From an uncultured Desulfurococcales archaeon (GTDB lineage Archaea > Thermoproteota > Thermoprotei_A > CAZTBM01 > SZUA-1508), in contig CAZTBM010000008.1 of the NCBI GenBank assembly GCA_964611985.1, positions 3,008 through 67,007 of the forward strand: a DNA stretch of 64,000 nucleotides. The letters are read 5' to 3'. The notes beneath the pieces were generated by a model. The model saw only the letters and a program-made list of their open reading frames with translations. It was not told where the DNA came from and did no database searches. The position numbers and the translations under genes were made by a program. This document shows, piece by piece, positions 1 through 64,000 of the stretch (within the stretch, counting starts at the first letter, position 1; the number at the start of each line of letters is the position of its first letter).

Positions 1-59
1 TTATAACACTGGGTAATGTAACATTAGCTAAGGAGCTAGCAAAACATGCTAAGCAATAA
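1..59 (+). CDS. 3' end of a gene entering from the left edge (unidentified)
   Basis: Open frame from position 3 reading ITLGNVTLAKELAKHAKQ* to TAA at 57-59; too short to identify. Confidence 0.3.
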   Translation, partial: ITLGNVTLAKELAKHAKQ

Positions 60-86
60 TCCTAACCAATTTTACTTCTATTATGT

Positions 87-100
87 GAAAAAGTTATAAT
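87..100 (+). promoter_or_regulatory. BRE/TATA promoter of the C/D sRNA
   Basis: GAAAAA (87-92) followed by TTATAA (94-99), about 25 nt upstream of the sRNA 5' end. Confidence 0.55.
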
Positions 101-120
101 GTTCAGAGTTCTATAAGACA

Positions 121-184
121 AAATGGATGATGACTACACACCCTTTGACCGATAGGATGAGTTAAGTGGCCAGGGCTGACATTT
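121..184 (+). ncRNA. box C/D methylation-guide sRNA
   Basis: C box ATGATGA 127-133, D' CCGA 149-152, C' AGGATGA 154-160, D CTGA 176-179, two 15-nt guide regions, terminal stem AAATG(121-125)/CATTT(180-184). Confidence 0.85.
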
Positions 185-250
185 ACCATTTCTAGATATT
201 TTAAGTTAAAAAGAAAAAGAACCCAAGACGTTAACTTAAAGTCCATACAT

Positions 251-748
251 TTATCCGTAGGTTTCATTGTGAACTAATTTCTCTAGCGGCTTCCTTGGTT
301 TTGGCTCCGGTTTTTCATCTGGATATCCTAAGGCGATAATGCAGAGAAGGAATTTGTTCTCCGGTATTTTGAGTATTCTCTTCATTTCTGAATGGTCTAG
401 TGCATTAATCCATACTGCTCCTAGCCCTAGGGCATGTGCTGCTAGTAGAATATACATTGTTGCACATGCTCCATCAATCATATGAGTGTTAGGGCTTATT
501 GAAGGATCAGTTATTACGGCTATAGCGGCAGTAGCGCCTTCTAAGGGTTTTGAAGCTAATCCTCTGGTCTTACTTAGCTTTTTAATAGTATCTTTATCCG
601 TTATTATTATGAATTCCCATGGCTGAGAATTCCTCGCACTAGGCGCATATCGTGCCACATCTACTATTTTTAGTAAGGTCTCTTTTGGTATCGGTTCCGG
701 CTTAAACTTTCTAATAGATCTTCTAGAGAGGAGAAACTCTATAGACAT
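251..748 (-). CDS. nitroreductase family protein
   Basis: RRSIRKF and APSARNSQPWEF motifs, GLGAVWI and LGYP at the C-terminus. Start taken at ATG 748 after GGGGT; the ORF track extends it to 778. Confidence 0.9.
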   Translation of the reverse strand: MSIEFLLSRRSIRKFKPEPIPKETLLKIVDVARYAPSARNSQPWEFIIITDKDTIKKLSKTRGLASKPLEGATAAIAVITDPSISPNTHMIDGACATMYILLAAHALGLGAVWINALDHSEMKRILKIPENKFLLCIIALGYPDEKPEPKPRKPLEKLVHNETYG

Positions 749-827
749 GACCCCACTCACCGTTACCACATCTATCAAGGTAACGTTTAATATCTTTAAT
801 CTTCTATAGTGAATATGTGGTGTCTTT

Positions 828-2264
828 GTGAATAGACGTTTGTGGCGTCACCCTATTCTAGAGTTTAAACGTGGACGTAAGCTACGATTCTACTTTGAGG
901 ATAAGGAGATAGAGGGATATGAGGGAGAATGTATTGCTGCAGCACTCTACGCTAACGGTATTGATGCATTCTCTTATTCTAAGAGGTTTAGTAGGCCTCG
1001 TGGACCATTCTGTATGATTGGTAAGTGTAGCTCATGCTTCATGATAGTTGATGGGGTACCTAATGTTAGAGTTTGCCGAGAACCAGTTAGAGAAGGTGTT
1101 CGTGTTTGCAGACAGAAGGGGCTAAGTGATGTACCAGATGTCAAGGAGGTTTTTGAGTCAGCTGAAGAAACACTAGAAGCAGACCTCCTAGTTATTGGCT
1201 CTGGTCCGGCAGGACTTTCTGCAGCAATCAAAGCTGCAGATTATGGTCTAAACGTGGTGCTTGTCGATGAACATTTTCGTCTTGGGGGGCAGCTTGTTAA
1301 GCAGACACATAAGTTCTTTGGTTCAGAAGAATTATTTGGTGGTCTTAGAGGGTTTCAAATAGCTGAAGCTCTATCAAAGAAGGTTAGAGAGAAGAGTAAT
1401 ATCAAGGTACTTGCTGAGACCATAGCATTTGGCATCTTTAGGGATTTATGGGTTGGGCTTGCATGTAAAAGAGAGAATAAGGTATACCGTGTGAAGGCAA
1501 AGAACATACTTGTATCAACAGGTGCTTCAGAAAACTACCTTGCATTCCCAGGCAACGACCTCATTGGTGTTATGGGTGCTGGTGGTGTACAAACGTTAAT
1601 GAATGAGTATGGTGTTAAACCTGGAGAAGAAGCAGTAATAATTGGCTCTGGAAATGTTGGCTTGATTCTTGCCTATCAACTGTTACAGGCTGGCGTTAAG
1701 GTCCATGCCATAGCCGAAATAGCCCCAACTATTGGCGGATGGTTTGTCCATGCAGCCAAAATTAGAAGATACGGTGTACCAATACTTATAAGGCATAGCG
1801 TTAAGGAGGCCCGTGGCAAAGAGAGAGTTGAAGAAGTAATCTTAATAGAATTTGATGAAAAATACAATCCAATACCAGGCACTGAGAAGGTGTACAGATG
1901 CGACCTTTTAGTGTTGGCTGTCGGTTTAACACCTGATACTAGACTACTAGCACAATTAGGAGTAAAAATGGCTTGGGTTCCAGAGCTGGGAGGATACGTA
2001 CCTTACAGGACAAAGTATATGGAAACTAGCATTCCAGGAGTCTTTGTTGCAGGTGATGCTGCTGGTATAGAGGAGGCAAGTACAGCTATGATTGAAGGTG
2101 CAATAGCAGCGTTAACAGCTGTTCTTAGAGTTAAAGGTGATATTGAGAAAGCTCGTAAAGAGAGAGAAGAATTGTTAAAGTTCCTTAATGAGCTAAGGAA
2201 AGCTGATGTAAGTGCTAGAGTTAGGGAAGGATTAAGAAAGATAATAGTTGAAGAGGTGAAGTGA
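828..2264 (+). CDS. dye-linked L-proline dehydrogenase / sarcosine oxidase-type alpha subunit (2Fe-2S + FAD/NAD-binding)
   Basis: N-terminal RPRGPFCMIGKCSSCFM...C 2Fe-2S motif, GSGPAGLSAA and GSGNVG Rossmann motifs, VFVAGD. Confidence 0.85.
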   Translation: MNRRLWRHPILEFKRGRKLRFYFEDKEIEGYEGECIAAALYANGIDAFSYSKRFSRPRGPFCMIGKCSSCFMIVDGVPNVRVCREPVREGVRVCRQKGLSDVPDVKEVFESAEETLEADLLVIGSGPAGLSAAIKAADYGLNVVLVDEHFRLGGQLVKQTHKFFGSEELFGGLRGFQIAEALSKKVREKSNIKVLAETIAFGIFRDLWVGLACKRENKVYRVKAKNILVSTGASENYLAFPGNDLIGVMGAGGVQTLMNEYGVKPGEEAVIIGSGNVGLILAYQLLQAGVKVHAIAEIAPTIGGWFVHAAKIRRYGVPILIRHSVKEARGKERVEEVILIEFDEKYNPIPGTEKVYRCDLLVLAVGLTPDTRLLAQLGVKMAWVPELGGYVPYRTKYMETSIPGVFVAGDAAGIEEASTAMIEGAIAALTAVLRVKGDIEKARKEREELLKFLNELRKADVSARVREGLRKIIVEEVK

Positions 2265-2267
2265 ACC

Positions 2268-2768
2268 ATGAAGAACATTCTTCAAGGAATACTTGAAAGA
2301 GGGTACATTACAACAGAGGAACTAAGGAAATTAGGATACATACCACCTGATGATAGGTTGAAAAAAGGGCCCGTTGCCATTATTGAGTGTCCTCAAGAAA
2401 TACCATGCAATATATGTGTTGGAGCTTGTCCCTTTAAGGCGATCGAGATGGAAAATATAACAGCTCTTCCAAAGATAAATTGGGATAAATGTATAGGTTG
2501 CACACTATGTGTGGCAGTATGCCCTGGTTTAGCAATATTCGTTGTAGACCTAAGTAGAAATGATGGTAAAGCTCATGTAACTATTCCTCATGAGTTTCTA
2601 CCGAAAATCAATATTGGTGATGAAGTTTACCTATTAAATCGTAAAGGAGAAAGAGTTGGCATAGGAAGGGCGATTAGAGTTTATGAGAGAAATAAAACTC
2701 AAGTTGTTACTGTTGAAGTACCAAGAGAACTAGCCTTGGAGGTTAAGGCAATATGGAAGAAAGAGTAG
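2268..2768 (+). CDS. 4Fe-4S ferredoxin subunit of the proline dehydrogenase-type complex
   Basis: CPQEIPCNICVGACP and CIGCTLCVAVCP clusters; second gene of the four-gene operon. Confidence 0.85.
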   Translation: MKNILQGILERGYITTEELRKLGYIPPDDRLKKGPVAIIECPQEIPCNICVGACPFKAIEMENITALPKINWDKCIGCTLCVAVCPGLAIFVVDLSRNDGKAHVTIPHEFLPKINIGDEVYLLNRKGERVGIGRAIRVYERNKTQVVTVEVPRELALEVKAIWKKE

Positions 2769-3058
2769 ATAAGAGTAAAATAATAATTTGTAGATGTGAA
2801 GATGTAACATTAGAAGATGTTGAAAAACTCATAGAGAAGGGTGTAACGGATTTAGAGACCATCAAGAGGCTGCTAAGGATAGGTATGGGCCCGTGTCAGG
2901 GTAGAACATGTATTCCATTACTCATAAGAATTCTCTCAAGAAAGTTGAGAAAGAGACCAGAAGAACTACTCATACCACAAGTTAGACCACCTATAGTACC
3001 ACTACCATTAGGATTATTCTTAACCAAAGAAGAGGAGGATGGGAAGAGTGAAGGCTAA
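2753..3058 (+). CDS. BFD-like 2Fe-2S small subunit
   Basis: IICRCEDVT and RIGMGPCQGRTC motifs, RPP at the C-terminus. Confidence 0.85.
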   Translation: MEERVDKSKIIICRCEDVTLEDVEKLIEKGVTDLETIKRLLRIGMGPCQGRTCIPLLIRILSRKLRKRPEELLIPQVRPPIVPLPLGLFLTKEEEDGKSEG

Positions 3059-4181
3059 CGTAGTCATTATTGGTGGTGGTATTACAGGCATTTCAATAGC
3101 GTATTGGCTAGTAAAGATGGGTATAAAAGACATTATAGTATTTGAGGAATCATATCTTGGTAGTGGTTCAACATTCAAGTGTGCAACAGGTATAAGAGCA
3201 TCATTTACTACTGAAGAGCATATCGTGTTAATGAAATATAGTATTGACTTATGGAAGAAGCTCTCAGAAGAACATGGGTTTCCGTACCTTAGAGGGGGCT
3301 ATTTATGGCTACTAACGAGTGAAGAGCAGGTCAAGAGGTTCGAGAAGATACGTGAATATCAGAACTCATTAGGTGTACCAACGCGATTGATTAGTGTAGA
3401 GGAAATAAAAAGGATTGTTCCATCAATTCGCGAGAACGGGCTTATAGCAGCCTTACATGATCCACTAGCTGGTAAGGCATGTCCGTTCGAAGCATTACAC
3501 TCTCTTGCGGGCTATATCAAGGCTCATGGAGGTAAGATTTACACTAATACGAAAGTTGATGAGATGATAGTCAGCCATGGTGAAGTAAAAGGCGTTAAAG
3601 TAAGTAATGGCATAGTTGAGTCTTCAACTGTTGTAATAGCAGCAGGCTATAAATCAAGAGAGGTAGCTTCCACTGCTGGCTTGGACTTACCGCTACATAA
3701 TTTACCCAGACACATTATAATAACCGAGTCTTACAATAGACTATTTGACCCGTTACTTATCAACGTGGCTACAGGGGATTACATAGTACAAACCTTTGAT
3801 GGAGGATTTATAATGGGGGTAAACCTTACAGAGGAACATGATATACCCTTGACGCCTAGGATGGAATGTTTAAATAAGGCAGTGAAGATCTGGGTTAAGT
3901 ACTTCCCATGGCTAACTAGGGTTCATGTATTAAGGTACTGGATGGGATACTATGTTATGAGTCCTGATCACCATCCAATTCTTGGTCCAGTAGATGAAAT
4001 TAAAGGTCTATACTTAGCTGTTGGTTTTAGTGGACATGGTTTCATGATGGCTCCAATTGTGGGTAAAGTATTAGCTGAGTGGATTATTACTGGTAAACCT
4101 TCAGTGAAGCAAGCTGAAAACTTAACACTAAAGAGAATAGAGGAGGGCAGGTTAATACATGAAACTGCAGTTTTCGGTTAA
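3039..4181 (+). CDS. FAD-dependent oxidoreductase (DAO family), proline dehydrogenase/sarcosine oxidase beta subunit
   Basis: IIGGGITG, GSGSTFKCATG, SPDHHPILG and GFSGHGFMMAP motifs. Confidence 0.9.
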   Translation: MGRVKANVVIIGGGITGISIAYWLVKMGIKDIIVFEESYLGSGSTFKCATGIRASFTTEEHIVLMKYSIDLWKKLSEEHGFPYLRGGYLWLLTSEEQVKRFEKIREYQNSLGVPTRLISVEEIKRIVPSIRENGLIAALHDPLAGKACPFEALHSLAGYIKAHGGKIYTNTKVDEMIVSHGEVKGVKVSNGIVESSTVVIAAGYKSREVASTAGLDLPLHNLPRHIIITESYNRLFDPLLINVATGDYIVQTFDGGFIMGVNLTEEHDIPLTPRMECLNKAVKIWVKYFPWLTRVHVLRYWMGYYVMSPDHHPILGPVDEIKGLYLAVGFSGHGFMMAPIVGKVLAEWIITGKPSVKQAENLTLKRIEEGRLIHETAVFG

Positions 4182-4195
4182 ATCCCTTTATTTAA

Positions 4196-5572
4196 TTACT
4201 CGACTTTTACTAGCGGTCTGCCAACACCTACATATAGTGATCCTTTAGGTGTAAATTTAGGATTGAGTGCGTGAACAGCATCAACAACACATATTCTATC
4301 TTTACCAGATAGATCTCTAAGATATTCGGCTGTTAACTTACGGTATAAAGAGTGCTTTGTTAGGATAGCTACTATATCAGCGTCTTTAACTGCTTCTGAG
4401 AGGTCACTAGTTAATTTAAGTCCTAATTCTCCAACAACAATATCATTCTTTACGAATGGATCATGAACAACAATATTCTTTATACCACTCTTAGCTAAAC
4501 CTCTCAAAATATCATGTACAGGTGTAACTCTAGAGTCTCCAATATCACCTCTAAAAGCTAAACCTAAAATAGCAATCTTGACATCGTTGTAATTTAATTT
4601 TAACTCTTTAATTACATCCAGTATGAGCTTGACCACGTATTCTGGTTGTTCCTCATTGATTCTTCTTGCAGTAATAGTTAACTCTAACGGTATGCCATTT
4701 GATACAGCAGAGTATAACATGAGGTAGGGGTAAACAGGTATACAATAGCCGCCAACACCTGATCCGGTGTCATGAAGATGACAATATGGCTGTGAGTTAG
4801 CTGCGATCTTCACTTCCTCATAATCAACGCCAAGTTTTTGAGCCAATCGTGCTAGCTCATTAGCTAATGCAATATTAACATCCCGATATATTCCTTCAGC
4901 CAATTTTTCAAACTCAGCAACTGTAGGGTTAGATACGACTATAACTCCTCTTTTAGCTATTCTCTCATAAAGTGCTTTAGCGACTTCGCTGCTCCTTGGA
5001 CCAACTCCTCCAACGATCTTAGGGTAAGCTTCTTCGATATCTCTAACTGCATGTCCTACCATTACTCTTTCAGGGCTATAAGCTAGGCCAAAGTCTTCTT
5101 CAGCCTTAAGCCCACTTATAGATTCCAGTAATGGCTTAATTCTATACATTGTTGTTCCTGGAGGAAGACTTGTCTCAATAATGACCATATCTCCCCTCTT
5201 TAAGCCTCTGGCTATACTTGTAACCGCACTATCTATGGCTGTGAAGTCAGGCTCCTTACTTTTAGTTAACAATAATGGAACAATAACTATCTTTATATCT
5301 GAATTCTTTGAAGCATTGACTCCATCAGTAGTTGCTTTAAATCTACCCTCCCTTACAGCTTTCTGTATGGTTTCTTTCACAACGATTTCAGGATGGTCAA
5401 CTATTCCCTCATTAAGGTGGTCTACCTTACTATCGTTAATATCGACTCCTATAACTCTAGCACCAGCTCTTAGCCATACAGCAGTTATAGCTAAACCTAC
5501 ACCACCTAAACCATAAACAGAGACACATAGATTCCCTGAAGCTAATAGATCCTTTATTTCCCTACATTCCAT
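4196..5572 (-). CDS. nucleotide-sugar dehydrogenase (UDP-ManNAc/GlcNAc dehydrogenase family)
   Basis: VYGLGGVG, IETSLPPGTT, YSPERVMVG, GVGGYCIP, LGLAFRGD. Start ATG 5572 preferred; the ORF track gives GTG 5617. Confidence 0.88.
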   Translation of the reverse strand: MECREIKDLLASGNLCVSVYGLGGVGLAITAVWLRAGARVIGVDINDSKVDHLNEGIVDHPEIVVKETIQKAVREGRFKATTDGVNASKNSDIKIVIVPLLLTKSKEPDFTAIDSAVTSIARGLKRGDMVIIETSLPPGTTMYRIKPLLESISGLKAEEDFGLAYSPERVMVGHAVRDIEEAYPKIVGGVGPRSSEVAKALYERIAKRGVIVVSNPTVAEFEKLAEGIYRDVNIALANELARLAQKLGVDYEEVKIAANSQPYCHLHDTGSGVGGYCIPVYPYLMLYSAVSNGIPLELTITARRINEEQPEYVVKLILDVIKELKLNYNDVKIAILGLAFRGDIGDSRVTPVHDILRGLAKSGIKNIVVHDPFVKNDIVVGELGLKLTSDLSEAVKDADIVAILTKHSLYRKLTAEYLRDLSGKDRICVVDAVHALNPKFTPKGSLYVGVGRPLVKVE

Positions 5573-5711
5573 AAAAAATACTCCCTTACCCTCAGCATTC
5601 AAAGTCGTTTCCCTCACATTCCTATATTAGCTTCGTAAATCTAAAGGCTGTAGGTAGAAATAAATGTTTTATTTTTCGGGATAACCATATACACAATAAG
5701 GGATAGAGTAA

Positions 5712-6665
5712 ATGATATATGAAATTAGAAAGGTACAGGAAATAGGAAATTCACTCTACATAGCGTTACCCAAGGAGTGGGTTAGGAAATTAAAGCTTAA
5801 GAAAGGAAGTTTAGTAAGGCTATCTATAGATCCTAGAGGAGCTCTCATAGTAACGCCCATAGATATAGAGCTCGAAAAATCTTCCGAAATAATACTGGAT
5901 GTCTCTAGATTTCCTAACTTAACTAGAGCTATAGTAAGATCTTACCTCTTAGGCTATGATATTATTAGAGTATACTCAAGGAATGGTATAACCTTGGAGC
6001 ATAAGGATGCAGCTAGAAAAGCATGCTCAATACTTCTAGGTTTAGGAGTAATTGATGAAAGAAAAGATATGCTTACACTACAAGTATTCACAACAACTAG
6101 AATTGAACTAGAGGAGCTAATATACAAAGTCAACACCATAGCCATATCAATGTACACTGACCTTTATAATACGCTAAAGAAGCCATTAAAAGAAATGTTA
6201 CATTCAATAATTAGTCGCGATGAAACATTAGATAAACTATACTTCTATGGTGTTAGAGTTATAAGAGGATATATGAAGTCATATCATCCTAAAATATCAT
6301 CAATAAAACTTCTAACATATAGATTATTGTTAAAGAACTTAGAGGAAATAGGTGACCAAGCAAAGAAGACTGCAAAAGTTATGCTAAACTATGTAAGATT
6401 AAATAACAACATCGTTGATAGAATTAGGGAGGAAACGGAATTATTCGAGGATTTCATTAAGAGGCTAAGTCACCTTCACAATATAGCATTTAAGGCGGTT
6501 CTAACAGAAGATTATGTTAAAGCAGAAAAATGTTTCATAGAATATGGGTTACTAAGATCATTATTAATAGACTCTCTTAGGAAGTGTTCGAAGGAGACAC
6601 GAAATATTATGAGAGGCTATCGTAGTATTCTCGATCTTGTGGGTGACATAGTGGATCTTGTTTAA
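5712..6665 (+). CDS. AbrB-domain / PhoU-repeat phosphate uptake regulator
   Basis: N-terminal RKVQEIGNSLYIALPKEWV AbrB motif, SRDETLDKLY and LEEIGDQA PhoU-type motifs. Confidence 0.8.
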   Translation: MIYEIRKVQEIGNSLYIALPKEWVRKLKLKKGSLVRLSIDPRGALIVTPIDIELEKSSEIILDVSRFPNLTRAIVRSYLLGYDIIRVYSRNGITLEHKDAARKACSILLGLGVIDERKDMLTLQVFTTTRIELEELIYKVNTIAISMYTDLYNTLKKPLKEMLHSIISRDETLDKLYFYGVRVIRGYMKSYHPKISSIKLLTYRLLLKNLEEIGDQAKKTAKVMLNYVRLNNNIVDRIREETELFEDFIKRLSHLHNIAFKAVLTEDYVKAEKCFIEYGLLRSLLIDSLRKCSKETRNIMRGYRSILDLVGDIVDLV

Positions 6666-6732
6666 ACAGTTTAAACCATATATAACATAATATTTAAATT
6701 CCAAAAATATCACCTTAAATTTGGTGTCATTA

Positions 6733-7464
6733 ATGAAGCCTAGGGATATTGCAGCATCGGCTCTCTGTGCAGCATTATATGCCGTAATAGGGTATATGAG
6801 CTACCTAGGTATATTTACTCCAGCTATTGGTGTCGTAAGATTCTGGCCATCAGTATTTATACCTGCATCATTTGCCATCATCTACGGGCCACTAGTTGGT
6901 GCTTTAGGAGCTGCAGTCGGAATATTCATTAGTGATATGTTGATTCATGGTAATGCACTATTAAGTTTAAGTGTAGGTGTACCAGCAAATTTCATAGGAT
7001 TCTATATTGTAGGCTATCTAGTCTTAAAGCTTAAAGAGAAAGGGGACAGTATAGTATGGGTTATAGCAGTAGGTTTAGAACTGTTAATAATAGCACTTCT
7101 AGTCTTTTTAGCATCTATTGTATTAGGTCTAATGAGTTACGATGTAGCAGTTGCCTATGCCATAGGGTTAGTGGTAACAGCATTGGCTATCGTAATATAT
7201 ACCATAGGTAGAAGGAAAACACCATACGCACCACTATTAACCTTCTCGTGTAGTACAGGACTACTAGTAGGCTCAATAATCATTGGGTTAGGTGTCTGGC
7301 TATTCAGCCAGTACTTTGTACTACCAAGTGGCGCTAGATCTCTAGCACCAGAGGCTGTACTCTTATGGATGTTATGGGTATATGTAACTGAAATACCATT
7401 CATGATAGCTTTAACACCAATAACAGTTAATATAGCTCAAAGAATGAAAATAAGTCAAATTTAA
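6733..7464 (+). CDS. ECF transporter S component
   Basis: Hydrophobic multi-TM protein with VRFWPSVFIPASFAIIYGPLVGALGAAVGIFISD, typical of S components. Confidence 0.75.
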   Translation: MKPRDIAASALCAALYAVIGYMSYLGIFTPAIGVVRFWPSVFIPASFAIIYGPLVGALGAAVGIFISDMLIHGNALLSLSVGVPANFIGFYIVGYLVLKLKEKGDSIVWVIAVGLELLIIALLVFLASIVLGLMSYDVAVAYAIGLVVTALAIVIYTIGRRKTPYAPLLTFSCSTGLLVGSIIIGLGVWLFSQYFVLPSGARSLAPEAVLLWMLWVYVTEIPFMIALTPITVNIAQRMKISQI

Positions 7465-7519
7465 CAGGATAAAGTTACTATAATTCTTAACCACATATCT
7501 TAATAGTTCCATTGGAGGG

Positions 7520-8425
7520 ATGTTCTTGAAGGGTTATGCTAAAGCATTTTCACCAGCTGGTGTATCTGGGTTCTTTATACCTCATGTCCGTGATTCCCCT
7601 TTAGTCTCTGGAGCTCAGGGAGGAGGTATAGCTCTCAAGAAGGGTGTTTATGTTGAGGTAACAGTCGAGGATAGTGATAGAACTGAGATAACCACTCTAG
7701 TTAACGGATATGTAAGAGACATGTTTGTAGCACGTAGAGTATGTGAGAGACTACTAGAGAGAGTTAATGAAGAGTATAAAGTGATTGTGAACCAGAAAAT
7801 AGAGGTTCCAATGGGAGGAGGGTTTGGTACAAGTGGTGCAAGTGCTATTGCTACAGGATTAGCATTGGCACGGGCATTAAACTTAAAATTAACATACCTT
7901 GATGTAGCTAGGGAAGCACATATAGTGGAAATTGAATGCGGCACGGGACTAGGAACAATATCAGGGCTTGTTGTTGGAGGGTTCGTTATAGTCTTAGAGC
8001 CTGGTCCCCCAGGATTAGACAAAGTTGACAGAATAATTGTTGGTGACGACTATAGAGTTGTTTTAGGATTCTTTAAGTCTATGAGCAAAACCGACATAAT
8101 AAGAAAAATAAATTTAATGAAAGTATATGTTGAAGGTTATAAGACGTTGAAAAAGATCATAAACAATCCGACATCTAAAACTTTCATGGATTGCTGTTGG
8201 GAGTTTGCTAAAAATATAGGTGTAACTACAGTCAATACTGTACGTGCCGTTAAGGCTCTCTCAAAGCTAAATGTAGTCGGCGTGTCACAAGCTATGATAG
8301 GGGACTCAGTATTTGTCTTAGCTTATCCTGAAGACGTAGAGAATATTACTTCTATACTAAGATCCTTAGGGGCACAGGTTGTCGTATCTGAGATATCCTT
8401 CGAACCAGCTCATGTAGTCAAGTAG
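7520..8425 (+). CDS. pantoate kinase (archaeal GHMP kinase)
   Basis: FSPAGVSGFF and GAQGGG N-terminus, PMGGGFGTSGA GHMP motif, AHIVEIECGTGLGTI, AMIGDSVF. Confidence 0.8.
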   Translation: MFLKGYAKAFSPAGVSGFFIPHVRDSPLVSGAQGGGIALKKGVYVEVTVEDSDRTEITTLVNGYVRDMFVARRVCERLLERVNEEYKVIVNQKIEVPMGGGFGTSGASAIATGLALARALNLKLTYLDVAREAHIVEIECGTGLGTISGLVVGGFVIVLEPGPPGLDKVDRIIVGDDYRVVLGFFKSMSKTDIIRKINLMKVYVEGYKTLKKIINNPTSKTFMDCCWEFAKNIGVTTVNTVRAVKALSKLNVVGVSQAMIGDSVFVLAYPEDVENITSILRSLGAQVVVSEISFEPAHVVK

Positions 8426-8441
8426 TACGGTATAATTAATG

Positions 8442-8843
8442 TTAGGTTTCCTTCACAATTATTGGGGTAATGCTTATAATGCCTCTAATGGCATTGAGTC
8501 GTGCATGTAAATTCTTGATGTCTGATATGTTGCCTCTTACAACGATTAACTGAAGACACCGCTCCTTGGTCAAGTGTATATGTAGTGATGACACGACTAT
8601 ATTCAAATAGTCATGCTGAACGTCTGTGAGCTTTTCTTCAACACCTTGAGTCTCATGATTATATAGTACTGCTAATACACCAACAGCCTTCCCTATTTCA
8701 GTTCTCCAAGCAAGAGCTGAGATATAATACCTCAAGGCGTCTTGAACGAAGCGTGAACGACTAGTGTAACCCATATCCTTTACAAGTTTATCCACCTCAC
8801 CAACTAAATCCTCGGGTATCACAATACCTGTCTTCTTAGACAT
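8442..8843 (-). CDS. nikR: NikR-family ribbon-helix-helix regulator
   Basis: N-terminal RHH (IVIPEDL...SRSRFVQDALR), YNHE, QHDY and SSLHIHLTKERCLQ metal-binding motif. Confidence 0.8.
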   Translation of the reverse strand: MSKKTGIVIPEDLVGEVDKLVKDMGYTSRSRFVQDALRYYISALAWRTEIGKAVGVLAVLYNHETQGVEEKLTDVQHDYLNIVVSSLHIHLTKERCLQLIVVRGNISDIKNLHARLNAIRGIISITPIIVKET

Positions 8844-8989
8844 GATATCTACACCGTAGAATACTTTACGATAAAACTATATATTCTCTATTTTTAATTA
8901 CGGAAAATGTGTACAAATTTAAACTAGGTCTAGATTATTCGCTTATTTGAGTATTTAGGGTATTTTAGGAACTTTAGGTAACGCTATAC

Positions 8990-8997
8990 TTTTATAT
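8990..8997 (+). promoter_or_regulatory. TATA-like box upstream of the structured RNA candidate
   Basis: TTTTATAT about 20-30 nt before the GC-rich element. Confidence 0.4.
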
Positions 8998-9013
8998 CTG
9001 CATCTTCATTGTA

Positions 9014-9138
9014 GATGGTGAAGCCATCAGGCCTTCGCCGATGACGACACCCTCCTGTAAGACCGCCCAAGTGGTGGCGGTCAATGTAGCTCCCGATGAA
9101 CCACCGACAGGGATGAGGTGGTTGAGAGGGGGAAGCCT
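9014..9138 (+). ncRNA. GC-rich structured ncRNA candidate with multiple K-turn (C/D-like) motifs
   Basis: 75/125 G+C in an AT-rich intergenic region. Hairpins GATGG/CCATC, GACCGCC/GGCGGTC and ACCACC/GGTGGT; outer stem AGG-CTTC/GAAG-CCT; three GATGA motifs plus CCGA and TTGA D-like boxes. Confidence 0.7.
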
Positions 9139-9155
9139 ATGCAAGATTCCAAAAC

Positions 9156-9170
9156 ACTCATAATCCCCAA
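9156..9170 (+). repeat. 15-bp direct repeat copy 1 (ACTCATAATCCCCAA)
   Basis: Exact match to 11634-11648; both copies are preceded by AAGATTC. Confidence 0.5.
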
Positions 9171-9194
9171 AAGACAATGCACGGGCAACCACTT

Positions 9195-10130
9195 ATGTGG
9201 AGAGTCCTAGTTACGGGGGCTGCAGGTTTTATTGGAAGCTGGACTGTAGAAGAATTACTCAAAGAAGGCTATTATGTTATTGGTGTTGACGACTTAAGTG
9301 ATGGTTCAATCTCTAGACTAAGTAATGTATTGGGTAATAACCGTTTCACCTTCATTAACACCAATATATGTGATGAGGAAGTTATGATGAAATTATGTAA
9401 GGACGTTGATGCAATTATTCATCTAGCCGCTAAAGTTAGTGTCGAAGAAGCCTTCCTAAAACCTAAACTAGCGTTTAAAGTAAATGTCGAGGGAACACTA
9501 GTCTTACTCGAGGTAGCTAGAAAAAGAGACATCAAGAGGTTTGTCTATGCTAGTAGTGTCGCAGTTTATGGTGAACCAAGAAAGCTACCTATAAGCGAGG
9601 ATCACATCATAGACCCTATAAATGTTTATGGGGCTACAAAGGCTGCTGCTGAAGCATTAGTCCATAGCTATCAAGGTAATTACGGTTTATCGACAATAGC
9701 TTTAAGATATTTTAATGTTTACGGACCGAGAATGAAAGGCGGATACTACGCTGGTGTTATTGCAAGATTCATTGAGAGAGTGTTTAATGATGAACCACCA
9801 ATAATATATGGGGATGGAAGACAGACAAGGGATTTTGTCTATGTAAAAGATGTCGTAAGAGCTAATATTACTGCACTTAGAAGCACAAAAACAGGACCAT
9901 TTAATATAGGTACAGGTATACAAACATCAATAAACGATCTCTGTTCAATAATTCTAAAGATGTTTAATAAACTACATCTTAAACCAGTATATCAGAGGCC
10001 TAGACCAGGTGATATTAGGTATAGTCAGGCTGATATAACTAAGGCTGTAAACGAGTTAAAATGGAAGCCTAAATATACACTAGAGTTAGGCCTTAGAGAG
10101 ACTATAGACTATTACCGTAGTATAAGGTAG
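9195..10130 (+). CDS. NAD-dependent epimerase/dehydratase (extended SDR, GalE-like)
   Basis: VLVTGAAGFIG, HLAA, YGATK, LRYFNVYGP, RDFVYV, RPGDI. Confidence 0.92.
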   Translation: MWRVLVTGAAGFIGSWTVEELLKEGYYVIGVDDLSDGSISRLSNVLGNNRFTFINTNICDEEVMMKLCKDVDAIIHLAAKVSVEEAFLKPKLAFKVNVEGTLVLLEVARKRDIKRFVYASSVAVYGEPRKLPISEDHIIDPINVYGATKAAAEALVHSYQGNYGLSTIALRYFNVYGPRMKGGYYAGVIARFIERVFNDEPPIIYGDGRQTRDFVYVKDVVRANITALRSTKTGPFNIGTGIQTSINDLCSIILKMFNKLHLKPVYQRPRPGDIRYSQADITKAVNELKWKPKYTLELGLRETIDYYRSIR

Positions 10131-10179
10131 CTTTAACCTCATATTCTTGTTTAAAGTTATATTGGAATAGGTGAAATTC

Positions 10180-11001
10180 ATGTCAACTCCCATCTCTATA
10201 TATGAAGCCGCTAGTGAGGCTGTAAAGAGCGGAAGAAGCTTTGCACTATGTATTATTATTGAAAAGCAGGGATCTGCACCTAGAGATGTTGGGTCAAAAA
10301 TGATAGTGTTTGAGGATGGAACAAAAATCGGCACATTGGGGGGAGGAGCCTTTGAAAGACTGGTTATTAGTGAAGCTATTAAAGCTCTAAAGGAGGGTAA
10401 ATCAAAAGTGTTAACATTCTCTTTTATGGAGCAGAGCCCCCCAAACACCATACCTACAGGGTTAATTTGTGGGGGTCTAGCTAAAGTTTATATCGATGTT
10501 GTAAAGCCTAGACCAACAATATACCTTCTAGGAGCAGGGCATATAGCAAAACCCTTAGCAGACATAATTAACATTTTAGGTTTCCCTGTAATTGTAGTTG
10601 ATGATAACCCTGATTTCGCTAATAGAGATAGATATCCTTATGCCAAGGATATAATAGTTGACACATGGGAAGAGGCTTTAAGAAAGATTAAACCTAATGA
10701 AAGAGACATTATAATCATAGTTTATGGTGAAATAGAAAAAGACTATAAAGCATTGAAAAGGGCCATTGAGACTAATGTATCATACATAGGATTACTTGGG
10801 AGTAGAAGAAAAGTACGTATATTTCTAGATAGGCTAAAAGGTGAAGGAATAGACATAAACAAACTTAAAGGAAGACTTTACGCACCAATAGGCTTAGATC
10901 TGAACGCTGATACACCAGAGGAAGTCGCTATAAGCATTATAGCAGAAGTATTAAAGATCATTAAAGGTGGATCTGGAGAACACTTAACAATAGTAAAGTA
11001 G
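10180..11001 (+). CDS. XdhC/CoxI family molybdoenzyme maturation factor
   Basis: GSAPRDVGSKM, GTLGGG, ICGG, GAGHIA, YIGLLGSRRK, PIGLDLNADTPEEVAISI. Confidence 0.92.
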   Translation: MSTPISIYEAASEAVKSGRSFALCIIIEKQGSAPRDVGSKMIVFEDGTKIGTLGGGAFERLVISEAIKALKEGKSKVLTFSFMEQSPPNTIPTGLICGGLAKVYIDVVKPRPTIYLLGAGHIAKPLADIINILGFPVIVVDDNPDFANRDRYPYAKDIIVDTWEEALRKIKPNERDIIIIVYGEIEKDYKALKRAIETNVSYIGLLGSRRKVRIFLDRLKGEGIDINKLKGRLYAPIGLDLNADTPEEVAISIIAEVLKIIKGGSGEHLTIVK

Positions 11002-11013
11002 TGATGAGCAATT

Positions 11014-11610
11014 ATGATACCAATGATAATATTAGCTGCAGGTATGTCAACAAGGTACCCTGGCAATAAGTTACTTGAGGATTTCTGCGGTAAAAAGCTA
11101 ATACGCAGAGTGGTAGAAACAGCATTATCGTCTATTGTTGATGAGGTTATCGTTGTAATAGGCTTTGAAGCTAAAAGAATAGAGAATGCCCTAAAAGGGT
11201 GTGAGGTGAAATTAGTATACAACGAAGATTATGTAAGAGGTATGAGTACTAGTGTACGAAAGGGTGTAAAGGTAGTCAAAGAATACGCAGAGGCAGTACT
11301 AATACACCCAGCTGATGTAGCTTTAATATCAAAGGATGATATTAATGCGGTTATAAACAAATATAGAGAGACAAAAGCCCCTATAGTTGTAACATCATAC
11401 ATGGGCAGACACGGGCACCCAATATTATTCGATAGATCATTATTTAATGAAATTTTAGAAATAAAAGAGGAAACATTTGGGCTAAAGGCAGTTAAATGGA
11501 GACATAGAGATAAGATCGTAAGTGTGGAAAGAGGCCTTCAAGTATTATACGATATAGATGATATTCATGATATGGCTAAGGCTAAGAGGATGCTCTGTAG
11601 GAAAAGCTAA
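11014..11610 (+). CDS. molybdenum cofactor cytidylyltransferase (MocA-like NTP transferase)
   Basis: ILAAGMSTRY..NKLL, GMSTSVRKG, GHPILF, DIDD; adjacent to xdhC. Confidence 0.85.
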   Translation: MIPMIILAAGMSTRYPGNKLLEDFCGKKLIRRVVETALSSIVDEVIVVIGFEAKRIENALKGCEVKLVYNEDYVRGMSTSVRKGVKVVKEYAEAVLIHPADVALISKDDINAVINKYRETKAPIVVTSYMGRHGHPILFDRSLFNEILEIKEETFGLKAVKWRHRDKIVSVERGLQVLYDIDDIHDMAKAKRMLCRKS

Positions 11611-11633
11611 GACGAATTAAGATTCTCTTACTA

Positions 11634-11648
11634 ACTCATAATCCCCAA
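11634..11648 (+). repeat. 15-bp direct repeat copy 2 (ACTCATAATCCCCAA)
   Basis: Exact match to 9156-9170. Confidence 0.5.
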
Positions 11649-11701
11649 GATATAAGTATCCTTTTTAATATTGAACTAAATAGTTGAGGAAGTGACGATT
11701 T

Positions 11702-12481
11702 ATGAGTGGGAAATCTTTTAGACTAAAAAGGTTATTCAAGGATAATAAGGCTCTAGTAATTGCCATGGATTCTTATGAAGATTTGAAAGGCCCTTCGAAC
11801 TTAAACTATGTATATAGTGTTTTGGAGGGCTTATTAGTCATAGAGATGTTAAGTGGAATAATACTTGACCCAGGAATAGTTGATAAGCTAATCGATAGAA
11901 TACCTGGAGATAAAGCATTAATTGTGAGAGCTGATAGTAAAACAAGAATAAAGGAGCCACACAAGCTTAAAGTGAAGTTAATAATTGACGTTGAGGAAGC
12001 TTTAGCTTTAGGTGCAGATGCCATATTAAACGCCTTATATATAGGCTCGGAATACGAAGATGAAACGATAGAGAACACAGCCTTTCTAGCTAGGTATTGT
12101 AGAAGATTCGGCTTACCACTCATAACAGAAGTAATGATAGCATGCGATGAAAAAGAGTATGAAATGTTACCTATAGGTATTAAGCTAGCGTCAGAAATAG
12201 GAGCTGACATAATTAAGATACCCTACATTAAATCTATAGCCCTTCTTGAAGAGTTGATAGACATTTCACCAGTTCCAATTCTAGTATGTGAAAGACCGGG
12301 GCTCGCTAATGTAAGGGAAATACTAGAAATGGCATATAACTCAATACATGCTGGTGCATCAGGTATAGTGGTGGGTAAGAGTATATGGAAGCATGAGGAC
12401 CCAGTTAAACTTGTTGAAGCTTTAGGTGCAATAGTATATGACAATATTACAATAGAGGAAGCCCTCAAAATAGCAATGTAA
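11702..12481 (+). CDS. DhnA/LsrF-family class I aldolase-like protein (divergent)
   Basis: LVIAMD, VEEALALGADA, ASEIGADIIK (Schiff-base Lys), AGASGIVVG. Confidence 0.8.
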   Translation: MSGKSFRLKRLFKDNKALVIAMDSYEDLKGPSNLNYVYSVLEGLLVIEMLSGIILDPGIVDKLIDRIPGDKALIVRADSKTRIKEPHKLKVKLIIDVEEALALGADAILNALYIGSEYEDETIENTAFLARYCRRFGLPLITEVMIACDEKEYEMLPIGIKLASEIGADIIKIPYIKSIALLEELIDISPVPILVCERPGLANVREILEMAYNSIHAGASGIVVGKSIWKHEDPVKLVEALGAIVYDNITIEEALKIAM

Positions 12482-12577
12482 TATACATCTTTTAATCAGA
12501 TATTTTAATCTGTTCAATTCACCTAGAAGAATGTTAGTGGAGCAAAATATCTTATTATGTTTCCCACATATGTAACA

Positions 12578-12585
12578 TTTAAATA
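12578..12585 (+). promoter_or_regulatory. TATA box of the thr operon
   Basis: TTTAAATA about 25 nt before GTG 12610 and 37 nt before TTG 12622. Confidence 0.5.
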
Positions 12586-12621
12586 CCCCCCATTCTTAAT
12601 CAGTAACCCGTGGTGATATCC

Positions 12622-13847
12622 TTGCGCCAAACAGTATAGCCGTTATAAAATGTATTGAGTGTTCTTCTGAGTTTAACCTACTTGATAAAAGAGTTCTCTG
12701 TTCTTGTGGGGGTCTTCTTCAGATAGAGTTTAAGAAGAATCCTGAAATCTCATGGAGTTTACTAGGGAGTAGACCATTTAAGTTATGGAGATATAGGGAG
12801 CTAATACCAGTACCTAAAGATGCCCAAATAATATCTCTTGGTGAAGGTGGAACACCATTAATAAAACTGGTGAACTCTAATGATGAAATTAAGGTTAATG
12901 AAGTCTACGTAAAGTTTGATGGAGCTAATCCTACTGGAAGCTTTAAGGATAGGGGTATGACCGTAGCAATATCTATGGCTAAGTATTTAGGGGTAAATGT
13001 TGTTGCTTGTGCATCTACAGGAAATACTTCAGCATCGATGTGTGCTTATGCTGCCAGAGCTAATATAAAGCCGCTAATAGTCTTACCTAAAGGTAATGTT
13101 GCTAAAGGTAAGCTTGCTCAAGCGATACTACATGGGGCTGAAATAGTATTTGTTGGAGGAGGATTTGACGATGCCTTAAAGGTTATAATAGAAGCTTCAA
13201 AAAAGGGATTGATCTATCCACTTAACTCAATAAATCCATGGAGAATTGAAGGTCAGAAAACTGTAGGCTACGAAATAGTGGATGAAGTAGGAGTACCTGA
13301 CTGGATAGTCATTCCAGTCGGTAATGCTGGTAATATTTCCGCTCTTTGGAAGGGACTTGTCGAACTTAAAAAGATTGGTTTAATAGATAAATTACCACGA
13401 CTTGCCGGAATACAGGCCTCTGGAGCTGCTCCACTTGTTAAAGCGTATAGAGAGAGCTTAGATAAACCTGTATTCATAGAGGACCCAGAGACCATCGCAA
13501 CTGCTATAAGAATAGGTAAACCAGTAAATTGGCCTAGAGCTCTAAAAGCCATAAAAGAGAGTAAAGGAGTACTTATAGACGTTAGCGATGATGAAATACT
13601 TCAAGCACAAAGATTACTGGCAAGACGTGAAGGTTTAGGCGTTGAACCTGCAAGTGCCGCCTCAATAGCTGGTCTGAGAAAGTTGCGAGAGGAAGGAGTA
13701 ATCGATCGTAATGAAAGGGTCGTAGCTATAGCTACTGGACATGCATTAAAAGATCCTGACACTGCTTCTTCTCACTATGTTAAATCTTATGAAGTGAAAG
13801 ACGTTAATGAAGCATTATCATTACTACATAAACTCATAACACAATGA
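12622..13847 (+). CDS. thrC: threonine synthase (5' end apparently frameshifted)
   Basis: NPTGSFKDRG PLP lysine, ASTGNTSAS, VPDWIVIPVGNAGN, EPASA. The frame stays open upstream of the called 12870 start and encodes KCIEC...CSCGG, LWRYRE and SLGEGGTPL, but has no in-frame ATG/GTG/TTG. Confidence 0.85.
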
Positions 13848-13859
13848 GGTGAAAAGTGT

Positions 13860-14834
13860 ATGTTACGTGTTAGAAATCCATACCACAATATAGATGAAAG
13901 CTTAAATAGCGTAATAGTCGAGGCACCGGCATCAATAGCCAATCTTGGGCCAGGATTCGATATACTAGCTATGGCTATTGACGGATTCAAGGATAAAGTA
14001 CAAATAACCATTAAACCAGGGTCAGGACGCATATCAATCAAAGCTGAGGGTATGAAAATACCTGAGAATGAGGATAATGTAGCCTACGGTGTAATAAGAG
14101 ACGCTATAGAAAGATACAGCCTTTCAAACGTAGACTTTTATGTAAGGATTGTTAAGAGAGTACCATTAGCTTCAGGCCTTGGAAGCTCTGGTGCAACCGC
14201 TGCAGCAACAGCCTACGGGGTCTCGATACTTGCTGGTTTAGACTTAGATGTACAAGACATAATAAGATTAGCAGGTGCCGGAGAGGCTGTTGCTGCCGGA
14301 ACACCACACTACGATAATGTCTCAGCTAGCATTCTTGGAGGAATAGTAATAATAGATCCTGTATCCCTCAAAGCGTATAAGGTTAGGTCAAGAATAAGAT
14401 TTTGGATTGCAGTAATAACACCAAACATACCTAGAGGATATAAGAAGACTAGGATAGCTAGATCAGTTCTGCCACGAGAAGTAGAACTACACATTCATGT
14501 TAAGCAGTCAGCAAATATAGCTAAAATAATATACGCTCTTCAAGCAGGAGACTTAGAGGCTCTAGGAGAGGCAATATCAACAGATTATATAGTGGAGCCT
14601 AATAGAGCGAGATTGATACCAGGCTACTGGGAATTAAAGAAGATAGCATTAGGAAATGGGGCGTTAGGATTTAATATTGCTGGTGCAGGTCCTTCAGTGT
14701 TCTCCATATATAGAAGTAAACTCGATGCACAAAGAGTTGGTAAGAAAATGATAGAGTATCTAAAAAGCATCAACATTGATGCCTCACTTTACATAACTAG
14801 AGTATCAAATCAAGGTGTAAAAGTTATAGGGTGA
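13860..14834 (+). CDS. thrB: homoserine kinase
   Basis: APASIANLGPGFD, PLASGLGSSGA, PHYDNV, IAGAGPS. Confidence 0.95.
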   Translation: MLRVRNPYHNIDESLNSVIVEAPASIANLGPGFDILAMAIDGFKDKVQITIKPGSGRISIKAEGMKIPENEDNVAYGVIRDAIERYSLSNVDFYVRIVKRVPLASGLGSSGATAAATAYGVSILAGLDLDVQDIIRLAGAGEAVAAGTPHYDNVSASILGGIVIIDPVSLKAYKVRSRIRFWIAVITPNIPRGYKKTRIARSVLPREVELHIHVKQSANIAKIIYALQAGDLEALGEAISTDYIVEPNRARLIPGYWELKKIALGNGALGFNIAGAGPSVFSIYRSKLDAQRVGKKMIEYLKSINIDASLYITRVSNQGVKVIG

Positions 14835-15865
14835 AAGTCGTGGTGAAAAAAGCCAGTATAATAATAGTAGGTTTTGGAAGTGTTGGAAGAAACTTAGCCA
14901 AACTAATAGCATTTAGAAATAAAATAATTGAAGATAAATATGATACCCGTATTAACGTTAGCGCCATTTTAGACTCTCGAGGGGCAGTAATGAAGGAGGG
15001 AGGATTCACACCATACGAGCTGCTAAAACTATGTGAATTACCAAGGTCAAGTGTTAGCTCCTATAAACCTTATGGCTTTCCTAGCGCTAAACTCAAAGAT
15101 GTATATTCAAAGATAATACCAGATGTTCAGGTCGAAGTAACTCCATCAAACTATGAAAATGGCGAGCCGGGACTAAGTGATATACTATATGCATTAAAAA
15201 ATAAGGTAAACATTGTATCATCTAATAAGGCACCATTCGTCCTAGCATATAAACGCTTAATGGATATGGCGTCAAAGAATAACGTCCAAATAAGATTCAA
15301 AGCTACAGTAATGGCTGGAACACCATTAATTGACTTGCTTAATGGACTAAAAGGGTATGATATAGAATCTGTAGAGGGTATACTCAATGGTACAACAAAC
15401 TTCATTTTAACTGAGATGCACGAGAACCTACTATCATACAGTGAGGCTTTAAAGAAAGCACAAGCCCTTGGAATAGCAGAGGCAAATCCTGATCTAGATG
15501 TTAAAGGCTGGGACCCAGCGGCAAAGCTAGTCATAATATCAAATGTCATAGGACAACCTATCGAGTTAAGCAGGGTAGATAGGGATGACCTATCACGCTT
15601 AGACATTAAGGAGATCTATAAAGCAATCAAAGAAAACAAGGTAATAAAGTTCATCGCCGGCCTCAATATTAAAGAGAAGAAAGCCTCAGTAAAACTAACA
15701 AAAATACCTCGAGAAGATATCTTAGCTTCAGTAAATGGTACACTAAATGCTGTCAAGATAAGGACAGATGTAAACAACATAACTTTAATAGGAAAAGGCG
15801 CTGGGGGAGCTGAAACAGCACATGCTATACTGGATGATTTAATCAGCATTATAAAGGTGATATGA
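14831..15865 (+). CDS. hom: homoserine dehydrogenase
   Basis: IVGFGSVG, SSNKAP, ATVMAGTP, GILNGTTNFIL, AEANPDLDVKGWDPAAK, GKGAGGAETA. Confidence 0.95.
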   Translation: MKVVVKKASIIIVGFGSVGRNLAKLIAFRNKIIEDKYDTRINVSAILDSRGAVMKEGGFTPYELLKLCELPRSSVSSYKPYGFPSAKLKDVYSKIIPDVQVEVTPSNYENGEPGLSDILYALKNKVNIVSSNKAPFVLAYKRLMDMASKNNVQIRFKATVMAGTPLIDLLNGLKGYDIESVEGILNGTTNFILTEMHENLLSYSEALKKAQALGIAEANPDLDVKGWDPAAKLVIISNVIGQPIELSRVDRDDLSRLDIKEIYKAIKENKVIKFIAGLNIKEKKASVKLTKIPREDILASVNGTLNAVKIRTDVNNITLIGKGAGGAETAHAILDDLISIIKVI

Positions 15866-16995
15866 CCATGCTAAAGGATAAAGCAGTAGTAGTAAAGATT
15901 GGAGGATCCCTATTAAAGGATGGGAAATCGTACATTAAAATAGCTGAACAATTGAAGACGAAATTTAGCGAGAAAGGAACTAACTTGATAGTTGTTGTCT
16001 CAGCAATGAAGGGTATAACTGATAAGCTAATAGAAGCGTATAATGGCTCCATAGGGGCATTACAAGAAGTCACCAATAAATGTGAAGAAGCAGCAGAACA
16101 CATAGGGGGCTCAAAACTAAAGAGGAAAGTATGTGAAGAGCTGATAAGACTTGAAGCAACATTTAAACTAGCTTTCACAAAAGACCCTATAATAAAAGAT
16201 CTAATACTATCATATGGAGAGAGAATAAGCAAAAAGTTACTAGTAGAGGCATTAACATTATGTGGTGTTAAAGCAGTAAGTCTAGATGCGATTGAATTGA
16301 TAAAAACTGATGACACACATGGTAATGCATCAATAGAGTATAGAGATACGTATAAAAGAATAGTTACCAGTATACCTATCCTGCTCAACGAGAATGTGGT
16401 TCCAGTAATAGAAGGTTTTATAGGTTCAACGAGCCATGGTGTCATCACCACTCTTGGGCGTGGTGGCTCAGACTATACTGCAACCACTATTGCTGCATTA
16501 TTAGGAATAAATGAGGTATACCTTATAACAGACATGCCTGGAATCATGACTGCTGACCCGAAATATGTTCCATCAGCCAAGGTAGTATCAGAAATCAGCT
16601 ATGTTGAGGCTATTGAAGCATCCTTATATGGTGGTAAACGATTACATCCTAGGACATTCCATCCACTCATAAATATCTATAGTAGTACTGTTAGAATAGG
16701 TTCATTAGAAAACGTGGGGACAGCAATTGTAAAATCCTTAGATATAGCTAAACGTGGCAGACCTAAGCTAATGACATATAAGTTTAGATTAGACCATGTC
16801 TATATAGCTTTAATTGGAGAAGGCATACATGAACATAGTGTTATAAGCGAGATCATAAGTTACGTTAACAAATCAAATTTAAACTATGAAGGTTTTTATA
16901 CATTCAAAAACAGGCCTTCAATAGTCTTTCTATTCAAAAATGAACTCTTAGAAAAAGCTCTAAATACACTCCATAACCTGTTATTGGGGAAGTGA
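15862..16995 (+). CDS. lysC: aspartate kinase
   Basis: VVKIGGS, VVVSAM, SYGERIS, TLGRGGSDYTA, TDMPGIMTADP. Confidence 0.93.
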   Translation: MTMLKDKAVVVKIGGSLLKDGKSYIKIAEQLKTKFSEKGTNLIVVVSAMKGITDKLIEAYNGSIGALQEVTNKCEEAAEHIGGSKLKRKVCEELIRLEATFKLAFTKDPIIKDLILSYGERISKKLLVEALTLCGVKAVSLDAIELIKTDDTHGNASIEYRDTYKRIVTSIPILLNENVVPVIEGFIGSTSHGVITTLGRGGSDYTATTIAALLGINEVYLITDMPGIMTADPKYVPSAKVVSEISYVEAIEASLYGGKRLHPRTFHPLINIYSSTVRIGSLENVGTAIVKSLDIAKRGRPKLMTYKFRLDHVYIALIGEGIHEHSVISEIISYVNKSNLNYEGFYTFKNRPSIVFLFKNELLEKALNTLHNLLLGK

Positions 16996-18059
16996 AGGAT
17001 ATGAGATATAAGGTTTGTGTATTAGGAGCCACAGGTCTTGTAGGTCAAAGAATGGTATCTATACTATCAATGCATCCTTGGTTTAATGTAGAAATATTAG
17101 CGGCATCAGAGAGGTCTGCTGGTAAGAAGTATAGAGAAGCAGTAAAATGGATCATTGATGAACCATTTCCAGAGAACTTAGGTGATATCGTAGTATCTAA
17201 GATAGATGCTGAAATGATAGCTAAAGAGATGCCAGACATAGTATTTTCAGCATTACCTTCAAGCGTTGCTTTAAACATAGAGCTGGAGCTACTTAAGAGG
17301 GGTATAACTGTAGTGTCAAATGCTAGCCCATTAAGAATGGAGCCGGATGTACCAGTATTAAATCCTGAGGTAAATGCTGACCATATTGAATTAGTAAAAT
17401 ATCAGAAGAATAGAGGATGGAAAGGAATAGTAGCAAAAGTTCCAAACTGTTCAACGGCAATACTAACTTTAGCCTTAAAACCCATAATGGACGAATTCGG
17501 TATAAAGAGAGTAATAGTGTCAACTATGCAAGCTCTATCTGGAGCCGGATTTAAAGGAGTGCCCTCTATGGCCATACTAGATAATGTAATACCTTATATT
17601 GAAAAAGAAGAAGAAAAGGTAGAAATTGAATCATTAAAGATTCTTGGAAAACTTAAGGAGAATCAGGTCGAATTCGCTGATGTGAAAGTTTCAGCCAGTT
17701 GTCATAGAGTAATGGTGTTAGATGGACATATGGAGGTAGTATTTGTTGAAACCGTAAAGAAAGCTGATGTAGATCAAGTAAAAGAGGCATTAAGAGAGTT
17801 TAAAGGGAACAAGATAAAAGATCTCAATCTACCATCGGCACCAAATAAACCTATAGTTGTAAGAGACGAGCCAGATAGACCACAGCCAAGACTAGATAGA
17901 AAGGAAGGAAAAGGCATGAGCATTGTTGTAGGTAGAATACGTGAGGACAAGGCACTTAATGGTATAAAATTCATAGTCCTAGGACACAACACCATTAGAG
18001 GTGCCGCAGGAACAGCAATACTAATAGGTGAACTAATGGCTAAGAAAGGTTTTATTTAA
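16992..18059 (+). CDS. asd: aspartate-semialdehyde dehydrogenase
   Basis: LGATGLVGQ, SNAS, PNCST active-site Cys, QALSGAG, SCHRV, HNTIRGAAG. Confidence 0.96.
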   Translation: MKDMRYKVCVLGATGLVGQRMVSILSMHPWFNVEILAASERSAGKKYREAVKWIIDEPFPENLGDIVVSKIDAEMIAKEMPDIVFSALPSSVALNIELELLKRGITVVSNASPLRMEPDVPVLNPEVNADHIELVKYQKNRGWKGIVAKVPNCSTAILTLALKPIMDEFGIKRVIVSTMQALSGAGFKGVPSMAILDNVIPYIEKEEEKVEIESLKILGKLKENQVEFADVKVSASCHRVMVLDGHMEVVFVETVKKADVDQVKEALREFKGNKIKDLNLPSAPNKPIVVRDEPDRPQPRLDRKEGKGMSIVVGRIREDKALNGIKFIVLGHNTIRGAAGTAILIGELMAKKGFI

Positions 18060-18251
18060 TTTTCTATTCTCTTGTTAAGAGTAAAATCTCAGCTATGCTC
18101 CCCTATTCTTTACTTAACACCATTAATGATAAAAACTAAGTGTATTTAGATTTCTCCGAATCAAAGGGAAGAAAAAGGTAATATACTTTATACTAAGATT
18201 AGTTATAGTAAAAGAGTGTATGTAAAGAGTTTCTGCATGGTGCAGTAAGTT

Positions 18252-19049
18252 ATGGTTAAACCAGCAATCTACCGTATTGTATCAGTAAGTAAGAAGACAG
18301 GTAAAACCAAACTCATTACACTATTAGCTAAGGAACTTATGGCACAAGGAGTAGAAGTTGCGGTGATTAAGCATTCGGTTAAGGGCATTGACTTAAAAGG
18401 TAAAGACACTAGTAGGTTTGCTTCTGTAGGTGTTAAAAGGATAGTATTCGTGTCGCCTAGAGAGACCGTACTGTTCATAAAGCAAGGTGATGAATCTCTT
18501 AATTCAGCATTAGCTCTCTTAGAACCTTTATACCCAATAATATTAGTTGAAGGCTTTAAAAGTGAAAGAGAGGGTAAAATTATCGGATTAATTTCATCAT
18601 CTAATGATGTAAGGTACTATTTAGACTATAAGGAATCTATTATTGCATTAGTATGTACTAGTACGGGTATAGCACAAGAAATTAAGGATAAATTGTATAC
18701 CACAGCTCAAAGGGTATTCATAGGTATAAATAAGAGAACTGCTAGATCATTAGCCAAGATTATAGTAGAAGATGCTATTAAGCATGTACATAGTCAGTTG
18801 CCTAAGTTGGATTGTGGTCACTGTGGATATGCTACATGCATGGATTATGCTAGAGCTCTAGTACTCTCGTTAACTCGTGAACCATGCCCTCAAAGACTCG
18901 ATGTTGTATTAAAGGTTGATAAAAAGGATGTACCATTAGGCCCTTATCCTAAACGTATCTTTATGAACGTAATTCAAGCTCTCATTAACACATTAAAAGG
19001 TGTACCCAAGGATTATAAAGAAGTTGAAGTAAAAATATCTAAGGATTAG
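18252..19049 (+). CDS. mobB: molybdopterin-guanine dinucleotide biosynthesis protein B with C-terminal Fe-S domain
   Basis: KTGKT P-loop, VAVIKH, GKDTSRF, LVEGFK; C-terminal LPKLDCGHCGYATC...C. Confidence 0.85.
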   Translation: MVKPAIYRIVSVSKKTGKTKLITLLAKELMAQGVEVAVIKHSVKGIDLKGKDTSRFASVGVKRIVFVSPRETVLFIKQGDESLNSALALLEPLYPIILVEGFKSEREGKIIGLISSSNDVRYYLDYKESIIALVCTSTGIAQEIKDKLYTTAQRVFIGINKRTARSLAKIIVEDAIKHVHSQLPKLDCGHCGYATCMDYARALVLSLTREPCPQRLDVVLKVDKKDVPLGPYPKRIFMNVIQALINTLKGVPKDYKEVEVKISKD

Positions 19050-19066
19050 AGTTATCCTATATTTCC

Positions 19067-20416
19067 CTATATTTCTAATTTAAGTTTGAATTCTTTGATT
19101 TTTTCACCAAGCTTATGTCTCCAACGTAGATAGTCTCGTGGAGTTTGCGGATACCTAGCGTACATTTCACCAATTACACCAATGTAGTCTTTTACTATCT
19201 TCAGCTTCTTTAAGAGTGATGGCCTCGTTACAAGCTTTAATGCTATTGATACTCTATTAAGTATGCTCATTTTTAATTCTCCAGTAAATCCCATATCTGA
19301 TATTTCATCTCCTGTTATTACTTCCTTGTCGAATATGAATTGCAAGTCATCATCGTCGAGTTTTTGTAGAAATATTCTAAGAATGTCAAGCTTTGCTTGT
19401 TTCGTACCATAAAGATTAATGTAGCTTTGTGGGTACTCCCAGAGATTCTCTATTGATGGATTGTCACGCTCCAGAGCCTCCTCTATGGCATCTGCTGCGC
19501 CTTTAGCACTTATAAGTGATGGACCTATACCTCCACCATGTATTGGATTAGCTGTGTATGCTGCGTCACCTATTGCTACAAAACCATTCCATACAGGGCA
19601 TTCTAAAAATCTCCTTGTGGGAACTAAGCCTCCTCCACCATGTATTAATTTTGAATTTTTGAATATCTCTCTTGTTAGGATAAATTTCTCATATTGTTGT
19701 CTTGGGTTAACATTACTAATACTCCACTGTAAACCTAGACCAACATTAATTTTATTCTTAGTTTTAGGGAAGAACCACCAGTATCCTCCTGGAGCTATCT
19801 TCTTTGATAAGTATATACTAGCATAACGTGTGTCAACATCTACTGGTATCTTCCTTATTTCTCTATAGGTTATGTTATAATCCTCTTTAGATGCTCTTTC
19901 AGAAACCCACCACTCTGTTGGGAGCCTACTTCGTAAAGCTGGTACAGCGCCAGAAGCATCCACAATAACCTTTCCATGGATCTCTCTTACACTAAAAGTT
20001 CCCTTGGGTCTAGCTTTCACACCGATAACGTATTCGTCTTTTATGATTGGCTCGAGTGCAAGATGGTTATCATATAAGTCTACTCCTTTATCTAAAGCCA
20101 TTTTAAGTAGTCTTTGCCCAAACCAGTATCTATTAATAGCGAATCCTTCACCTCTTACAAGGATGCTTCTATCCTCTTTTGGTGAGTATATAATTATGCC
20201 CTTGAATACTCCTTCAAGCTCCTTACCACTAGGGTAGCTTAATCCTAAATTATCAAAATGATGCTTACCTATGGCATCACCACACACTTTATTGCCGATT
20301 TCTTCTTTGTCTTTGACCTCAACTAATGCGACATTAAATCCCTTACTTGCAAGCAAGTAGGCATTGTAGCATCCCGCTGTTCCAGCACCAACAATGACCA
20401 CGTCGTACTTTTGCAT
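19067..20416 (-). CDS. geranylgeranyl reductase family (digeranylgeranylglycerophospholipid reductase)
   Basis: YDVVIVGAGTAG, KVCGDA, PGGYWWFFP (PxxYxWxFP), IGDAA..ANPIHGGGI. Confidence 0.9.
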   Translation of the reverse strand: MQKYDVVIVGAGTAGCYNAYLLASKGFNVALVEVKDKEEIGNKVCGDAIGKHHFDNLGLSYPSGKELEGVFKGIIIYSPKEDRSILVRGEGFAINRYWFGQRLLKMALDKGVDLYDNHLALEPIIKDEYVIGVKARPKGTFSVREIHGKVIVDASGAVPALRSRLPTEWWVSERASKEDYNITYREIRKIPVDVDTRYASIYLSKKIAPGGYWWFFPKTKNKINVGLGLQWSISNVNPRQQYEKFILTREIFKNSKLIHGGGGLVPTRRFLECPVWNGFVAIGDAAYTANPIHGGGIGPSLISAKGAADAIEEALERDNPSIENLWEYPQSYINLYGTKQAKLDILRIFLQKLDDDDLQFIFDKEVITGDEISDMGFTGELKMSILNRVSIALKLVTRPSLLKKLKIVKDYIGVIGEMYARYPQTPRDYLRWRHKLGEKIKEFKLKLEI

Positions 20417-21558
20417 TATATATCACCACTCCTGTGAATTATGTCATGAAGTTTAGAAACCATTTTCAATCCTGTCCCAGTTAAAGGAAGTAATACTTTT
20501 TCTCCCTTATCTATGATGCTCTCACTCAAAGCCTTTTTAAAAGCCGCTAACACCGTAGCCGAGGAAGGTTCAACAAGGAATCCCATTTTTGCAAGAGTCT
20601 TTAACGAATCAATTATCTCATTATCGGATACAATAATGACGTCACCGTGTGTCTCCTTTATAGCCTTAACTATCTCTTTTAAACGTGGCGGATTAGATAC
20701 CCTAAGAGCGTCTGCAAGACGGGTTACTCCATTTTTAGGCTCTTTACCATGAAATACATTGTATACCGGAGTATAACCTTCAGCCTGAACTCCTATTAGC
20801 CTAGGTACGCTTTTAATGAGGCCTGAAGAGAAAAGCTCCATGAATCCTTTATAGAATCCTAAAAGTAAGGAACCACTAGCTACAGGGATGAAAATGATAT
20901 CAGGAGGTTCCCATTCCAGTTGCTCGCAAGTTTCATAAGCTATAGTTTTAGTTCCTTCAATAAAGAATGGGTTCCATGTGTGCCCGATATAATAATCTTC
21001 GTTAGTAAGCTCCTTTAAAACTCTCTTTGAGGCATCATTCCTCGTACCGGAGAGTATAACTTTTGCACCGAAAAGCTCTAACATAATCTTTTTAGCCGTA
21101 GGTATATCGCTTGGAACATATACTCTAACTCTTAATCCTGCCGCAGTCCCATAAGCTGCGACAGATAGCCCTGTATTTCCTGATGAATCCTCAACAATCG
21201 ATTTAACGTTCAAACTTAAGGCTTTCGAGACGGCAACTGTGGACCCTCTATCCTTAAAGCTACCGGTAGGGTTTAGATACTCAAGTTTGAAGAGAACCTT
21301 AGTATCGAAGATAGTTTTTTCAATTATAGGTGTCCAGCCCTCACCTAGACTTATGGCATATCTATAATCAACTGGTATTACATCCCTATATCTCCACACA
21401 TTAAAACCCTTATTATGAAATGTCTCTTTAGTCAAAAATGATGTATCAATAGATATAGTGAGGGGGCTTTTACACTGAGAACATGACCAACCACGATATT
21501 CTAAGGGGTATCCTTTACCACACTTGGAGCAGTAAAGTGTGACCTTAGGGGGTAGCAT
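20416..21558 (-). CDS. second threonine synthase-like PLP enzyme
   Basis: CSKC/CSQC Zn ribbon, SLGEGWTP, NPTGSFKDRG, EDSSGNTG, EPSSA. Confidence 0.85.
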   Translation of the reverse strand: MLPPKVTLYCSKCGKGYPLEYRGWSCSQCKSPLTISIDTSFLTKETFHNKGFNVWRYRDVIPVDYRYAISLGEGWTPIIEKTIFDTKVLFKLEYLNPTGSFKDRGSTVAVSKALSLNVKSIVEDSSGNTGLSVAAYGTAAGLRVRVYVPSDIPTAKKIMLELFGAKVILSGTRNDASKRVLKELTNEDYYIGHTWNPFFIEGTKTIAYETCEQLEWEPPDIIFIPVASGSLLLGFYKGFMELFSSGLIKSVPRLIGVQAEGYTPVYNVFHGKEPKNGVTRLADALRVSNPPRLKEIVKAIKETHGDVIIVSDNEIIDSLKTLAKMGFLVEPSSATVLAAFKKALSESIIDKGEKVLLPLTGTGLKMVSKLHDIIHRSGDI

Positions 21559-21640
21559 AATATCGAACCCTCCTTCTGAAAAATAGATAATGATGATTTA
21601 ATTAATAGTATAGTTTTTAGCATTATGTGGCCATGCTATA

Positions 21641-21973
21641 TCATTTCTCTAATTCCTCTTTTATTCTACTAATTACCTGTTCTTTAGCCTTAGATACATC
21701 TGGTTTTAATTTCTCATTTAAGGGGAACTCCCAAAGTACAGGTTTAATTGCTCCATCATCAAACTCAGCAAATATTTGAGGTACACTAGCAAAACCAAAT
21801 TCATCCTTCACCCCATGTTCTGATAGATAGACGTAATCCTCTAATTTTATCTCTAACTCTACACCTAATTCACTAGCTACTTCCTTTGCTACCCTTTCAG
21901 CTTTTGCATGTAGTGGATGAAATGTTCCTGAAACTAATACTATCTTTTTAAGCTTTTTAGCCAAGTCATCCAC
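21641..21973 (-). CDS. conserved hypothetical protein, possibly thioredoxin-like without CxxC
   Basis: Only sizeable ORF in the gap; VPQIF (cis-Pro-like) motif; GGTGGA RBS. Confidence 0.6.
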   Translation of the reverse strand: MDDLAKKLKKIVLVSGTFHPLHAKAERVAKEVASELGVELEIKLEDYVYLSEHGVKDEFGFASVPQIFAEFDDGAIKPVLWEFPLNEKLKPDVSKAKEQVISRIKEELEK

Positions 21974-22104
21974 CCTTAATGTAGTATACCTTAACCTTAA
22001 GAGGGTGGATCAAGTAAATAAAATTAATCCTTCAATAACATAATGGAATGTTATAACGAAAACTTAATACTTTAGCTCTCATAGAATATAATGGGCAATA
22101 GTAT

Positions 22105-22605
22105 ATGTCATCTTCTAAGTCTTTTAGGTTATTTACAGTAAAAGACGAGGATATTGAGAGTATACTCAATATGAAGCTAAGGGATATAGTCAGTGAACTC
22201 GGGGAACCATTAGTAATAGAGGAAGACATGCCAGTAGACATATTCATAGACTCCATTAAGAGAGGTCAAAAAGAGTGTGCGGTAGTAATAGGTAAGGATA
22301 ATAAGGTTAGAGGTATAGTGACATTATTTGACTTGCTTAAAATATTAGAGTTTAAAGAACCAAAACATATACCACTCTATAGGCTAATGTCTCTCCCATT
22401 AAGGAGAATGAAAGGTAAAATAATGGTTAGCGACATTATGACAAGGCATCCAATAATTCTTGAAGGAGGGAATACAGTTAGAGATGCTGTAGATTTAATG
22501 ATCAGACTAAAAATATCGCACATCATAGTCATGGAGGGTAATAGAATACTGGGTATTATAAGTAAACGTTATATACTTCATAAAATATTCGGCTTAGAGG
22601 GCTAA
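22105..22605 (+). CDS. CBS domain pair protein
   Basis: GIVTLFDLL, VSDIMTRHP and GIISKRYI CBS repeats. Confidence 0.85.
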   Translation: MSSSKSFRLFTVKDEDIESILNMKLRDIVSELGEPLVIEEDMPVDIFIDSIKRGQKECAVVIGKDNKVRGIVTLFDLLKILEFKEPKHIPLYRLMSLPLRRMKGKIMVSDIMTRHPIILEGGNTVRDAVDLMIRLKISHIIVMEGNRILGIISKRYILHKIFGLEG

Positions 22606-22723
22606 CTCTAATACATACTTAACCTACATTGTAATAACATAGTTAAACTATTTAAACTACATGTAGATCAATAAATTATTGAAGCGGTAAAAACGCATAT
22701 AATGATACTGAGGTTACATAGAG

Positions 22724-23311
22724 ATGTACGAGTACACAACCAGGGAAGTATACAGGTCCCTAATACACAGTATATCAAATGCAGGAAGGTTACTTCAAAT
22801 AATATACGTTCCACTTCTATCAATGCCAGTAAGTGTACCATGGGTTCCAACTTCAAGGAGAGCTTTAGATGAACTATTCAACTTTATTACATTTAAATCA
22901 ACTGATATATTTTATGATTTAGGTTGTGGTGACGGAAGAGTAGTTATAGAGGCTGCTAAGAGATTCGGTATAAAAGCTATTGGTATAGAGGCTAGATTGG
23001 ACCTTGTGGAAATGGCTAGAAAGAAAGCTTTACGAGAAGGAGTATCAGATAAAGTAGAAATAATATATGGAGATTTCTTTAAAATACCATTATACAATGC
23101 CACAATAGTCTATGCGTATCTATTGACATCAGTTAATAAACTGTTAAGACCTAAACTAGAATCTGAATTAAGACCCGGAGCAAGAGTTGTAACTTTAGAC
23201 TTTGAAATACCAGGGTGGAAACCTGTGGCAGTAAGAAAGTTTCGTGATAGGATTGATAGAAAACTATTTTTGTATATAATTGGGGTCTCTGATAAGGCTT
23301 ACGTTGTATAA
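22724..23311 (+). CDS. class I SAM-dependent methyltransferase
   Basis: PWVPT, FYDLGCGDGRV, GDFF, PGARVV; true start may be ATG 22823. Confidence 0.85.
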   Translation: MYEYTTREVYRSLIHSISNAGRLLQIIYVPLLSMPVSVPWVPTSRRALDELFNFITFKSTDIFYDLGCGDGRVVIEAAKRFGIKAIGIEARLDLVEMARKKALREGVSDKVEIIYGDFFKIPLYNATIVYAYLLTSVNKLLRPKLESELRPGARVVTLDFEIPGWKPVAVRKFRDRIDRKLFLYIIGVSDKAYVV

Positions 23312-23616
23312 TTTACATCCTTACTCTCAACTTTTCTAATGACTGGTGCTGCCATAACGCTACCTAATTCTTGCTCTAACCTCTTACGTCTATGGATACT
23401 CCAATTAATAAATATGCTTCTACTAACTTCTAGGATAAATGCATAATAGAATGACTTGTCAACTTGATCCAGATCCTCCATATTAGCGTCCATGAGTGTA
23501 AAGTCTATGTAATCCTTGACCATTAATACTATTTCCTTTAATATTTTCAATTGATCATAAACGAATTCTCTAAGTTCTTCACGTAGTTTAGGATCCAGAC
23601 TCAAATCCGTCTTCAC
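23299..23616 (-). CDS. hypothetical protein
   Basis: 105-codon ORF filling the gap; no recognised motif. Confidence 0.55.
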   Translation of the reverse strand: MKTDLSLDPKLREELREFVYDQLKILKEIVLMVKDYIDFTLMDANMEDLDQVDKSFYYAFILEVSRSIFINWSIHRRKRLEQELGSVMAAPVIRKVESKDVNYTT

Positions 23617-23905
23617 CCAAACACTGATAACACTTAGTTTATGTCATCGCTAATGCTATGGCTAAGTAGCACTACAGTACAGTGATAAAAAGTACATAAT
23701 AACTTATTTTAACTTAATTTTCTTAAGTCTGGGGGTAAGAGTTTTTCAAAAGTAGCCCATAAGAGGTAAAGGAATACTGTATATAAATAATTATAAAAGT
23801 GATAGAGGATTAATGTTGCACATTTGGGTCTTCTAACTCATATACATGATAGTAAACCATTTAGAGGTTATAGTGACAGTATAAACATAAATACCTTATA
23901 AGATG

Positions 23906-24439
23906 TTAACACTGTTTTTCAAGTAGTAACTCTAAATAAGATTTAAGTATACTTGGACCCTTTACTCTAAGTTCTTTAGCTACCTTTTTTAATTTGTTGA
24001 TCACCTCTTGTAAATATTGTTGACTAACAGGTTTGATGTATTCTATTTCAACAAATATGCCTAGATCTCTCACTTTGTCTATGGATACTTTGAAGTCGCC
24101 AAGTAAGTAGATGCTTCTCTTTTTAATCACTGTTGCGATTCGTCTAAATCCTAATCTTATAAGTATCATATCTAACTTTTCAAAATGTGAAACATCTACT
24201 GAGATTTCTTCTCTAGCCTTTGCCTTATCTGAAACTCTAGGACCCTTATATGTTAGCTCACATTTGCTATCATATACTCTTACTCTCAAGGCTTCATCTG
24301 ATTCCTTAAAGTTTTTACAGGGATGCTGATAATAGTGATCATATTCAATGACGGTCTTTAAGTACTTGGCACCTAAGGCATTAAGTCTCTTCTTTATTTT
24401 AGCGTCATCATCTACTTTGAATTTAACCTCTACTTCCAC
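23906..24439 (-). CDS. cyaB: CYTH domain protein (class IV adenylate cyclase, CyaB-like)
   Basis: EVEVKF (ExExK), DHYY, LRVR, LTYKGP, AREEI, KKR, FVEIE, SYLELL. Confidence 0.88.
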   Translation of the reverse strand: MEVEVKFKVDDDAKIKKRLNALGAKYLKTVIEYDHYYQHPCKNFKESDEALRVRVYDSKCELTYKGPRVSDKAKAREEISVDVSHFEKLDMILIRLGFRRIATVIKKRSIYLLGDFKVSIDKVRDLGIFVEIEYIKPVSQQYLQEVINKLKKVAKELRVKGPSILKSYLELLLEKQC

Positions 24440-24456
24440 GAAGAAAAATACACCTC

Positions 24457-25713
24457 TTAAGGGGTTAATATATCAGGTGTTCTGGGATATAGTGCGGCTT
24501 CATGTATTTTCTCTAACTTGAGCAGTGTCTGCATTAACCTCTCTACTCCTAGACCGAATCCACCATGCGGTGGGAAGCCGTACCTAAACATGTCCAAATA
24601 CCAATCGAAGGATGCTGGGTTTAGTCCTTTATCTCTCATTCTTTTCTCTAACTTTACTGGATCATGTTCTCTTAGTCCACCACTTGACCATTCAACACCA
24701 TATTCTCCAGGACCATAGAAGTCTATTCTATGTGCTAGTCTAGGATCCTCGTCCATGACCTTATAGTAGAAAGCTACCTCTTTTTCAGGGAACTCTGTAA
24801 CGAAGAAGGGTGCGTCAAATTCCATACACAACGCTCTTTCTTCATCAGCTCCAAAGTCCATACCCCATTCTATACTGACCCCTTTATTTTTAAGTATCAT
24901 TATAGCTTCATCATAGTGTATTTTATGATAGTAATCTGGAACTTCAACTTTTACGCCAAGGGTATTCAAATCTTCAGCATTATTTTCATTTACTTTTTCG
25001 TAAATGTATTTTACAAGTCCAAATTGTAATTGCATTAGCCTATCTTTTGTTGTTAATGCCTCCTCTACATCTATCTGCCAGAATTCTGTTAAGTGCTTCC
25101 TTGTTCGAGACTTTTCAGCTCTAAACGATGGGCCTATAGTAAAGACTTTACCAAAAGCTGGTATTGCTGATTGCTTATAGAGCTGTCCACTTTGTGCCAA
25201 GTATGCTGTTCTATTGAAATATTTTACTTGGAATAGTTCTGCCCCACCCTCACTAGCACTACCTATAATTATTGGTAATTGTAATTCAACAAATCCTCTT
25301 TTAACTAGAAATTCTCTAGCTGTCTGAACGACTGTTGCTCTTACTCTAAATATAGCTTTTACCTTAGGTCTTCTTATATCAAGGTATCTAAATCGTATTC
25401 TTGTTGGGAATTCAGCTATAACTTTCTCAGATAAATCTATGGGTAAAGGCTTTGATGTCGCTATTATATCGATTTCCTCAGGTATAATTTCGTATCCCAG
25501 TTTAGCTATTTTACTTTGAACCTTTGTACCCCTAACTTTGATGAAGTATTCAGGTCCTAAACTAGTGAATACTTCCCATACTCTATCAGGGACTTTACCT
25601 TTCTTAATAACTACTTGTTCAATGCCAGTGAAGGTTCTTAAGATAATGAATCTAACTTTCCCTAAATCCCTCAAGAACATTATATGACCATATACTTCTA
25701 TTTCACTCTCCAT
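24457..25713 (-). CDS. class IIb Asp/Asn-tRNA ligase with mosaic AspRS/AsnRS signatures
   Basis: OB-fold anticodon domain, motif 2 FRAEKSRTRKHLTEF, motif 3 PPHGGFGLGVER; specificity residues discussed under findings. Confidence 0.9.
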   Translation of the reverse strand: MESEIEVYGHIMFLRDLGKVRFIILRTFTGIEQVVIKKGKVPDRVWEVFTSLGPEYFIKVRGTKVQSKIAKLGYEIIPEEIDIIATSKPLPIDLSEKVIAEFPTRIRFRYLDIRRPKVKAIFRVRATVVQTAREFLVKRGFVELQLPIIIGSASEGGAELFQVKYFNRTAYLAQSGQLYKQSAIPAFGKVFTIGPSFRAEKSRTRKHLTEFWQIDVEEALTTKDRLMQLQFGLVKYIYEKVNENNAEDLNTLGVKVEVPDYYHKIHYDEAIMILKNKGVSIEWGMDFGADEERALCMEFDAPFFVTEFPEKEVAFYYKVMDEDPRLAHRIDFYGPGEYGVEWSSGGLREHDPVKLEKRMRDKGLNPASFDWYLDMFRYGFPPHGGFGLGVERLMQTLLKLEKIHEAALYPRTPDILTP

Positions 25714-25762
25714 GTTTTTTCAACCTAGCTTTACTCTATGCTGAATAGTTTTTACCATAGAA

Positions 25763-25777
25763 TTTAAATACCTTTTC
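25763..25777 (-). promoter_or_regulatory. BRE/TATA promoter for the Asp/Asn-tRNA ligase gene
   Basis: Minus-strand GAAAAGG-TATTTAAA about 50 nt before ATG 25713; the TATA could also serve the divergent gene. Confidence 0.45.
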
Positions 25778-25838
25778 TAGTCTTCTACACAGGAGACCCA
25801 CAAAGACCAACTGTAACTTAAGTATTGTGGTGGAAGAT

Positions 25839-26351
25839 ATGTCAATAATAGGTATTATGTCAGATACTCATGACAATATACCCTTGACAGAGAGAGCTAT
25901 TGAAAAACTAAATGAAATGAATGTTGATTTAGTTGTTCATTGTGGCGACATAATATCTCCTTTCATCATGAAGAGGCTTAGTAAGTTAAAGTCAAAATTA
26001 ATAGCTGTATATGGCAATAACGATGGTGACAAGGATTTACTAAAAGACATAGCGTTAAATTACGGATTTGAACTACATAATCCGCCATATCCACTTACAA
26101 TAAATGGAAAGAGAATACTTATACTTCATGGTTTTGGCTCTAAAGAAGAGACGAAAAGAATAGTGCACTCTATTGCAAAATCACGTGAATATGATATCAT
26201 CCTTTATGGCCACACTCATGAAAGGGAATACAAAGTAATAAATGATGTAGTAGTTTTAAATCCAGGAGAGGTCTTTGGATACCTTAGTGGTACATCCACT
26301 ATTGCAATACTAGATCTAGTTAGCTTAAAGGCAACATTCATACAACTATAA
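25839..26351 (+). CDS. MJ0936/YfcE-family metallophosphoesterase
   Basis: SDTHDN, HCGD, GNND, LHG, GHTH, NPGE. Confidence 0.92.
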   Translation: MSIIGIMSDTHDNIPLTERAIEKLNEMNVDLVVHCGDIISPFIMKRLSKLKSKLIAVYGNNDGDKDLLKDIALNYGFELHNPPYPLTINGKRILILHGFGSKEETKRIVHSIAKSREYDIILYGHTHEREYKVINDVVVLNPGEVFGYLSGTSTIAILDLVSLKATFIQL

Positions 26352-26779
26352 CATAAACCTAACATTACAAAAACTTTAGAGAGAAAGATTAACACTAATT
26401 AAACTGATTTAAATTAAGAAGAGGGGATTAGATAGCTTACTTAGCTATCAACATTTATTATGGGTCTTAATTCCTTTAAGTAATAGTAGTATACAATGTC
26501 AAGTACAGGTTTACCTGCAAGCCTACTATATATTTCATTAATTATGCTGGAATAGCAATCCTCCATACTTTATTACCCTTAGGTATACTTAGGTTACGAC
26601 GTAGTATTTTAGAGGGTAAATACTAAATAAACTGTACTATAAAGGACCATAGATACTATTATAACTGTGATAGAGGAGTATTATGGAAAAACCGAAAATT
26701 GTTCACTATCTATTATTGTAGTAGCAAATTTATATATCAACCGTACTATATGTCTGCCGGGCAGGTGTTTACTGCGACC

Positions 26780-27589
26780 ATGAGGGTAACTCTTGATGAT
26801 TTAAAATTAAATTGGGGAGAAGTAACTGGGACAATAAAAAACTTCATAATTAATATTGTTAAGAAGAGTGGTGCTGGAGGAGTTGTCGTAGGATTAAGTG
26901 GTGGGATAGATTCGTCAGTAACGGTAACCTTATGTGTTAAAGCTTTAGGTCCAGAGAGGGTTTATGGGTTAATAATGCCTGACACAACAATAACTCCAGA
27001 AGCCGATGTGGAAGATGCACTAGAACTCGCTAGATCACTAAATATAAGACATGACCTAATAGATATCCACTTGATATACAAGGCGTATTCTGAGAATATC
27101 CCAGTTTATAGTGAGAATGCAACAATAGCTAATGGTAATCTTAGAGCTAGAATAAGAATGAGTCTACTATACTACTATGCTAACAGGTTTAACTATCTAG
27201 TAGCAGGTACTGGTGATAGAAGTGAGATATTGATAGGATACTTTACTAAGTATGGCGATGGAGGTGTAGACTTCTTACCAATAGGCTGTTTATATAAGAC
27301 TCAAGTCAGAATGCTAGGAGCTTACTTAGGCTTACCCGAACGTATAGTTCATAAACCTAGTAGCCCACGATTATGGAGAGGTCACGAAGCGGAAAAAGAG
27401 TTAGGTATGAAATATGAAGATATTGACTTAGTTCTCTATAGCATTTTTGACTTAGGAATAAAACCAGAGGATGTTCCTAAAGTAACAGGAGTTAGTCGTG
27501 ATATTGTAGAGAGAATTTTAGGAAGGCACAAGAACAGTGAACATAAAAGAAAAACTCCACCAATACCGCAAATACCTAAAACCCGTTAA
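26780..27589 (+). CDS. nadE: NH3-dependent NAD+ synthetase
   Basis: VVGLSGGIDS, GNLRARIRM, GTGDRSE..GYFTKYGDG, PSSPRLW; start uncertain (ORF track 26699). Confidence 0.95.
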   Translation: MRVTLDDLKLNWGEVTGTIKNFIINIVKKSGAGGVVVGLSGGIDSSVTVTLCVKALGPERVYGLIMPDTTITPEADVEDALELARSLNIRHDLIDIHLIYKAYSENIPVYSENATIANGNLRARIRMSLLYYYANRFNYLVAGTGDRSEILIGYFTKYGDGGVDFLPIGCLYKTQVRMLGAYLGLPERIVHKPSSPRLWRGHEAEKELGMKYEDIDLVLYSIFDLGIKPEDVPKVTGVSRDIVERILGRHKNSEHKRKTPPIPQIPKTR

Positions 27590-27603
27590 TAATTAGCTAT
27601 TTT

Positions 27604-28104
27604 TCATTTCCACCTTTTTAACCTTCTGAAGAGATACTGGTAAAATTGCTCTATAAATTCCTCTTGCTCCACAGTTAAAGAGAGGTTACAATGGGTTTTT
27701 CTTACTTCATTGTAGGCTTCAAGGGGTTCACAGTGGTACTTGTACATCAAGTAACATATGGCTATCATACCTGACCTTCCAATGCCTCCTCTACAATGTA
27801 CTATAACAGGCTTATTTTCATTAATTTTCTTATCAATCCATGCTACAATGTCTAAACACTGGTCTAGTGTTGGTACGTGAAAGTCGACTATAGGGGAATG
27901 GTAATACTCGAATCCCATACTCTCTAATGTGGTTAAATAGCTTCTAAAGGATCCCCAGTATAACCCTACTTCATGAGGTTCTACTAGTATAACTACTGCT
28001 CTAATACCTTTCTTTAACCATATTTCTAGATCCATAATACTAAGTGGGATATGTGATACAGCAAGCTTGCCCTTAATAATCCATCGTATACCCATTAAGA
28101 CCAC
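27604..28104 (-). CDS. dual-specificity/protein-tyrosine phosphatase
   Basis: PIVDFHVP acid loop and VHCRGGIGRS (CX5R). Confidence 0.9.
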   Translation of the reverse strand: MVLMGIRWIIKGKLAVSHIPLSIMDLEIWLKKGIRAVVILVEPHEVGLYWGSFRSYLTTLESMGFEYYHSPIVDFHVPTLDQCLDIVAWIDKKINENKPVIVHCRGGIGRSGMIAICYLMYKYHCEPLEAYNEVRKTHCNLSLTVEQEEFIEQFYQYLFRRLKRWK

Positions 28105-28175
28105 GAGATAAATTACAGTTGAGATAGTCCTAAATATCGTTTACTATAAATTATTTCCTAGTAGGTGATAGGTTT

Positions 28176-28457
28176 ATGGAGGAAGTGCAGGCATATATTA
28201 GAGTATACGGTATAGTTCAAGGTGTAGGCTATAGATTCTTTACTGAAAGGCATGCTAGAAGACTTGGTTTAAAAGGATATGTAAGAAATATGCCTGATGG
28301 TAGTGTTGAAGTAGTCGTAGAAGGCCCAAAAGACAAAATAGAAACATTAATAGAATATCTAAAGCGAGGCCCATTCTTAGCTAGAGTGGAAAGAATGGAT
28401 GTAGAATACAGAAAGCCTAGTGGCAGATTTAACACTTTCACAATAAGATATTATTAG
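28176..28457 (+). CDS. acyP: acylphosphatase
   Basis: GIVQGVGYRF, GYVRNMPDGSVEV. Confidence 0.95.
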   Translation: MEEVQAYIRVYGIVQGVGYRFFTERHARRLGLKGYVRNMPDGSVEVVVEGPKDKIETLIEYLKRGPFLARVERMDVEYRKPSGRFNTFTIRYY

Positions 28458-28599
28458 ATTTAACACTTATTTTCTATCAAATAATATTATATGATTAATT
28501 TGTTTCTGGAATCACCTTTCCTTATGATAAACACAAATAGAGTGTATGGTAGTTATGTTTTTATCTCTCGCTCTCACTCTATATGGTTAGGGTGACCAT

Positions 28600-29760
28600 A
28601 TGGTGAAGAGAAGCTATATCGCTATAGGTTTAATAATAGTTTTATTGATAATAGCTGGTACCCTCTCATATGCTAACTTACTAAAGCCTACCACAATAAC
28701 CACAACAGTAACTAAGACTATAGTAGAGACTAAGAAGTATACTATCACAACGATACGTACTACAGTCACTGCATATACCGTTACAACAACTTTGACTTCG
28801 ACGAGAACTTTAACACAGACAGAAATGATAACAACAACTGCAACAATAACAAAAAAGTACCCACTGACTATAATTGATGCTCTGGGAAGAAGTGTTACAA
28901 TAAAGCATATACCATCGCGAGTGGTCTCACTAGCTCCATCAATCACTGAGATGTTGTTCGCCTTAGGACTTGGAAAATATGTTATAGGTGTAGATACATT
29001 CTCTAACTATCCGCCTGAAGTAGTGAAGCTAAAGAAAGAGGGAAAGATAGCAGATATAGGAAACTTCTGGAACCCAGATATCGAGAAAATAATCAAACTT
29101 AAACCAGATCTAGTAGTTGCTGATGCTGGCGCCCATGCTAAAATACTAGAGAAGTTCGAGGAACTAAAATTACCAGTCATATATGTTCATGGTGGAGCGG
29201 CGACAAATGCAGAAGACATAACTAAAGACATAATGCTATTAGGCTTAATATTTAACACCTTAGACTCTGCACAAAGACTAGTAAGTGAGATACGAAGTCA
29301 GATAAACTATGTTGTTACAAAATTGAACAATGCTAATGCCTCAAAAGTTAAGGTTTTAATTCTACTAGGGCCACCATCAATGGGATTATGGAGTACGGGA
29401 TCAGGAACATTCATTAACTATTTAATAGAGGTTGCAGGAGGAGCGAACATACTATCAAAGTATCATAGCTGGATACAGGTAGGGTATGAGGAAATAGTTA
29501 AAGGAAATCCCGATGTTATAATCATAACAGTTATGGGCACTAAAGAAACAGCACAAAAAATAATAGAGGAGCTTGAGAAAACGCCATTAGCTTCAACTAA
29601 TGCTGTTAAAAACCATAAAGTCTACGTGCTTATAGGAGAGGCAGACGACATCATTACTAGGCCAAGTCCCAGAATAATTGAGGCCCTGAATATGCTAGCA
29701 AAGATATTACACCCAGAGATCTTTGGTGAGATAGCGCGGGACGACGTTATTCAAGGTTAA
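28600..29760 (+). CDS. btuF: cobalamin/corrinoid ABC transporter substrate-binding protein with Thr-rich linker
   Basis: N-terminal TM anchor, ~55-aa Thr-rich stretch, RVVSLAPSITEMLFALG, PDIEKIIKLKPDLV, RPSPRI; heads the corrinoid salvage operon. Confidence 0.85.
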   Translation: MVKRSYIAIGLIIVLLIIAGTLSYANLLKPTTITTTVTKTIVETKKYTITTIRTTVTAYTVTTTLTSTRTLTQTEMITTTATITKKYPLTIIDALGRSVTIKHIPSRVVSLAPSITEMLFALGLGKYVIGVDTFSNYPPEVVKLKKEGKIADIGNFWNPDIEKIIKLKPDLVVADAGAHAKILEKFEELKLPVIYVHGGAATNAEDITKDIMLLGLIFNTLDSAQRLVSEIRSQINYVVTKLNNANASKVKVLILLGPPSMGLWSTGSGTFINYLIEVAGGANILSKYHSWIQVGYEEIVKGNPDVIIITVMGTKETAQKIIEELEKTPLASTNAVKNHKVYVLIGEADDIITRPSPRIIEALNMLAKILHPEIFGEIARDDVIQG

Positions 29761-29777
29761 CTGTAGGCTTTAAAACC

Positions 29778-30824
29778 ATGAATGACGTTATGAGAGAATA
29801 CACTATAAGGAAGAGCAAGTTTATAGCAACTGTAATAGTACTCAATATAATACTCTTTCTTGTAATCTTTTTATCTTTGGCTCTAGGAAGTACTGGTTTA
29901 AGCCTGACGAATCCTATAGGTATTTTGACCAAAATTGTTAATGATATCCCGCTTACACCAGAAGAAGAAATACAAGTAAGCATTAGGCTTCCCCGCACTC
30001 TCTCAGCTATAGCTGTTGGCGCGCTTCTTGGTATATCAGGAGTACTCATTCAAACGATAACTAGGAATCCTCTGGCAGAACCGTTTCTCTTAGGTTTATC
30101 ATCTGGCGCATTAGTTACTGTAAGTCTAAGTGTACTTTTAGTACCATTTTTAATTTACTATAAGTATCTATTAGCTCTTTCTGCCTTCTCGGGAGCTATG
30201 ATTGCTTTTACAATAACATTTATTATAAGTGAGGCGGTTGGCGCAACTGTTACAAGTCTCATACTTGCTGGTATAGCGGTTACATCATTATTCTCCGGGG
30301 TATCACACATCCTTACATTTCTAGTCCAAGTTAAATTGAACCGTCCATTCTTGTTATTACTTTTAGGAACATTCTCAACATCAATGATGAGCGATATCCC
30401 TTTACTCGCTGCCTCCTTGATTGTAGGTTTTACTCTAGCTTTAATTATGGCTAAAAGACTAAATGCTATTATGTATGGTGATGAACATTCATTACAGCTA
30501 GGTTATAATCCCATCTTTACTAGAAGAGCTGCAGCTCTTCTAGCCTCATTCATGACTGGTGTTTCTGTATCTATAGCTGGGATAATAGGGTTTATAGGGT
30601 TAGTAGTACCACATATGGCCCGTTTAATCATAGGATCCGATAATAGATTTGTACTAGTCTGTGCGGCGTTGATAGGCGCTATAATACTATGTTTAACTGA
30701 TATGGTAGTTAGAGTATTTTCATTATACGGTTTTGGCGAATTGCCTGTAGGTGCTATAACTAGTATGTTCGGGGCACCATTCTTCATATATCTTATTATA
30801 AAAAGGCTGAAAGGGAGGGTATGA
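29778..30824 (+). CDS. btuC: FecCD/BtuC-family ABC permease
   Basis: RLPRTL, RNPLAEPFLLG, GIIGFIGLVVPHMAR, ELPVG. Confidence 0.88.
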   Translation: MNDVMREYTIRKSKFIATVIVLNIILFLVIFLSLALGSTGLSLTNPIGILTKIVNDIPLTPEEEIQVSIRLPRTLSAIAVGALLGISGVLIQTITRNPLAEPFLLGLSSGALVTVSLSVLLVPFLIYYKYLLALSAFSGAMIAFTITFIISEAVGATVTSLILAGIAVTSLFSGVSHILTFLVQVKLNRPFLLLLLGTFSTSMMSDIPLLAASLIVGFTLALIMAKRLNAIMYGDEHSLQLGYNPIFTRRAAALLASFMTGVSVSIAGIIGFIGLVVPHMARLIIGSDNRFVLVCAALIGAIILCLTDMVVRVFSLYGFGELPVGAITSMFGAPFFIYLIIKRLKGRV

Positions 30825-30832
30825 AATAGCTA

Positions 30833-31606
30833 ATGATAATAAAAGTGGAGAATGTTACATTTAGTTATAACTCAATTAAGGCTTTGGACAATGTTACCTT
30901 AGAGTTTAGAGAAGGATTACTCTATGGCATAATAGGACCTAATGGAGCTGGCAAAACTACATTCCTTAAAGTATTAGCAAAAATACTTGAACCAGCCACT
31001 GGAGTAATCTACATAGACGGAAGAGCACTTAAGGAATATAGTAGAAGAGAAATAGCTAAAATACTCTCCTATGCATCAACAGAGATACCAAAAGGATTCA
31101 ATACAACAGTATTAGAATTTGTTTTAACAAGTAGATATCCTCATATGAAGGGTTTTTGGGAGACAGAAGAGGATCTAAAGGTAACCAAGGAAGCACTATC
31201 CAAGGTTGAGGCTCTTCATTTAGTTAATCGAAGACTTGAACAATTAAGTAGTGGAGAACTTCAAAGAGTGCTAATAGCTAAACTTTTGGTACAAGGGGCA
31301 AAAATACTATTAGTCGATGAGCCAACGGCACACTTAGATTTAAAGTATAGAATCGAAATAATGCATTTACTTAAAGACCTAACGAAGAGTAGGAAAATGA
31401 TAACAATAATTACATTACATGACCTAATGTTAGCTGGGTTATGTGATGAACTAATATTACTCGATAAAGGAAGAGTAATTGCTATTGGAAAGCCTAAGGA
31501 TGTACTAACGAGAGACAACATAATGAGAAGCTATAAAGTTCTAGTAGAAATAATCGAACATAAAAGACTAGGTACTATAGTTATACCTATAGAGCCATTA
31601 AGGTGA
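30833..31606 (+). CDS. btuD: ABC transporter ATP-binding subunit
   Basis: GPNGAGKT, LSSGELQR, LLVDEPTAHLD, LHD. Confidence 0.88.
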   Translation: MIIKVENVTFSYNSIKALDNVTLEFREGLLYGIIGPNGAGKTTFLKVLAKILEPATGVIYIDGRALKEYSRREIAKILSYASTEIPKGFNTTVLEFVLTSRYPHMKGFWETEEDLKVTKEALSKVEALHLVNRRLEQLSSGELQRVLIAKLLVQGAKILLVDEPTAHLDLKYRIEIMHLLKDLTKSRKMITIITLHDLMLAGLCDELILLDKGRVIAIGKPKDVLTRDNIMRSYKVLVEIIEHKRLGTIVIPIEPLR

Positions 31607-31612
31607 AGAATC

Positions 31613-32764
31613 ATGAATGAGACTTCATTTAAGCTCTTTACAATTAATGTCTCCAAGGAGAATCTTATAATAACACTTAAGAGAAATGGCATGGGTATAG
31701 CATCAACTGTTATCGGCGGAGGAATGCGTAAAGAAATTAAACATATAGTATTCCATAAAGTAGATAAGAACTTCAAAGGGGATCCAAAGGTTGAAGCTAG
31801 AAAAACCCTTAAAAAATTAAACCTAGACGAACATGAAGCTATCGTATTTTTAACAGCAGTAGATGTAAGTAAAGACTATATAGTAGTTGAAGAATCGCTT
31901 AATGATATTATAGTGTCAGTAGTTGTAACCCTTGGACTAACAAATGCAATCACTATACCTACATCAATTGATGAAGCTCGGTCCATAGCATTACATAACC
32001 TCGTAAAACCGCATACTATTAACATATTAGCTGTTGTAAATAAGGCTATGACTCATGAGGCATTAGTTGATGCAGTGAAAACTATAACTGAGGCCAAAGT
32101 ATATGCCATGTATTCTTTAGACCTTAAAGTTAATGGTAAATTAGCTGTGGGAACATCAACTGATGCTGTTGCAGTAGTGTCCTTAAATGAAGGTGAACAA
32201 ACACCTTATGCTGGAGTACTAACTTCTATTGGAGCTTTATTATCCACTCTTACATATAGCTCCATTATAAAATGTGCTGAGAGTAAGTGGGGCTTATGTA
32301 GACAACGAGGAATTTTAATGAGATTAAAAGAGTATGGTATCGATTTATCTGATATTGTAGAGGCAGCTTCAAGATTATTTATACCTCATGGAGACTTGTC
32401 TAAAAATAAGGTAAAGGAACTTCTAGAAAATGAAATTAAGGGTACATTGAAAGATGTTAATGTGACTTCTCTAATACTCGCCGCTTTAAAACTTCATGAA
32501 AACGCTATGCTAAACCTATTACCTGGTATTACAGCTGAAGAGTATAGTAAAGATCCAGTAAGGCTAGTGGCAGACGAAATATTAGGTTTGGCTTTAGCAT
32601 TATACTTGAATGGATGGAATGCCGTTTTTGAATACTACCGTTATGATAGGCTTAAGCCTGGTATACTTTCAAAACTGCCTCCATTCTTAGATGACATTAT
32701 TGGAGCACTTATAGGTGGTGTAACATCGAAAATATACTCAAGAGAGTATAGGGGTTCTATGTGA
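31613..32764 (+). CDS. cbiS: CbiZ amidohydrolase fused to CobZ-type alpha-ribazole-phosphate phosphatase (CbiS architecture)
   Basis: N-half FLTAV, HTINI, GTSTDAVAV (CbiZ); C-half DVNV, LVADEILG, RYDRLKPGIL..L.PFLDD (PgpA/CobZ-like). Confidence 0.8.
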   Translation: MNETSFKLFTINVSKENLIITLKRNGMGIASTVIGGGMRKEIKHIVFHKVDKNFKGDPKVEARKTLKKLNLDEHEAIVFLTAVDVSKDYIVVEESLNDIIVSVVVTLGLTNAITIPTSIDEARSIALHNLVKPHTINILAVVNKAMTHEALVDAVKTITEAKVYAMYSLDLKVNGKLAVGTSTDAVAVVSLNEGEQTPYAGVLTSIGALLSTLTYSSIIKCAESKWGLCRQRGILMRLKEYGIDLSDIVEAASRLFIPHGDLSKNKVKELLENEIKGTLKDVNVTSLILAALKLHENAMLNLLPGITAEEYSKDPVRLVADEILGLALALYLNGWNAVFEYYRYDRLKPGILSKLPPFLDDIIGALIGGVTSKIYSREYRGSM

Positions 32765-33381
32765 AGGCTATAGTTATGGCTGGTGGTAAAGGCTCGCGCT
32801 TAAAACTGCAATATGAGAAACCATTGATACCCTTATATGGTAAGCCTTTAATCGAATGGGTTATTGAGACTTTACATAAAACGCCTAGAGTGCGCGAAAT
32901 CTATGTAGCAGTATCAAAAAATACACCAAATACGCGGAGATGGAGTATAAGTAGAGGATTGAAAGTAATTGAGACTATGGGTAAAGGACTGGTCTTCGAT
33001 ATAGTTGAAGCAGTTTCAAATATAGGAGGTGAAGCGCTAACGATAATGGCTGATTTACCGCTAATCACTCCAGTAACACTGGAGACTATAATAGAAATCT
33101 ATCAAGACATGCGAGAGATAAAAAGACCTAAGATTATAACAGTTCTAACTCCTATAGAGGATTTTAAAGAATATGCAGATTCAGAAAGTCTAATACCCTA
33201 TCCTTACCTAAATATTGATTTCCAACCTACAGGGGTAAGTATATTTAATTTAGAAGGTAAGGATGAAATAGTAATTATTGCTGGATTTAAAACAGACTTC
33301 ATAAATATCAATACAATTAATGAATTGAAAATAGCGGAGAGGATATTATGTACGAAGTACATGGAGGAGATGTGTGGCTAA
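32761..33381 (+). CDS. cobY: GTP:adenosylcobinamide-phosphate guanylyltransferase
   Basis: MAGGKGSRL..EKPL, ADLP, ININTINEL; cobalamin operon context. Confidence 0.85.
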   Translation: MKAIVMAGGKGSRLKLQYEKPLIPLYGKPLIEWVIETLHKTPRVREIYVAVSKNTPNTRRWSISRGLKVIETMGKGLVFDIVEAVSNIGGEALTIMADLPLITPVTLETIIEIYQDMREIKRPKIITVLTPIEDFKEYADSESLIPYPYLNIDFQPTGVSIFNLEGKDEIVIIAGFKTDFININTINELKIAERILCTKYMEEMCG

Positions 33382-34451
33382 TAGGAAACCCTAATAACAT
33401 AATAGATTTTAGTTCTAATACTAACCCTCTAGGACCACCATCTATAATTAGAGATTACCTTGAAGAGGCAATAAAAGAAGGCTATTACCGATACTATCCC
33501 GAAATATCCTATGATAAGTTAAGAGCTTCTATCATAGAATTCGTCAAAGAAACGTATAGAGAAGAGATATCATATAACCATGTAGAAGTATTTAATGGTG
33601 CTAGTGAATGTCTCTATAAGGTATTTGAGCAAATCAAGCCTAGAAAAACCCTCCTTCTAAGACCTAGCTATAGCACGTATTGGCATTTAGCTAAATTGTA
33701 CTCAAGAGAAATAATCAACATTGACTATACTTTTAGGGATAGCAATATCATTGTTAATTATGACTTATTATTTAACTTTGTAGAGAAACTTTCTAGAGCA
33801 AAGGACAGAATCCTAGCGGTGATATGTAACCCTAATAATCCCACTGGCACACTTATAAAGATAAAGGCTATAGAAGAAATGCTTGAAGCGCTAGAAAACG
33901 GCTATATTTTGGTTGATGAGTCTTTTATTGACTTCGTAGAATACGACTCTATGATTAGACTATTGAAAAACTATAATAACTTAATTATAGTTAAGTCGCT
34001 AACTAAAATCTTTGCAACTCCTGGTCTCAGGATGGGATTTTGTATAGCTGAGCCTAAATTAGTGACCAAGCTGGCATTAGTATCTCCTCCTTGGAGAATC
34101 GGCACTATAACAATGTATGTCTATTCAAAATTATTAGCTAACATAGGCTATGTTCGAAAGTATATAGCGAATACAAGGAAATATGTAAATGAAGAAAGAC
34201 CATTAATTTCTCATAAGTTATCCAAATTAAATCTTAAAATCTATAATAGTGAAACACATTTCATGTTAATATCACTTAATGGCCTCATTAAATCATATGA
34301 ATTAAAGGATAAATTGCTGAAAAAATGTAAAGTATTGATACGTGATGCCTCCACTATTCCAGGTCTAAATGAAGACTTCATTAGAATTAGCTTAAGAAGC
34401 CACGAAGAGAATAAGATACTAATTAACTGTCTCAAGGAGGTATTACCATGA
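33348..34451 (+). CDS. cobD: L-threonine-O-3-phosphate decarboxylase (class I/II aminotransferase fold)
   Basis: HGG, DFSSNTNPLG, NGASE, CNPNNPTG, DESFIDF, SLTKIFATPGLRMG. Confidence 0.85.
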   Translation: MYEVHGGDVWLIGNPNNIIDFSSNTNPLGPPSIIRDYLEEAIKEGYYRYYPEISYDKLRASIIEFVKETYREEISYNHVEVFNGASECLYKVFEQIKPRKTLLLRPSYSTYWHLAKLYSREIINIDYTFRDSNIIVNYDLLFNFVEKLSRAKDRILAVICNPNNPTGTLIKIKAIEEMLEALENGYILVDESFIDFVEYDSMIRLLKNYNNLIIVKSLTKIFATPGLRMGFCIAEPKLVTKLALVSPPWRIGTITMYVYSKLLANIGYVRKYIANTRKYVNEERPLISHKLSKLNLKIYNSETHFMLISLNGLIKSYELKDKLLKKCKVLIRDASTIPGLNEDFIRISLRSHEENKILINCLKEVLP

Positions 34452-35215
34452 GAAAAATTAAGGCTCTAATTAGCTTTTACACGATAATACCTTTAAAAGA
34501 ACATGATATGGAAGGTGCTGCTGAAGTAGCACATTTTTCACCCTTAGTCATAGGCATTATTGTAGGCGGATTAGCGGGTATTGTAGGTATGGTTTTAACG
34601 CAAATATTACCACCTTGCACCTTATGCGTGATTGTATTCTCTATTCTCCTTTTGCTAACGGGATTTAGCCATATTGATGGGTTAATGGACGTAGCTGATG
34701 CCCTCATGTTCAAAGGGTCAAGAGAGGAGAGATTAAAAGTATTACATGATAAGTATAGTGGTTCAGCAGCAGTAATAACAGTGTTCATTGTTGAGATGAT
34801 TTCGCTCACTTCTTTACTGACATTACTCCCATATAACTTAACCATTATGATTCCGTTGCTAATAGTAGTCGAAGTATTAGCACGAATACCTCATATACTA
34901 TTAGCGTACATGGGTCCTCCTCCAAATTATAGAGGGTTAGGTTCCATCTTTGTAAGTAAGCTCTATAGGAACAGAAACAAAATACTAAAGTCTCTTTCGG
35001 CAACACTGGTAACTTTAGCAATACTAGCCTTCCTAATAGGTATTGTAATAAAGCTTATTATAGCACTTATATTGTTGATGATAACCACTATACTATTCAG
35101 AATGCTGATAGTGAAGAACATAGGTTTCATGACAGGTGATTGCCTTGGAGCATCAATAGAGATTTCACGAGCTATTGCTCTTATTTCACTCTCCACCAAT
35201 ATCCCAATTCATTAA
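34448..35215 (+). CDS. cobS: cobalamin synthase
   Basis: SFYTIIP, TGFSHIDGLMDVADA, GFMTGDCLGA. Confidence 0.9.
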   Translation: MRKIKALISFYTIIPLKEHDMEGAAEVAHFSPLVIGIIVGGLAGIVGMVLTQILPPCTLCVIVFSILLLLTGFSHIDGLMDVADALMFKGSREERLKVLHDKYSGSAAVITVFIVEMISLTSLLTLLPYNLTIMIPLLIVVEVLARIPHILLAYMGPPPNYRGLGSIFVSKLYRNRNKILKSLSATLVTLAILAFLIGIVIKLIIALILLMITTILFRMLIVKNIGFMTGDCLGASIEISRAIALISLSTNIPIH

Positions 35216-35227
35216 CGGTTAGAGAGT

Positions 35228-36148
35228 ATGTATGAGAACATAATCATATTGGCTATAGCTGTACTAATAGACCTGGTTTACGGAGAGCCCCCTTTAGACA
35301 TTCATCCTGTAGTCATCTGTGGTAAAATAGCTAGTAAGTTTACTAAACCCTATGGGAGTAAAATTTATGGTATATTCTTATGGATTATATCTGTTATACC
35401 ATTACTTATGCTCTTTTACATGTTAGAGATCTTTACGAGGGCTATTGGTATAATAATTTATATTATCGTTATGGCAATAATATTGAAGACCTCATTCTCA
35501 ATAGGCTTAATGAATAAAATTGTAAGAAATGCCATGAAATACGTAAAAGAGGGTAACTGGCATCTAGCAAAGGAAAATATTCAGCAATTAGTTAGGAGAA
35601 ATGTATTTGAGCTTGATGAAGAGCATACCCTATCAGCATGTATTGAATCTATAGCGGAAAGTCTTGTTGATGGTGTAGTAGGTCCCCTTTTCTACTATCC
35701 AATTCTAGGAGTCCTAGGTGCTATGCTTCAGAGACTAGCTAATACCATGGATAGCATGGTCGGATATAAAACACCAGAATATAAGAACATAGGATGGTTC
35801 TCTGCAAAAATAGATACAATATTAAATTTTATCCCAGCTAGACTTACCGCTTTGATGATTATCTTAGCATCCCTCATACTTAAACTAGACTGGAGAAATT
35901 CGTTAAAAATAGCTTTGAGAGATCATAGTAAAACTGCTAGTATTAATGCGGGTTGGCCCATGTCTGCTATGGCCGGAGCCTTAGGGGTCCAGCTTGAAAA
36001 AATAGGTCATTACAGATTGGGTGATAAGATTAAAATCATAAGCATAGATGATGTTGAGAAAGCATTGAAAATATATAATACTGTCTCGGCTACCTTTATT
36101 CTTCTAATAGCATTATTTTTCATACTCGCATCTTTATTTTCGCTTTGA
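35228..36148 (+). CDS. cbiB: adenosylcobinamide-phosphate synthase
   Basis: GEPP..HPV, ESIAESLVDGVVGP, NTMDSMVGYK, NFIPARL, SINAGWPMSAMAGALGVQLEK. Confidence 0.92.
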   Translation: MYENIIILAIAVLIDLVYGEPPLDIHPVVICGKIASKFTKPYGSKIYGIFLWIISVIPLLMLFYMLEIFTRAIGIIIYIIVMAIILKTSFSIGLMNKIVRNAMKYVKEGNWHLAKENIQQLVRRNVFELDEEHTLSACIESIAESLVDGVVGPLFYYPILGVLGAMLQRLANTMDSMVGYKTPEYKNIGWFSAKIDTILNFIPARLTALMIILASLILKLDWRNSLKIALRDHSKTASINAGWPMSAMAGALGVQLEKIGHYRLGDKIKIISIDDVEKALKIYNTVSATFILLIALFFILASLFSL

Positions 36149-36157
36149 GCTTTAAGG

Positions 36158-37594
36158 TTATATTGTAAGTCCTGTTTTTCTCTTCAGTATTGCAGCTATT
36201 ATAATGTACAGCTGGATGAACTCTATTCTTCCAAGGTACATTCCTAGAATTAAGAGTATTTTACCTGGTAAGACAAGGCTAGCTGATGCTATACCCACCG
36301 ATAATCCTACACAGCTCATTGCTGATGTCATTTCGAAGAGTGAGTCAATAAATGAGGTACCACTAACCCATGAAAGGGCTACAGCCAAAGTGAAGTCAAT
36401 GATAACATATGTTACTATAAAGTTAAGTGCGCTAATTAGCATCTCATCGGTTATACATTCTTCTCCAACATTTCTTCTAACACTAATAGGTATTGTAACT
36501 ACTGTTCGAAGAGTAGACCAGGAAAGATTTTTCATGAAAATTACAAATCTAAGTACTTTAATTCCTCCTGCCGTTGAGAATGTAGCTCCGCCAATAAACA
36601 TGCCAGCAATTAGTAGAGCTTTACTGACATCGGAGAGGTCCGATAATGACGTCAAGGTAAAACCTGTAGTCGTAGACCCTGAAACCATATGGAATGTTCC
36701 ATAGATTATAGAATGGTAGAGATCAACTTTATCTACAAGGTATAATGACATAGAGCTAAGTAGACATAGAACTAGGAGAACTACTAGATAAGCTTTAAAC
36801 TCACTTGATTTAAGTAGTTTGCTGAATTTGAATGTAATAAGATATCTTAAGTCGCCAAAGTTAAGTGCTCCTAATACCATGAATAGTAAGATTGGATAAA
36901 TTATTATAGGAGATCTATGGTATATTGGAGCAACACTATCATTATATATGCTCATACCACCTGTTGCAATAGTTGTTAATATGTGATTTAATGCCTCAAA
37001 GAATGTCATACCGCAAGCCATATACGATATTAAGCCAGCTACTGTCAATACAATATAAATTAAGGTTATAGTTTTCGCTGAGGAAAGAACTGTTGGGGTA
37101 AGCTTTCTGCGTTCAACAAGGTAAACTCTAGTAATAATCCTATAGGCATGTGGCAATAGAATTACAGCAAAAACTACGACACCCAATTCACCAACCCATT
37201 GCATTATACTTCTCCAAAGCTGAATGGATGGCCTTAATACTTCAACATCACTTATAACCGTAAAACCTGTTCCTGTAAAACCACTAACACTCTCAAAGAA
37301 GGAGTCATATATGGGCATGCCAGTATCAAGCGTTAGAGCTATAGCTGAGAATAAAGGTACAAGAAGCCATAATATAGCAGCAGAAATGAATGCTTCGTAG
37401 GGTGTCAGCTGCTTACCGTACTCAATAATCCTGCTAAAAGCTATCCCAGTAAGTAACAGTAGAAGCGCAATTATTGTAAATGGTTGTGAGGGTTCATAGC
37501 CTAATAACAAGTCCGTTAGCGGGACTATTAACATTAAACCTCCTTCAACAGTAAGAATGGCTAATATAGTGGCAACTATGCTTCTAGCTGCCAA
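36158..37594 (-). CDS. trkH: TrkH family potassium uptake protein
   Basis: FFESVSGFTGTG, QWVGELG, TIATGG, TTTG, GGATFSTAGGIK, SCVGLSVG, GRIE. Confidence 0.92.
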   Translation of the reverse strand: MAARSIVATILAILTVEGGLMLIVPLTDLLLGYEPSQPFTIIALLLLLTGIAFSRIIEYGKQLTPYEAFISAAILWLLVPLFSAIALTLDTGMPIYDSFFESVSGFTGTGFTVISDVEVLRPSIQLWRSIMQWVGELGVVVFAVILLPHAYRIITRVYLVERRKLTPTVLSSAKTITLIYIVLTVAGLISYMACGMTFFEALNHILTTIATGGMSIYNDSVAPIYHRSPIIIYPILLFMVLGALNFGDLRYLITFKFSKLLKSSEFKAYLVVLLVLCLLSSMSLYLVDKVDLYHSIIYGTFHMVSGSTTTGFTLTSLSDLSDVSKALLIAGMFIGGATFSTAGGIKVLRFVIFMKNLSWSTLRTVVTIPISVRRNVGEECITDEMLISALNFIVTYVIIDFTLAVALSWVSGTSFIDSLFEMTSAMSCVGLSVGIASASLVLPGKILLILGMYLGRIEFIQLYIIIAAILKRKTGLTI

Positions 37595-37784
37595 TACCTT
37601 TTACCTCATAGTACAGTGAAACCTTACTGTAATCAAATTTATAAGGTGATCGCTTTAAACTGTAAATAGCTATAGTGTTAAATGGTGTAAAGTAAGGAAA
37701 ACTTTAAACCAGTCATATCTATAGCAGTGTCAGTTAGAGAGTAACTTAAGATACGCTACTGACAGGAGCGGGGTTTACTCTACC

Positions 37785-38084
37785 ATGGAGATTAAGATAG
37801 ATAGAGAACTAGTAGTAAGACTAGCATGGTTAACAAGGTTGAAAATTACAGAAAAAGAGGCAAAGAAACTAATCGAAGACTTCAAGAGAATAATAGAATT
37901 CTTTAACAAGATAGATGAGTTAAGAGAAGTGATTAAGGAAACTGAACCATTGTATCATGTATTGGAGTTAAGTACAGTAGTTAGATCAGATAAGCCGAAA
38001 ACGCCACTATCAAGAGAGGAGATATTGTCCATAGCGCCTGAGTCTGAGGAGGGCTTCATCAAAGCTCCATGGAGGGCTAGATGA
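37785..38084 (+). CDS. gatC: Asp/Glu-tRNA amidotransferase subunit C
   Basis: LAWLTRL, VVRSD and EGFIKAP motifs; immediately upstream of gatA. Confidence 0.85.
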   Translation: MEIKIDRELVVRLAWLTRLKITEKEAKKLIEDFKRIIEFFNKIDELREVIKETEPLYHVLELSTVVRSDKPKTPLSREEILSIAPESEEGFIKAPWRAR

Positions 38085-38088
38085 AGAC

Positions 38089-39564
38089 ATGAAGAATCTT
38101 CTAAACATGCCAGCATACAAGGTTGTTGAGCTAATAAGGGAAGGCTCAATTAGCATAGTCGACTATATATCAAAAATTATAGAGAGAATAAATAAATATA
38201 ATAATACCATTAATGCTTACATCACATTAACTCCTGAATTAGCATTAAAAAGAGCTGAGACGCTTGAAAAGAAATTGAAAAGAGGAGAGAAATGTGGAAA
38301 ACTGATTGGACTCCCAGTAGCTGTTAAAGATAACATCTCGACTAAGGGGATTGAAACTACCTGTGCTTCACGTATATTAAAAGGTTATAAACCACCGTTT
38401 AATGCGACGGTGATAGATAGGATACTAGCCGAGGATGCTATAATAATAGGAAAGACCAACATGGACGAGTTTGCTATGGGTTCAACAACAGAGACAAGTG
38501 CTTACGGTCCAACAAGGAACCCGTGGAACATAAACCATGTTCCTGGAGGATCTTCTGGCGGGAGTGCTACAGCACTCGCAGCTGGAATGGCACCCTTAGC
38601 ATTAGGTAGTGATACTGGAGGTTCAATAAGATGTCCAGCTGCATACACGGCTACATGCGGATTAAAGACAACTTATGGTCTTGTAAGTAGATATGGGTTA
38701 ATACCTTATGCTAATAGTCTTGAACAGATAGGACCTATGGCCAGAAATGTAAGAGATATTGCACTCTTACTCTCCGTAATAGCTGGTCATGACCCTAAGG
38801 ATTCAACCTCTCTCAATATACCATCTCATGATTACTACTCTAATATTCAACCTGTAGAGCCTCGAGGTATGAAAATCGCTATAATAAAGGAGATGACTTA
38901 CGAAGGTGTTGATGAAAGGATAGTTAAAGCACTTCATAAGATTGTAGAGAGGCTGGATTCTGAAGGTGCAGTAGTTGATGAGGTAAGTGTACCAATTATA
39001 CCATACACCTTACCAGCATACTATATTATAGCTATGGCTGAGGCCTCATCAAACTTAGCAAGATATGATGGCACGAGATATGGGCTTACCATACGCTATG
39101 GTTCATGGGATGAATCGGTTATGGAAACACGAGCTAAGGGTTTCGGTACGGAGGTCAAAAGGAGAATAATGCTTGGGTCTTTTGTTCTCTCAGCTGGATA
39201 TAGAGAACATTACTACATTAAAGCTTTGAAAATTAGGCGTTTAATTAGAGATGAGTTCCTTAGAATATTTAAGAAATATGATATAGCATTATCCCCCACA
39301 ATGCCTATACCACCACCAAGAATAGGTGAGAGAATAAAAGATCCTCTACAACTATATGCTATGGATATCGAGACAGTCCCTATAAATCTTGCTGGAATAC
39401 CGGCACTTAATATACCACTATCATTCATTGATGGATTACCAGTAGGATTACAAATAATGGGACCTCCCTTAAGTGAAGAAAAACTTCTCTCTATAGGCTT
39501 ACTCTTTGAGGAAATAGTAGGTATAAAGGACATGGTTGCAGAGGTGCAAAGTAAGTATGGATAA
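38089..39564 (+). CDS. gatA: Asp/Glu-tRNA amidotransferase subunit A
   Basis: AVKDNI, GKTNMDEFAMGS, PGGSSGGS, GSDTGGSIRCPA, SNLARYDG, EVKRRIMLG. Confidence 0.96.
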   Translation: MKNLLNMPAYKVVELIREGSISIVDYISKIIERINKYNNTINAYITLTPELALKRAETLEKKLKRGEKCGKLIGLPVAVKDNISTKGIETTCASRILKGYKPPFNATVIDRILAEDAIIIGKTNMDEFAMGSTTETSAYGPTRNPWNINHVPGGSSGGSATALAAGMAPLALGSDTGGSIRCPAAYTATCGLKTTYGLVSRYGLIPYANSLEQIGPMARNVRDIALLLSVIAGHDPKDSTSLNIPSHDYYSNIQPVEPRGMKIAIIKEMTYEGVDERIVKALHKIVERLDSEGAVVDEVSVPIIPYTLPAYYIIAMAEASSNLARYDGTRYGLTIRYGSWDESVMETRAKGFGTEVKRRIMLGSFVLSAGYREHYYIKALKIRRLIRDEFLRIFKKYDIALSPTMPIPPPRIGERIKDPLQLYAMDIETVPINLAGIPALNIPLSFIDGLPVGLQIMGPPLSEEKLLSIGLLFEEIVGIKDMVAEVQSKYG

Positions 39565-41002
39565 GGATATAGATGTTAAGATAGGACTTGAAATACACGT
39601 TCAAATAACGTCCCTTAAGACTAAATTATTCTGCTCTTGTCCAACAGATTACCGTGGTAAACCTGCAAACATTAACGTTTGTCCCGTCTGTTTAGGCCTA
39701 CCTGGAGCTTTACCTGTAGTTAATGAGGGAGCTCTTAAGAAAGCTATTATGACGGCTTTAGCATTAAATTGTAAAGTAAATCCTGTTGTAATTTTCAGTA
39801 GAAAACATTACTTCTATCCTGATTTACCCAAAAACTACCAAATAACACAATATGCTGGTGCAGGAGCTCCGATAGGAACAAACGGCTACATAGATATACA
39901 CTATGAGGGAAAAACTAAGCGTATTAGAATTAGAAGGTTACATTTAGAAGAAGACCCTGGTAGACTTGTTTATCCCGGCAAGAGCATAGTCTCAAGCCCT
40001 CATGTTCTAATCGATTATAACAGATCAGGTATAGCACTCCTAGAGATAGTAACCGAGCCGGACATGACATCACCTCGTGAAGCAAGATTACTACTAGACA
40101 AATTGAGAGCAATACTCGAGTATCTTGAGGTTTCCGATTTAACATTAGAAGGGGCTATGAGAGTTGATGCTAACATATCTATCACTGGTGGTGAAAGAGT
40201 AGAAATTAAGAACATAGGCTCAATAAGTGATGTTGAAAAGGCATTAACATATGAGGTTGTTAGACAACGTGAGATACTACGTAGAGGCGGAGAGGTAAAA
40301 CGTGAAACGAGACATTGGGATTCACTTAGAGGAGTAACTGTAACTCTTAGAGAGAAAGAGGAAGAGGAGGACTATAGATACTTTCCAGATCCTGATCTTC
40401 CACCAATAGTTGTGTCAGAGGATCTTGTAGAGAAGATAAAGCTAGCACTACCCGAATTACCTGACCAGAAAGCTGAAAGATTCATGAAGCAATACTCACT
40501 ATCAAAGCCTATAGCACATACGCTTGTGCTCTATAAGAAACTAGCAGATTTCTTTGAAGAGGCAGTAAAAATTCATTATAATCCTAAGAGAATAGCTACA
40601 ATATTAATAACAGATTATCTCAGTTGCCTAAAGAAACACGGCTTAAAAGTGGGTGAAGACAAAGCAACACCGGAGAAAATAGCCAAACTGGTTAAAATGG
40701 TTGATAAAGGAGTTATAAGCGTTAATGTGGCCAAGGATTTAACATTCAGAGTAATACTAGAAGGAATAGACCCAGAGAATGAAGTTAAAAAGCTCGGATT
40801 AACACGAATAGAGGATACAGAGTACCTAATGAGGATCGTAAGGGAAGTGCTAGCAGAATATCCAAAAGCTGTGGAAGACGCCAAAAAGAATCCTAAGGTA
40901 ATAAACTTCCTAATAGGGATGACTATGAAAAAGAGTAGAGGAAGGTTAGATCCAAAGAAGGCTCGTGAAGCTATAATTAAAGAGTTAAAATTAAAGGTGT
41001 AG
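39557..41002 (+). CDS. gatB: Asp/Glu-tRNA amidotransferase subunit B
   Basis: IGLEIHVQ, CPVCLGLPGALP, RKHYFYPDLPKNYQITQ, HLEEDPG, DYNRSG, DYRYFPDPDL. Confidence 0.96.
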   Translation: MDKDIDVKIGLEIHVQITSLKTKLFCSCPTDYRGKPANINVCPVCLGLPGALPVVNEGALKKAIMTALALNCKVNPVVIFSRKHYFYPDLPKNYQITQYAGAGAPIGTNGYIDIHYEGKTKRIRIRRLHLEEDPGRLVYPGKSIVSSPHVLIDYNRSGIALLEIVTEPDMTSPREARLLLDKLRAILEYLEVSDLTLEGAMRVDANISITGGERVEIKNIGSISDVEKALTYEVVRQREILRRGGEVKRETRHWDSLRGVTVTLREKEEEEDYRYFPDPDLPPIVVSEDLVEKIKLALPELPDQKAERFMKQYSLSKPIAHTLVLYKKLADFFEEAVKIHYNPKRIATILITDYLSCLKKHGLKVGEDKATPEKIAKLVKMVDKGVISVNVAKDLTFRVILEGIDPENEVKKLGLTRIEDTEYLMRIVREVLAEYPKAVEDAKKNPKVINFLIGMTMKKSRGRLDPKKAREAIIKELKLKV

Positions 41003-41007
41003 GGGCA

Positions 41008-42321
41008 ATGACTCTTAGATCACACTATGTCAAGGAAGTATTCAAATTAGACACTCCTTCAGAAGTGAAACTTGCAGGATGGATATATAGGATTAGAGAC
41101 TTAGGGGGAGTAAAGTTTCTACTCTTAAGAGATAAAACTGGTATTATACAAATTGTGGTAAAGAAAGATAAGGCACCTAAAGCATATGATGTAGCCGAAA
41201 CACTAACAGAAGAATCAATAGTAGTGGTGGAAGGTCTAACTAGAAAAGATGAAAGAGCTCCAGGCGGTATTGAAGTATTAGCATCAAATATAACGGTATT
41301 GAATAGAGCACAAAAACCCTTACCACTTAGTTTAAATAGAGACATGAATAATTTAGGTAAAAGACTAGACTGGAGATTTTTAGACCTAAGAAATAATCTC
41401 ACTCAACTAATATTCATTGTTAAGAGTGAAGTAGCTAATGCAATAAGGGAATACTTTAGATCAAAAGGGTTCATAGAGATTTTTACATCAAAAATTGTTG
41501 CTCAAGCAACTGAAGGAGGGGCAAACGTCTTTCCATTAGTATACTTCGGTAAAGAAGCATTTCTTGCCCAAAGCCCACAATTATATAAACAATTGATGAT
41601 GGCTACAGGAGTAGATAAAGTATTTGAAATAGGACCAGTATTTAGGGCAGAGAAGCATCACACAATAAGGCATCTATGTGAATATCATTCAGTAGACTAT
41701 GAAATGGCATTCATAGAGGATTACAATGAAGTAATGGATATAGCTGAAGGGCTGGTGAGGCACGTCATAAGGAAATTAGAAAAAGAAATGGGCTCAGAGA
41801 TTGAAGAAAAATTTGGTCCACTACCTTCAATTCCTAAGAGTGTACCAAGAATAACGATTAAAGAGGCTTATAGAACACTTAGAAGCATGGGAAGAGACAT
41901 CAAAGAGGGCGATGATTTAAGTAGTGATGAAGAAGAATTATTAGCTAACTTTATTAAGAAAGAGTATGGATCAGATCTTTTCTTCATTACAGAGTATCCA
42001 TGGAAGATTAGACCATTCTACACTATGAAGAAACTTGATGACCCTCAATACACATATAGCTTTGACTTAATACTTAGGGGACTAGAAATAGCAACAGGTG
42101 GTCAGAGAGAACACCGTTATGAAGTATTGGTGAAACAAATTAAGGAGAAGGGGCTGAATCCTCTGAGCTTTAGGTTTTACACTGAATACTTTAAGTATGG
42201 TATGCCTCCTCATGGTGGTGCTGGCTTAGGCTTAGAGAGATTAGTAATGAAGCTGCTAAGTTTAAAGAACATTAGGGAAGCAAGGCTTACACCCAGAGAC
42301 CCGGAAAGGCTCTTCCCTTAA
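41008..42321 (+). CDS. aspS: archaeal aspartate--tRNA ligase, non-discriminating type
   Basis: [39 protein letters not shown]; anticodon loop RAPGG contains the Pro typical of ND-AspRS. Confidence 0.92.
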
Positions 42322-42905
42322 GGTAATGGAACGTAATGAAAGAAGAACGATACTATAATAATGGGAATAATATAGCCCTCAATAACCTGAACTATGTTGT
42401 GTCGTTTAAGTTTAATTCTAGCATAAGCTATCATGAAGGATATAAGAATGAGAAATAATGTCAGGTCATAAAATCCCATATAGTAAAGTATTATAGATGG
42501 TAGTATTATCCCCGTTACATGTAAACATACTTTATCGATTAATGTCACAAATGTAACAGTAATTAAAACAATCAAGTATATTAATGATATAGTACATAGT
42601 ACATTAACCTTCAGGAACAAGTAGTATATAACGAATGCTATAGCGTAAAATAGTGCATCAACTAGAAGTATTTTTGGTCTTACTCGTCTATCACTAACAT
42701 CAATATCTACTCTCCCCTTCTTATGAAGGAGGATATGATATATTAAGGGCATTACTGCAATAAACAATATACCTGGCAAGCTATAACTCACATTGAGCCT
42801 ATACCTATTACATAGAACTATAAATAAGTACACGGGATGAACATAGGGGTTTAGTATTATGGAAACCACTTGGGCCCACATGGCATTCATTATCTTAATC
42901 CTCAC
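42318..42905 (-). CDS. membrane protein, possibly PAP2-like
   Basis: About 6 TM segments; KVCLHVTG and RIKLKRH...QVIEG resemble PAP2 motifs. Confidence 0.6.
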   Translation of the reverse strand: MRIKIMNAMWAQVVSIILNPYVHPVYLFIVLCNRYRLNVSYSLPGILFIAVMPLIYHILLHKKGRVDIDVSDRRVRPKILLVDALFYAIAFVIYYLFLKVNVLCTISLIYLIVLITVTFVTLIDKVCLHVTGIILPSIILYYMGFYDLTLFLILISFMIAYARIKLKRHNIVQVIEGYIIPIIIVSFFFHYVPLP

Positions 42906-42996
42906 CTTAATGGTAAATGTACCAATATTACTTTAATCTATCACTACATGAGTTAGTAGAGGATGACTTACACCTAGCTTTTATAAATCCTTAGCC

Positions 42997-44292
42997 TCAA
43001 ATTTTAGGTTTAACCATAATTACCCCTTTCTCCCTTAGTTCATTTATTACTTGTGCTAATTTTTCTTGTTTAATCCACTCTCCGTAAATTTCACCTTTAC
43101 CAAGATGTTTTAAAAGGAACTTTCTAACGTTGGACGGTATTGTACCTGGTTTTGCAAAAGCTAATGGTGTACCTGGTAGGGGGAGAAAAGTATGTGCATG
43201 TATCCTAGCACCTAATGATATCATTTTCTCCATAACCTTTATTGTCAGTTCTATGTCCTCCTCATCCTCGTAAGGTAAGCCGAATATGAAGTCTACATCA
43301 ACTATGAATCCATACTTTATAGCTATCTCTACAGCGTTAATTGCATCCTCTACTGTATGTTCTCGACGTAAAAGTTTCAATATTCTCTCACTGCCAGACT
43401 GTACACCTATGATTATGCGTTTATTGTTAACATATTTCTTTAAAACTTTAATGCTTTCTTTCGTAACAAATTCCGGTCGTACCTCACTAGGAAAACTACC
43501 AAAGAACACTCTACCACTATATCTATCACATACCTTTCGGAGTCTGTGAAGTAATTCTTCTATTACATCAAGTTCTAGTGTTTTTCCCGTAAGACTACCA
43601 TAACATAAGGAGTTGGGTGAAATGAACCTTATGTCCTTTAACCCATATTTCAACATGCACTCTACATACTCCAATATACATTCAATACTTCTATGTCTAG
43701 GCCTTACACCATGAATGTATGGTGTTTGACAATAAGCACAAACATAAGGACACCCTCTTGTTATCTCTATCGGATTAAAAAGCCTCCTCCTCAAAGATAT
43801 AGGCGGGTAATTATCTAAATTTATGGGGTTCTGTTTTCCCGTGAAGATTATTTTATCATTATATGACCTAAACATTATCCCTTTTACACTAGGTTGGTCA
43901 TATCCCTCCATAAGTTCACGTAGGAATTCTACTAAAGTGTTTTCTGCTTCACCTATAAATACATAGTCAAACCCCATTTTAAGTGTGCCATAGGGGTCGC
44001 CTGTTGCATGGGGTCCTCCCGCAATTAATATTACGTTACTTGGTTTATGTGTAACAAGAAGTCTTATCTTATCTAGAATGAAGGGTATTTGTGTAGTTAG
44101 AAGGCTAAAGGCAACTACTAAGAAATCATACATTCTTGATAATTCTCTGACCTTAAAGATTAAAGGTTCCTCCTCTAGTACTAAGTGTTGATGAACTTGT
44201 GGGATATACTTATCAATACTAGCAATTAATGCATGAATGCTATACTTATTAGCTTTAGAGTAATGATAGACTATTGCAATCTTTTTCATCAT
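42997..44292 (-). CDS. B12-binding-domain radical SAM protein (TIGR04013-like)
   Basis: AGGPHATG B12-domain motif, GEAE, EITRGCPYVCAYC (CxxxCxxC), PSEVRPE, GVQSGS, HTFLPLPGTP; start ATG 44292 preferred over ORF-track 44523. Confidence 0.85.
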   Translation of the reverse strand: MMKKIAIVYHYSKANKYSIHALIASIDKYIPQVHQHLVLEEEPLIFKVRELSRMYDFLVVAFSLLTTQIPFILDKIRLLVTHKPSNVILIAGGPHATGDPYGTLKMGFDYVFIGEAENTLVEFLRELMEGYDQPSVKGIMFRSYNDKIIFTGKQNPINLDNYPPISLRRRLFNPIEITRGCPYVCAYCQTPYIHGVRPRHRSIECILEYVECMLKYGLKDIRFISPNSLCYGSLTGKTLELDVIEELLHRLRKVCDRYSGRVFFGSFPSEVRPEFVTKESIKVLKKYVNNKRIIIGVQSGSERILKLLRREHTVEDAINAVEIAIKYGFIVDVDFIFGLPYEDEEDIELTIKVMEKMISLGARIHAHTFLPLPGTPLAFAKPGTIPSNVRKFLLKHLGKGEIYGEWIKQEKLAQVINELREKGVIMVKPKI

Positions 44293-44401
44293 GTGATAGC
44301 ATAAGTGTATAATTGGTTTATAACTTTTTATTAAGCTAAAACTATGATCTTCTATAATTTGAAATATTCTAGATATGATAGTTAAACTTGGGTAGAGAGA
44401 T

Positions 44402-45121
44402 ATGTCTATTACAGAATTTATAAGAAGGACTAGTGAGAAGGAATTTGCAAAATATATTGACAATACTATGCTTAAACCTGATGCAACAGTTGATATAATC
44501 AAAAAATATGTTGATGAAAGCATAGAATATAACTTTCAATGTCTTGTTGTAAATCCATACTACGTGAGTGTTGTTAAAGAGCTTAGTAAAGGCATGTTGA
44601 GAATAGGCACTGTTATAGGATTCCCCTTGGGTGCTAGTAAAACTGAGGTTAAAATATTTGAAGCTAAAAAGGCTGTGGAGGACGGTGCAAGTGAAGTCGA
44701 TATGGTCTTGAATATAAGCGCATTTAAGAGTGGAAACTTAGACTATGTCTTAAACGATATAAAGGCTGTAGTTAAAGAAGTTAAAGAATATGGAGACATA
44801 GTAGTTAAGGTCATTATTGAAGCTGGCTTATTGAGTGATGAAGAAAAGATAAAAGCCGTTGATATAATCTCGAACGCTGGTGCAGACTACGTTAAGACGA
44901 GTACAGGGTTTATTGCTGGCGGAGCTACTATTCATGATGTTCAATTATTGTACCAAGCTGCAAGAGGTAGGGTAAAGGTGAAAGCCTCTGGAGGCATAAG
45001 ACACGCTGAAGATGCTATAGCATTAATACTGGCAGGAGCAGATAGGATAGGTACTAGTACAGGGTCTAAAATAATGAAGGAATATATTAGTTTAAGAAAG
45101 AAGCTTTATAAAGGAGATTAA
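44402..45121 (+). CDS. deoC: deoxyribose-phosphate aldolase
   Basis: IDNTMLKP, VIGFPLG, GASEVDMV, KVIIE, DYVKTSTG, KASGGIR, RIGTS. Confidence 0.96.
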   Translation: MSITEFIRRTSEKEFAKYIDNTMLKPDATVDIIKKYVDESIEYNFQCLVVNPYYVSVVKELSKGMLRIGTVIGFPLGASKTEVKIFEAKKAVEDGASEVDMVLNISAFKSGNLDYVLNDIKAVVKEVKEYGDIVVKVIIEAGLLSDEEKIKAVDIISNAGADYVKTSTGFIAGGATIHDVQLLYQAARGRVKVKASGGIRHAEDAIALILAGADRIGTSTGSKIMKEYISLRKKLYKGD

Positions 45122-45132
45122 TGAGTAGACAA

Positions 45133-45208
45133 TTTGATGATGACTGGTATTACCTTCGAAACCCTAGTATCCCCTAGGGGGATGTGAGACCCCTAGACAC
45201 TGATTCAA
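45133..45208 (+). ncRNA. box C/D methylation-guide sRNA with insertion between D' and C'
   Basis: C ATGATGA 45137-45143, guide CTGGTATTACC complementary to the 16S 530-loop GGUAAUACCAG, D' TCGA 45156-45159, C' GATGTGA 45181-45187, D CTGA 45200-45203. Confidence 0.85.
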
Positions 45209-45219
45209 TACTGATGCAA

Positions 45220-45639
45220 TTAAACAGTTAATTCAGCTAAAAGTTCATGAATGTGTTTTTCTATCCTATTTAACTTATATGATAGTTTTGGAAGTGTACC
45301 TTTCATTTCGAGTTTCAGATTTAAGATAAGATCATTCAATGGTATTATTTTAGATCTGTAATCACCAAATATTTCAATTGTTTCAAGTCTTATCATCGCT
45401 CTTTCAAAAATTAATTGAATTCTTGATATCCTTCTAAGTATCTCTCTAACGGTTGCTAATTCTCTAGCGTACATTAAAGCTCTCATCTCATCCTTTCTCA
45501 TTTTAGCCTCAATAATCTTTTCTAGGAGTTCTTGTTCTTTATGTTTAAATTTCTTATATAATATTTCAACTTTGAAATTTTCTGAAATCAATAGATTCTT
45601 GACTTGCGCTATGATCCTCGAGATTTCAGCTTCCTTCAT
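45220..45639 (-). CDS. short ESCRT-III (CdvB/Snf7-like) paralogue
   Basis: EAKMRKDEMRALMYARELATVRE and IQLIFERAMIRLET parallel the adjacent CdvB core helices. Confidence 0.75.
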   Translation of the reverse strand: MKEAEISRIIAQVKNLLISENFKVEILYKKFKHKEQELLEKIIEAKMRKDEMRALMYARELATVREILRRISRIQLIFERAMIRLETIEIFGDYRSKIIPLNDLILNLKLEMKGTLPKLSYKLNRIEKHIHELLAELTV

Positions 45640-45675
45640 ATTTCATGTCCTCGATACTAGGAAAAAGCTATTAAC

Positions 45676-46326
45676 TCACTTTAACCCTATACTGACCTTC
45701 TCGCCAAGACGTGTTGGCAGTTCTGGGAAGCTCTCTTTCATTCTTTGCTCAGCTACTGCTGTAGCCTCCTCTAGAATCTTCTTAGCCTCAGATGATGTAA
45801 TTGAAACCGCTATACTCCTATCTGCAAAGCTTCCCATTTCTATAATCATACTATTCATCATTTCCTCTAACTCTGCTAGCTCAAATCCAACCTCTGGGAT
45901 AACTCCCTTCACCATACCCCTAAGCTGTCTTAACACTGACACTAATGGCGCCATTGCTACAGCTACTTCACCCAGCTCTTCAATAGTCTCTAGTCTCAGC
46001 ATAACTTGCTCTAATGCAACTTGCGTAACAAGGAGGTACTTGACAAGTTTTCTTACTTCCGCTACTTCAGAGGCGTATATTGCTGCTCTAGCCTCATCCT
46101 TTACCATTAAGGCTTCGACTACTTTTTCGAAGAGTACTTTATCTCTTTCCCTCATCTTGTTCATTAGGAATTCAAGTCTATTCACTATAGTTTTAAGCTT
46201 GTAATTAGCTAGTGCAATTTTATATCTTAGTGGTGGGTCCTTACCCAGTATCTTGCCTATCTTCTCCCTTAGACCCTCCTTTGGCTTAGCATCCCAATCC
46301 TTACTAAAATTAGCTAAGGCACCCAA
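45676..46326 (-). CDS. ESCRT-III cell division protein (CdvB1/2-like)
   Basis: RERDKVLFEKVV..., ARAAIYASEVAEVRK, LEQVMLRLET, EAKKILEEA..AEQRMKESFPELP. Confidence 0.88.
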   Translation of the reverse strand: MGALANFSKDWDAKPKEGLREKIGKILGKDPPLRYKIALANYKLKTIVNRLEFLMNKMRERDKVLFEKVVEALMVKDEARAAIYASEVAEVRKLVKYLLVTQVALEQVMLRLETIEELGEVAVAMAPLVSVLRQLRGMVKGVIPEVGFELAELEEMMNSMIIEMGSFADRSIAVSITSSEAKKILEEATAVAEQRMKESFPELPTRLGEKVSIGLK

Positions 46327-46458
46327 CTAATACACCTCATTGTTTCTACTTAAACCTTAAATATATATTAAAGGTGTAAGGGGTAGTATTACTAATTAGA
46401 AAGATACAATAAATACTAAGGAAGCTTATGTAGAGAAAGAATAGTATTAGAGAAAAAT

Positions 46459-47796
46459 TTACAATGTATGTTTTGACGTATGTACATTCCTTACTAGTAT
46501 AAATGGTGTTATAACAGGCTTATCTATCTCCCACCACTTAGCTTGATAAGATTCTTTACCTAATGCGACTATGTTACTTAGAAGCCTTGGGAGCTTATCA
46601 GCTATTCTAAGCTTTGATGTTGCTTTCACTATTCTACCATTTTCTATAAGGAATATTGCATCTCTCAGTATCGTCGAGAATGTGCCATCAATGTAGTTTT
46701 GGAGTCTAGTATACCAATTGTTAGTTACTAATAATCCACGTTTAACCTCACCAATTAACTCATCCTCTTTAAGGTCTCCAGCTTGAACCACCAAATTCCA
46801 TGGCTCTGGCATGATCCAGCCGGCATTACCTGTACTCTTAGTACCATGTTTCTTAGCAGTCTTAGTATTATGTAAGATGTTCTTCAATATGCCTTTCTCT
46901 ATAATAGGTTTAGTATATGTTGGGACACCTTCATCATCGAATGATGCTGAATTGTACGCGTCTTCAAGTCTAGGGTCATCTATTAATGTTAGTTTATCTG
47001 AAGCCACCTTCTCTCCTAATTTCTTACCCATGAATATGGAGAATCCCATATCTATTGCCATAGCCGATGCCATGAACCCTATAAGGCTTAAGAGGTTACC
47101 AGCAACCATAGGTGATAGAATTATATCATATACTCCTGGTTCTAAAGGCTCAGGCCTTCTTGATTCAATAGCATACTCGGTAGCTCTATTAACAGTTTCC
47201 TCAATAAGCTTTAAATCTAGTTTACTACTTGACATGCCCCATTGGCCGCTACCTTCATCCTTGAACGCTCTTATGTATATGTTAAAGCCTGTTGCCTCTT
47301 CATATAATGATACGCCAGTGGATGTAGCTAAAGCTTTACCTTCATATTCTAATGTTAATACTCCAGCGGTTTCATCAACTTTAATGCTACTCAATGCTGA
47401 AAATAGTTTGTCGACTACTTTTTCAGGGTTTTTCAGGGCATCAATTACTCTCTTATCGGTAATACCCTTTAGAAAATCTATTCTTGAAGGCTCTGGTAAT
47501 GGAGCATAGTACTCGGACTGTTCAACTGATTCAGAAACATTTAGGATGTCATCGATGGCTTTTAATACTTCATCAGGGTTTTTGAGCGTGTAAGATGTTA
47601 CGAAGATCCTCTTATTCTTAACTAGATACAGATTGATGACAATATTACTCCAGTGCTGTATGACACTAGGCTGGCTATTGGCTATCTTAATCATTACTTC
47701 ATTATTTCTAACAGCGAGTACTGCTGCTTCATCAAATCCTTTTCTACATGCGTTCTCTTTAATCTTTTCAGCTAAAGATACAAGTACATCTTTCAT
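46459..47796 (-). CDS. TldE/PmbA family protein
   Basis: FDDEGVPT, STGNAG, PWNL; ATG 47796 overlaps the tldD stop (ATGA). Confidence 0.88.
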   Translation of the reverse strand: MKDVLVSLAEKIKENACRKGFDEAAVLAVRNNEVMIKIANSQPSVIQHWSNIVINLYLVKNKRIFVTSYTLKNPDEVLKAIDDILNVSESVEQSEYYAPLPEPSRIDFLKGITDKRVIDALKNPEKVVDKLFSALSSIKVDETAGVLTLEYEGKALATSTGVSLYEEATGFNIYIRAFKDEGSGQWGMSSSKLDLKLIEETVNRATEYAIESRRPEPLEPGVYDIILSPMVAGNLLSLIGFMASAMAIDMGFSIFMGKKLGEKVASDKLTLIDDPRLEDAYNSASFDDEGVPTYTKPIIEKGILKNILHNTKTAKKHGTKSTGNAGWIMPEPWNLVVQAGDLKEDELIGEVKRGLLVTNNWYTRLQNYIDGTFSTILRDAIFLIENGRIVKATSKLRIADKLPRLLSNIVALGKESYQAKWWEIDKPVITPFILVRNVHTSKHTL

Positions 47797-49235
47797 ATAG
47801 ACATCACCCTTAGGGGGATATTCTTCAATTTGACATTTGGTCCACCAAACCATACGGGCATACCTTGCGCTGGTTCACCTTTACCACATGTTCCCGCCAC
47901 AAACTCTAGGTTCCTATCTACAGCATCTATATTAGAGTAGAATGACTTAGTTGTAATTTCTAGTATTGGATTTCTTACTGGTTCACATAACTCTCCATTC
48001 CTAATGATGTAAGATTCTAGTCCAACATATCTTTGGCTCCAACGTGTATCATCAATGTTCCATTCCATATAATTCTTTATATAAACGCCTAATTTAATGT
48101 CCTCTATCAGCTCCTCAAATGTATAGTCTCCTGGCTTAAGATACGTATTAGCCATTCTAATTATGGGTTCACTATTATAGTCCATTGCTCTAGCTGAGGC
48201 ATTAGATTCTACACCAAGTATCTTTGCAGTCCATCTATTATGTAGGAACTCGTTTATTAGACCCTCTTTATAAAGGTATCTTGCCCTAGCAGGCACCCCT
48301 TCATCATCGTAGAGGTAGAATCCGTAACTACCAGGTATTGTAGGGTCATCTATTACTGTGGCGTATTCGTTACCTATTTTTGTGCCAATCATGTCAGGCT
48401 TTATGAAGCTTTTACCTGCTTGAGCGGCCTCTCTTCCTAGTATTCTATCAGCTTCACTCGGGTGACCGCATGACTCGTGAACTATTAGTCCTACAACTTC
48501 AGGTCCTAATACTATGTCTACTTTCTCTTTGGGTGGTTCAACACCTTTAATCAATACATGTTCTACACTCCTTGTTTCATCAGTTAGCAAATCTGGCATT
48601 CTCCACTTCTTTAGCCATTCTATGCCCCCACTTGCACCTAACATGTTAAATCGTTGTATTGTACCTTTTTGTGGATGATGTAATACAATATTATATTCCA
48701 GTCTTAATCTGGGTATGACACTGTAAATGTAGGCGCCATCACTATTTACTATAAGCTTTTCTTCTATAAACTCGCCATAACCTATTAGTAATGATGCTAC
48801 TTTAGCTTCCTTAACGCCTTTACAGGCCCTGTTCCAAGCTTCCTTAACTAAACTTATCTTCTCCTCTACTGGTGCTTCGTCAAATCTCTTAATGGGCTTT
48901 ACATCATATCTTACTCTACCAACTCTTGCCTCAGCAAATTCTATAGGGTTAATCATGTGCTTCGAATGAGCCTTAGCTTCACTTAATGCATTATTTAATG
49001 CTCTAAGTATACCCTCTCTTGTCAGGTCATTCGTAGCTGAAAATGCTAAAACGCCATTGACTATGACTCTTATACCTACACCTTCACTTATACTTTTACC
49101 AACAGCTATTATTTTACCTTGCCTACTTAGAATTTCCCAATCTACCCTCCTATGATACCTTGCTTCAGCATATTCTGCTCCCGTTCTCTGAGCTTCATCA
49201 ATAACTAGGTGTAACATGCCTTCATCAATGCCCAT
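47793..49235 (-). CDS. tldD: TldD family metalloprotease
   Basis: GVGIRV, HESCGHPSEAD (HExxxH), YDDEGVP, IIRMANT, C-terminal CGKGEP..QGMPV. Confidence 0.9.
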   Translation of the reverse strand: MGIDEGMLHLVIDEAQRTGAEYAEARYHRRVDWEILSRQGKIIAVGKSISEGVGIRVIVNGVLAFSATNDLTREGILRALNNALSEAKAHSKHMINPIEFAEARVGRVRYDVKPIKRFDEAPVEEKISLVKEAWNRACKGVKEAKVASLLIGYGEFIEEKLIVNSDGAYIYSVIPRLRLEYNIVLHHPQKGTIQRFNMLGASGGIEWLKKWRMPDLLTDETRSVEHVLIKGVEPPKEKVDIVLGPEVVGLIVHESCGHPSEADRILGREAAQAGKSFIKPDMIGTKIGNEYATVIDDPTIPGSYGFYLYDDEGVPARARYLYKEGLINEFLHNRWTAKILGVESNASARAMDYNSEPIIRMANTYLKPGDYTFEELIEDIKLGVYIKNYMEWNIDDTRWSQRYVGLESYIIRNGELCEPVRNPILEITTKSFYSNIDAVDRNLEFVAGTCGKGEPAQGMPVWFGGPNVKLKNIPLRVMSI

Positions 49236-49337
49236 ATTATAAATTCACCCATAATTACGGATCCATATTAGCCGTATGCTAAAATGGTAAATAAAGTTTA
49301 TCAATATATCTCTGAATTAAAAATGTAATTGAGGAGT

Positions 49338-49793
49338 ATGAGGGGGCAAGGAAAAATAGTTTACACAATAGGACATTCAAATAGGAGTTTAGATGAGTTC
49401 TTAAATCTACTTAAACACTATGGAATCAGTATTATTGTTGATGTTAGACGCTTTCCCAAGAGCACAAAATACCCTTATTTCTCGAAAGATAACCTAGTAA
49501 ACTCATTATCTCGTGAGGGTATAAAGTATATATGGTTAGGAGATAAGCTTGGAGGGTTTCGTAATGGAGGATATGTAAACTATATGAAACATAGAGAGTT
49601 TAAGGAGGGTCTGCAACTTCTCATAAAAATTATTGAGTCTAATCCAAATGTAGGGATTATGTGTTGTGAAAAGTTTTGGTTTAAATGCCATAGAAAGTTT
49701 ATTGCTAATGAGTTAGCGAAGAAGGGGTATATAGTCATACACATAATAGATAAGGACAAAGTAGGCGTACATAAGATAAAGGATTATCATTAA
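49338..49793 (+). CDS. DUF488 family protein
   Basis: YTIGHSNRS, VDVRRFP.S, LGG, MCCE..WFKCHR..IA. Confidence 0.88.
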   Translation: MRGQGKIVYTIGHSNRSLDEFLNLLKHYGISIIVDVRRFPKSTKYPYFSKDNLVNSLSREGIKYIWLGDKLGGFRNGGYVNYMKHREFKEGLQLLIKIIESNPNVGIMCCEKFWFKCHRKFIANELAKKGYIVIHIIDKDKVGVHKIKDYH

Positions 49794-50128
49794 GGATCAA
49801 TAAGTTCACATACATCAGTAATAATCTGCTCTTTACATACTCTACCATTACTGAAACGTACACCCTCTAGTTCCAGTATTTTACGCTTAAACTCTAAACC
49901 TAAACTATACCCTCCTATATCACCATTCGACTTGACCACTCTATGACAGGGGATAACTATAATTCTTTTATTCTCTTTCATAATTTTACCTATAAGCCTA
50001 GGACTGGTCTTTAGAAATTTAGCTAAAGCACCATACGTTGTAACTTTTCCCATAGGTATGAGTTGAAGTATGATATAGGTTACTTCTCTAATGAATTTAT
50101 ATCTACTACTAGATCTCATTCTAGACAT
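49790..50128 (-). CDS. ogt: methylated-DNA--protein-cysteine methyltransferase (C-terminal domain only)
   Basis: IPMGKVTTYG, IPCHRVV, GGY, KRKILELEG. Confidence 0.88.
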   Translation of the reverse strand: MSRMRSSSRYKFIREVTYIILQLIPMGKVTTYGALAKFLKTSPRLIGKIMKENKRIIVIPCHRVVKSNGDIGGYSLGLEFKRKILELEGVRFSNGRVCKEQIITDVCELIDP

Positions 50129-50294
50129 AACTTAACCACTCATGTTGTTATTGAAGATTTAATCGGTATTCATTTTTTATTATATGTTACAGTTTTTAAT
50201 AGTCCGCTAGATAAAGCTTTTTAAATAGGCTTACAATACTCCTAAGCGTAAAGATAGGGTGAGCGTAAGACTCGAACATTATGGTGAAGTATTT

Positions 50295-51695
50295 ATGTGG
50301 AGTATGCTCTACTATCTTAGAAACAATCCTGAAAAAATTAAGTGGAGTCAAAGGCGTAGAGGATTAGATGAAACAGTAGTTGATGAGGCAGTAAAGTATG
50401 ATAAGTTATGGAGGGAGTATCTCACCAAACTTAATGAACTAAGACACAAACATAATGTCATATCAAGAGAGATAGGTAAACTGAGCGGCGAAGAAAGGAG
50501 AAAGAAAATAGAGGAAGCTAGACAGTTACTTAAGGAAATAGAGGAACTTGAGAAATTAGTGGATCTATATGAGAAAAAGCGGAATGAACTTCTTCTAAGC
50601 ATACCCAACATAGTTCATGAAACAGTTCCAGAAGGTTCTGATGAAACATATAATCTCCCGATAAGGTTTTGGGGTAAACCTAAAGTCTGGAGAGGGCATC
50701 TTGACTTATTCCTACAACAAACCGAAAAGTATGGGTTTAAACTAGAATATGAGGTCATAGATTGGAAGCCTATAGGTCATGCAGATATGTTAAATGTTAT
50801 AGGTTTAGGTGATACTGAGAGAGCGGCCAAAGTAGCTGGTTCAAGATTCTTTTACTTATACGATGGTTTAGTATGGCTAGATCTAGGATTACAGTTATAT
50901 GCTCTTGATTACCTAACCAAGAAAGGCTTCAAGGTGGTAATGCCACCATACATGATGAGAAGAAAACCTTACGAAGGGGTAACTGCCCTCCAGGATTTCG
51001 AAGACGCAATATACAAAGTTGAAAATGAAGATCTATACTTAATAGCCACTTCAGAGCATCCTATAGCTGCTATGCATATGAATGAAATACTCTTAGATGA
51101 AGACTTACCATTATTATATGCTGGTATTAGCCCATGTTTCCGAAAAGAAGCTGGAGCCCACGGTAAGGATACAAAGGGCATATTTAGAGTACACCAATTC
51201 CACAAAATAGAGCAGTTTGTGTTCTGTCTACCGGAGGATAGCTGGAGATGGCATGAGGAATTGATAAAGAACGCTGAGGAATTATGGCAGGGATTAGGTA
51301 TACCCTATCGTATTGTAAACATATGTACAGGAGACTTAGGTGTAGTTGCGGCTAAAAAGTATGATCTCGAGGCCTGGATGCCAGCTCAAGGAAAATATCG
51401 TGAAATGGTATCATGTAGTAATTGTACTGACTGGCAAAGCTACAGACTAAATGTTAGGTATATGCGAAGAAAGGGTATGGTAAAAGGTTATGTGCACACA
51501 TTAAATAGTACTGCAATAGCGAGTACGAGAGCGATAACTGCAATATTAGAAAACTACCAAGAACCTGATGGAACAGTAATAATACCGAAGGTATTAAGAA
51601 AGTATTTAGAAATATTCCCTCAAGCACCTAAAGAGGTCCTTAAGCCTAAGAAGAAAATTAAGAGAGATGAAAACGGAATCCCCATAATAGAATAA
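50295..51695 (+). CDS. serS: serine--tRNA ligase
   Basis: N-terminal coiled coil, LIATSEHP, CFRKEAG..GKDTKGIFRVHQFHKIEQF, EMVSCSNCTD, HTLNSTA. Confidence 0.97.
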   Translation: MWSMLYYLRNNPEKIKWSQRRRGLDETVVDEAVKYDKLWREYLTKLNELRHKHNVISREIGKLSGEERRKKIEEARQLLKEIEELEKLVDLYEKKRNELLLSIPNIVHETVPEGSDETYNLPIRFWGKPKVWRGHLDLFLQQTEKYGFKLEYEVIDWKPIGHADMLNVIGLGDTERAAKVAGSRFFYLYDGLVWLDLGLQLYALDYLTKKGFKVVMPPYMMRRKPYEGVTALQDFEDAIYKVENEDLYLIATSEHPIAAMHMNEILLDEDLPLLYAGISPCFRKEAGAHGKDTKGIFRVHQFHKIEQFVFCLPEDSWRWHEELIKNAEELWQGLGIPYRIVNICTGDLGVVAAKKYDLEAWMPAQGKYREMVSCSNCTDWQSYRLNVRYMRRKGMVKGYVHTLNSTAIASTRAITAILENYQEPDGTVIIPKVLRKYLEIFPQAPKEVLKPKKKIKRDENGIPIIE

Positions 51696-51704
51696 TAGGA
51701 GATT

Positions 51705-51772
51705 AAATTCAGTTGACCAGAACCTTCCATTCATCCATGAACGGTCATTATTCCGCCGTTTCATCATCTAAG
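51705..51772 (-). ncRNA. box C/D methylation-guide sRNA
   Basis: Minus strand: C ATGATGA (51767-51761), 12-nt guide, D' ATGA (51748-51745), C' TGGATGA (51737-51731), 18-nt guide, D CTGA (51712-51709). Confidence 0.78.
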
Positions 51773-51780
51773 TCCTAATG

Positions 51781-52590
51781 TTATAGTAACTTGTATTCAA
51801 ATATCATCTCTGTTTTATTCTCCTTTATCTCAAAGCTTACTTCTCGTCCATGCCAGTCTTGTCCTGTAATCTCTCTAAGAATGCCAGCTATTAAACTTCT
51901 TGTAAAAGGATCAATTGAACCTAACCTAGGCTTTTCTGCTTCCATACGTGCTAGTAAGCCTATAACGTCTTTAACTCTGACCGTGATTCTCTTACTGGTG
52001 AACTCAAGTAATTCAAATCTACCCCAACCCATAGCTTGAAGTAAGTTTAGGAACATTGTAAAAGCTATTTCCACCTCTTCTTCTTTATCACCAAATAGTA
52101 AATTGTAATATGTTTTTACAATAGACCTACCAATATAATAGCCCATATAGAATTGTATGACAAGTGCTGTCATCCCCATTCTTCTAGTCATTTCACTAAA
52201 TGCTATGTTTAATGCTTTTTCATCAAGAGCGAGTATTCTTATATCACCACTTTTTAGAGGGTAGCCTATTGTGTCAACTAGTATGAAAGGTGTCTGTGGA
52301 AGAATGTATGTTATGTTGACTCCTTTGACTCTACGCTTTAACTCCTTAATGACATCTTCGGGTTTGATATTAGGCTCGATGACTGTAAGATAGAGGAATA
52401 GTATTGCTTTGTTTTTCTGTTTATTGTAGATACTAGCCTTAATATCAGTATATCCTATCTCATAGAGTGCCTTGATTATCTCTTCTATCAAAAACTTTGA
52501 AGTGCCTGAAACTATGTCACATGTGATGATGAGGCCGAATAAGCGCTCGCCATGAGTTGGACATACTAGTGGTACATGCTTCTCTATCAT
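51781..52590 (-). CDS. V4R-domain protein with ACT-like N-terminal region
   Basis: GYYIGR, LQAMGWGRFE and FTRSLIAGIL match the V4R fold; N-terminal beta-alpha-beta pattern. Confidence 0.7.
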   Translation of the reverse strand: MIEKHVPLVCPTHGERLFGLIITCDIVSGTSKFLIEEIIKALYEIGYTDIKASIYNKQKNKAILFLYLTVIEPNIKPEDVIKELKRRVKGVNITYILPQTPFILVDTIGYPLKSGDIRILALDEKALNIAFSEMTRRMGMTALVIQFYMGYYIGRSIVKTYYNLLFGDKEEEVEIAFTMFLNLLQAMGWGRFELLEFTSKRITVRVKDVIGLLARMEAEKPRLGSIDPFTRSLIAGILREITGQDWHGREVSFEIKENKTEMIFEYKLL

Positions 52591-52983
52591 AAGGATTCTC
52601 CTAATGTACTATTATGTTATTAGGACAATTATACCTAATGAAGGGGAGGATATAAAACTATCTAATCATTAACAGGATTATATCATGTTAAAAAACATTA
52701 GCATTGATGGCCAAGCATTAGACAAATTCTTAAAAGTGTAGAATAATATTTGTGTTCTAAAATTTCTCCATACCTTAAGTTTTAATATCAATAGTAGAAA
52801 TTTATAAAATACTGATAAGTACATACGTAACATCAGAAATCACGTATTGTTTCAAGGTGTGGAATGTGGTACAGTCAACATTTTCATATTCTACACCAAT
52901 ATTACAGGAATCTGAGGTAATGGTACATATTAGGATTAACTTTAGTATTATGAGAGAGAAATAGGGGTTTGGTGACTTTCTAT

Positions 52984-54462
52984 ATGAGTCGTTATGTGAA
53001 ATTTGCCTTCTCAATGTTAGCTCCATTAGTCTTCTTAATACTAATTCTAGTACCACCCTTACCTGGAATGTATGAGGCATCAATATCCGTTAAGGCCCAT
53101 CCTAAAGCAGCTCAAATTACTTTAGGTTTACTCTTTTGGGTCGTGTTATGGTGGGTTTGTGAAACTGTACCTTTAGGTCTTACAGGTTTATTACCGGCTC
53201 TCATACTTCCCATGCTTGGTGTTTTAAAATGGAAAGAGGCATTACCAACATATTTAAGTCCGATTATCTGGATTTTTATGGGTGCCTTCGCCCTAGCCAA
53301 TGCATTTAGAGCTTCAGGTCTAGATAAACGTGTAGTAGCTTTTCTATCAAGTCTGTATAGGGGTAAAAGTTTTGCCCTTTCTGTTCTCACTACAGTGTGT
53401 TTACCTACATTCTTCCTTAGTATGATAGGCTCCATCACCGGTGCGGCAAGTATAATGCTACCTATCACTTTAGCGTATCTCTCAGCTATTAGAGGTAAGA
53501 GTAAAGAAGTCGACGAGATGACGTTACTCTTAATGGCGAATGCTGCCACAGCTGGCGCACTATTATTCCTTATAAGTACACCACCAAATCTAATAGGTAA
53601 GGCTGTTGTTGAAGAGTTCACTGGCTACTCTGTAAGCTTTTTCGATTGGTTTATTTTCGGCACACCACAGGCAATATTTGGCCTCATAACGTCATGGCTT
53701 ATAATAATATTCCTGTACCGTAAATACTTACCAAGTGAGCCTCCAAAAGGTTATACCATAGAGAAATCAATGAGTTTTACAGAGAAATCTGTTCTCTCAG
53801 TATTCCTTCTAGCCATAGCACTATGGACATTGCCAGGTTTTCTCTCGGTTATTGCATCAGCGACTAATTCTACAACCTTGGCAACTACTGCCTCTTTAAT
53901 TAAGAAATATGTGCCTGAATATGCACCAGCAATTCTAATTTTAATATTACTACCTTTAATTAGACAGGAAGGTAAACCTGTTTTACCTTTTGATGAAATG
54001 CTTAAGAAAATAGACTGGAATACTATATTCCTTTTCGGAGGGGGATTACTGTTAGGAAAAGGTATTGTAAGTAGTGGTCTATCTGAATGGATAGCATCAG
54101 TAGTTAGAGCTTATGTTGGCAGTGAAGTTTCAGCATGGCTATTAACATCGATTGTAGCGATCATTGCTTTCGGATTAACTCAAGTAGCCTCAAACACCGC
54201 AACAGCTAACATTTTTTGCCCAATAGCAGCTACGATAGCTTTAGGTGCAAAGATTAACCCAATAATACCTATCCTTACGACAGCTATGGCATGTTCGATA
54301 GCATGTACTCTACCTGCATCTACACCACCTATGGCTATAGTTTATTCAACAAGAAAAATTAGAGTAAAGAGCATGTTGAAAGTAGGAGTACTTGCCGGAT
54401 CTATAAGGCTAATATTCCTACTCTTAACTGCTCCCTATCTTTTATCCTTAGTGATAAAGTAA
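52984..54462 (+). CDS. SLC13/DASS family Na+-dependent anion/dicarboxylate transporter
   Basis: WVCETVPLGLTGL, ISTPPN, IDWNTIFLFGGG, SNTATA, LPASTPP. Confidence 0.9.
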   Translation: MSRYVKFAFSMLAPLVFLILILVPPLPGMYEASISVKAHPKAAQITLGLLFWVVLWWVCETVPLGLTGLLPALILPMLGVLKWKEALPTYLSPIIWIFMGAFALANAFRASGLDKRVVAFLSSLYRGKSFALSVLTTVCLPTFFLSMIGSITGAASIMLPITLAYLSAIRGKSKEVDEMTLLLMANAATAGALLFLISTPPNLIGKAVVEEFTGYSVSFFDWFIFGTPQAIFGLITSWLIIIFLYRKYLPSEPPKGYTIEKSMSFTEKSVLSVFLLAIALWTLPGFLSVIASATNSTTLATTASLIKKYVPEYAPAILILILLPLIRQEGKPVLPFDEMLKKIDWNTIFLFGGGLLLGKGIVSSGLSEWIASVVRAYVGSEVSAWLLTSIVAIIAFGLTQVASNTATANIFCPIAATIALGAKINPIIPILTTAMACSIACTLPASTPPMAIVYSTRKIRVKSMLKVGVLAGSIRLIFLLLTAPYLLSLVIK

Positions 54463-54535
54463 AAATACGATTAAATATTGGATTAGACACTAATATCTGG
54501 TACTACCCCAGTCCATACTAAGGGGAGAAGTAAAA

Positions 54536-54859
54536 GTGAGTAATAGAGATAATGAGCTATCATTAGATTATGTACCCGAAGATGTACTGGAGGAAGTGTT
54601 GAAAGAAACAAGTAGGAAAGAGCTAAAACAAACCAAAAAACCTTACCCCTCAGCTAGAGACATAGTTGAAACAATTATTATAGCATCAGCGATGGCTAGA
54701 AGCATTCATCCAGATGAATTTCCACAACTAGTAATTAAAATGTTAGAGGATAAAGGATTTGATACACGACATGTAACAGTTAAAAGAATATGGAGAACTT
54801 ATGAAAAGCTTGTTCGAGAAGGTACTATACGTGATGTTCTAGGCGTTGTCGAGATGTAA
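54536..54859 (+). CDS. conserved hypothetical protein (possible winged helix)
   Basis: HPDEFPQLV...LEDKGF and KRIWRTYEKLVREG; GGGGAG RBS. Confidence 0.6.
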   Translation: MSNRDNELSLDYVPEDVLEEVLKETSRKELKQTKKPYPSARDIVETIIIASAMARSIHPDEFPQLVIKMLEDKGFDTRHVTVKRIWRTYEKLVREGTIRDVLGVVEM

Positions 54860-54885
54860 AATACTTAGCCTAAAGAATCATAAAC

Positions 54886-56088
54886 TTAGACAATAAAGGA
54901 CATTACGAATGAGAGTACAATAACCCCTAGAAAGTCAACGGCAGTGGTAAGTATAGGTATAACCACATTATCTGGATCTATACCTCTCATGAACGTTATT
55001 ATGGACAGATAATATGAAATAACCATTGACAGCGTTAATGTAAAATATCCTGTAAAATTAATTAACATAAATAATACTATTATACCTGGCATATCTAACC
55101 CTACAATAATAGATACAAACAAGTCAATAATGAACAAAACTAAAAACATAATAAAACCTACAAGGTATGCTATGATTATGAGTCTTCTAGCTTTACCCTT
55201 AAATGTAAATTTAGGCTCTATCTCACCAATATGTAACATTGTTGAAAGCCTAGCTGAAAGTATACCTGTTAGAGCACCAAGAGAGCCTATAAATGATGGG
55301 ATAATGAATAGTATACTTGAGTACTTAATGAACTTATCAAGGGCTATCCCTAATCCTACTCCTGGTAACATCTCTATTAGGGCACATATTAAGCAGGGGG
55401 TTAAGTTCTCCTTAATAATCTTTAACGATATGCTATGTTTCTTCCTATCCCTGCTTAATTTTACAATAAGTAAACCCAAGATACATAATGCAATAACATT
55501 TACTATTATTAAATGATGTGAATTCACCCTCTCTAAAGCCCTTAATACTAATAACAGTATAGGCAAATTGCTGACATCGCTTACAAGCGTGATCAAAGGA
55601 GTTGTAAAGTTATCGGGATCAAGACCTCTTTTAAATGTTATGATTGAGATAAGAATAGTAAAAGGGGTTAGGAAAAGAAATGTTATAAATGCTGAAATAA
55701 GGATGACACTAAGTAGTTTTATTAATGGAAAACCTAAACCTATAGTATATGCGGTAAGAGAGCCTAAGAACCCTATATATAAATGAACGGATAACACAAT
55801 TATAGCCATAGAGAATAAGTTCTCATTAAGGTATTTTGAGCGTTCAAGTGATGGTTTTATTAAACCTAAGTGTAAGAGTGTGTTGAGTCTGGAACCTAAT
55901 GGTGCATAAATATTTCCTTTGACATCATTTATTGCCGGGATGACTATTATTATTGCAGGAAATATTTTAAGTAAATCTACATTAGTACTTAGGGCTAACC
56001 CTGCAACAATGCTACCTATGACGTATAGTAGAACTGAAGACAATATTTCATTGAAGTCTCTGCCAATAACCTTCACAGTATTAACCAT
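54886..56088 (-). CDS. MgtE-type Mg2+ transporter membrane domain (duplicated)
   Basis: Two repeats of GNIYAPLGSRL/GILSARL and GLDPDNFTTP/GIDPDNVVIP...DF. Confidence 0.88.
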   Translation of the reverse strand: MVNTVKVIGRDFNEILSSVLLYVIGSIVAGLALSTNVDLLKIFPAIIIVIPAINDVKGNIYAPLGSRLNTLLHLGLIKPSLERSKYLNENLFSMAIIVLSVHLYIGFLGSLTAYTIGLGFPLIKLLSVILISAFITFLFLTPFTILISIITFKRGLDPDNFTTPLITLVSDVSNLPILLLVLRALERVNSHHLIIVNVIALCILGLLIVKLSRDRKKHSISLKIIKENLTPCLICALIEMLPGVGLGIALDKFIKYSSILFIIPSFIGSLGALTGILSARLSTMLHIGEIEPKFTFKGKARRLIIIAYLVGFIMFLVLFIIDLFVSIIVGLDMPGIIVLFMLINFTGYFTLTLSMVISYYLSIITFMRGIDPDNVVIPILTTAVDFLGVIVLSFVMSFIV

Positions 56089-56162
56089 GGCTAATCTGCT
56101 ATCTGGTTAGATGGTACTGTTATATATAATGTTGGTGTTTTAACTTCAGTCTCTTCCATATA

Positions 56163-56456
56163 CTATGCCATAGATTCAGCCATTTCAACCATTCCAACTA
56201 CTGGTAGAGTATAAGGGAACTCCTCATATTCTTGTATATTAAGTTTTTCTATCCATTCACCTAGAGCTACATATAATCTATCGGGGTGAACGCAGGTTAT
56301 TTCCTCAACACTTTTTCTCTTGATAAGCCTTTTAACTACAGGACATGGACCTCTACATTTATACGCTAATCTACATGAAATTAACAATCTGCCCTCAACT
56401 TCTGCTATTATTTCCCTATAATCATCAATATAGACCATTACATGATTTCCCCACAC
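56163..56456 (-). CDS. hypothetical Cys-containing protein
   Basis: 97-codon ORF with GTG start and C..C...C and CVH; no family recognised. Confidence 0.5.
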   Translation of the reverse strand: MWGNHVMVYIDDYREIIAEVEGRLLISCRLAYKCRGPCPVVKRLIKRKSVEEITCVHPDRLYVALGEWIEKLNIQEYEEFPYTLPVVGMVEMAESMA

Positions 56457-56558
56457 ACGAGTGGTAATGTACTCGGAATGTAGTACCCTTTTTACAACTC
56501 TTTCAATTTAATATGTTTAGACTTTGCAGAGTATATATATGAAAGGGCTCAATCTTAC

Positions 56559-57137
56559 TTAGATAAAGTTAAGTAGTATACCTACGCCAGTGATGAACAT
56601 TATTATAGAGCCTGCCAGAACTACATATTTAATGTTAAATCTCTTAGATAAATTGTAGGATAACATTACTCCAAGAGAATTTACTAAAAAATAGCCTATA
56701 GCACTACCTAAAAGTACCAATATTGCATTGTAGTACTTTAGTGATAGAGCTAGTACAGTTAATTGAGTTTTATCACCCATTTCAGCTAGGAATATAGCAA
56801 CAAATAGTCCTAGAAGAGACTTTGATGAGCATACTTTTTCTGTGGCTCTACTTTCCATATGCTTAAGACTGTACAGTAGTGATATAGCTAATATTATGAA
56901 TATCAGTCCTGCTGTAACTTTTATATAGTTTAGGTACTCCTTGAATAGAAGTCTACAAGTAAAGCCTAGTGTCACCATTAATGCCCCAGAGGCTGTAAAA
57001 GCAAGAGTACTAATAGTAAGTGTTATGTGAGGTCTTCTTGTTGAACAAGCTAAAACTGAGGTCGTAATCATAGTTTTATCTGCTAGTTCCATTAATGCTA
57101 CATATGATATTGATGAAATTAATTCTCCCATTATCAC
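56559..57137 (-). CDS. TMEM165/GDT1 (UPF0016) cation transporter
   Basis: Twin ExxDKT motifs: ELADKT and EMGDKTQ. Confidence 0.9.
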   Translation of the reverse strand: MIMGELISSISYVALMELADKTMITTSVLACSTRRPHITLTISTLAFTASGALMVTLGFTCRLLFKEYLNYIKVTAGLIFIILAISLLYSLKHMESRATEKVCSSKSLLGLFVAIFLAEMGDKTQLTVLALSLKYYNAILVLLGSAIGYFLVNSLGVMLSYNLSKRFNIKYVVLAGSIIMFITGVGILLNFI

Positions 57138-57250
57138 TAACTTATGCCCTTAAGAATACGAGGTATGGAAGCGTTATAAGTATTACGTTAGCTTACAAGA
57201 AATTTAAAGATGGAGTTTCTTCTGAATGAAAGATAAATAAAATTATGGTT

Positions 57251-58603
57251 TTAGTAGAAACCCCTCCATTGTGGGAGTACGTAGTCTTCTAATCCAGCTA
57301 GCTTTACTCCAGTCATTGCTGCTGCTTCAACGGTTATTGCTCTTAGGTCTTCTGGGTTAAAGTCTTTAATGCTCTTGTGTCCTACAGCCGCTGCTATCAT
57401 TGCAATCTCCTTGGTTACTGCTTTAATGTAGTTTGCTATCCATTGTGCTGCCTGGTCTATGCCTTTACCGCCACCTAGTTTCTTCCTTAACTCTGGATCC
57501 TGTGTACATATACCTACTGGGCACCTACCTGTTGAACACATACCACACATTATACATCCTGCAGCAATCTCGATAGCTGATACCATTGCTACAGCATCTG
57601 CACCTAGGGCTAGCGCTTTTGCTACATCTCCTCCATTACGGAAGCCTCCTAGCATTATTAGCTGTACGTCGCCATATACTCCTGCATCTTTAAAGGCCTT
57701 TATTGCTGGTGGTATACAGGCTATTGTTGGTAATCCTACGTTTTGTATCGCAGGGTCTGGGCTTGCACCAGTACCTCCATACTTACCGTCAATAGCTACG
57801 TAGTCTATGTCTGCTTGTACTGCCATGTATACGTCTTTGTATACTCTTCCTGGACCGAGCTTTAATCCTATTGGTATCTCGTAGCCTACTATATCTCTTA
57901 GTATTTTGACTACCTTCTTGAGGTCATCTGATGATCTTATATCTAGGTGTCTTGCTGGGCTTAGACAGTCCGTTCCAACAGGTATACCTCTTGTCCTAGC
58001 AATCTCCTCTGTTACCTTCTCTCCTAGTAGGTGACCTCCCATACCAGGCTTAGCTCCCTGACCATACTTAACCTCTATGGAGTCACTATGTACTAGGTAG
58101 TCTACACTTACACCCCATCTTCCAGATGCAAATTGTACAACTAGATAACCGTTTGGCTTAGTGTATTCGTATTCTGTCCACTCTATACCTCCATCCTTGG
58201 GTGTTGTTACCATTCCTCCCTCTCCAGTGTTTGTAGCTGTACCAGCAAGATTTGCTGCCTTAGCACAAGCTAATTTGAACTCACGGCTAGTTGCACCATA
58301 GCTCATAGCACCAATTAGTACTGGCGTCTTTAGTACCATTGGCTTCTTTACTCTACCTTTGCCTATGACAACTGTTGTATCAACTTTCTCTCTGTATATG
58401 TCTACTGGTACAGGTGGTGCTATGTGGGCTGGTACAAATAGGAAGTCCTCGAAGTGAGGTAGTCTACCAGCGTAACCAAATCCTCTAATTATGTATTTTC
58501 CTGTTTCAGCTCTATATCTGATCTCGTCAACAACAGCTTTGTATATGTTCTCAGCGTATCTCCTAGTGGCTATTTTTGGATATAAGGGGTGTTTGAGGGC
58601 CAT
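57251..58603 (-). CDS. FMN-binding glutamate synthase subunit (GltB2-like)
   Basis: GAMSYGA, NTGEGG, QFASGRWG, KYGQGAKPGMGG, DGKYGGTGA, GGFRNG.D, CIMCGMCSTGRCPVGICTQ. Confidence 0.92.
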   Translation of the reverse strand: MALKHPLYPKIATRRYAENIYKAVVDEIRYRAETGKYIIRGFGYAGRLPHFEDFLFVPAHIAPPVPVDIYREKVDTTVVIGKGRVKKPMVLKTPVLIGAMSYGATSREFKLACAKAANLAGTATNTGEGGMVTTPKDGGIEWTEYEYTKPNGYLVVQFASGRWGVSVDYLVHSDSIEVKYGQGAKPGMGGHLLGEKVTEEIARTRGIPVGTDCLSPARHLDIRSSDDLKKVVKILRDIVGYEIPIGLKLGPGRVYKDVYMAVQADIDYVAIDGKYGGTGASPDPAIQNVGLPTIACIPPAIKAFKDAGVYGDVQLIMLGGFRNGGDVAKALALGADAVAMVSAIEIAAGCIMCGMCSTGRCPVGICTQDPELRKKLGGGKGIDQAAQWIANYIKAVTKEIAMIAAAVGHKSIKDFNPEDLRAITVEAAAMTGVKLAGLEDYVLPQWRGFY

Positions 58604-58615
58604 GACTTACACCTC

Positions 58616-59290
58616 CTATTTTTTACCATAGAAGGGTCTTAATGATGCAGGAATAATCTTCTTAAACTTAGATGGGTCAGCATTAATACCATACTTTTCA
58701 AAAAGTGCCTTGAGTTTCTTAACATCTTCCTCTGTCATCTCTTCAACCTTGGTATTGTTACCATAACTCTTACATTCTCCTCCAAGGTATATTGTTCCTC
58801 TTATCATCCAATCGCCTAGTCTCTCGCCAGCGTTACCAACTATGATTATCTCGCCGTTTACCATGTAAACGCCTATACTGTCACCAGCATCTCCCTTTAT
58901 TAATACTGTTGCACCCTTAAGTATCTGTCCAACAGCATCGCCAGCATTACCTTCTACAACTATTGTTCCACCATAGGCATACATGCCAACGCCGTAACCT
59001 ACATTACCCTTTATTATGATCTCTCCTCCCCAGGCCCCATCACCAACATAATTGCCTGCATTACCATTGACTATGATTTTTGCACCCGTATTTAACATAC
59101 CTAAGTAGTCTCCTACATCACCTTCTATTATTATTTCTCCATTCTTTAATCCTGCTGCAATCCCATAGAGGTTCTTAGCATTTTTGACTACAACTTTTAA
59201 TCCTTTAGCAATGGCATCCTTTATTTTCGCGTTGACTTCGGAAATATCTAATCCTTTGGCGTCTATTTCAAGAAGTTCGCCCCTTGACAT
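58616..59290 (-). CDS. GXGXG-domain glutamate synthase subunit (GltB3-like)
   Basis: Repeated G-x-A/V-G-x-x-x-G beta-helix motifs; directly upstream of GltB2. Confidence 0.88.
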   Translation of the reverse strand: MSRGELLEIDAKGLDISEVNAKIKDAIAKGLKVVVKNAKNLYGIAAGLKNGEIIIEGDVGDYLGMLNTGAKIIVNGNAGNYVGDGAWGGEIIIKGNVGYGVGMYAYGGTIVVEGNAGDAVGQILKGATVLIKGDAGDSIGVYMVNGEIIIVGNAGERLGDWMIRGTIYLGGECKSYGNNTKVEEMTEEDVKKLKALFEKYGINADPSKFKKIIPASLRPFYGKK

Positions 59291-59604
59291 AAGAAGATCA
59301 CCGCGCGTGATAATAATAAATAATTTACACTTAAAAATATTACCTAACGAGATACTTTATTAATAAAAAATCCCTCTGAAATAATATTAAGTATTATTCA
59401 TTTTAAAATTGAAGAAGAATATTATTCTTGGTAATATTATAAATTCGTTATATTAGAAGAAGGTTAAACTATTATGATCCTCCCTTTTATATATTCCTAA
59501 ATTTAATTCAAATTCTAAAGAGGAGTTTAGTATGCATGTTTTTAACATTTCATTAATTATATAAACGAGTATCAGATTTCTTTAGTAATGGTTTAAGTAA
59601 TATT

Positions 59605-60075
59605 TTAGGTTAATGTTATGTTAAAGATTAGTGTCAGTATCATCACTATAGTTGATGCCATAAGTGAGCCTAGTATTATTGCTTTTAATGCTCTGCTTAT
59701 GTCTACCCCGAAGACGTATGCTGCAAGAGAACCTGTCCAAACACCAGTTGAGGGTAATGGTATCGCTACGAATAGTGCTAGACCCCAAAAACCATATTTT
59801 TCAATGTATTTTCGGCTTTTACGTCTAATGTAGTTAATGTATTTTATGTAGAATTCCTTTGTTACACTAATTCGCATGAGAAAATGTTCAAGCTTATTAA
59901 GGAATATAAGTATGAAAGGGGCAGGTATAATGTTGCCAAGGAATGAGATAAAGAATACTAGTATTGGATTTATATTGTAAACTATTATTCCTAAGGGTAT
60001 GGCTCCTCTAACTTCAACAACTGGCAAGGCAGCGACTATGAGAACCTTAGCAATCCTTATTAGTAAATTCTCCAT
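59605..60075 (-). CDS. small multidrug-export-type membrane protein (COG2426-like)
   Basis: LPVVEVRGAIP, FVAIPLPSTGVWTG. Confidence 0.85.
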   Translation of the reverse strand: MENLLIRIAKVLIVAALPVVEVRGAIPLGIIVYNINPILVFFISFLGNIIPAPFILIFLNKLEHFLMRISVTKEFYIKYINYIRRKSRKYIEKYGFWGLALFVAIPLPSTGVWTGSLAAYVFGVDISRALKAIILGSLMASTIVMILTLIFNITLT

Positions 60076-60092
60076 AACCCTACCCTACACTA

Positions 60093-60464
60093 TTACACAC
60101 CGAGATGCTCTCTCAGCAATATTTTGTATCTAACGAATTTTTCATCTGTTGAAACGAGAGGAATTATATCAGCCAAGTCTTTTATGCTTATAAGATAATC
60201 CTTCATACCACCTGTGGATCCAAGTACAGCTTTAATAGCTTCTCTTACTTCAACTATACCCATTTTCTCTAGATTTTTAATAGCCTTTAGCACATCATTT
60301 CTAGAATAATTCTTTTCTATACCCAGACTAATATTAAACGCGTTAATTTCACCAACTAACTCTGAAAGCCATATACTACCAAGACTCATAGCTAAAACTC
60401 TTAGTACATCTCCTTCAATTGTATCTCCTTGTAAAAGTTCTCTTATATCCTCTCTTAAAGCCAT
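60093..60464 (-). CDS. hypothetical protein (possible winged helix)
   Basis: WLSEL and DVLKAIKNLEKMGIVEV resemble a wHTH; GGAGAGG RBS. Confidence 0.55.
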   Translation of the reverse strand: MALREDIRELLQGDTIEGDVLRVLAMSLGSIWLSELVGEINAFNISLGIEKNYSRNDVLKAIKNLEKMGIVEVREAIKAVLGSTGGMKDYLISIKDLADIIPLVSTDEKFVRYKILLREHLGV

Positions 60465-60604
60465 TTCTACCTCTCCATACAGATTTTATGCTACCTCTCA
60501 TATATTAGTACAGTACTACATATTACTTCCTATACATAATTACTTGAAAGACTAGCGATAATATTAAAATGCTAAGATGATTAAGGTAATAGTGGGTGCT
60601 ATTT

Positions 60605-61147
60605 ATGTCTACTAAGGCTAAAATAGACAGTGTCATCGTCGAGGTGGTAAAAGGGGATATAACAAAGCTCAGTATTGAAGCTATAGTCAATCCAGCAAAT
60701 AGTCTAATGGTTATGGGTGGTGGCGTAGCTGGGGCAATAAAGAGGGCTGCAGGAGATATGGTAGAAAAGGAGGCATTAAAGTATGCACCTGTACCTGTAG
60801 GCTTAGCCATAGCTACTAGTGCAGGCAAGCTAACTAACATAAAATACGTGATACATGCACCCACAATGGAAAAACCAGCCATGAGGACTAATGTAGATAA
60901 AGTAAGAAAAGCTGTTAGAGCTGCATTATCAAAGGCAAGGGAGCTAGGGGTATCAGAAATCGCTTTCCCTGGTATGGGTACAGGCGTTGGTGGCCTATCA
61001 TATAGTATTGCTGCAGAGGCTATGGTAAATGAAATAAAGGAGTTCTTAACCAAGGCTGGTAGTGGAAGTATCAGGAGGATAGTACTAGTGGCATACGGCG
61101 ATGAATTATTTAAGGAATTTTGCAAAGCAGTTGAAAATATTAAATAG
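60605..61147 (+). CDS. macro domain (ADP-ribose-binding) protein
   Basis: GDIT, AIVNPAN, GGGVAGAI, VIHAP, FPGMGTGVGG. Confidence 0.93.
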   Translation: MSTKAKIDSVIVEVVKGDITKLSIEAIVNPANSLMVMGGGVAGAIKRAAGDMVEKEALKYAPVPVGLAIATSAGKLTNIKYVIHAPTMEKPAMRTNVDKVRKAVRAALSKARELGVSEIAFPGMGTGVGGLSYSIAAEAMVNEIKEFLTKAGSGSIRRIVLVAYGDELFKEFCKAVENIK

Positions 61148-61175
61148 TTAACATTAGATATATCCGGTGGATTAA

Positions 61176-62078
61176 TTGAATAAAATAGAAGCTAAAGGAA
61201 CACTCTCAAAAGTATTCTATACCCTATCTATAGTGTTGGTTATAGCCCCCATACTATCACATTTTACATCATATAGTGATAGCTATTGGATCTTTATAAC
61301 AAAACTTGGTGATGAAACATTCTACGTAGCTCTCTTACCAATAGTATACCTGCTTATTAGCCGAGAATTAGGATTTAAGTTAATATTACTATTTATGACA
61401 AGTGCTTGGATTAACGTAACATTGAAAGCGATATTAGCTATGCCACGTCCTCCTCAGGAGTTATGGAAGGTAGAAGCTAGTGGTTATGGATTTCCAAGCG
61501 GGCATGCACAGAGCTCAACAGTTTTTTGGGGTTACTTATCTTACAAGGTTAGAATACGAGCTTTCATCTTATTTGCTACGCTTATGGTACTTTTAATAGC
61601 TTATTCTAGAGTTTACTTGGGTGTACATTATCCTCATGATGTAGCCGGCGGGATCATTATAGGTTTAGCACTTATTCTCATATCTCACATAATTGAACAT
61701 AGACTTTCGCATCATTTTATGAAGACACATTATTCATTTAAAATTCTGATGCTGTTTTTTTACTCTCTATTTGTATTATTATTACTCCTCGTAGTGAAGG
61801 ATTTAATAATAGTTAAGATTGCAGGTTTAATTCTAGGTGGGGGTTTAGGCCATATTATTGTTAATGAAAAATACGGAATAAGAGAAATATCATCATTTAA
61901 AATAAGAGCTACAATGACTATTATGGGTGAGATGCTTGTCTTCATATGCTATATGTTGGTAAGAAAGGTCTTGAACCCTCTAATACTATATCTAGGGTTT
62001 ATGGTACTAGGACTCATTATAACATTTACACCACTACTAGTAGTACTGCTCTTTAAGAAAATAGGGTCATCGGGGTAG
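61176..62078 (+). CDS. PAP2 family phosphatase
   Basis: K......RP, FPSGH, SRVYLGVHYPHDV. Confidence 0.92.
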   Translation: MNKIEAKGTLSKVFYTLSIVLVIAPILSHFTSYSDSYWIFITKLGDETFYVALLPIVYLLISRELGFKLILLFMTSAWINVTLKAILAMPRPPQELWKVEASGYGFPSGHAQSSTVFWGYLSYKVRIRAFILFATLMVLLIAYSRVYLGVHYPHDVAGGIIIGLALILISHIIEHRLSHHFMKTHYSFKILMLFFYSLFVLLLLLVVKDLIIVKIAGLILGGGLGHIIVNEKYGIREISSFKIRATMTIMGEMLVFICYMLVRKVLNPLILYLGFMVLGLIITFTPLLVVLLFKKIGSSG

Positions 62079-62104
62079 GAGAATAAGATATAGCTTAAAA
62101 ATGT

Positions 62105-64000
62105 TTAGAGGGAGAAAGTGACTTCAGGGCTCTCCTTAACCGTATACTCACCCTTCTCTGTTGAAAGTCTTATATCCATTTGTTCTATTCTTAACGTACC
62201 CTTTATGTCATCGCTACCTTCTATTAATGTATCATATGCCTCTTTATCACTAGTGTAGATTTCTACCTTCTCTAATGGTGCATTTAGTGGTATTCTCTTA
62301 TCATGTTTAGCTCTTCTTATTTCAGCTATTACCTTTATTACTAAGTCTCCACGTTTAACCTCTTTCTCACTTATCTCTATCGGCTGAGGCCATGGGGCTA
62401 TAGTAATACTCTTCCATGGTTTTCCATTGAACAATCTATAATATATCTCATCGCAAATGTGTGGAGTAAACACTGATAACATAGTTAATGTCTTCAATAG
62501 TACTGTATAGAGTGTGTAAGACACTGCTTCCTTACTCTTTCCAGTAATGTTCATTCTATACTTTATAGCTTCTAAATAATGGTCACATAGCTTATGCCAT
62601 ATGAAGTCTATTAGCTCACTACTAGCTCTTATAAAGTCATAGTTATCTAGTGCTTCAGTAACCTTTCGTATTGTTTCATTTAATTCTCCTAGAATCCATT
62701 TATCAGTTAACCTGAGATCACTTGGGGCCATTTCTTTGTATTCATAGTTCTCTAGAAATATCTTTGACAACCTTGCGGCATTCCATAGTTTTATAAGGAA
62801 TTTCTTCGTGAACTCTAATCCATCCCAGTTAAATCTTACATCACTACCTGTTGCTGCTGCTTGTGCAACCCAGAGTCTAAAGGCGTCTGCACCATACTTC
62901 TCAATAACCTCAAGTAAGCTTACGTAGTTACCGTAACTTTTATGCATCATTCTACCATCGGTTCCACGAACCATACCGTTGATTAGTGCTGTTTTGAATT
63001 GTGGTTTATCAAATAATATTAAACCTCTAACTATTAGGTAGTAGTCCCATGTTCTAATGATGTCATAGCCATTTGGCTGTAGATCGGCAGGTAAAAGCCT
63101 CTCGTCTAGATTGTCAGGCCATCCCGCATGGACTGCTGCTGTAATACTAGAATCCATCCATGTATCCATAACATCAGTTTCCGGTATTAGTTTGGCTCCG
63201 CAGTGTGGACATTTGTCTATTGGTGGTTTATCCTTCCTTGGGTCGATAGGCACCCATGATGGATCAGCTACTATAATGTGACCATTCTCGCAGTACCAGA
63301 CTGGGAAGGGGGTTCCAAAAACTCTTTTCCTAGATATTGTCCAGTCCCAGTCTAAGCTTTTAACCCAGTCTTCAAGTCTTTTATAGGCATGTGGTGGAAT
63401 CCATTTAATGTTCTTCTTTGATTCCTCTAGAATTCGCTCCGCTAAAGCTCTAGTTTTGACGAACCATTGTCTTGCGGGTATGATTTCTACTGGTGTATGA
63501 CACCTCCAGCAGGTGCCAATGCTACTGGTAATTTTCTCAACTTTAACAAGTAATCCTTTCTTCTCTAATTCCTTAACAATTCTCTTTCTAGCCTCGGATA
63601 TTGTCAGTCCCTTAAGGAATCCTGTGGCCTCAGTCATAACGCCTTTTTCATTAATGGCTTTTATTACTGGTAAATTATACCTCTTTTGCCATCTAACGTC
63701 AGCTTTATCACCATAGGTACAGACCATGACGACTCCAGTACCGAAGCTTGGATCAACTTCTGGATCTGTTAAAATCGGTATTTCTCTATTGTATAATGGC
63801 ACCTTAGCTTTCCTACCTATAATACTCTTATACCTCTCATCTTCTGGATGTGCTAGCAGAGCTACACATGCTGGTATGAGTTCAGGTCTAGTCGAGGCAA
63901 CTGTTATAGATGTTCCATCATCAAGTTCAAAGTTGAAGTAGTATAACTCTCTAACGACATCGGTGTACTCTACTTCTGCCTCTGCTAGTGCTGTTTCACA
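62105..64000 (-). CDS. valS: valine--tRNA ligase (5' part beyond the window)
   Basis: STRPELIPAC, GTGVVMVCTYGD, DWDWTISR, DTWMDSS, MHKSYGN (KMSKS-like); frame stays open to the window edge. Confidence 0.93.
   Translation of the reverse strand, partial: CETALAEAEVEYTDVVRELYYFNFELDDGTSITVASTRPELIPACVALLAHPEDERYKSIIGRKAKVPLYNREIPILTDPEVDPSFGTGVVMVCTYGDKADVRWQKRYNLPVIKAINEKGVMTEATGFLKGLTISEARKRIVKELEKKGLLVKVEKITSSIGTCWRCHTPVEIIPARQWFVKTRALAERILEESKKNIKWIPPHAYKRLEDWVKSLDWDWTISRKRVFGTPFPVWYCENGHIIVADPSWVPIDPRKDKPPIDKCPHCGAKLIPETDVMDTWMDSSITAAVHAGWPDNLDERLLPADLQPNGYDIIRTWDYYLIVRGLILFDKPQFKTALINGMVRGTDGRMMHKSYGNYVSLLEVIEKYGADAFRLWVAQAAATGSDVRFNWDGLEFTKKFLIKLWNAARLSKIFLENYEYKEMAPSDLRLTDKWILGELNETIRKVTEALDNYDFIRASSELIDFIWHKLCDHYLEAIKYRMNITGKSKEAVSYTLYTVLLKTLTMLSVFTPHICDEIYYRLFNGKPWKSITIAPWPQPIEISEKEVKRGDLVIKVIAEIRRAKHDKRIPLNAPLEKVEIYTSDKEAYDTLIEGSDDIKGTLRIEQMDIRLSTEKGEYTVKESPEVTFSL

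Follow-up and report, generated by a model that had tools for sequence, protein, structure and literature searches.

Background

AsnRS is accepted to be derived from archaeal-type AspRS, and we know of no characterised extant Asp-specific enzyme near the point at which the two branches part. To our knowledge, reports of AsnRS combined with two AspRSs, one of them tied to GatCAB, have so far been limited to bacteria, Thermus and Deinococcus among them. Thermus thermophilus and Deinococcus radiodurans possess a discriminating AspRS1, a non-discriminating AspRS2 of archaeal type, GatCAB and AsnRS, with neither AsnA nor AsnB (PMC4206432).

The window analysed here, a whole stretch of 64,000 nucleotides from an uncultured Desulfurococcales archaeon, carries a gatCAB operon with a classical AspRS gene and, outside that operon, a divergent synthetase gene, which an initial annotation had read as a tRNA(Asp)-specific AspRS built on an AsnRS-like core. 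The product of this target gene very probably acts as a discriminating AspRS with a housekeeping role, its tRNA specificity being predicted from the genomic context and sequence features described below.

A divergent synthetase gene with an AspRS-type pocket

The target gene (24457..25713, minus strand) is an intact open reading frame with an ATG start and a TAA stop, encoding a class IIb aminoacyl-tRNA synthetase of 418 aa classed as a divergent AspRS (clade A). Pfam searches assigned an N-terminal OB-fold anticodon-binding domain (residues 1–104, 25402..25713, minus strand; PF01336 at residues 7–84) and a class II catalytic domain (residues 105–418, 24460..25401, minus strand; PF00152 at residues 104–412, 265 bits), without a GAD insertion. 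Motif 1 (P147), motif 2 (R198...E200, H207, E210) and motif 3 (G384-R392) could all be located, and P147, R198/E200 and G384-R392 were invariant in alignment A1, which comprises 15 diverse members of the clade.

The protein passed both NCBIfam AspRS models (NF003483, 422.5 bits versus a cut-off of 353; TIGR00458, 386.1 versus 368.4), which span archaeal-type AspRS generally and have discrimination against tRNA(Asn) outside their reach. It failed both asnS models (NF003037, 330.2 versus 414; TIGR00457, 287.7 versus 342.6) and the AsnA model NF005052 (202.6 bits versus 368), and the AsnRS and AsnA-like identities were rejected on these scores. Single-sequence comparison with phmmer was near-equidistant, with 316 bits and 41% identity to Pyrococcus horikoshii AsnRS (1x54, the best single PDB match) and 312 bits to Thermococcus kodakarensis AspRS (3nel). 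An AF2 model (pLDDT 80.9) matched archaeal AspRS and AsnRS (3NEL, 1WYD, 1X54) in Foldseek at TM 0.83–0.85, and this fold search did not separate the two families.

Purifying selection on the gene is strong (dN 0.09 and dS 2.2 relative to the ortholog of the genus-mate, G001), and pseudogene status was rejected on these values. The neighbouring CyaB/CYTH, YfcE and NadE genes were kept in the genus-mate only, and not in 13 other loci, and therefore provide no operon clue. NCBI names the protein aspartate--tRNA(Asn) ligase and a single JGI record calls it asparaginyl-tRNA synthetase; the prediction that pipelines would mislabel the gene asnS was therefore mostly wrong.

K180 of QLYKQ (25174..25176), D215 of IDVE (25069..25071) and R348 of SSGGLREH (24670..24672; all on the minus strand) align with the residues that recognise the Asp side chain in AspRS structures, namely Lys198, Asp233 and the GGxRxH Arg (T. 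kodakarensis/E. coli numbering). AsnRS has Leu, Glu or Ala at the first position, Glu at the second, and a GGSxRED box instead of the SSGGxREH of AspRS. All three residues were invariant in A1, as were Q177-L178-Y179-K180-Q181, F197-W212 (FRAEKSRTRKHLTEFW), E217, S343-S344-G345-G346 and R348-E349, and the clade motifs recurred across its ~55 database clusters.

Every string quoted in the initial annotation (PSFRAEKSRTRKHLTEFW, HYDEAIMILKNKGVSIEWGMDFGADEERALCMEFDAPFFV, DPR, AALYPRTP, QLYKQ, IDVE, SSGGLREH and SKIAKLGYEI) was present in the protein, and the reference motifs that it had cited were recovered by alignment from real sequences: QLYLEA, LELE, GGSQRED, RAPGG and AALFPRTP in 1x54, and QLYKQ, IDSE, SSGGQREH and KAKLGFEI in 3nel. 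Its assignment of the pocket to the AspRS type agrees with the outcome of the curated family models.

A second AspRS in a gatCAB operon

The second AspRS that had been postulated for this genome proved to be a classical archaeal enzyme with a RAPGG loop, physically linked to gatCAB. Its gene is the last in an operon of the order gatC-gatA-gatB-aspS (37785-42321, plus strand), consisting of gatC (37785..38084; TIGR00135, 76.2 bits, cut-off 47.1), gatA (38089..39564; TIGR00132, 608.7 bits, cut-off 481.1), gatB (39536..41002; NF004012, 605 bits, and TIGR00133, 544 bits) and the putatively non-discriminating aspS (41008..42321; NF003483, 584.7 bits), whose product displays the motifs DERAPGG, QLYKQ, VDYE and GGQREH. 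Adjacency of gatB and aspS was also seen in four other cases (G001, G135, G366 and G367/G048).

A canonical AsnRS had not been anticipated; the proposed check for a further asnS gene recovered one in the host genome (L002, 527 bits), giving three AspRS/AsnRS-family enzymes in 1.65 Mb. No AsnB above the cut-off and no AsnA-like paralog were found in the host genome, and gatCAB-aspS is therefore plausibly its sole route to Asn. Whole-genome tRNA searches of this 90%-complete MAG (ARAGORN with and without introns, Rfam RF00005) returned only 31–36 tRNAs, including tRNA-Asn(GTT) at C41:11612-11704, and did not find tRNA(Asp). The view that a two-AspRS split was unreported for archaea held up, in that a literature search returned no paper on archaea with two AspRSs, nor any on the target clade.

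Distribution of the gene and tRNA specificity

A census was taken of the 20 genomes of the host's class that carry the target gene, in which absences are probabilistic because all of the genomes are MAGs. The ortholog was the only AspRS, with no classical enzyme, in 15 of the 20, most of which also had a second, AsnRS-type paralog. GatB was absent from 14 of these 15 genomes, several of them 95–100% complete, and was present without a classical AspRS in the remaining one (G109). Motif typing assigned nine of the second paralogs, all from genomes that bear the clade, to AsnRS (QLYLE, LExE, GGSxRED), and the identity of the untyped ones to the query proteins fell in the same range. Classical AspRS was confined to five of the 20 genomes, the host included, where its gene always came immediately after gatB in the downstream direction (Fisher p = 0.0004). 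Once the target enzyme and AsnRS are present, then, classical AspRS persists in this census only where it is joined to gatCAB, which supports the persistence of ND-AspRS/GatCAB as an asparagine-biosynthesis module and would extend the dual-AspRS arrangement to archaea.

The L1 loop of the anticodon-binding domain (SKIAKLGYEI, residues 67–76, 25486..25515, minus strand) was compared by alignment and column counts. K71 falls in the column that holds K85 in the discriminating AspRS of T. kodakarensis and the Pro in the RAPGG motif. Among 36 subclade-A sequences this position held Lys in 25, Arg in ten, Gly in one and Pro in none, compared to Pro in 61 of 79 AsnRS-type sequences. Position 12, equivalent to W26, was variable in subclade A with His in none of the 36, and W24 was replaced by His in 34. 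An L1-loop Pro (K85P) and a His (W26H) reportedly confer tRNA(Asn) recognition on AspRS, a rule attributed to Feng et al. 2003 and said to have a single enzyme as its basis. Judging from the alignment, the target lacks both the Pro and the His marker of non-discriminating AspRS; in subclade B the rule is not absolute. The likeness of the loop to the KAKLGFEI of Thermococcales, pointed out in the initial annotation, was upheld, but its Lys is unsafe as a lone marker of discrimination, because some DPANN members of subclade B with Lys at the K85 column occur in GatB-positive, AsnRS-negative genomes.

Taken together, these data make it probable that the target is a functional, discriminating tRNA(Asp) AspRS of a distinct lineage, with the operon AspRS and GatCAB making Asn-tRNA(Asn). 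Family membership, the pocket residues, the census of paralogs, GatCAB and AsnRS, the phylogenetic position and purifying selection are shown here, and for the enzyme we infer activation of Asp, charging of tRNA(Asp) and, most of all, the ability to discriminate against tRNA(Asn). A housekeeping, discriminating role is favoured because the ortholog is the sole AspRS in 15 of 20 genomes, mostly beside an AsnRS-type paralog and in 14 cases without GatB; with the absence of Pro and His markers in subclade A, this makes the tRNA(Asp)-specific role proposed earlier the best available reading.

As class II motifs 1–3 are intact, and so are the Lys, Asp and Arg that bind Asp, the enzyme would activate aspartate and transfer it to tRNA(Asp), recognised through the complete N-terminal OB-fold domain. 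In most gene-bearing genomes the ortholog appears to have replaced classical AspRS, beside an AsnRS and without the amidotransferase; under these circumstances tRNA(Asn) must stay uncharged by the enzyme, and discrimination is therefore to be expected. Within the host, the target would most likely be the AspRS that performs the housekeeping charging of tRNA(Asp) specifically. The RAPGG-loop enzyme of the operon would supply Asp-tRNA(Asn) to the tRNA-dependent synthesis of asparagine, and the canonical AsnRS would charge free Asn. A strict division may hold, in which the target is confined to tRNA(Asp) and tRNA(Asn) is left to the operon AspRS.

The NCBI name implies a different reading, in which the target itself is non-discriminating; we regard this as unlikely. 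The protein does pass NCBIfam models named for the non-discriminating enzyme, but these describe archaeal-type AspRS in general and are no test of discrimination. Also in its favour is DPANN subclade B, the only AspRS in genomes that are GatB-positive and AsnRS-negative, which indicates that the lineage can be non-discriminating, in some members even with Lys at the loop column. Against it, 14 of the 20 class genomes have no GatB, and most have an AsnRS-type paralog, so that Asp-tRNA(Asn) would be beyond repair there; the host GatCAB is linked to the other AspRS; and subclade A carries neither marker. If the target is discriminating, as we favour, the label aspartate--tRNA(Asn) ligase is probably wrong on tRNA specificity and would mislead reconstructions of Asn-tRNA metabolism in these MAGs.

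Phylogenetic position and origin

The target belongs to a tight clade of about 55 clusters at 90% identity, drawn from Desulfurococcales-type MAGs, DPANN and one Korarchaeota fragment. The clade was monophyletic (support 100/100) and positioned between classical archaeal AspRS and AsnRS, outside the AsnRS clade (99/95) and separated from classical archaeal AspRS by the split of 33 other AspRSs from the rest (96/94). In a LysRS-rooted tree it was sister to AsnRS plus the KE ('K...E') group (93/81), a small group in which the Lys is kept and the Asp is replaced by Glu, and which includes one member from a Heimdallarchaeota MAG; an AU test (LG+G4) did not reject grouping with classical AspRS (p = 0.27). 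Rather than nesting within a characterised AspRS clade, the target lineage is on these trees a distinct, deep-branching and previously undescribed AspRS lineage between classical archaeal AspRS and AsnRS.

The terms 'mosaic' and 'AsnRS scaffold', used in the initial annotation, overstate the case, as the protein is nearer to AspRS (422 versus 330 bits). Per-segment scoring put the whole target at −90, on a scale where AspRS controls lie at about −300 and AsnRS controls at about +300. The N-terminal domain was AspRS-like (−63), the catalytic domain neutral and patchy (−27, versus about +300 in AsnRS controls), and residues 181–220 and 261–300 tilted to AsnRS, as did motif 2. 'Mosaic' goes too far because the similarity is graded and because the basal AspRSs P0056, P0057 and P0123 share the same motif 2 (RAEKSRTRRHL). 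As far as the alignments and trees allow, the target is best described as a graded intermediate and not a demonstrable recombinant.

A true recombinant, joining the anticodon domain of a Thermococcales-like discriminating AspRS to a core of the AsnRS lineage that kept or regained Asp specificity, is improbable in our estimation. Separate domain trees, which had been suggested as a check, did point in different directions: the N-terminal domain grouped with T. kodakarensis AspRS, P0121 and P0070 (SH-aLRT 97), and the catalytic domain adjoined AsnRS and the KE group (SH-aLRT 77). The unequal per-segment scores of the two domains likewise speak for recombination. However, the N-terminal tree (about 100 columns) is poorly resolved elsewhere and fails even to separate AspRS from AsnRS, so that the grouping with T. 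kodakarensis may be loop convergence. The catalytic domain is itself neutral rather than AsnRS-like, partial AsnRS-like features are common to other basal AspRSs, and whole-protein trees give the clade one coherent intermediate position. A recombinant origin would be compatible with AspRS function.

Returning to the graded intermediate, the clade has an AspRS pocket on a core already bearing AsnRS-like motif 2 and insertion-domain sequence and, together with the KE group, in which one of the two pocket switches has taken place, forms a natural series for the evolution of Asp-to-Asn specificity. We tentatively suggest, as a possibility somewhat short of an even chance, that both groups are stem lineages that have survived from the transition between AspRS and AsnRS. 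If this is true, no living Asp-specific enzyme is closer to AsnRS than this clade, the AsnRS-like core predates the pocket switch, and the origin of asparagine coding becomes testable directly on these proteins.

Alternative roles

It is very unlikely that in this genus the target is a redundant paralog with a non-translational or altered role, such as tRNA-independent Asp activation, AsnA-like Asn synthesis or charging of another acceptor. Three AspRS/AsnRS-family enzymes are unusual for a 1.65-Mb genome, neither AsnA nor AsnB was found in the host genome, and AsnA-type enzymes are known to branch off from this part of the tree (PMC9437257). It counts against the preferred reading that a third synthetase, being redundant, could have acquired a different function in this genus. 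The target, however, keeps the OB domain, the hinge and all tRNA-acceptor motifs, is 65–74% identical to orthologs that serve as the sole AspRS elsewhere, is under strong purifying selection, and reaches only 203 bits in the AsnA models (cut-off 368).

That the protein is an AsnRS mislabelled as AspRS, as the best PDB match (P. horikoshii AsnRS), the AsnRS-like motif 2 and residues 261–300 and the name in one JGI record might suggest, is scarcely credible, given that it falls under both asnS cut-offs, carries Lys and Asp in place of the Leu/Glu/Ala and Glu typical of AsnRS, branches outside the AsnRS clade and is accompanied by a separate canonical AsnRS in every well-sampled host genome.

Comparison with known systems

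Archaeal asparagine synthetase A (AS-AR; PDB 1NNH, 3P8T) is, like the target, an offshoot of the AspRS/AsnRS stem with an Asp-binding, AsnRS-like core. AS-AR is devoid of an anticodon-binding domain, whereas the target keeps its OB domain and fails the AsnA models. P. horikoshii AsnRS (1X54) shares with the target a nearly identical motif 2 (FRAEKSRTRrHLTEFW), the stretch YDEAI...GADEER...PFFV and the string AAL(Y/F)PRTP; the target differs from it in its AspRS-type pocket, a loop without RAPGG, its failure at the asnS cut-offs and its position outside the AsnRS clade.

The discriminating AspRS of T. kodakarensis (PDB 1B8A, 3NEL; about 40% identity, TM 0.83) likewise combines an OB domain with a class II core and has no GAD domain. 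Both enzymes have the Asp pocket QLYKQ, IDxE and SSGGxREH and a C-terminal ...LTP, both carry Lys at the K85 position of the L1 loop (KAKLGFEI versus IAKLGYEI), and each coexists with AsnRS. In contrast to it, the target belongs to a separate clade, has His in place of W24 (34/36 in subclade A) and a variable W26 position, reads GGLREH instead of GGQREH, and resembles AsnRS in motif 2 and residues 261–300.

At the level of the whole genome, the host shares with Thermus and Deinococcus two AspRSs, GatCAB and AsnRS, with no tRNA-independent Asn synthetase detected, and its system would follow the same logic, in which one AspRS is for tRNA(Asp) and the other works with GatCAB to form Asn on the tRNA. 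It differs from them in being an archaeon whose AspRSs are both of archaeal type, in having the putative non-discriminating AspRS encoded inside the gatCAB operon, and in having functions that are predicted; the presumed discriminating enzyme belongs to a novel lineage in the host, compared to a bacterial GAD-containing AspRS in Thermus and Deinococcus. By analogy, the arrangement in this host would most likely represent the archaeal counterpart of the Thermus/Deinococcus system.

Gene and family assignment

The synthetase gene occupies positions 24457-25713 of the window on the minus strand as an uninterrupted open reading frame (ATG to TAA), encoding a 418-aa class IIb aminoacyl-tRNA synthetase with an OB-fold anticodon-binding domain and a class II D/K/N core (Pfam). 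Alignment to NCBIfam passed the cut-offs of both archaeal-type AspRS models (422.5 against 353 and 386.1 against 368.4) and failed those of both asnS models (330 against 414 and 288 against 343), with AsnA models far under cut-off. By these curated models the protein classifies as an archaeal-type AspRS. It was placed outside the AsnRS and AsnA families, and also outside the classical archaeal AspRS clade.

An AlphaFold2 model (pLDDT 80.9) confirmed a predicted complete, two-domain fold, matching archaeal AspRS and AsnRS structures equally (TM 0.83-0.85) and hence not telling one from the other. Comparison with the genus-mate ortholog (86% identity) indicated strong purifying selection (dN 0.09, dS ~2.2). 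A class IV adenylate cyclase/CYTH gene (23906-24439, minus strand; TIGR00318, 145 bits) begins 18 nt downstream on the same strand, a linkage kept only in the genus-mate.

Genomic context

The genome, an assembly of 1.65 Mb in 56 contigs that is 90% complete, carries three members of the AspRS/AsnRS family. The second AspRS with GatCAB anticipated by the initial annotation was found in the window: a classical AspRS with a DERAPGG loop (41008-42321, plus strand; NF003483, 585 bits), the last gene of a compact gatC-gatA-gatB-aspS operon (37785-42321, plus strand). The gatC (37785-38084), gatA (38089-39564) and gatB (39536-41002) genes, all on the plus strand, scored over curated cut-offs; gatA runs 29 nt into gatB, and 5 nt separate gatB from aspS. 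The third member, on contig C2, is the canonical AsnRS whose presence the initial annotation had left to be checked (527 bits; cut-off 414). Since neither an AsnB over cut-off nor an AsnA-like paralog was found in this genome, tRNA-dependent transamidation is plausibly its sole route to asparagine.

Between 31 and 36 tRNAs were found in the assembly, nearly all with introns; tRNA(Asp) was not recovered, nor were tRNAs for His, Ile, Met and Trp. ARAGORN calls of 'tRNA-SeC' (C10:11248-11343) and 'tRNA-Pyl' (contig C41) are probably intron artefacts.

Position between AspRS and AsnRS

Every motif quoted in the initial annotation was present in the protein, and the reference motifs it had compared them with agreed with PDB sequences: RAPGG, QLYLEA, LELE, GGSQRED and AALFPRTP in Pyrococcus horikoshii AsnRS (1X54), and KAKLGFEI, QLYKQ, IDSE and SSGGQREH in Thermococcus kodakarensis AspRS (3NEL, 1B8A). 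In phmmer searches the protein scored 316 bits to the former enzyme versus 312 bits to the latter. Scored column by column with BLOSUM against 30 AsnRS-type and 103 AspRS-type representatives, the protein reached -90, with two AspRS controls at about -300 and two AsnRS controls at about +300; the in-between character of the protein is thus quantitatively real. Its N-terminal 120 residues were clearly AspRS-like, and the catalytic domain was approximately neutral (-27), leaning towards AsnRS at residues 181-220 (motif 2) and 261-300. The motif-2 sequence RAEKSRTRRHL is not exclusive to AsnRS, because several ordinary AspRS-type proteins (P0056, P0057, P0059, P0123) have it as well. With similarity graded in this way, the description of a mosaic built on an AsnRS scaffold was overstated.

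Phylogenetic trees were built with FastTree (259 rows) and IQ-TREE (72 rows, LG+C20+F+G4 PMSF). The protein's own lineage (hereafter, the clade) was monophyletic with support of 100/100. One split separated AsnRS, three 'K...E' proteins and the database protein P0223 from the clade and 33 other AspRS (99/95), and another separated those 33 AspRS from the clade and all remaining sequences (96/94); the clade therefore branches between classical archaeal/eukaryal AspRS and AsnRS. The K...E proteins (P0070, P0138, P0185) are full-length OB plus class II enzymes with Lys at the K198 position and Glu at the D233 position of AspRS (QFYKQ ... IE.E). They branched between the clade and AsnRS (99/94) and may represent a second intermediate; P0138 clusters with P0270, a protein from a Heimdallarchaeota MAG.

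When rooted with seven class II LysRS sequences, the tree placed the root between classical AspRS and the group of clade, K...E proteins and AsnRS (93/81). A position of the clade on the AsnRS side is favoured but not secure, because the outgroup branch is long, the status of LysRS as a true outgroup is disputed (PMC8821087), and approximately unbiased tests rejected neither grouping with AsnRS (p = 0.36) nor grouping with classical AspRS (p = 0.27, LG+G4). Class II LysRS-like ORFs from Desulfurococcales-type MAGs (~494-505 aa; L133, L134, L137 and L138 in G042, G046, G045 and G047) served solely as outgroup. Archaea usually have class I LysRS.

Separate domain trees, suggested by the initial annotation, placed the catalytic core next to AsnRS (SH-aLRT 77), and grouped the OB domain with T. 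kodakarensis AspRS, P0121 and P0070 (SH-aLRT 97), in a tree of ~100 columns that does not separate AspRS from AsnRS. We read the protein as a probable graded intermediate lineage, although it may, less probably, be a recombinant.

Distribution of the clade

A search of 5.8 billion proteins returned ~55 clusters at 50-97% identity, followed by a gap down to ≤46%; at 50% clustering the clade collapses to one representative. Its hosts are MAGs of Desulfurococcales, Korarchaeota, Diapherotrites/Iainarchaeum and Micrarchaeota. Database names were 'aspartate--tRNA(Asn) ligase' or 'nondiscriminating aspartyl-tRNA synthetase', except for one 'aspartyl-tRNA synthetase' and a single 'asparaginyl-tRNA synthetase', so that the expected mislabelling as asnS was exaggerated. 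QLYKQ, FRAEKSRTRKHLTEFW, D215, E217, SSGG, R348-E349 and motif 3 were invariant in 15 diverse members and recurred throughout the database clusters.

Subclade A (Thermoproteota and a Korarchaeota fragment, n = 36) has G-H at positions 9-10, a variable position 12 (equivalent to W26) and, at loop position 71, Lys in 25, Arg in 10, Gly in one and Pro in none. Subclade B (DPANN, n = 19; P0035-P0052, P0055, L032-L038) has GWV(W/Y); its position 71 is Pro in 10 members and K, R or A in the others.

Within the class, the clade was present in 20 of 351 genomes (11/106 genera, six families), patchily even inside families f3 and f5. The presence of one AspRS lineage in both hydrothermal Thermoproteota and DPANN (Iainarchaeum, Micrarchaeota) MAGs, with this patchy distribution, suggests horizontal transfer between the two groups. 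Classical AspRS was absent from 15 of the 20, and in 14 of these 15 (six of them 95-100% complete) GatB was absent and GatE-like matches alone were seen, although all hosts are MAGs and absences are probabilistic. Second paralogs included nine motif-typed AsnRS (QLYLE, LExE, GGSxRED); the others were full-length and in the same identity range, or missing or fragmentary in four incomplete MAGs. The clade thus supplies the sole AspRS of the cell in most hosts.

The five genomes with classical AspRS (three genera) all had it directly downstream of gatB; gatA was searched in three of them and lay upstream each time (classical AspRS-GatB association, Fisher p = 0.0004). Besides the genome studied here, gatB-aspS adjacency was seen in G001, G135, G366 and G367/G048, and the DPANN genome G057 likewise has the synthetase gene beside gatB. 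In DPANN genomes the subclade B protein was the sole family member; GatB was found in G051, G053, G054 and G055, and not in G050 and G056.

One genome with a clade AspRS and an AsnRS-type paralog, lacking classical AspRS, encodes a divergent GatB over cut-off (G109:C9:20931-22349, 358 bits). This could stem from contamination (4%), from the absence of aspS in an assembly that is 84% complete, or from a clade enzyme feeding GatCAB. In G042 (C10:21145-23709), a catalytic-domain-only AspRS/AsnRS paralog (362-aa frame, AsnA-like) adjoins an AsnB-like ORF corresponding to the C-terminal half of that protein. The paralog is a candidate Asn synthetase acting independently of tRNA, in a genome that lacks GatCAB; short paralogs of this kind are also present in G049/G097 and G044/G195.

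Separately, six database proteins of 880-960 aa (P0122, P0127, P0137, P0142, P0198, P0221) combine GatB (GatB_N and YqeY domains) and a full AspRS in one polypeptide, which looks like a putative covalent transamidosome. P0122, from Baldrarchaeia (Asgard) MAGs, is annotated solely as aspartate--tRNA(Asn) ligase. No description of such fusions was found.

Proposed mechanism and tRNA specificity

With an intact class II core, an OB domain and an Asp-type pocket, the enzyme would form aspartyl-adenylate, K180 and R348 holding the Asp carboxylate and D215 and E217 placed as in AspRS. Asp would then pass to tRNA(Asp), the OB domain reading the GUC anticodon, with K71, a basic L1-loop residue, probably standing in for T. 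kodakarensis K85. Feng and colleagues reportedly found in 2003 that K85P and W26H open the T. kodakarensis enzyme to tRNA(Asn), and the protein carries neither equivalent. This loop rule is broken in subclade B, where Lys71 proteins of G053 and G055 occur in GatB-positive, AsnRS-negative genomes. In subclade A hosts with AsnRS and no amidotransferase, Asp on tRNA(Asn) could not be corrected, which argues for a discriminating enzyme. The core of the initial proposal, an Asp-specific and probably discriminating AspRS beside a non-discriminating (ND) AspRS/GatCAB module, is supported by comparative genomics.

The RAPGG-loop AspRS of the operon would provide GatCAB with the Asp-tRNA(Asn) from which Asn is made, and free Asn would be recycled by AsnRS. 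Such a division of labour between ND-AspRS/GatCAB and AsnRS is established in Thermus and Deinococcus (PMC4206432).

Comparison with known systems

Full-text literature searches returned no description of this arrangement in archaea, nor of the clade. Three enzymes plus GatCAB are known from Deinococcus-Thermus bacteria. As judged from sequence, two things appear to be new: an AspRS lineage that is distinct and branches deeply, and a likely equivalent in archaea of the dual-AspRS system of Thermus.

Follow-up and report, generated by a model that had tools for sequence, protein, structure and literature searches.

A conserved, probably dual-guide box C/D sRNA in a Desulfurococcales archaeon and the predicted k-turn role of its D′-C′ linker hairpin

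Downstream of a deoC-like gene in an uncultured Desulfurococcales archaeon we find a conserved box C/D sRNA, encoded within a 64,000-nucleotide stretch of DNA that we refer to as the window. We consider it quite probable that this is a dual-guide RNA aimed at an A in 16S rRNA and a U in 23S rRNA, that the hairpin in its D′-C′ linker is stem I of a k-turn, and that complementarity between this linker and the RNA’s own D guide is mostly a by-product. This reading corrects the first-pass annotation of the locus on two points: the insert that it singled out is an ordinary one, and the 23S site that it proposed is probably not the primary target.

Architecture and conservation of the sRNA

The RNA has a C box (RUGAUGA) near its 5′ end and a D box (CUGA) near its 3′ end, and each of its two spacers is 12 nt, the canonical length for archaeal C/D sRNAs. 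The features of the locus are as follows.

44402..45121, + strand: deoC-like gene, encoding a DeoC/LacD family aldolase (Pfam PF01791, E 1.3e-13)
45105-45112, + strand: TATA-like box TTTATAAA within the 3′ end of deoC, starting 32 nt before the C box; putative promoter element
45133-45208, + strand: box C/D sRNA, with its boxes and two 12-nt spacers
45133..45136, + strand: 5′ flank, forming a weak terminal stem of UUU with AA(U) at about 45207-45209
45137-45143, + strand: C box ATGATGA, fitting RUGAUGA
45144-45155, + strand: D′ guide (spacer) CTGGTATTACCT, 12 nt
45156-45159, + strand: D′ box TCGA, 12 nt past the C box
45160-45180, + strand: D′-C′ linker AACCCTAGTATCCCCTAGGGG, 21 nt
45181-45187, + strand: C′ box region GATGTGA, in the register suggested by alignment with 123 orthologs
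45188-45199, + strand: D guide (spacer) GACCCCTAGACA, 12 nt, with A45195 at N+5
45200-45203, + strand: D box CTGA, 12 nt past GATGTGA and kept in all close relatives

The terminal stem comprises only about three A-U pairs and is offset from the boxes, and the RNA ends given above are predicted ones. A pattern combining the C box with the D′ guide (NTGGTATTACC) occurs exactly once each in 130 of the 351 genomes of the class, representing 49 of 106 genera, while the reversed pattern, used as a control, gave near-zero matches. Carriers include Thermogladius, Ignisphaera, Thermodiscus, Hyperthermus, Pyrodictiaceae, Acidilobaceae and Desulfurococcaceae. These single-copy orthologs, along with the boxes and spacers, bear out the original call of a box C/D sRNA. 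Rfam yielded no matches in the window at gathering thresholds, and the matches found with E up to 10 were at chance level, none of them on the sRNA strand. When metagenomes were scanned with the 15-mer TGGTATTACCTTCGA, which was too unspecific for the purpose, a C box accompanied 0/120 loci. A possible paralogue on contig C5 (C5:57319) has a C box and CTGGTATTA without a D′ box, and was judged to be a chance match.

The source assembly (G000) comprises 1.65 Mb in 56 contigs, is 90% complete and has 37% G+C; its sole congener among species representatives is ‘Desulfurococcales archaeon SZUA-1508’. ARAGORN called 36 tRNA genes in it, 29 of them with an intron, although a few of the calls (SeC, Pyl) look doubtful. 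The mean G+C content of the tRNA genes is 67%, which, together with the frequent introns, is indicative of a (hyper)thermophile within the Thermoproteota. The genes for fibrillarin (E 4e-106) and Nop5 (E 3e-81) lie next to each other on contig C1. The 56 contigs contain no 16S or 23S rRNA genes, and neither does the assembly of the congener G001, so the evidence for both guide targets comes from the rRNA of relatives.

A strict scan of the source assembly returned eight C/D candidates and none in a reversed control; two or three of the candidates have a CC...GG linker. The scan also places a candidate C/D sRNA at positions 127-179 of the window (+ strand), which reads ATGATGA, 11 nt, TTGA, CCGATAGG, ATGAGTT, 12 nt, CTGA and has a 5-bp terminal stem. 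Separately, a sequence similar to part of the sRNA lies on the minus strand of contig C30 at about 14985-15012, where CCCCTAGGGGGAGAGTGAGACCCCAAG is identical at 24/27 positions to window 45171-45196, the segment spanning the 3′ arm of the linker, the C′ box and the start of the D guide. The word CCCCTAGGGG occurs at only these two loci in the assembly, against 0.2 expected. The C30 sequence sits between two ORFs of the same strand, and its GTG could serve as a start codon; read from the opposite strand, it has TGATGA ... CTGA on its flanks.

Genomic context and transcription

The nearest homologues of the 44402-45121 product are annotated as deoxyribose-phosphate aldolase. The stop codon of this gene ends 15 nt upstream of the C box, confirming, along with the PF01791 match, the earlier placement of the sRNA just downstream of deoC. 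The same synteny is seen in G001 and at five further ortholog loci (L338-L341 and L346), and no sRNA was found downstream of more distant DeoC relatives (59-63% identity).

Processing from a host mRNA, the route suggested as possible by the first-pass annotation, is documented for sRNAs (Tripp et al. 2017, cited in PMC7994747; PMC6009581). Across the 130 orthologs, which lie in varied genomic contexts, both the frequency of TATA-like words and the A+T content are highest at -37 to -30. Given this peak, a promoter of the sRNA’s own may lie at 45105-45112, within the last part of deoC, as an alternative to processing of the deoC transcript. G001 keeps the TATA-like box as TTTATAAG, and the same stretch also encodes the conserved KLYK C-terminus of the protein.

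The D′ guide and its predicted 16S target

The D′ guide pairs over 11 nt with the 16S sequence GGUAAUACCAG, and the exact target (GGTAATACCAG) is present in the 16S rRNA of all relatives examined (8/8). The N+5 nucleotide of the guide is T45151, which lies opposite the first A after GGU in 16S. Taking the E. coli sequence to be numbered G527-C528-G529-G530-U531-A532, we equate the targeted A with A532. The first-pass annotation had reached the same position from the N+5 rule, and the exact match in all eight relatives sustains it. We counted pairings of at least 9 bp to rRNA or tRNA, centred on N+5, as evidence of guiding; with the rRNA of relatives both the D′ guide (11 nt) and the D guide pair to this extent. 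Neither guide has a tRNA target of at least 9 bp among the 10 tRNAs parsed of the 36 called by ARAGORN. Acting with L7Ae, Nop5 and fibrillarin, the D′ guide would be predicted to direct 2′-O-methylation of the A in the 530 loop of 16S (A532/A509).

This target is known biology. A532 corresponds to A509 in pan-archaeal numbering, a site at which methylation has been predicted in 3/7 archaea (Dennis et al. 2015, PMC4644070); Pca sR53 and Tte sR15 are among the guides named for it. Like the window sRNA, the Pyrobaculum sR53 family and Thermoproteus tenax sR15 are C/D sRNAs predicted to act on this helix 18 site, their other guide being directed to a remote position in rRNA (PMC4644070; PMC6009581). 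They differ in that A509 is listed under their D guide, with 16S C34/35 and C530 as targets of the partner, whereas the window sRNA would address 16S through D′ and 23S through its partner. The hosts of sR53 and sR15 belong to a different class of Thermoproteota, and the likeness noted is one of predicted targets. Within the present family, the ortholog L255 (GCCCCGAU) matches the 16S C35 region, as paired by hand with printed 16S 5′ ends.

The linker hairpin as probable stem I of an internal k-turn

The linker of the window sRNA contains a hairpin in which CCCTAG (45162-67) pairs with CTAGGG (45174-79), giving 6 bp closed by a 6-nt loop. Between this stem and the boxes lie two A on one flank and a single G on the opposite flank. 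The first-pass annotation took the 21 nt between D′ and C′ to be an unusual insert. Among the 123 orthologs that we parsed, most have a linker hairpin and the usual linker is 7-14 nt, with C’s directly after the GA of D′ and G’s directly before GAUGA (for example CCCTTAATAGGGG, CCTTTAAAGGG, CCCTGCCCGGGG, GCCTGGTACGGGGC and CGCGTCATAGGCG); a minority have linkers of 0-3 nt, which are k-loops. Closing stems of at least 3 bp are found in 58% of 81 distinct linkers, compared with 20% of shuffles. Further support for the stem comes from covariation. In an ungapped alignment of 13 sequences, the score observed over stem I and the D′1-2/C′5-6 pairs was reached by 0/500 shuffles; the stem I pairs occur as CG/GC/AU, and the D′1-C′6 pair takes CG, UA, GC and AU forms. 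Of the first 65 orthologs to be parsed, 58 have a Watson-Crick pair at D′1-C′6; in the window sRNA the partners of D′ U45156 and C45157 are A45187 and G45186, respectively, in C′. A linker hairpin is therefore usual, and its arms and the adjoining k-turn pairs covary, which overturns the view of the insert as an oddity. The 21-nt linker is nonetheless among the longest of the family, 5 nt longer than that of G001.

The order of elements in the family (GA, stem, the 3-nt bulge GAU, GA) is that of a standard k-turn with a stem I. Archaeal C′/D′ motifs are known to fold as an internal k-turn or as a k-loop (Hoefler et al. 2021, PMC8413462). With the linker hairpin as its stem I, the C′/D′ motif is predicted to adopt a complete internal k-turn instead of a k-loop, and on the comparative evidence we read the 21-nt linker as the usual family hairpin, somewhat lengthened. 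The C′/D′ motif of internal k-turn sRNAs is likewise flanked by a D′-C′ helix, stem I (Nolivos et al. 2005 as cited; Hoefler et al. [quoted passage not shown] The window sRNA differs from other internal k-turn sRNAs in the 6-bp length of its stem I, longer than in most orthologs, in the AA/G offset and in the GU core of its C′ box.

We parse this C′ box as GAU-GU-GA, that is, a 3-nt GAU bulge, a GU core replacing GA, and then G45186/A45187. The core (45184-45185) departs from the consensus in having U at 2b, the place of the second sheared A; the D′ box, UCGA, supplies the GA opposite. Shifting the C′ register restores a GA core, but the shifted register fits the G001 stem poorly. The GAUGU variant is common to G001 (L002, about 1581-1582), L341 and the unrelated ortholog L091. 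All four lineages of the small clade to which the window strain belongs have the GU core, and their flanking pairs stay Watson-Crick and fit the covariation of the family. The GU core might weaken L7Ae binding and the D half of the RNA.

The D guide, its probable 23S target and a derived allele

Close relatives of the window strain were located via the DeoC protein. A sister strain, represented by four independent assemblies with deoC 99% identical, has the D guide GACCCCCAGACA, and the body of its sRNA is identical to that of the window except for a C at the position of T45194. A sister species (locus L341, DeoC 77% identical) has the D guide GACCCCCAGACG. Besides the window, three further assemblies extending to the position of T45194 have this T, which rules out a sequencing error. 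C occupies the position in the four sister-strain assemblies and in both outgroups, L341 and G001. Metagenome data sets with the T allele include ERZ27248328, ERZ27247980 and SRR7051322, and the C allele is found in ERZ27227321, SRR6823442, ERZ584659 and JGI 3300014887, among others. From this distribution we conclude that T45194 is derived, a C-to-U transition in the RNA, and that the ancestral base is C.

The ancestral form of the guide identifies its probable target. The guide word GACCCCCAGAC(A/G), which both the sister strain and L341 possess, is perfectly complementary over 11-12 nt to 23S CGUCUGGGGGUC and not to the CUAGGGG site that the first-pass annotation had assigned to the D guide. 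In the 23S rRNA of two genomes, G009 and G021, CGUCUGGGGGUC is matched by the L341 guide at 12/12 positions and by the sister-strain guide at 11/11, all Watson-Crick. The window D guide pairs with 23S CGUCUGGGGGU(C/U) of relatives through 10 Watson-Crick pairs and one G·U; the U allele thus retains the target pairing by wobble. Because the ancestral guides are perfect on CGUCUGGGGGUC, the primary D target is probably the U in CGUC[U]GGGGGUC, opposite A45195, rather than CUAGGGG, which we rejected in this role. The D guide would then direct methylation of this U. The surroundings of the site (...ACCGACACAGGUGCCC...AAGGCGUCUGGGGGUCAACCC...GGAACUCGGCAAAUUGG...) presumably align near position 1650 of E. 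coli 23S. Two 16S candidates were also set aside: paired by hand, the window guide matches only 6-7 positions of the helix 18 5′ strand and does no better with the C35 region.

Other members of the family direct their D guide elsewhere. In Ignisphaera and relatives (L096-L098, L280-L286), the D guide (A/G)GAC(A/G)C(U/C)AGAC... pairs with 16S GUCUGGUGUC, the helix 18 5′ strand adjoining the D′ target, making these sRNAs classic double guides. The CUAGACA 3′ half of their D guide is shared with the window guide; the targets differ.

The derived allele may also have changed what the D guide can recognize. The sequence GTCTAGGGG(T/C) occurs in the 23S of several relatives. Against GUCUAGGGG(U/C), the 23S site first proposed, the window guide forms 9-10 contiguous Watson-Crick pairs in G009, G277, G007 and others, a match that the C allele does not have. 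CUAGGGG could therefore be an added target of the U allele, and the window strain might have been retargeted so that it methylates the new position, GUCUAGGGG(U), through CCCCUAG. We regard this as unlikely, as the ancestral site is still paired over 11 positions (10 Watson-Crick plus G·U), and a 12-mer will not rarely find 9-10-bp chance matches in G-rich rRNA totalling about 4.6 kb; moreover, the support comes from the 23S of relatives, as the source assembly lacks its own.

A different reading of the D half is that it is decaying: with a non-canonical C′ box and a drifting guide, the RNA would effectively be a single 16S guide whose 23S matches are fortuitous. The presence of the GU core throughout the clade is consistent with this, as are the wide variation of D guides across the family, in which the D′ guide is nearly invariant, the difference of the G001 guide in its 3′ half, and the common occurrence of orphan guides in archaeal sRNAs (PMC6009581). 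However, the 12/12 match of L341 is to the 23S of two other families, and with about 4.6 kb of rRNA to match, a 12-mer would do so by chance about 3e-4 times per genome. In addition, all four lineages share GACCCCCA, in which the N+5 base lies, the D′1-2/C′5-6 pairs are still Watson-Crick, and the same GU variant persists in the unrelated lineage L091. On balance we think decay of the D half a doubtful explanation and retain the dual-guide reading.

The labile D guide resembles the drift described for archaeal sRNAs, in which one guide is conserved while the other is labile, and slight changes are enough to move or weaken targets from one close relative to the next (Lui et al. 2018, PMC6009581). 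The window case differs in that the change occurs at strain level (99% identical deoC), is a C-to-U transition that preserves pairing by wobble, and also alters pairing within the RNA itself.

Complementarity between the linker and the D guide

The 3′ arm of the linker offers a second pairing, in which CTAGGGG (45174-80) joins the D-guide segment CCCCTAG (45190-96) over 7 bp. The first-pass annotation proposed that this anti-guide could act as a switch for one methylation. In its functional form, the idea is that the arm mimics the rRNA target in cis: it would compete with rRNA for the D guide and with the C′/D′ k-turn, C′ then lying in the hairpin loop, and so gate D-guided methylation or the assembly of the RNP, for instance when the temperature is below the optimum. 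The pairing is mutually exclusive with the local hairpin, and the naked RNA prefers it at all temperatures tested: ViennaRNA gives -13.0 vs -9.3 kcal/mol at 37 C, -5.75 vs -3.25 at 70 C, and -3.55 vs -1.42 kcal/mol at 80 C for the anti-guide and local forms, respectively. Among linker shuffles, 0.2-0.3% of trials have at least 7 bases complementary to the D guide.

The lineages of the clade were compared in one common register, with nearest-neighbour energies for naked RNA (kcal/mol at 75 C, anti-guide vs local).

Window strain: linker:D-guide CUAGGGG/CCCCUAG, 7 bp; -4.7 vs -2.4
Sister strain: 2 bp, an A·C mismatch and 4 bp, or GGGGG/CCCCC, 5 bp; -2.9 vs -2.4
L341: UCUGGGG/CCCCAGA, 7 bp, from a quite different 14-nt linker; -4.1 vs -0.8
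G001: at most 4 contiguous pairs, no stable helix; 0 vs 0

The 6-bp and 7-bp pairings claimed for the window are thus present, but the longer one needs the derived T45194; the sister strain has a weaker version of it, and the congener G001 lacks it. The first-pass annotation had itself pointed to conservation and covariation of insert and guide in relatives as a check on the switch; the two alternatives are not both conserved there, which largely tells against it.

Across the wider family the anti-guide is not a general feature. In 80 of 88 orthologs (85 distinct linker/guide combinations), the longest complementarity between linker and D guide is 2-4 nt, and a 7-nt case occurs only in the window and in G120, whose congener G121 lacks it. 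Linker-shuffle p-values are flat, with 3/85 below 0.05, so that no family-wide excess of anti-guide complementarity was found. With the D′ guide as a control, linker matches are equally long, for example CGGTAAT in two Thermodiscus-like genomes. Pairing of a G run with a C run is the minimum-energy fold in 23/88 orthologs at 70 C, as expected where a C-rich guide stands beside a stem with a G-rich 3′ arm.

Individual linkers outside the clade also resemble guide targets. Those of L245/L247 (the Thermodiscus-like genus) and L284/L285 (Ignisphaera) contain words, CGGTAAT (7 nt) and GTAATA (6 nt), that mimic the 16S target of the D′ guide, and in L077, from the uncultured Desulfurococcaceae genome G120, TCTATGG of the linker complements the D guide. 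Such guide-complementary linkers are too few for a firm excess.

Our preferred account is that the complementarity would arise from a G-rich arm standing beside a C-run guide, the C run of the guide being dictated by a G run in its target. In the window strain the recent C-to-U change at 45194 would have lengthened the pairing to 7 bp; the change would be tolerated, since U can still form a pair with the G of the target. We conclude, from comparison of the sequences, that the complementarity is mostly a by-product, with the last base pair probably a recent wobble-tolerated mutation, and that a regulatory switch is unsupported. Given the known affinity of L7Ae, its binding and an 11-bp guide-target duplex should readily outweigh a helix of -2.5 to -4.7 kcal/mol, its stability at 75-85 C, and any effect of so weak a helix would be expected mainly well below the growth optimum.

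Some features keep a functional anti-guide in consideration at a low probability. Pairing is seen in three of the four lineages, reaching 7 bp in L341 by different letters from those of the window strain, and linker position -5 and guide position 7 show G-C, A·C and A-U states, which looks a little like compensation; the sporadic guide-complementary linkers elsewhere, for the D guide in G120 and for the D′ guide in Thermodiscus-like and Ignisphaera genomes, lean the same way. Set against its absence in G001 and in G121, the origin of the extra pairs in a single tolerated transition, and the composition of arm and guide, these features leave a functional role improbable. A fuller version can be imagined, in which stem I doubles as the 23S-target mimic: before L7Ae binds, or in the cold, its 3′ arm would hold the D guide and hide the C′ box, coupling methylation to RNP assembly or temperature, with the alleles at 45194 setting the strength of the lock and similar linkers having arisen independently. 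We consider this version improbable as well. If it were true, D-guided methylation would be tied to correct RNP assembly or to growth temperature.

There is a purely formal likeness to RNA thermometers and riboswitch hairpins, in which two mutually exclusive helices share one strand. The window sRNA differs from these in that its alternatives are not both conserved, it has no sensing element, and the competitor would be L7Ae binding.

Significance of the sRNA family

The locus adds a well-supported sRNA family without an Rfam entry, found in Desulfurococcaceae, Pyrodictiaceae, Acidilobaceae, Ignisphaera and related lineages, that guides a predicted methylation adjoining G530 of the decoding centre. 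The family usually closes its C′/D′ motif with a real helix, and the GU-core C′ box of the window sRNA and its relatives would be a natural k-turn variant of interest for L7Ae binding. The D half offers a view of guide evolution at strain level, where one wobble-tolerated transition alters a guide-target pair, possibly adds another target and makes a competing pairing within the RNA stronger. The natural C and U alleles at 45194 would provide a handle on whether self-complementarity of a guide affects methylation.
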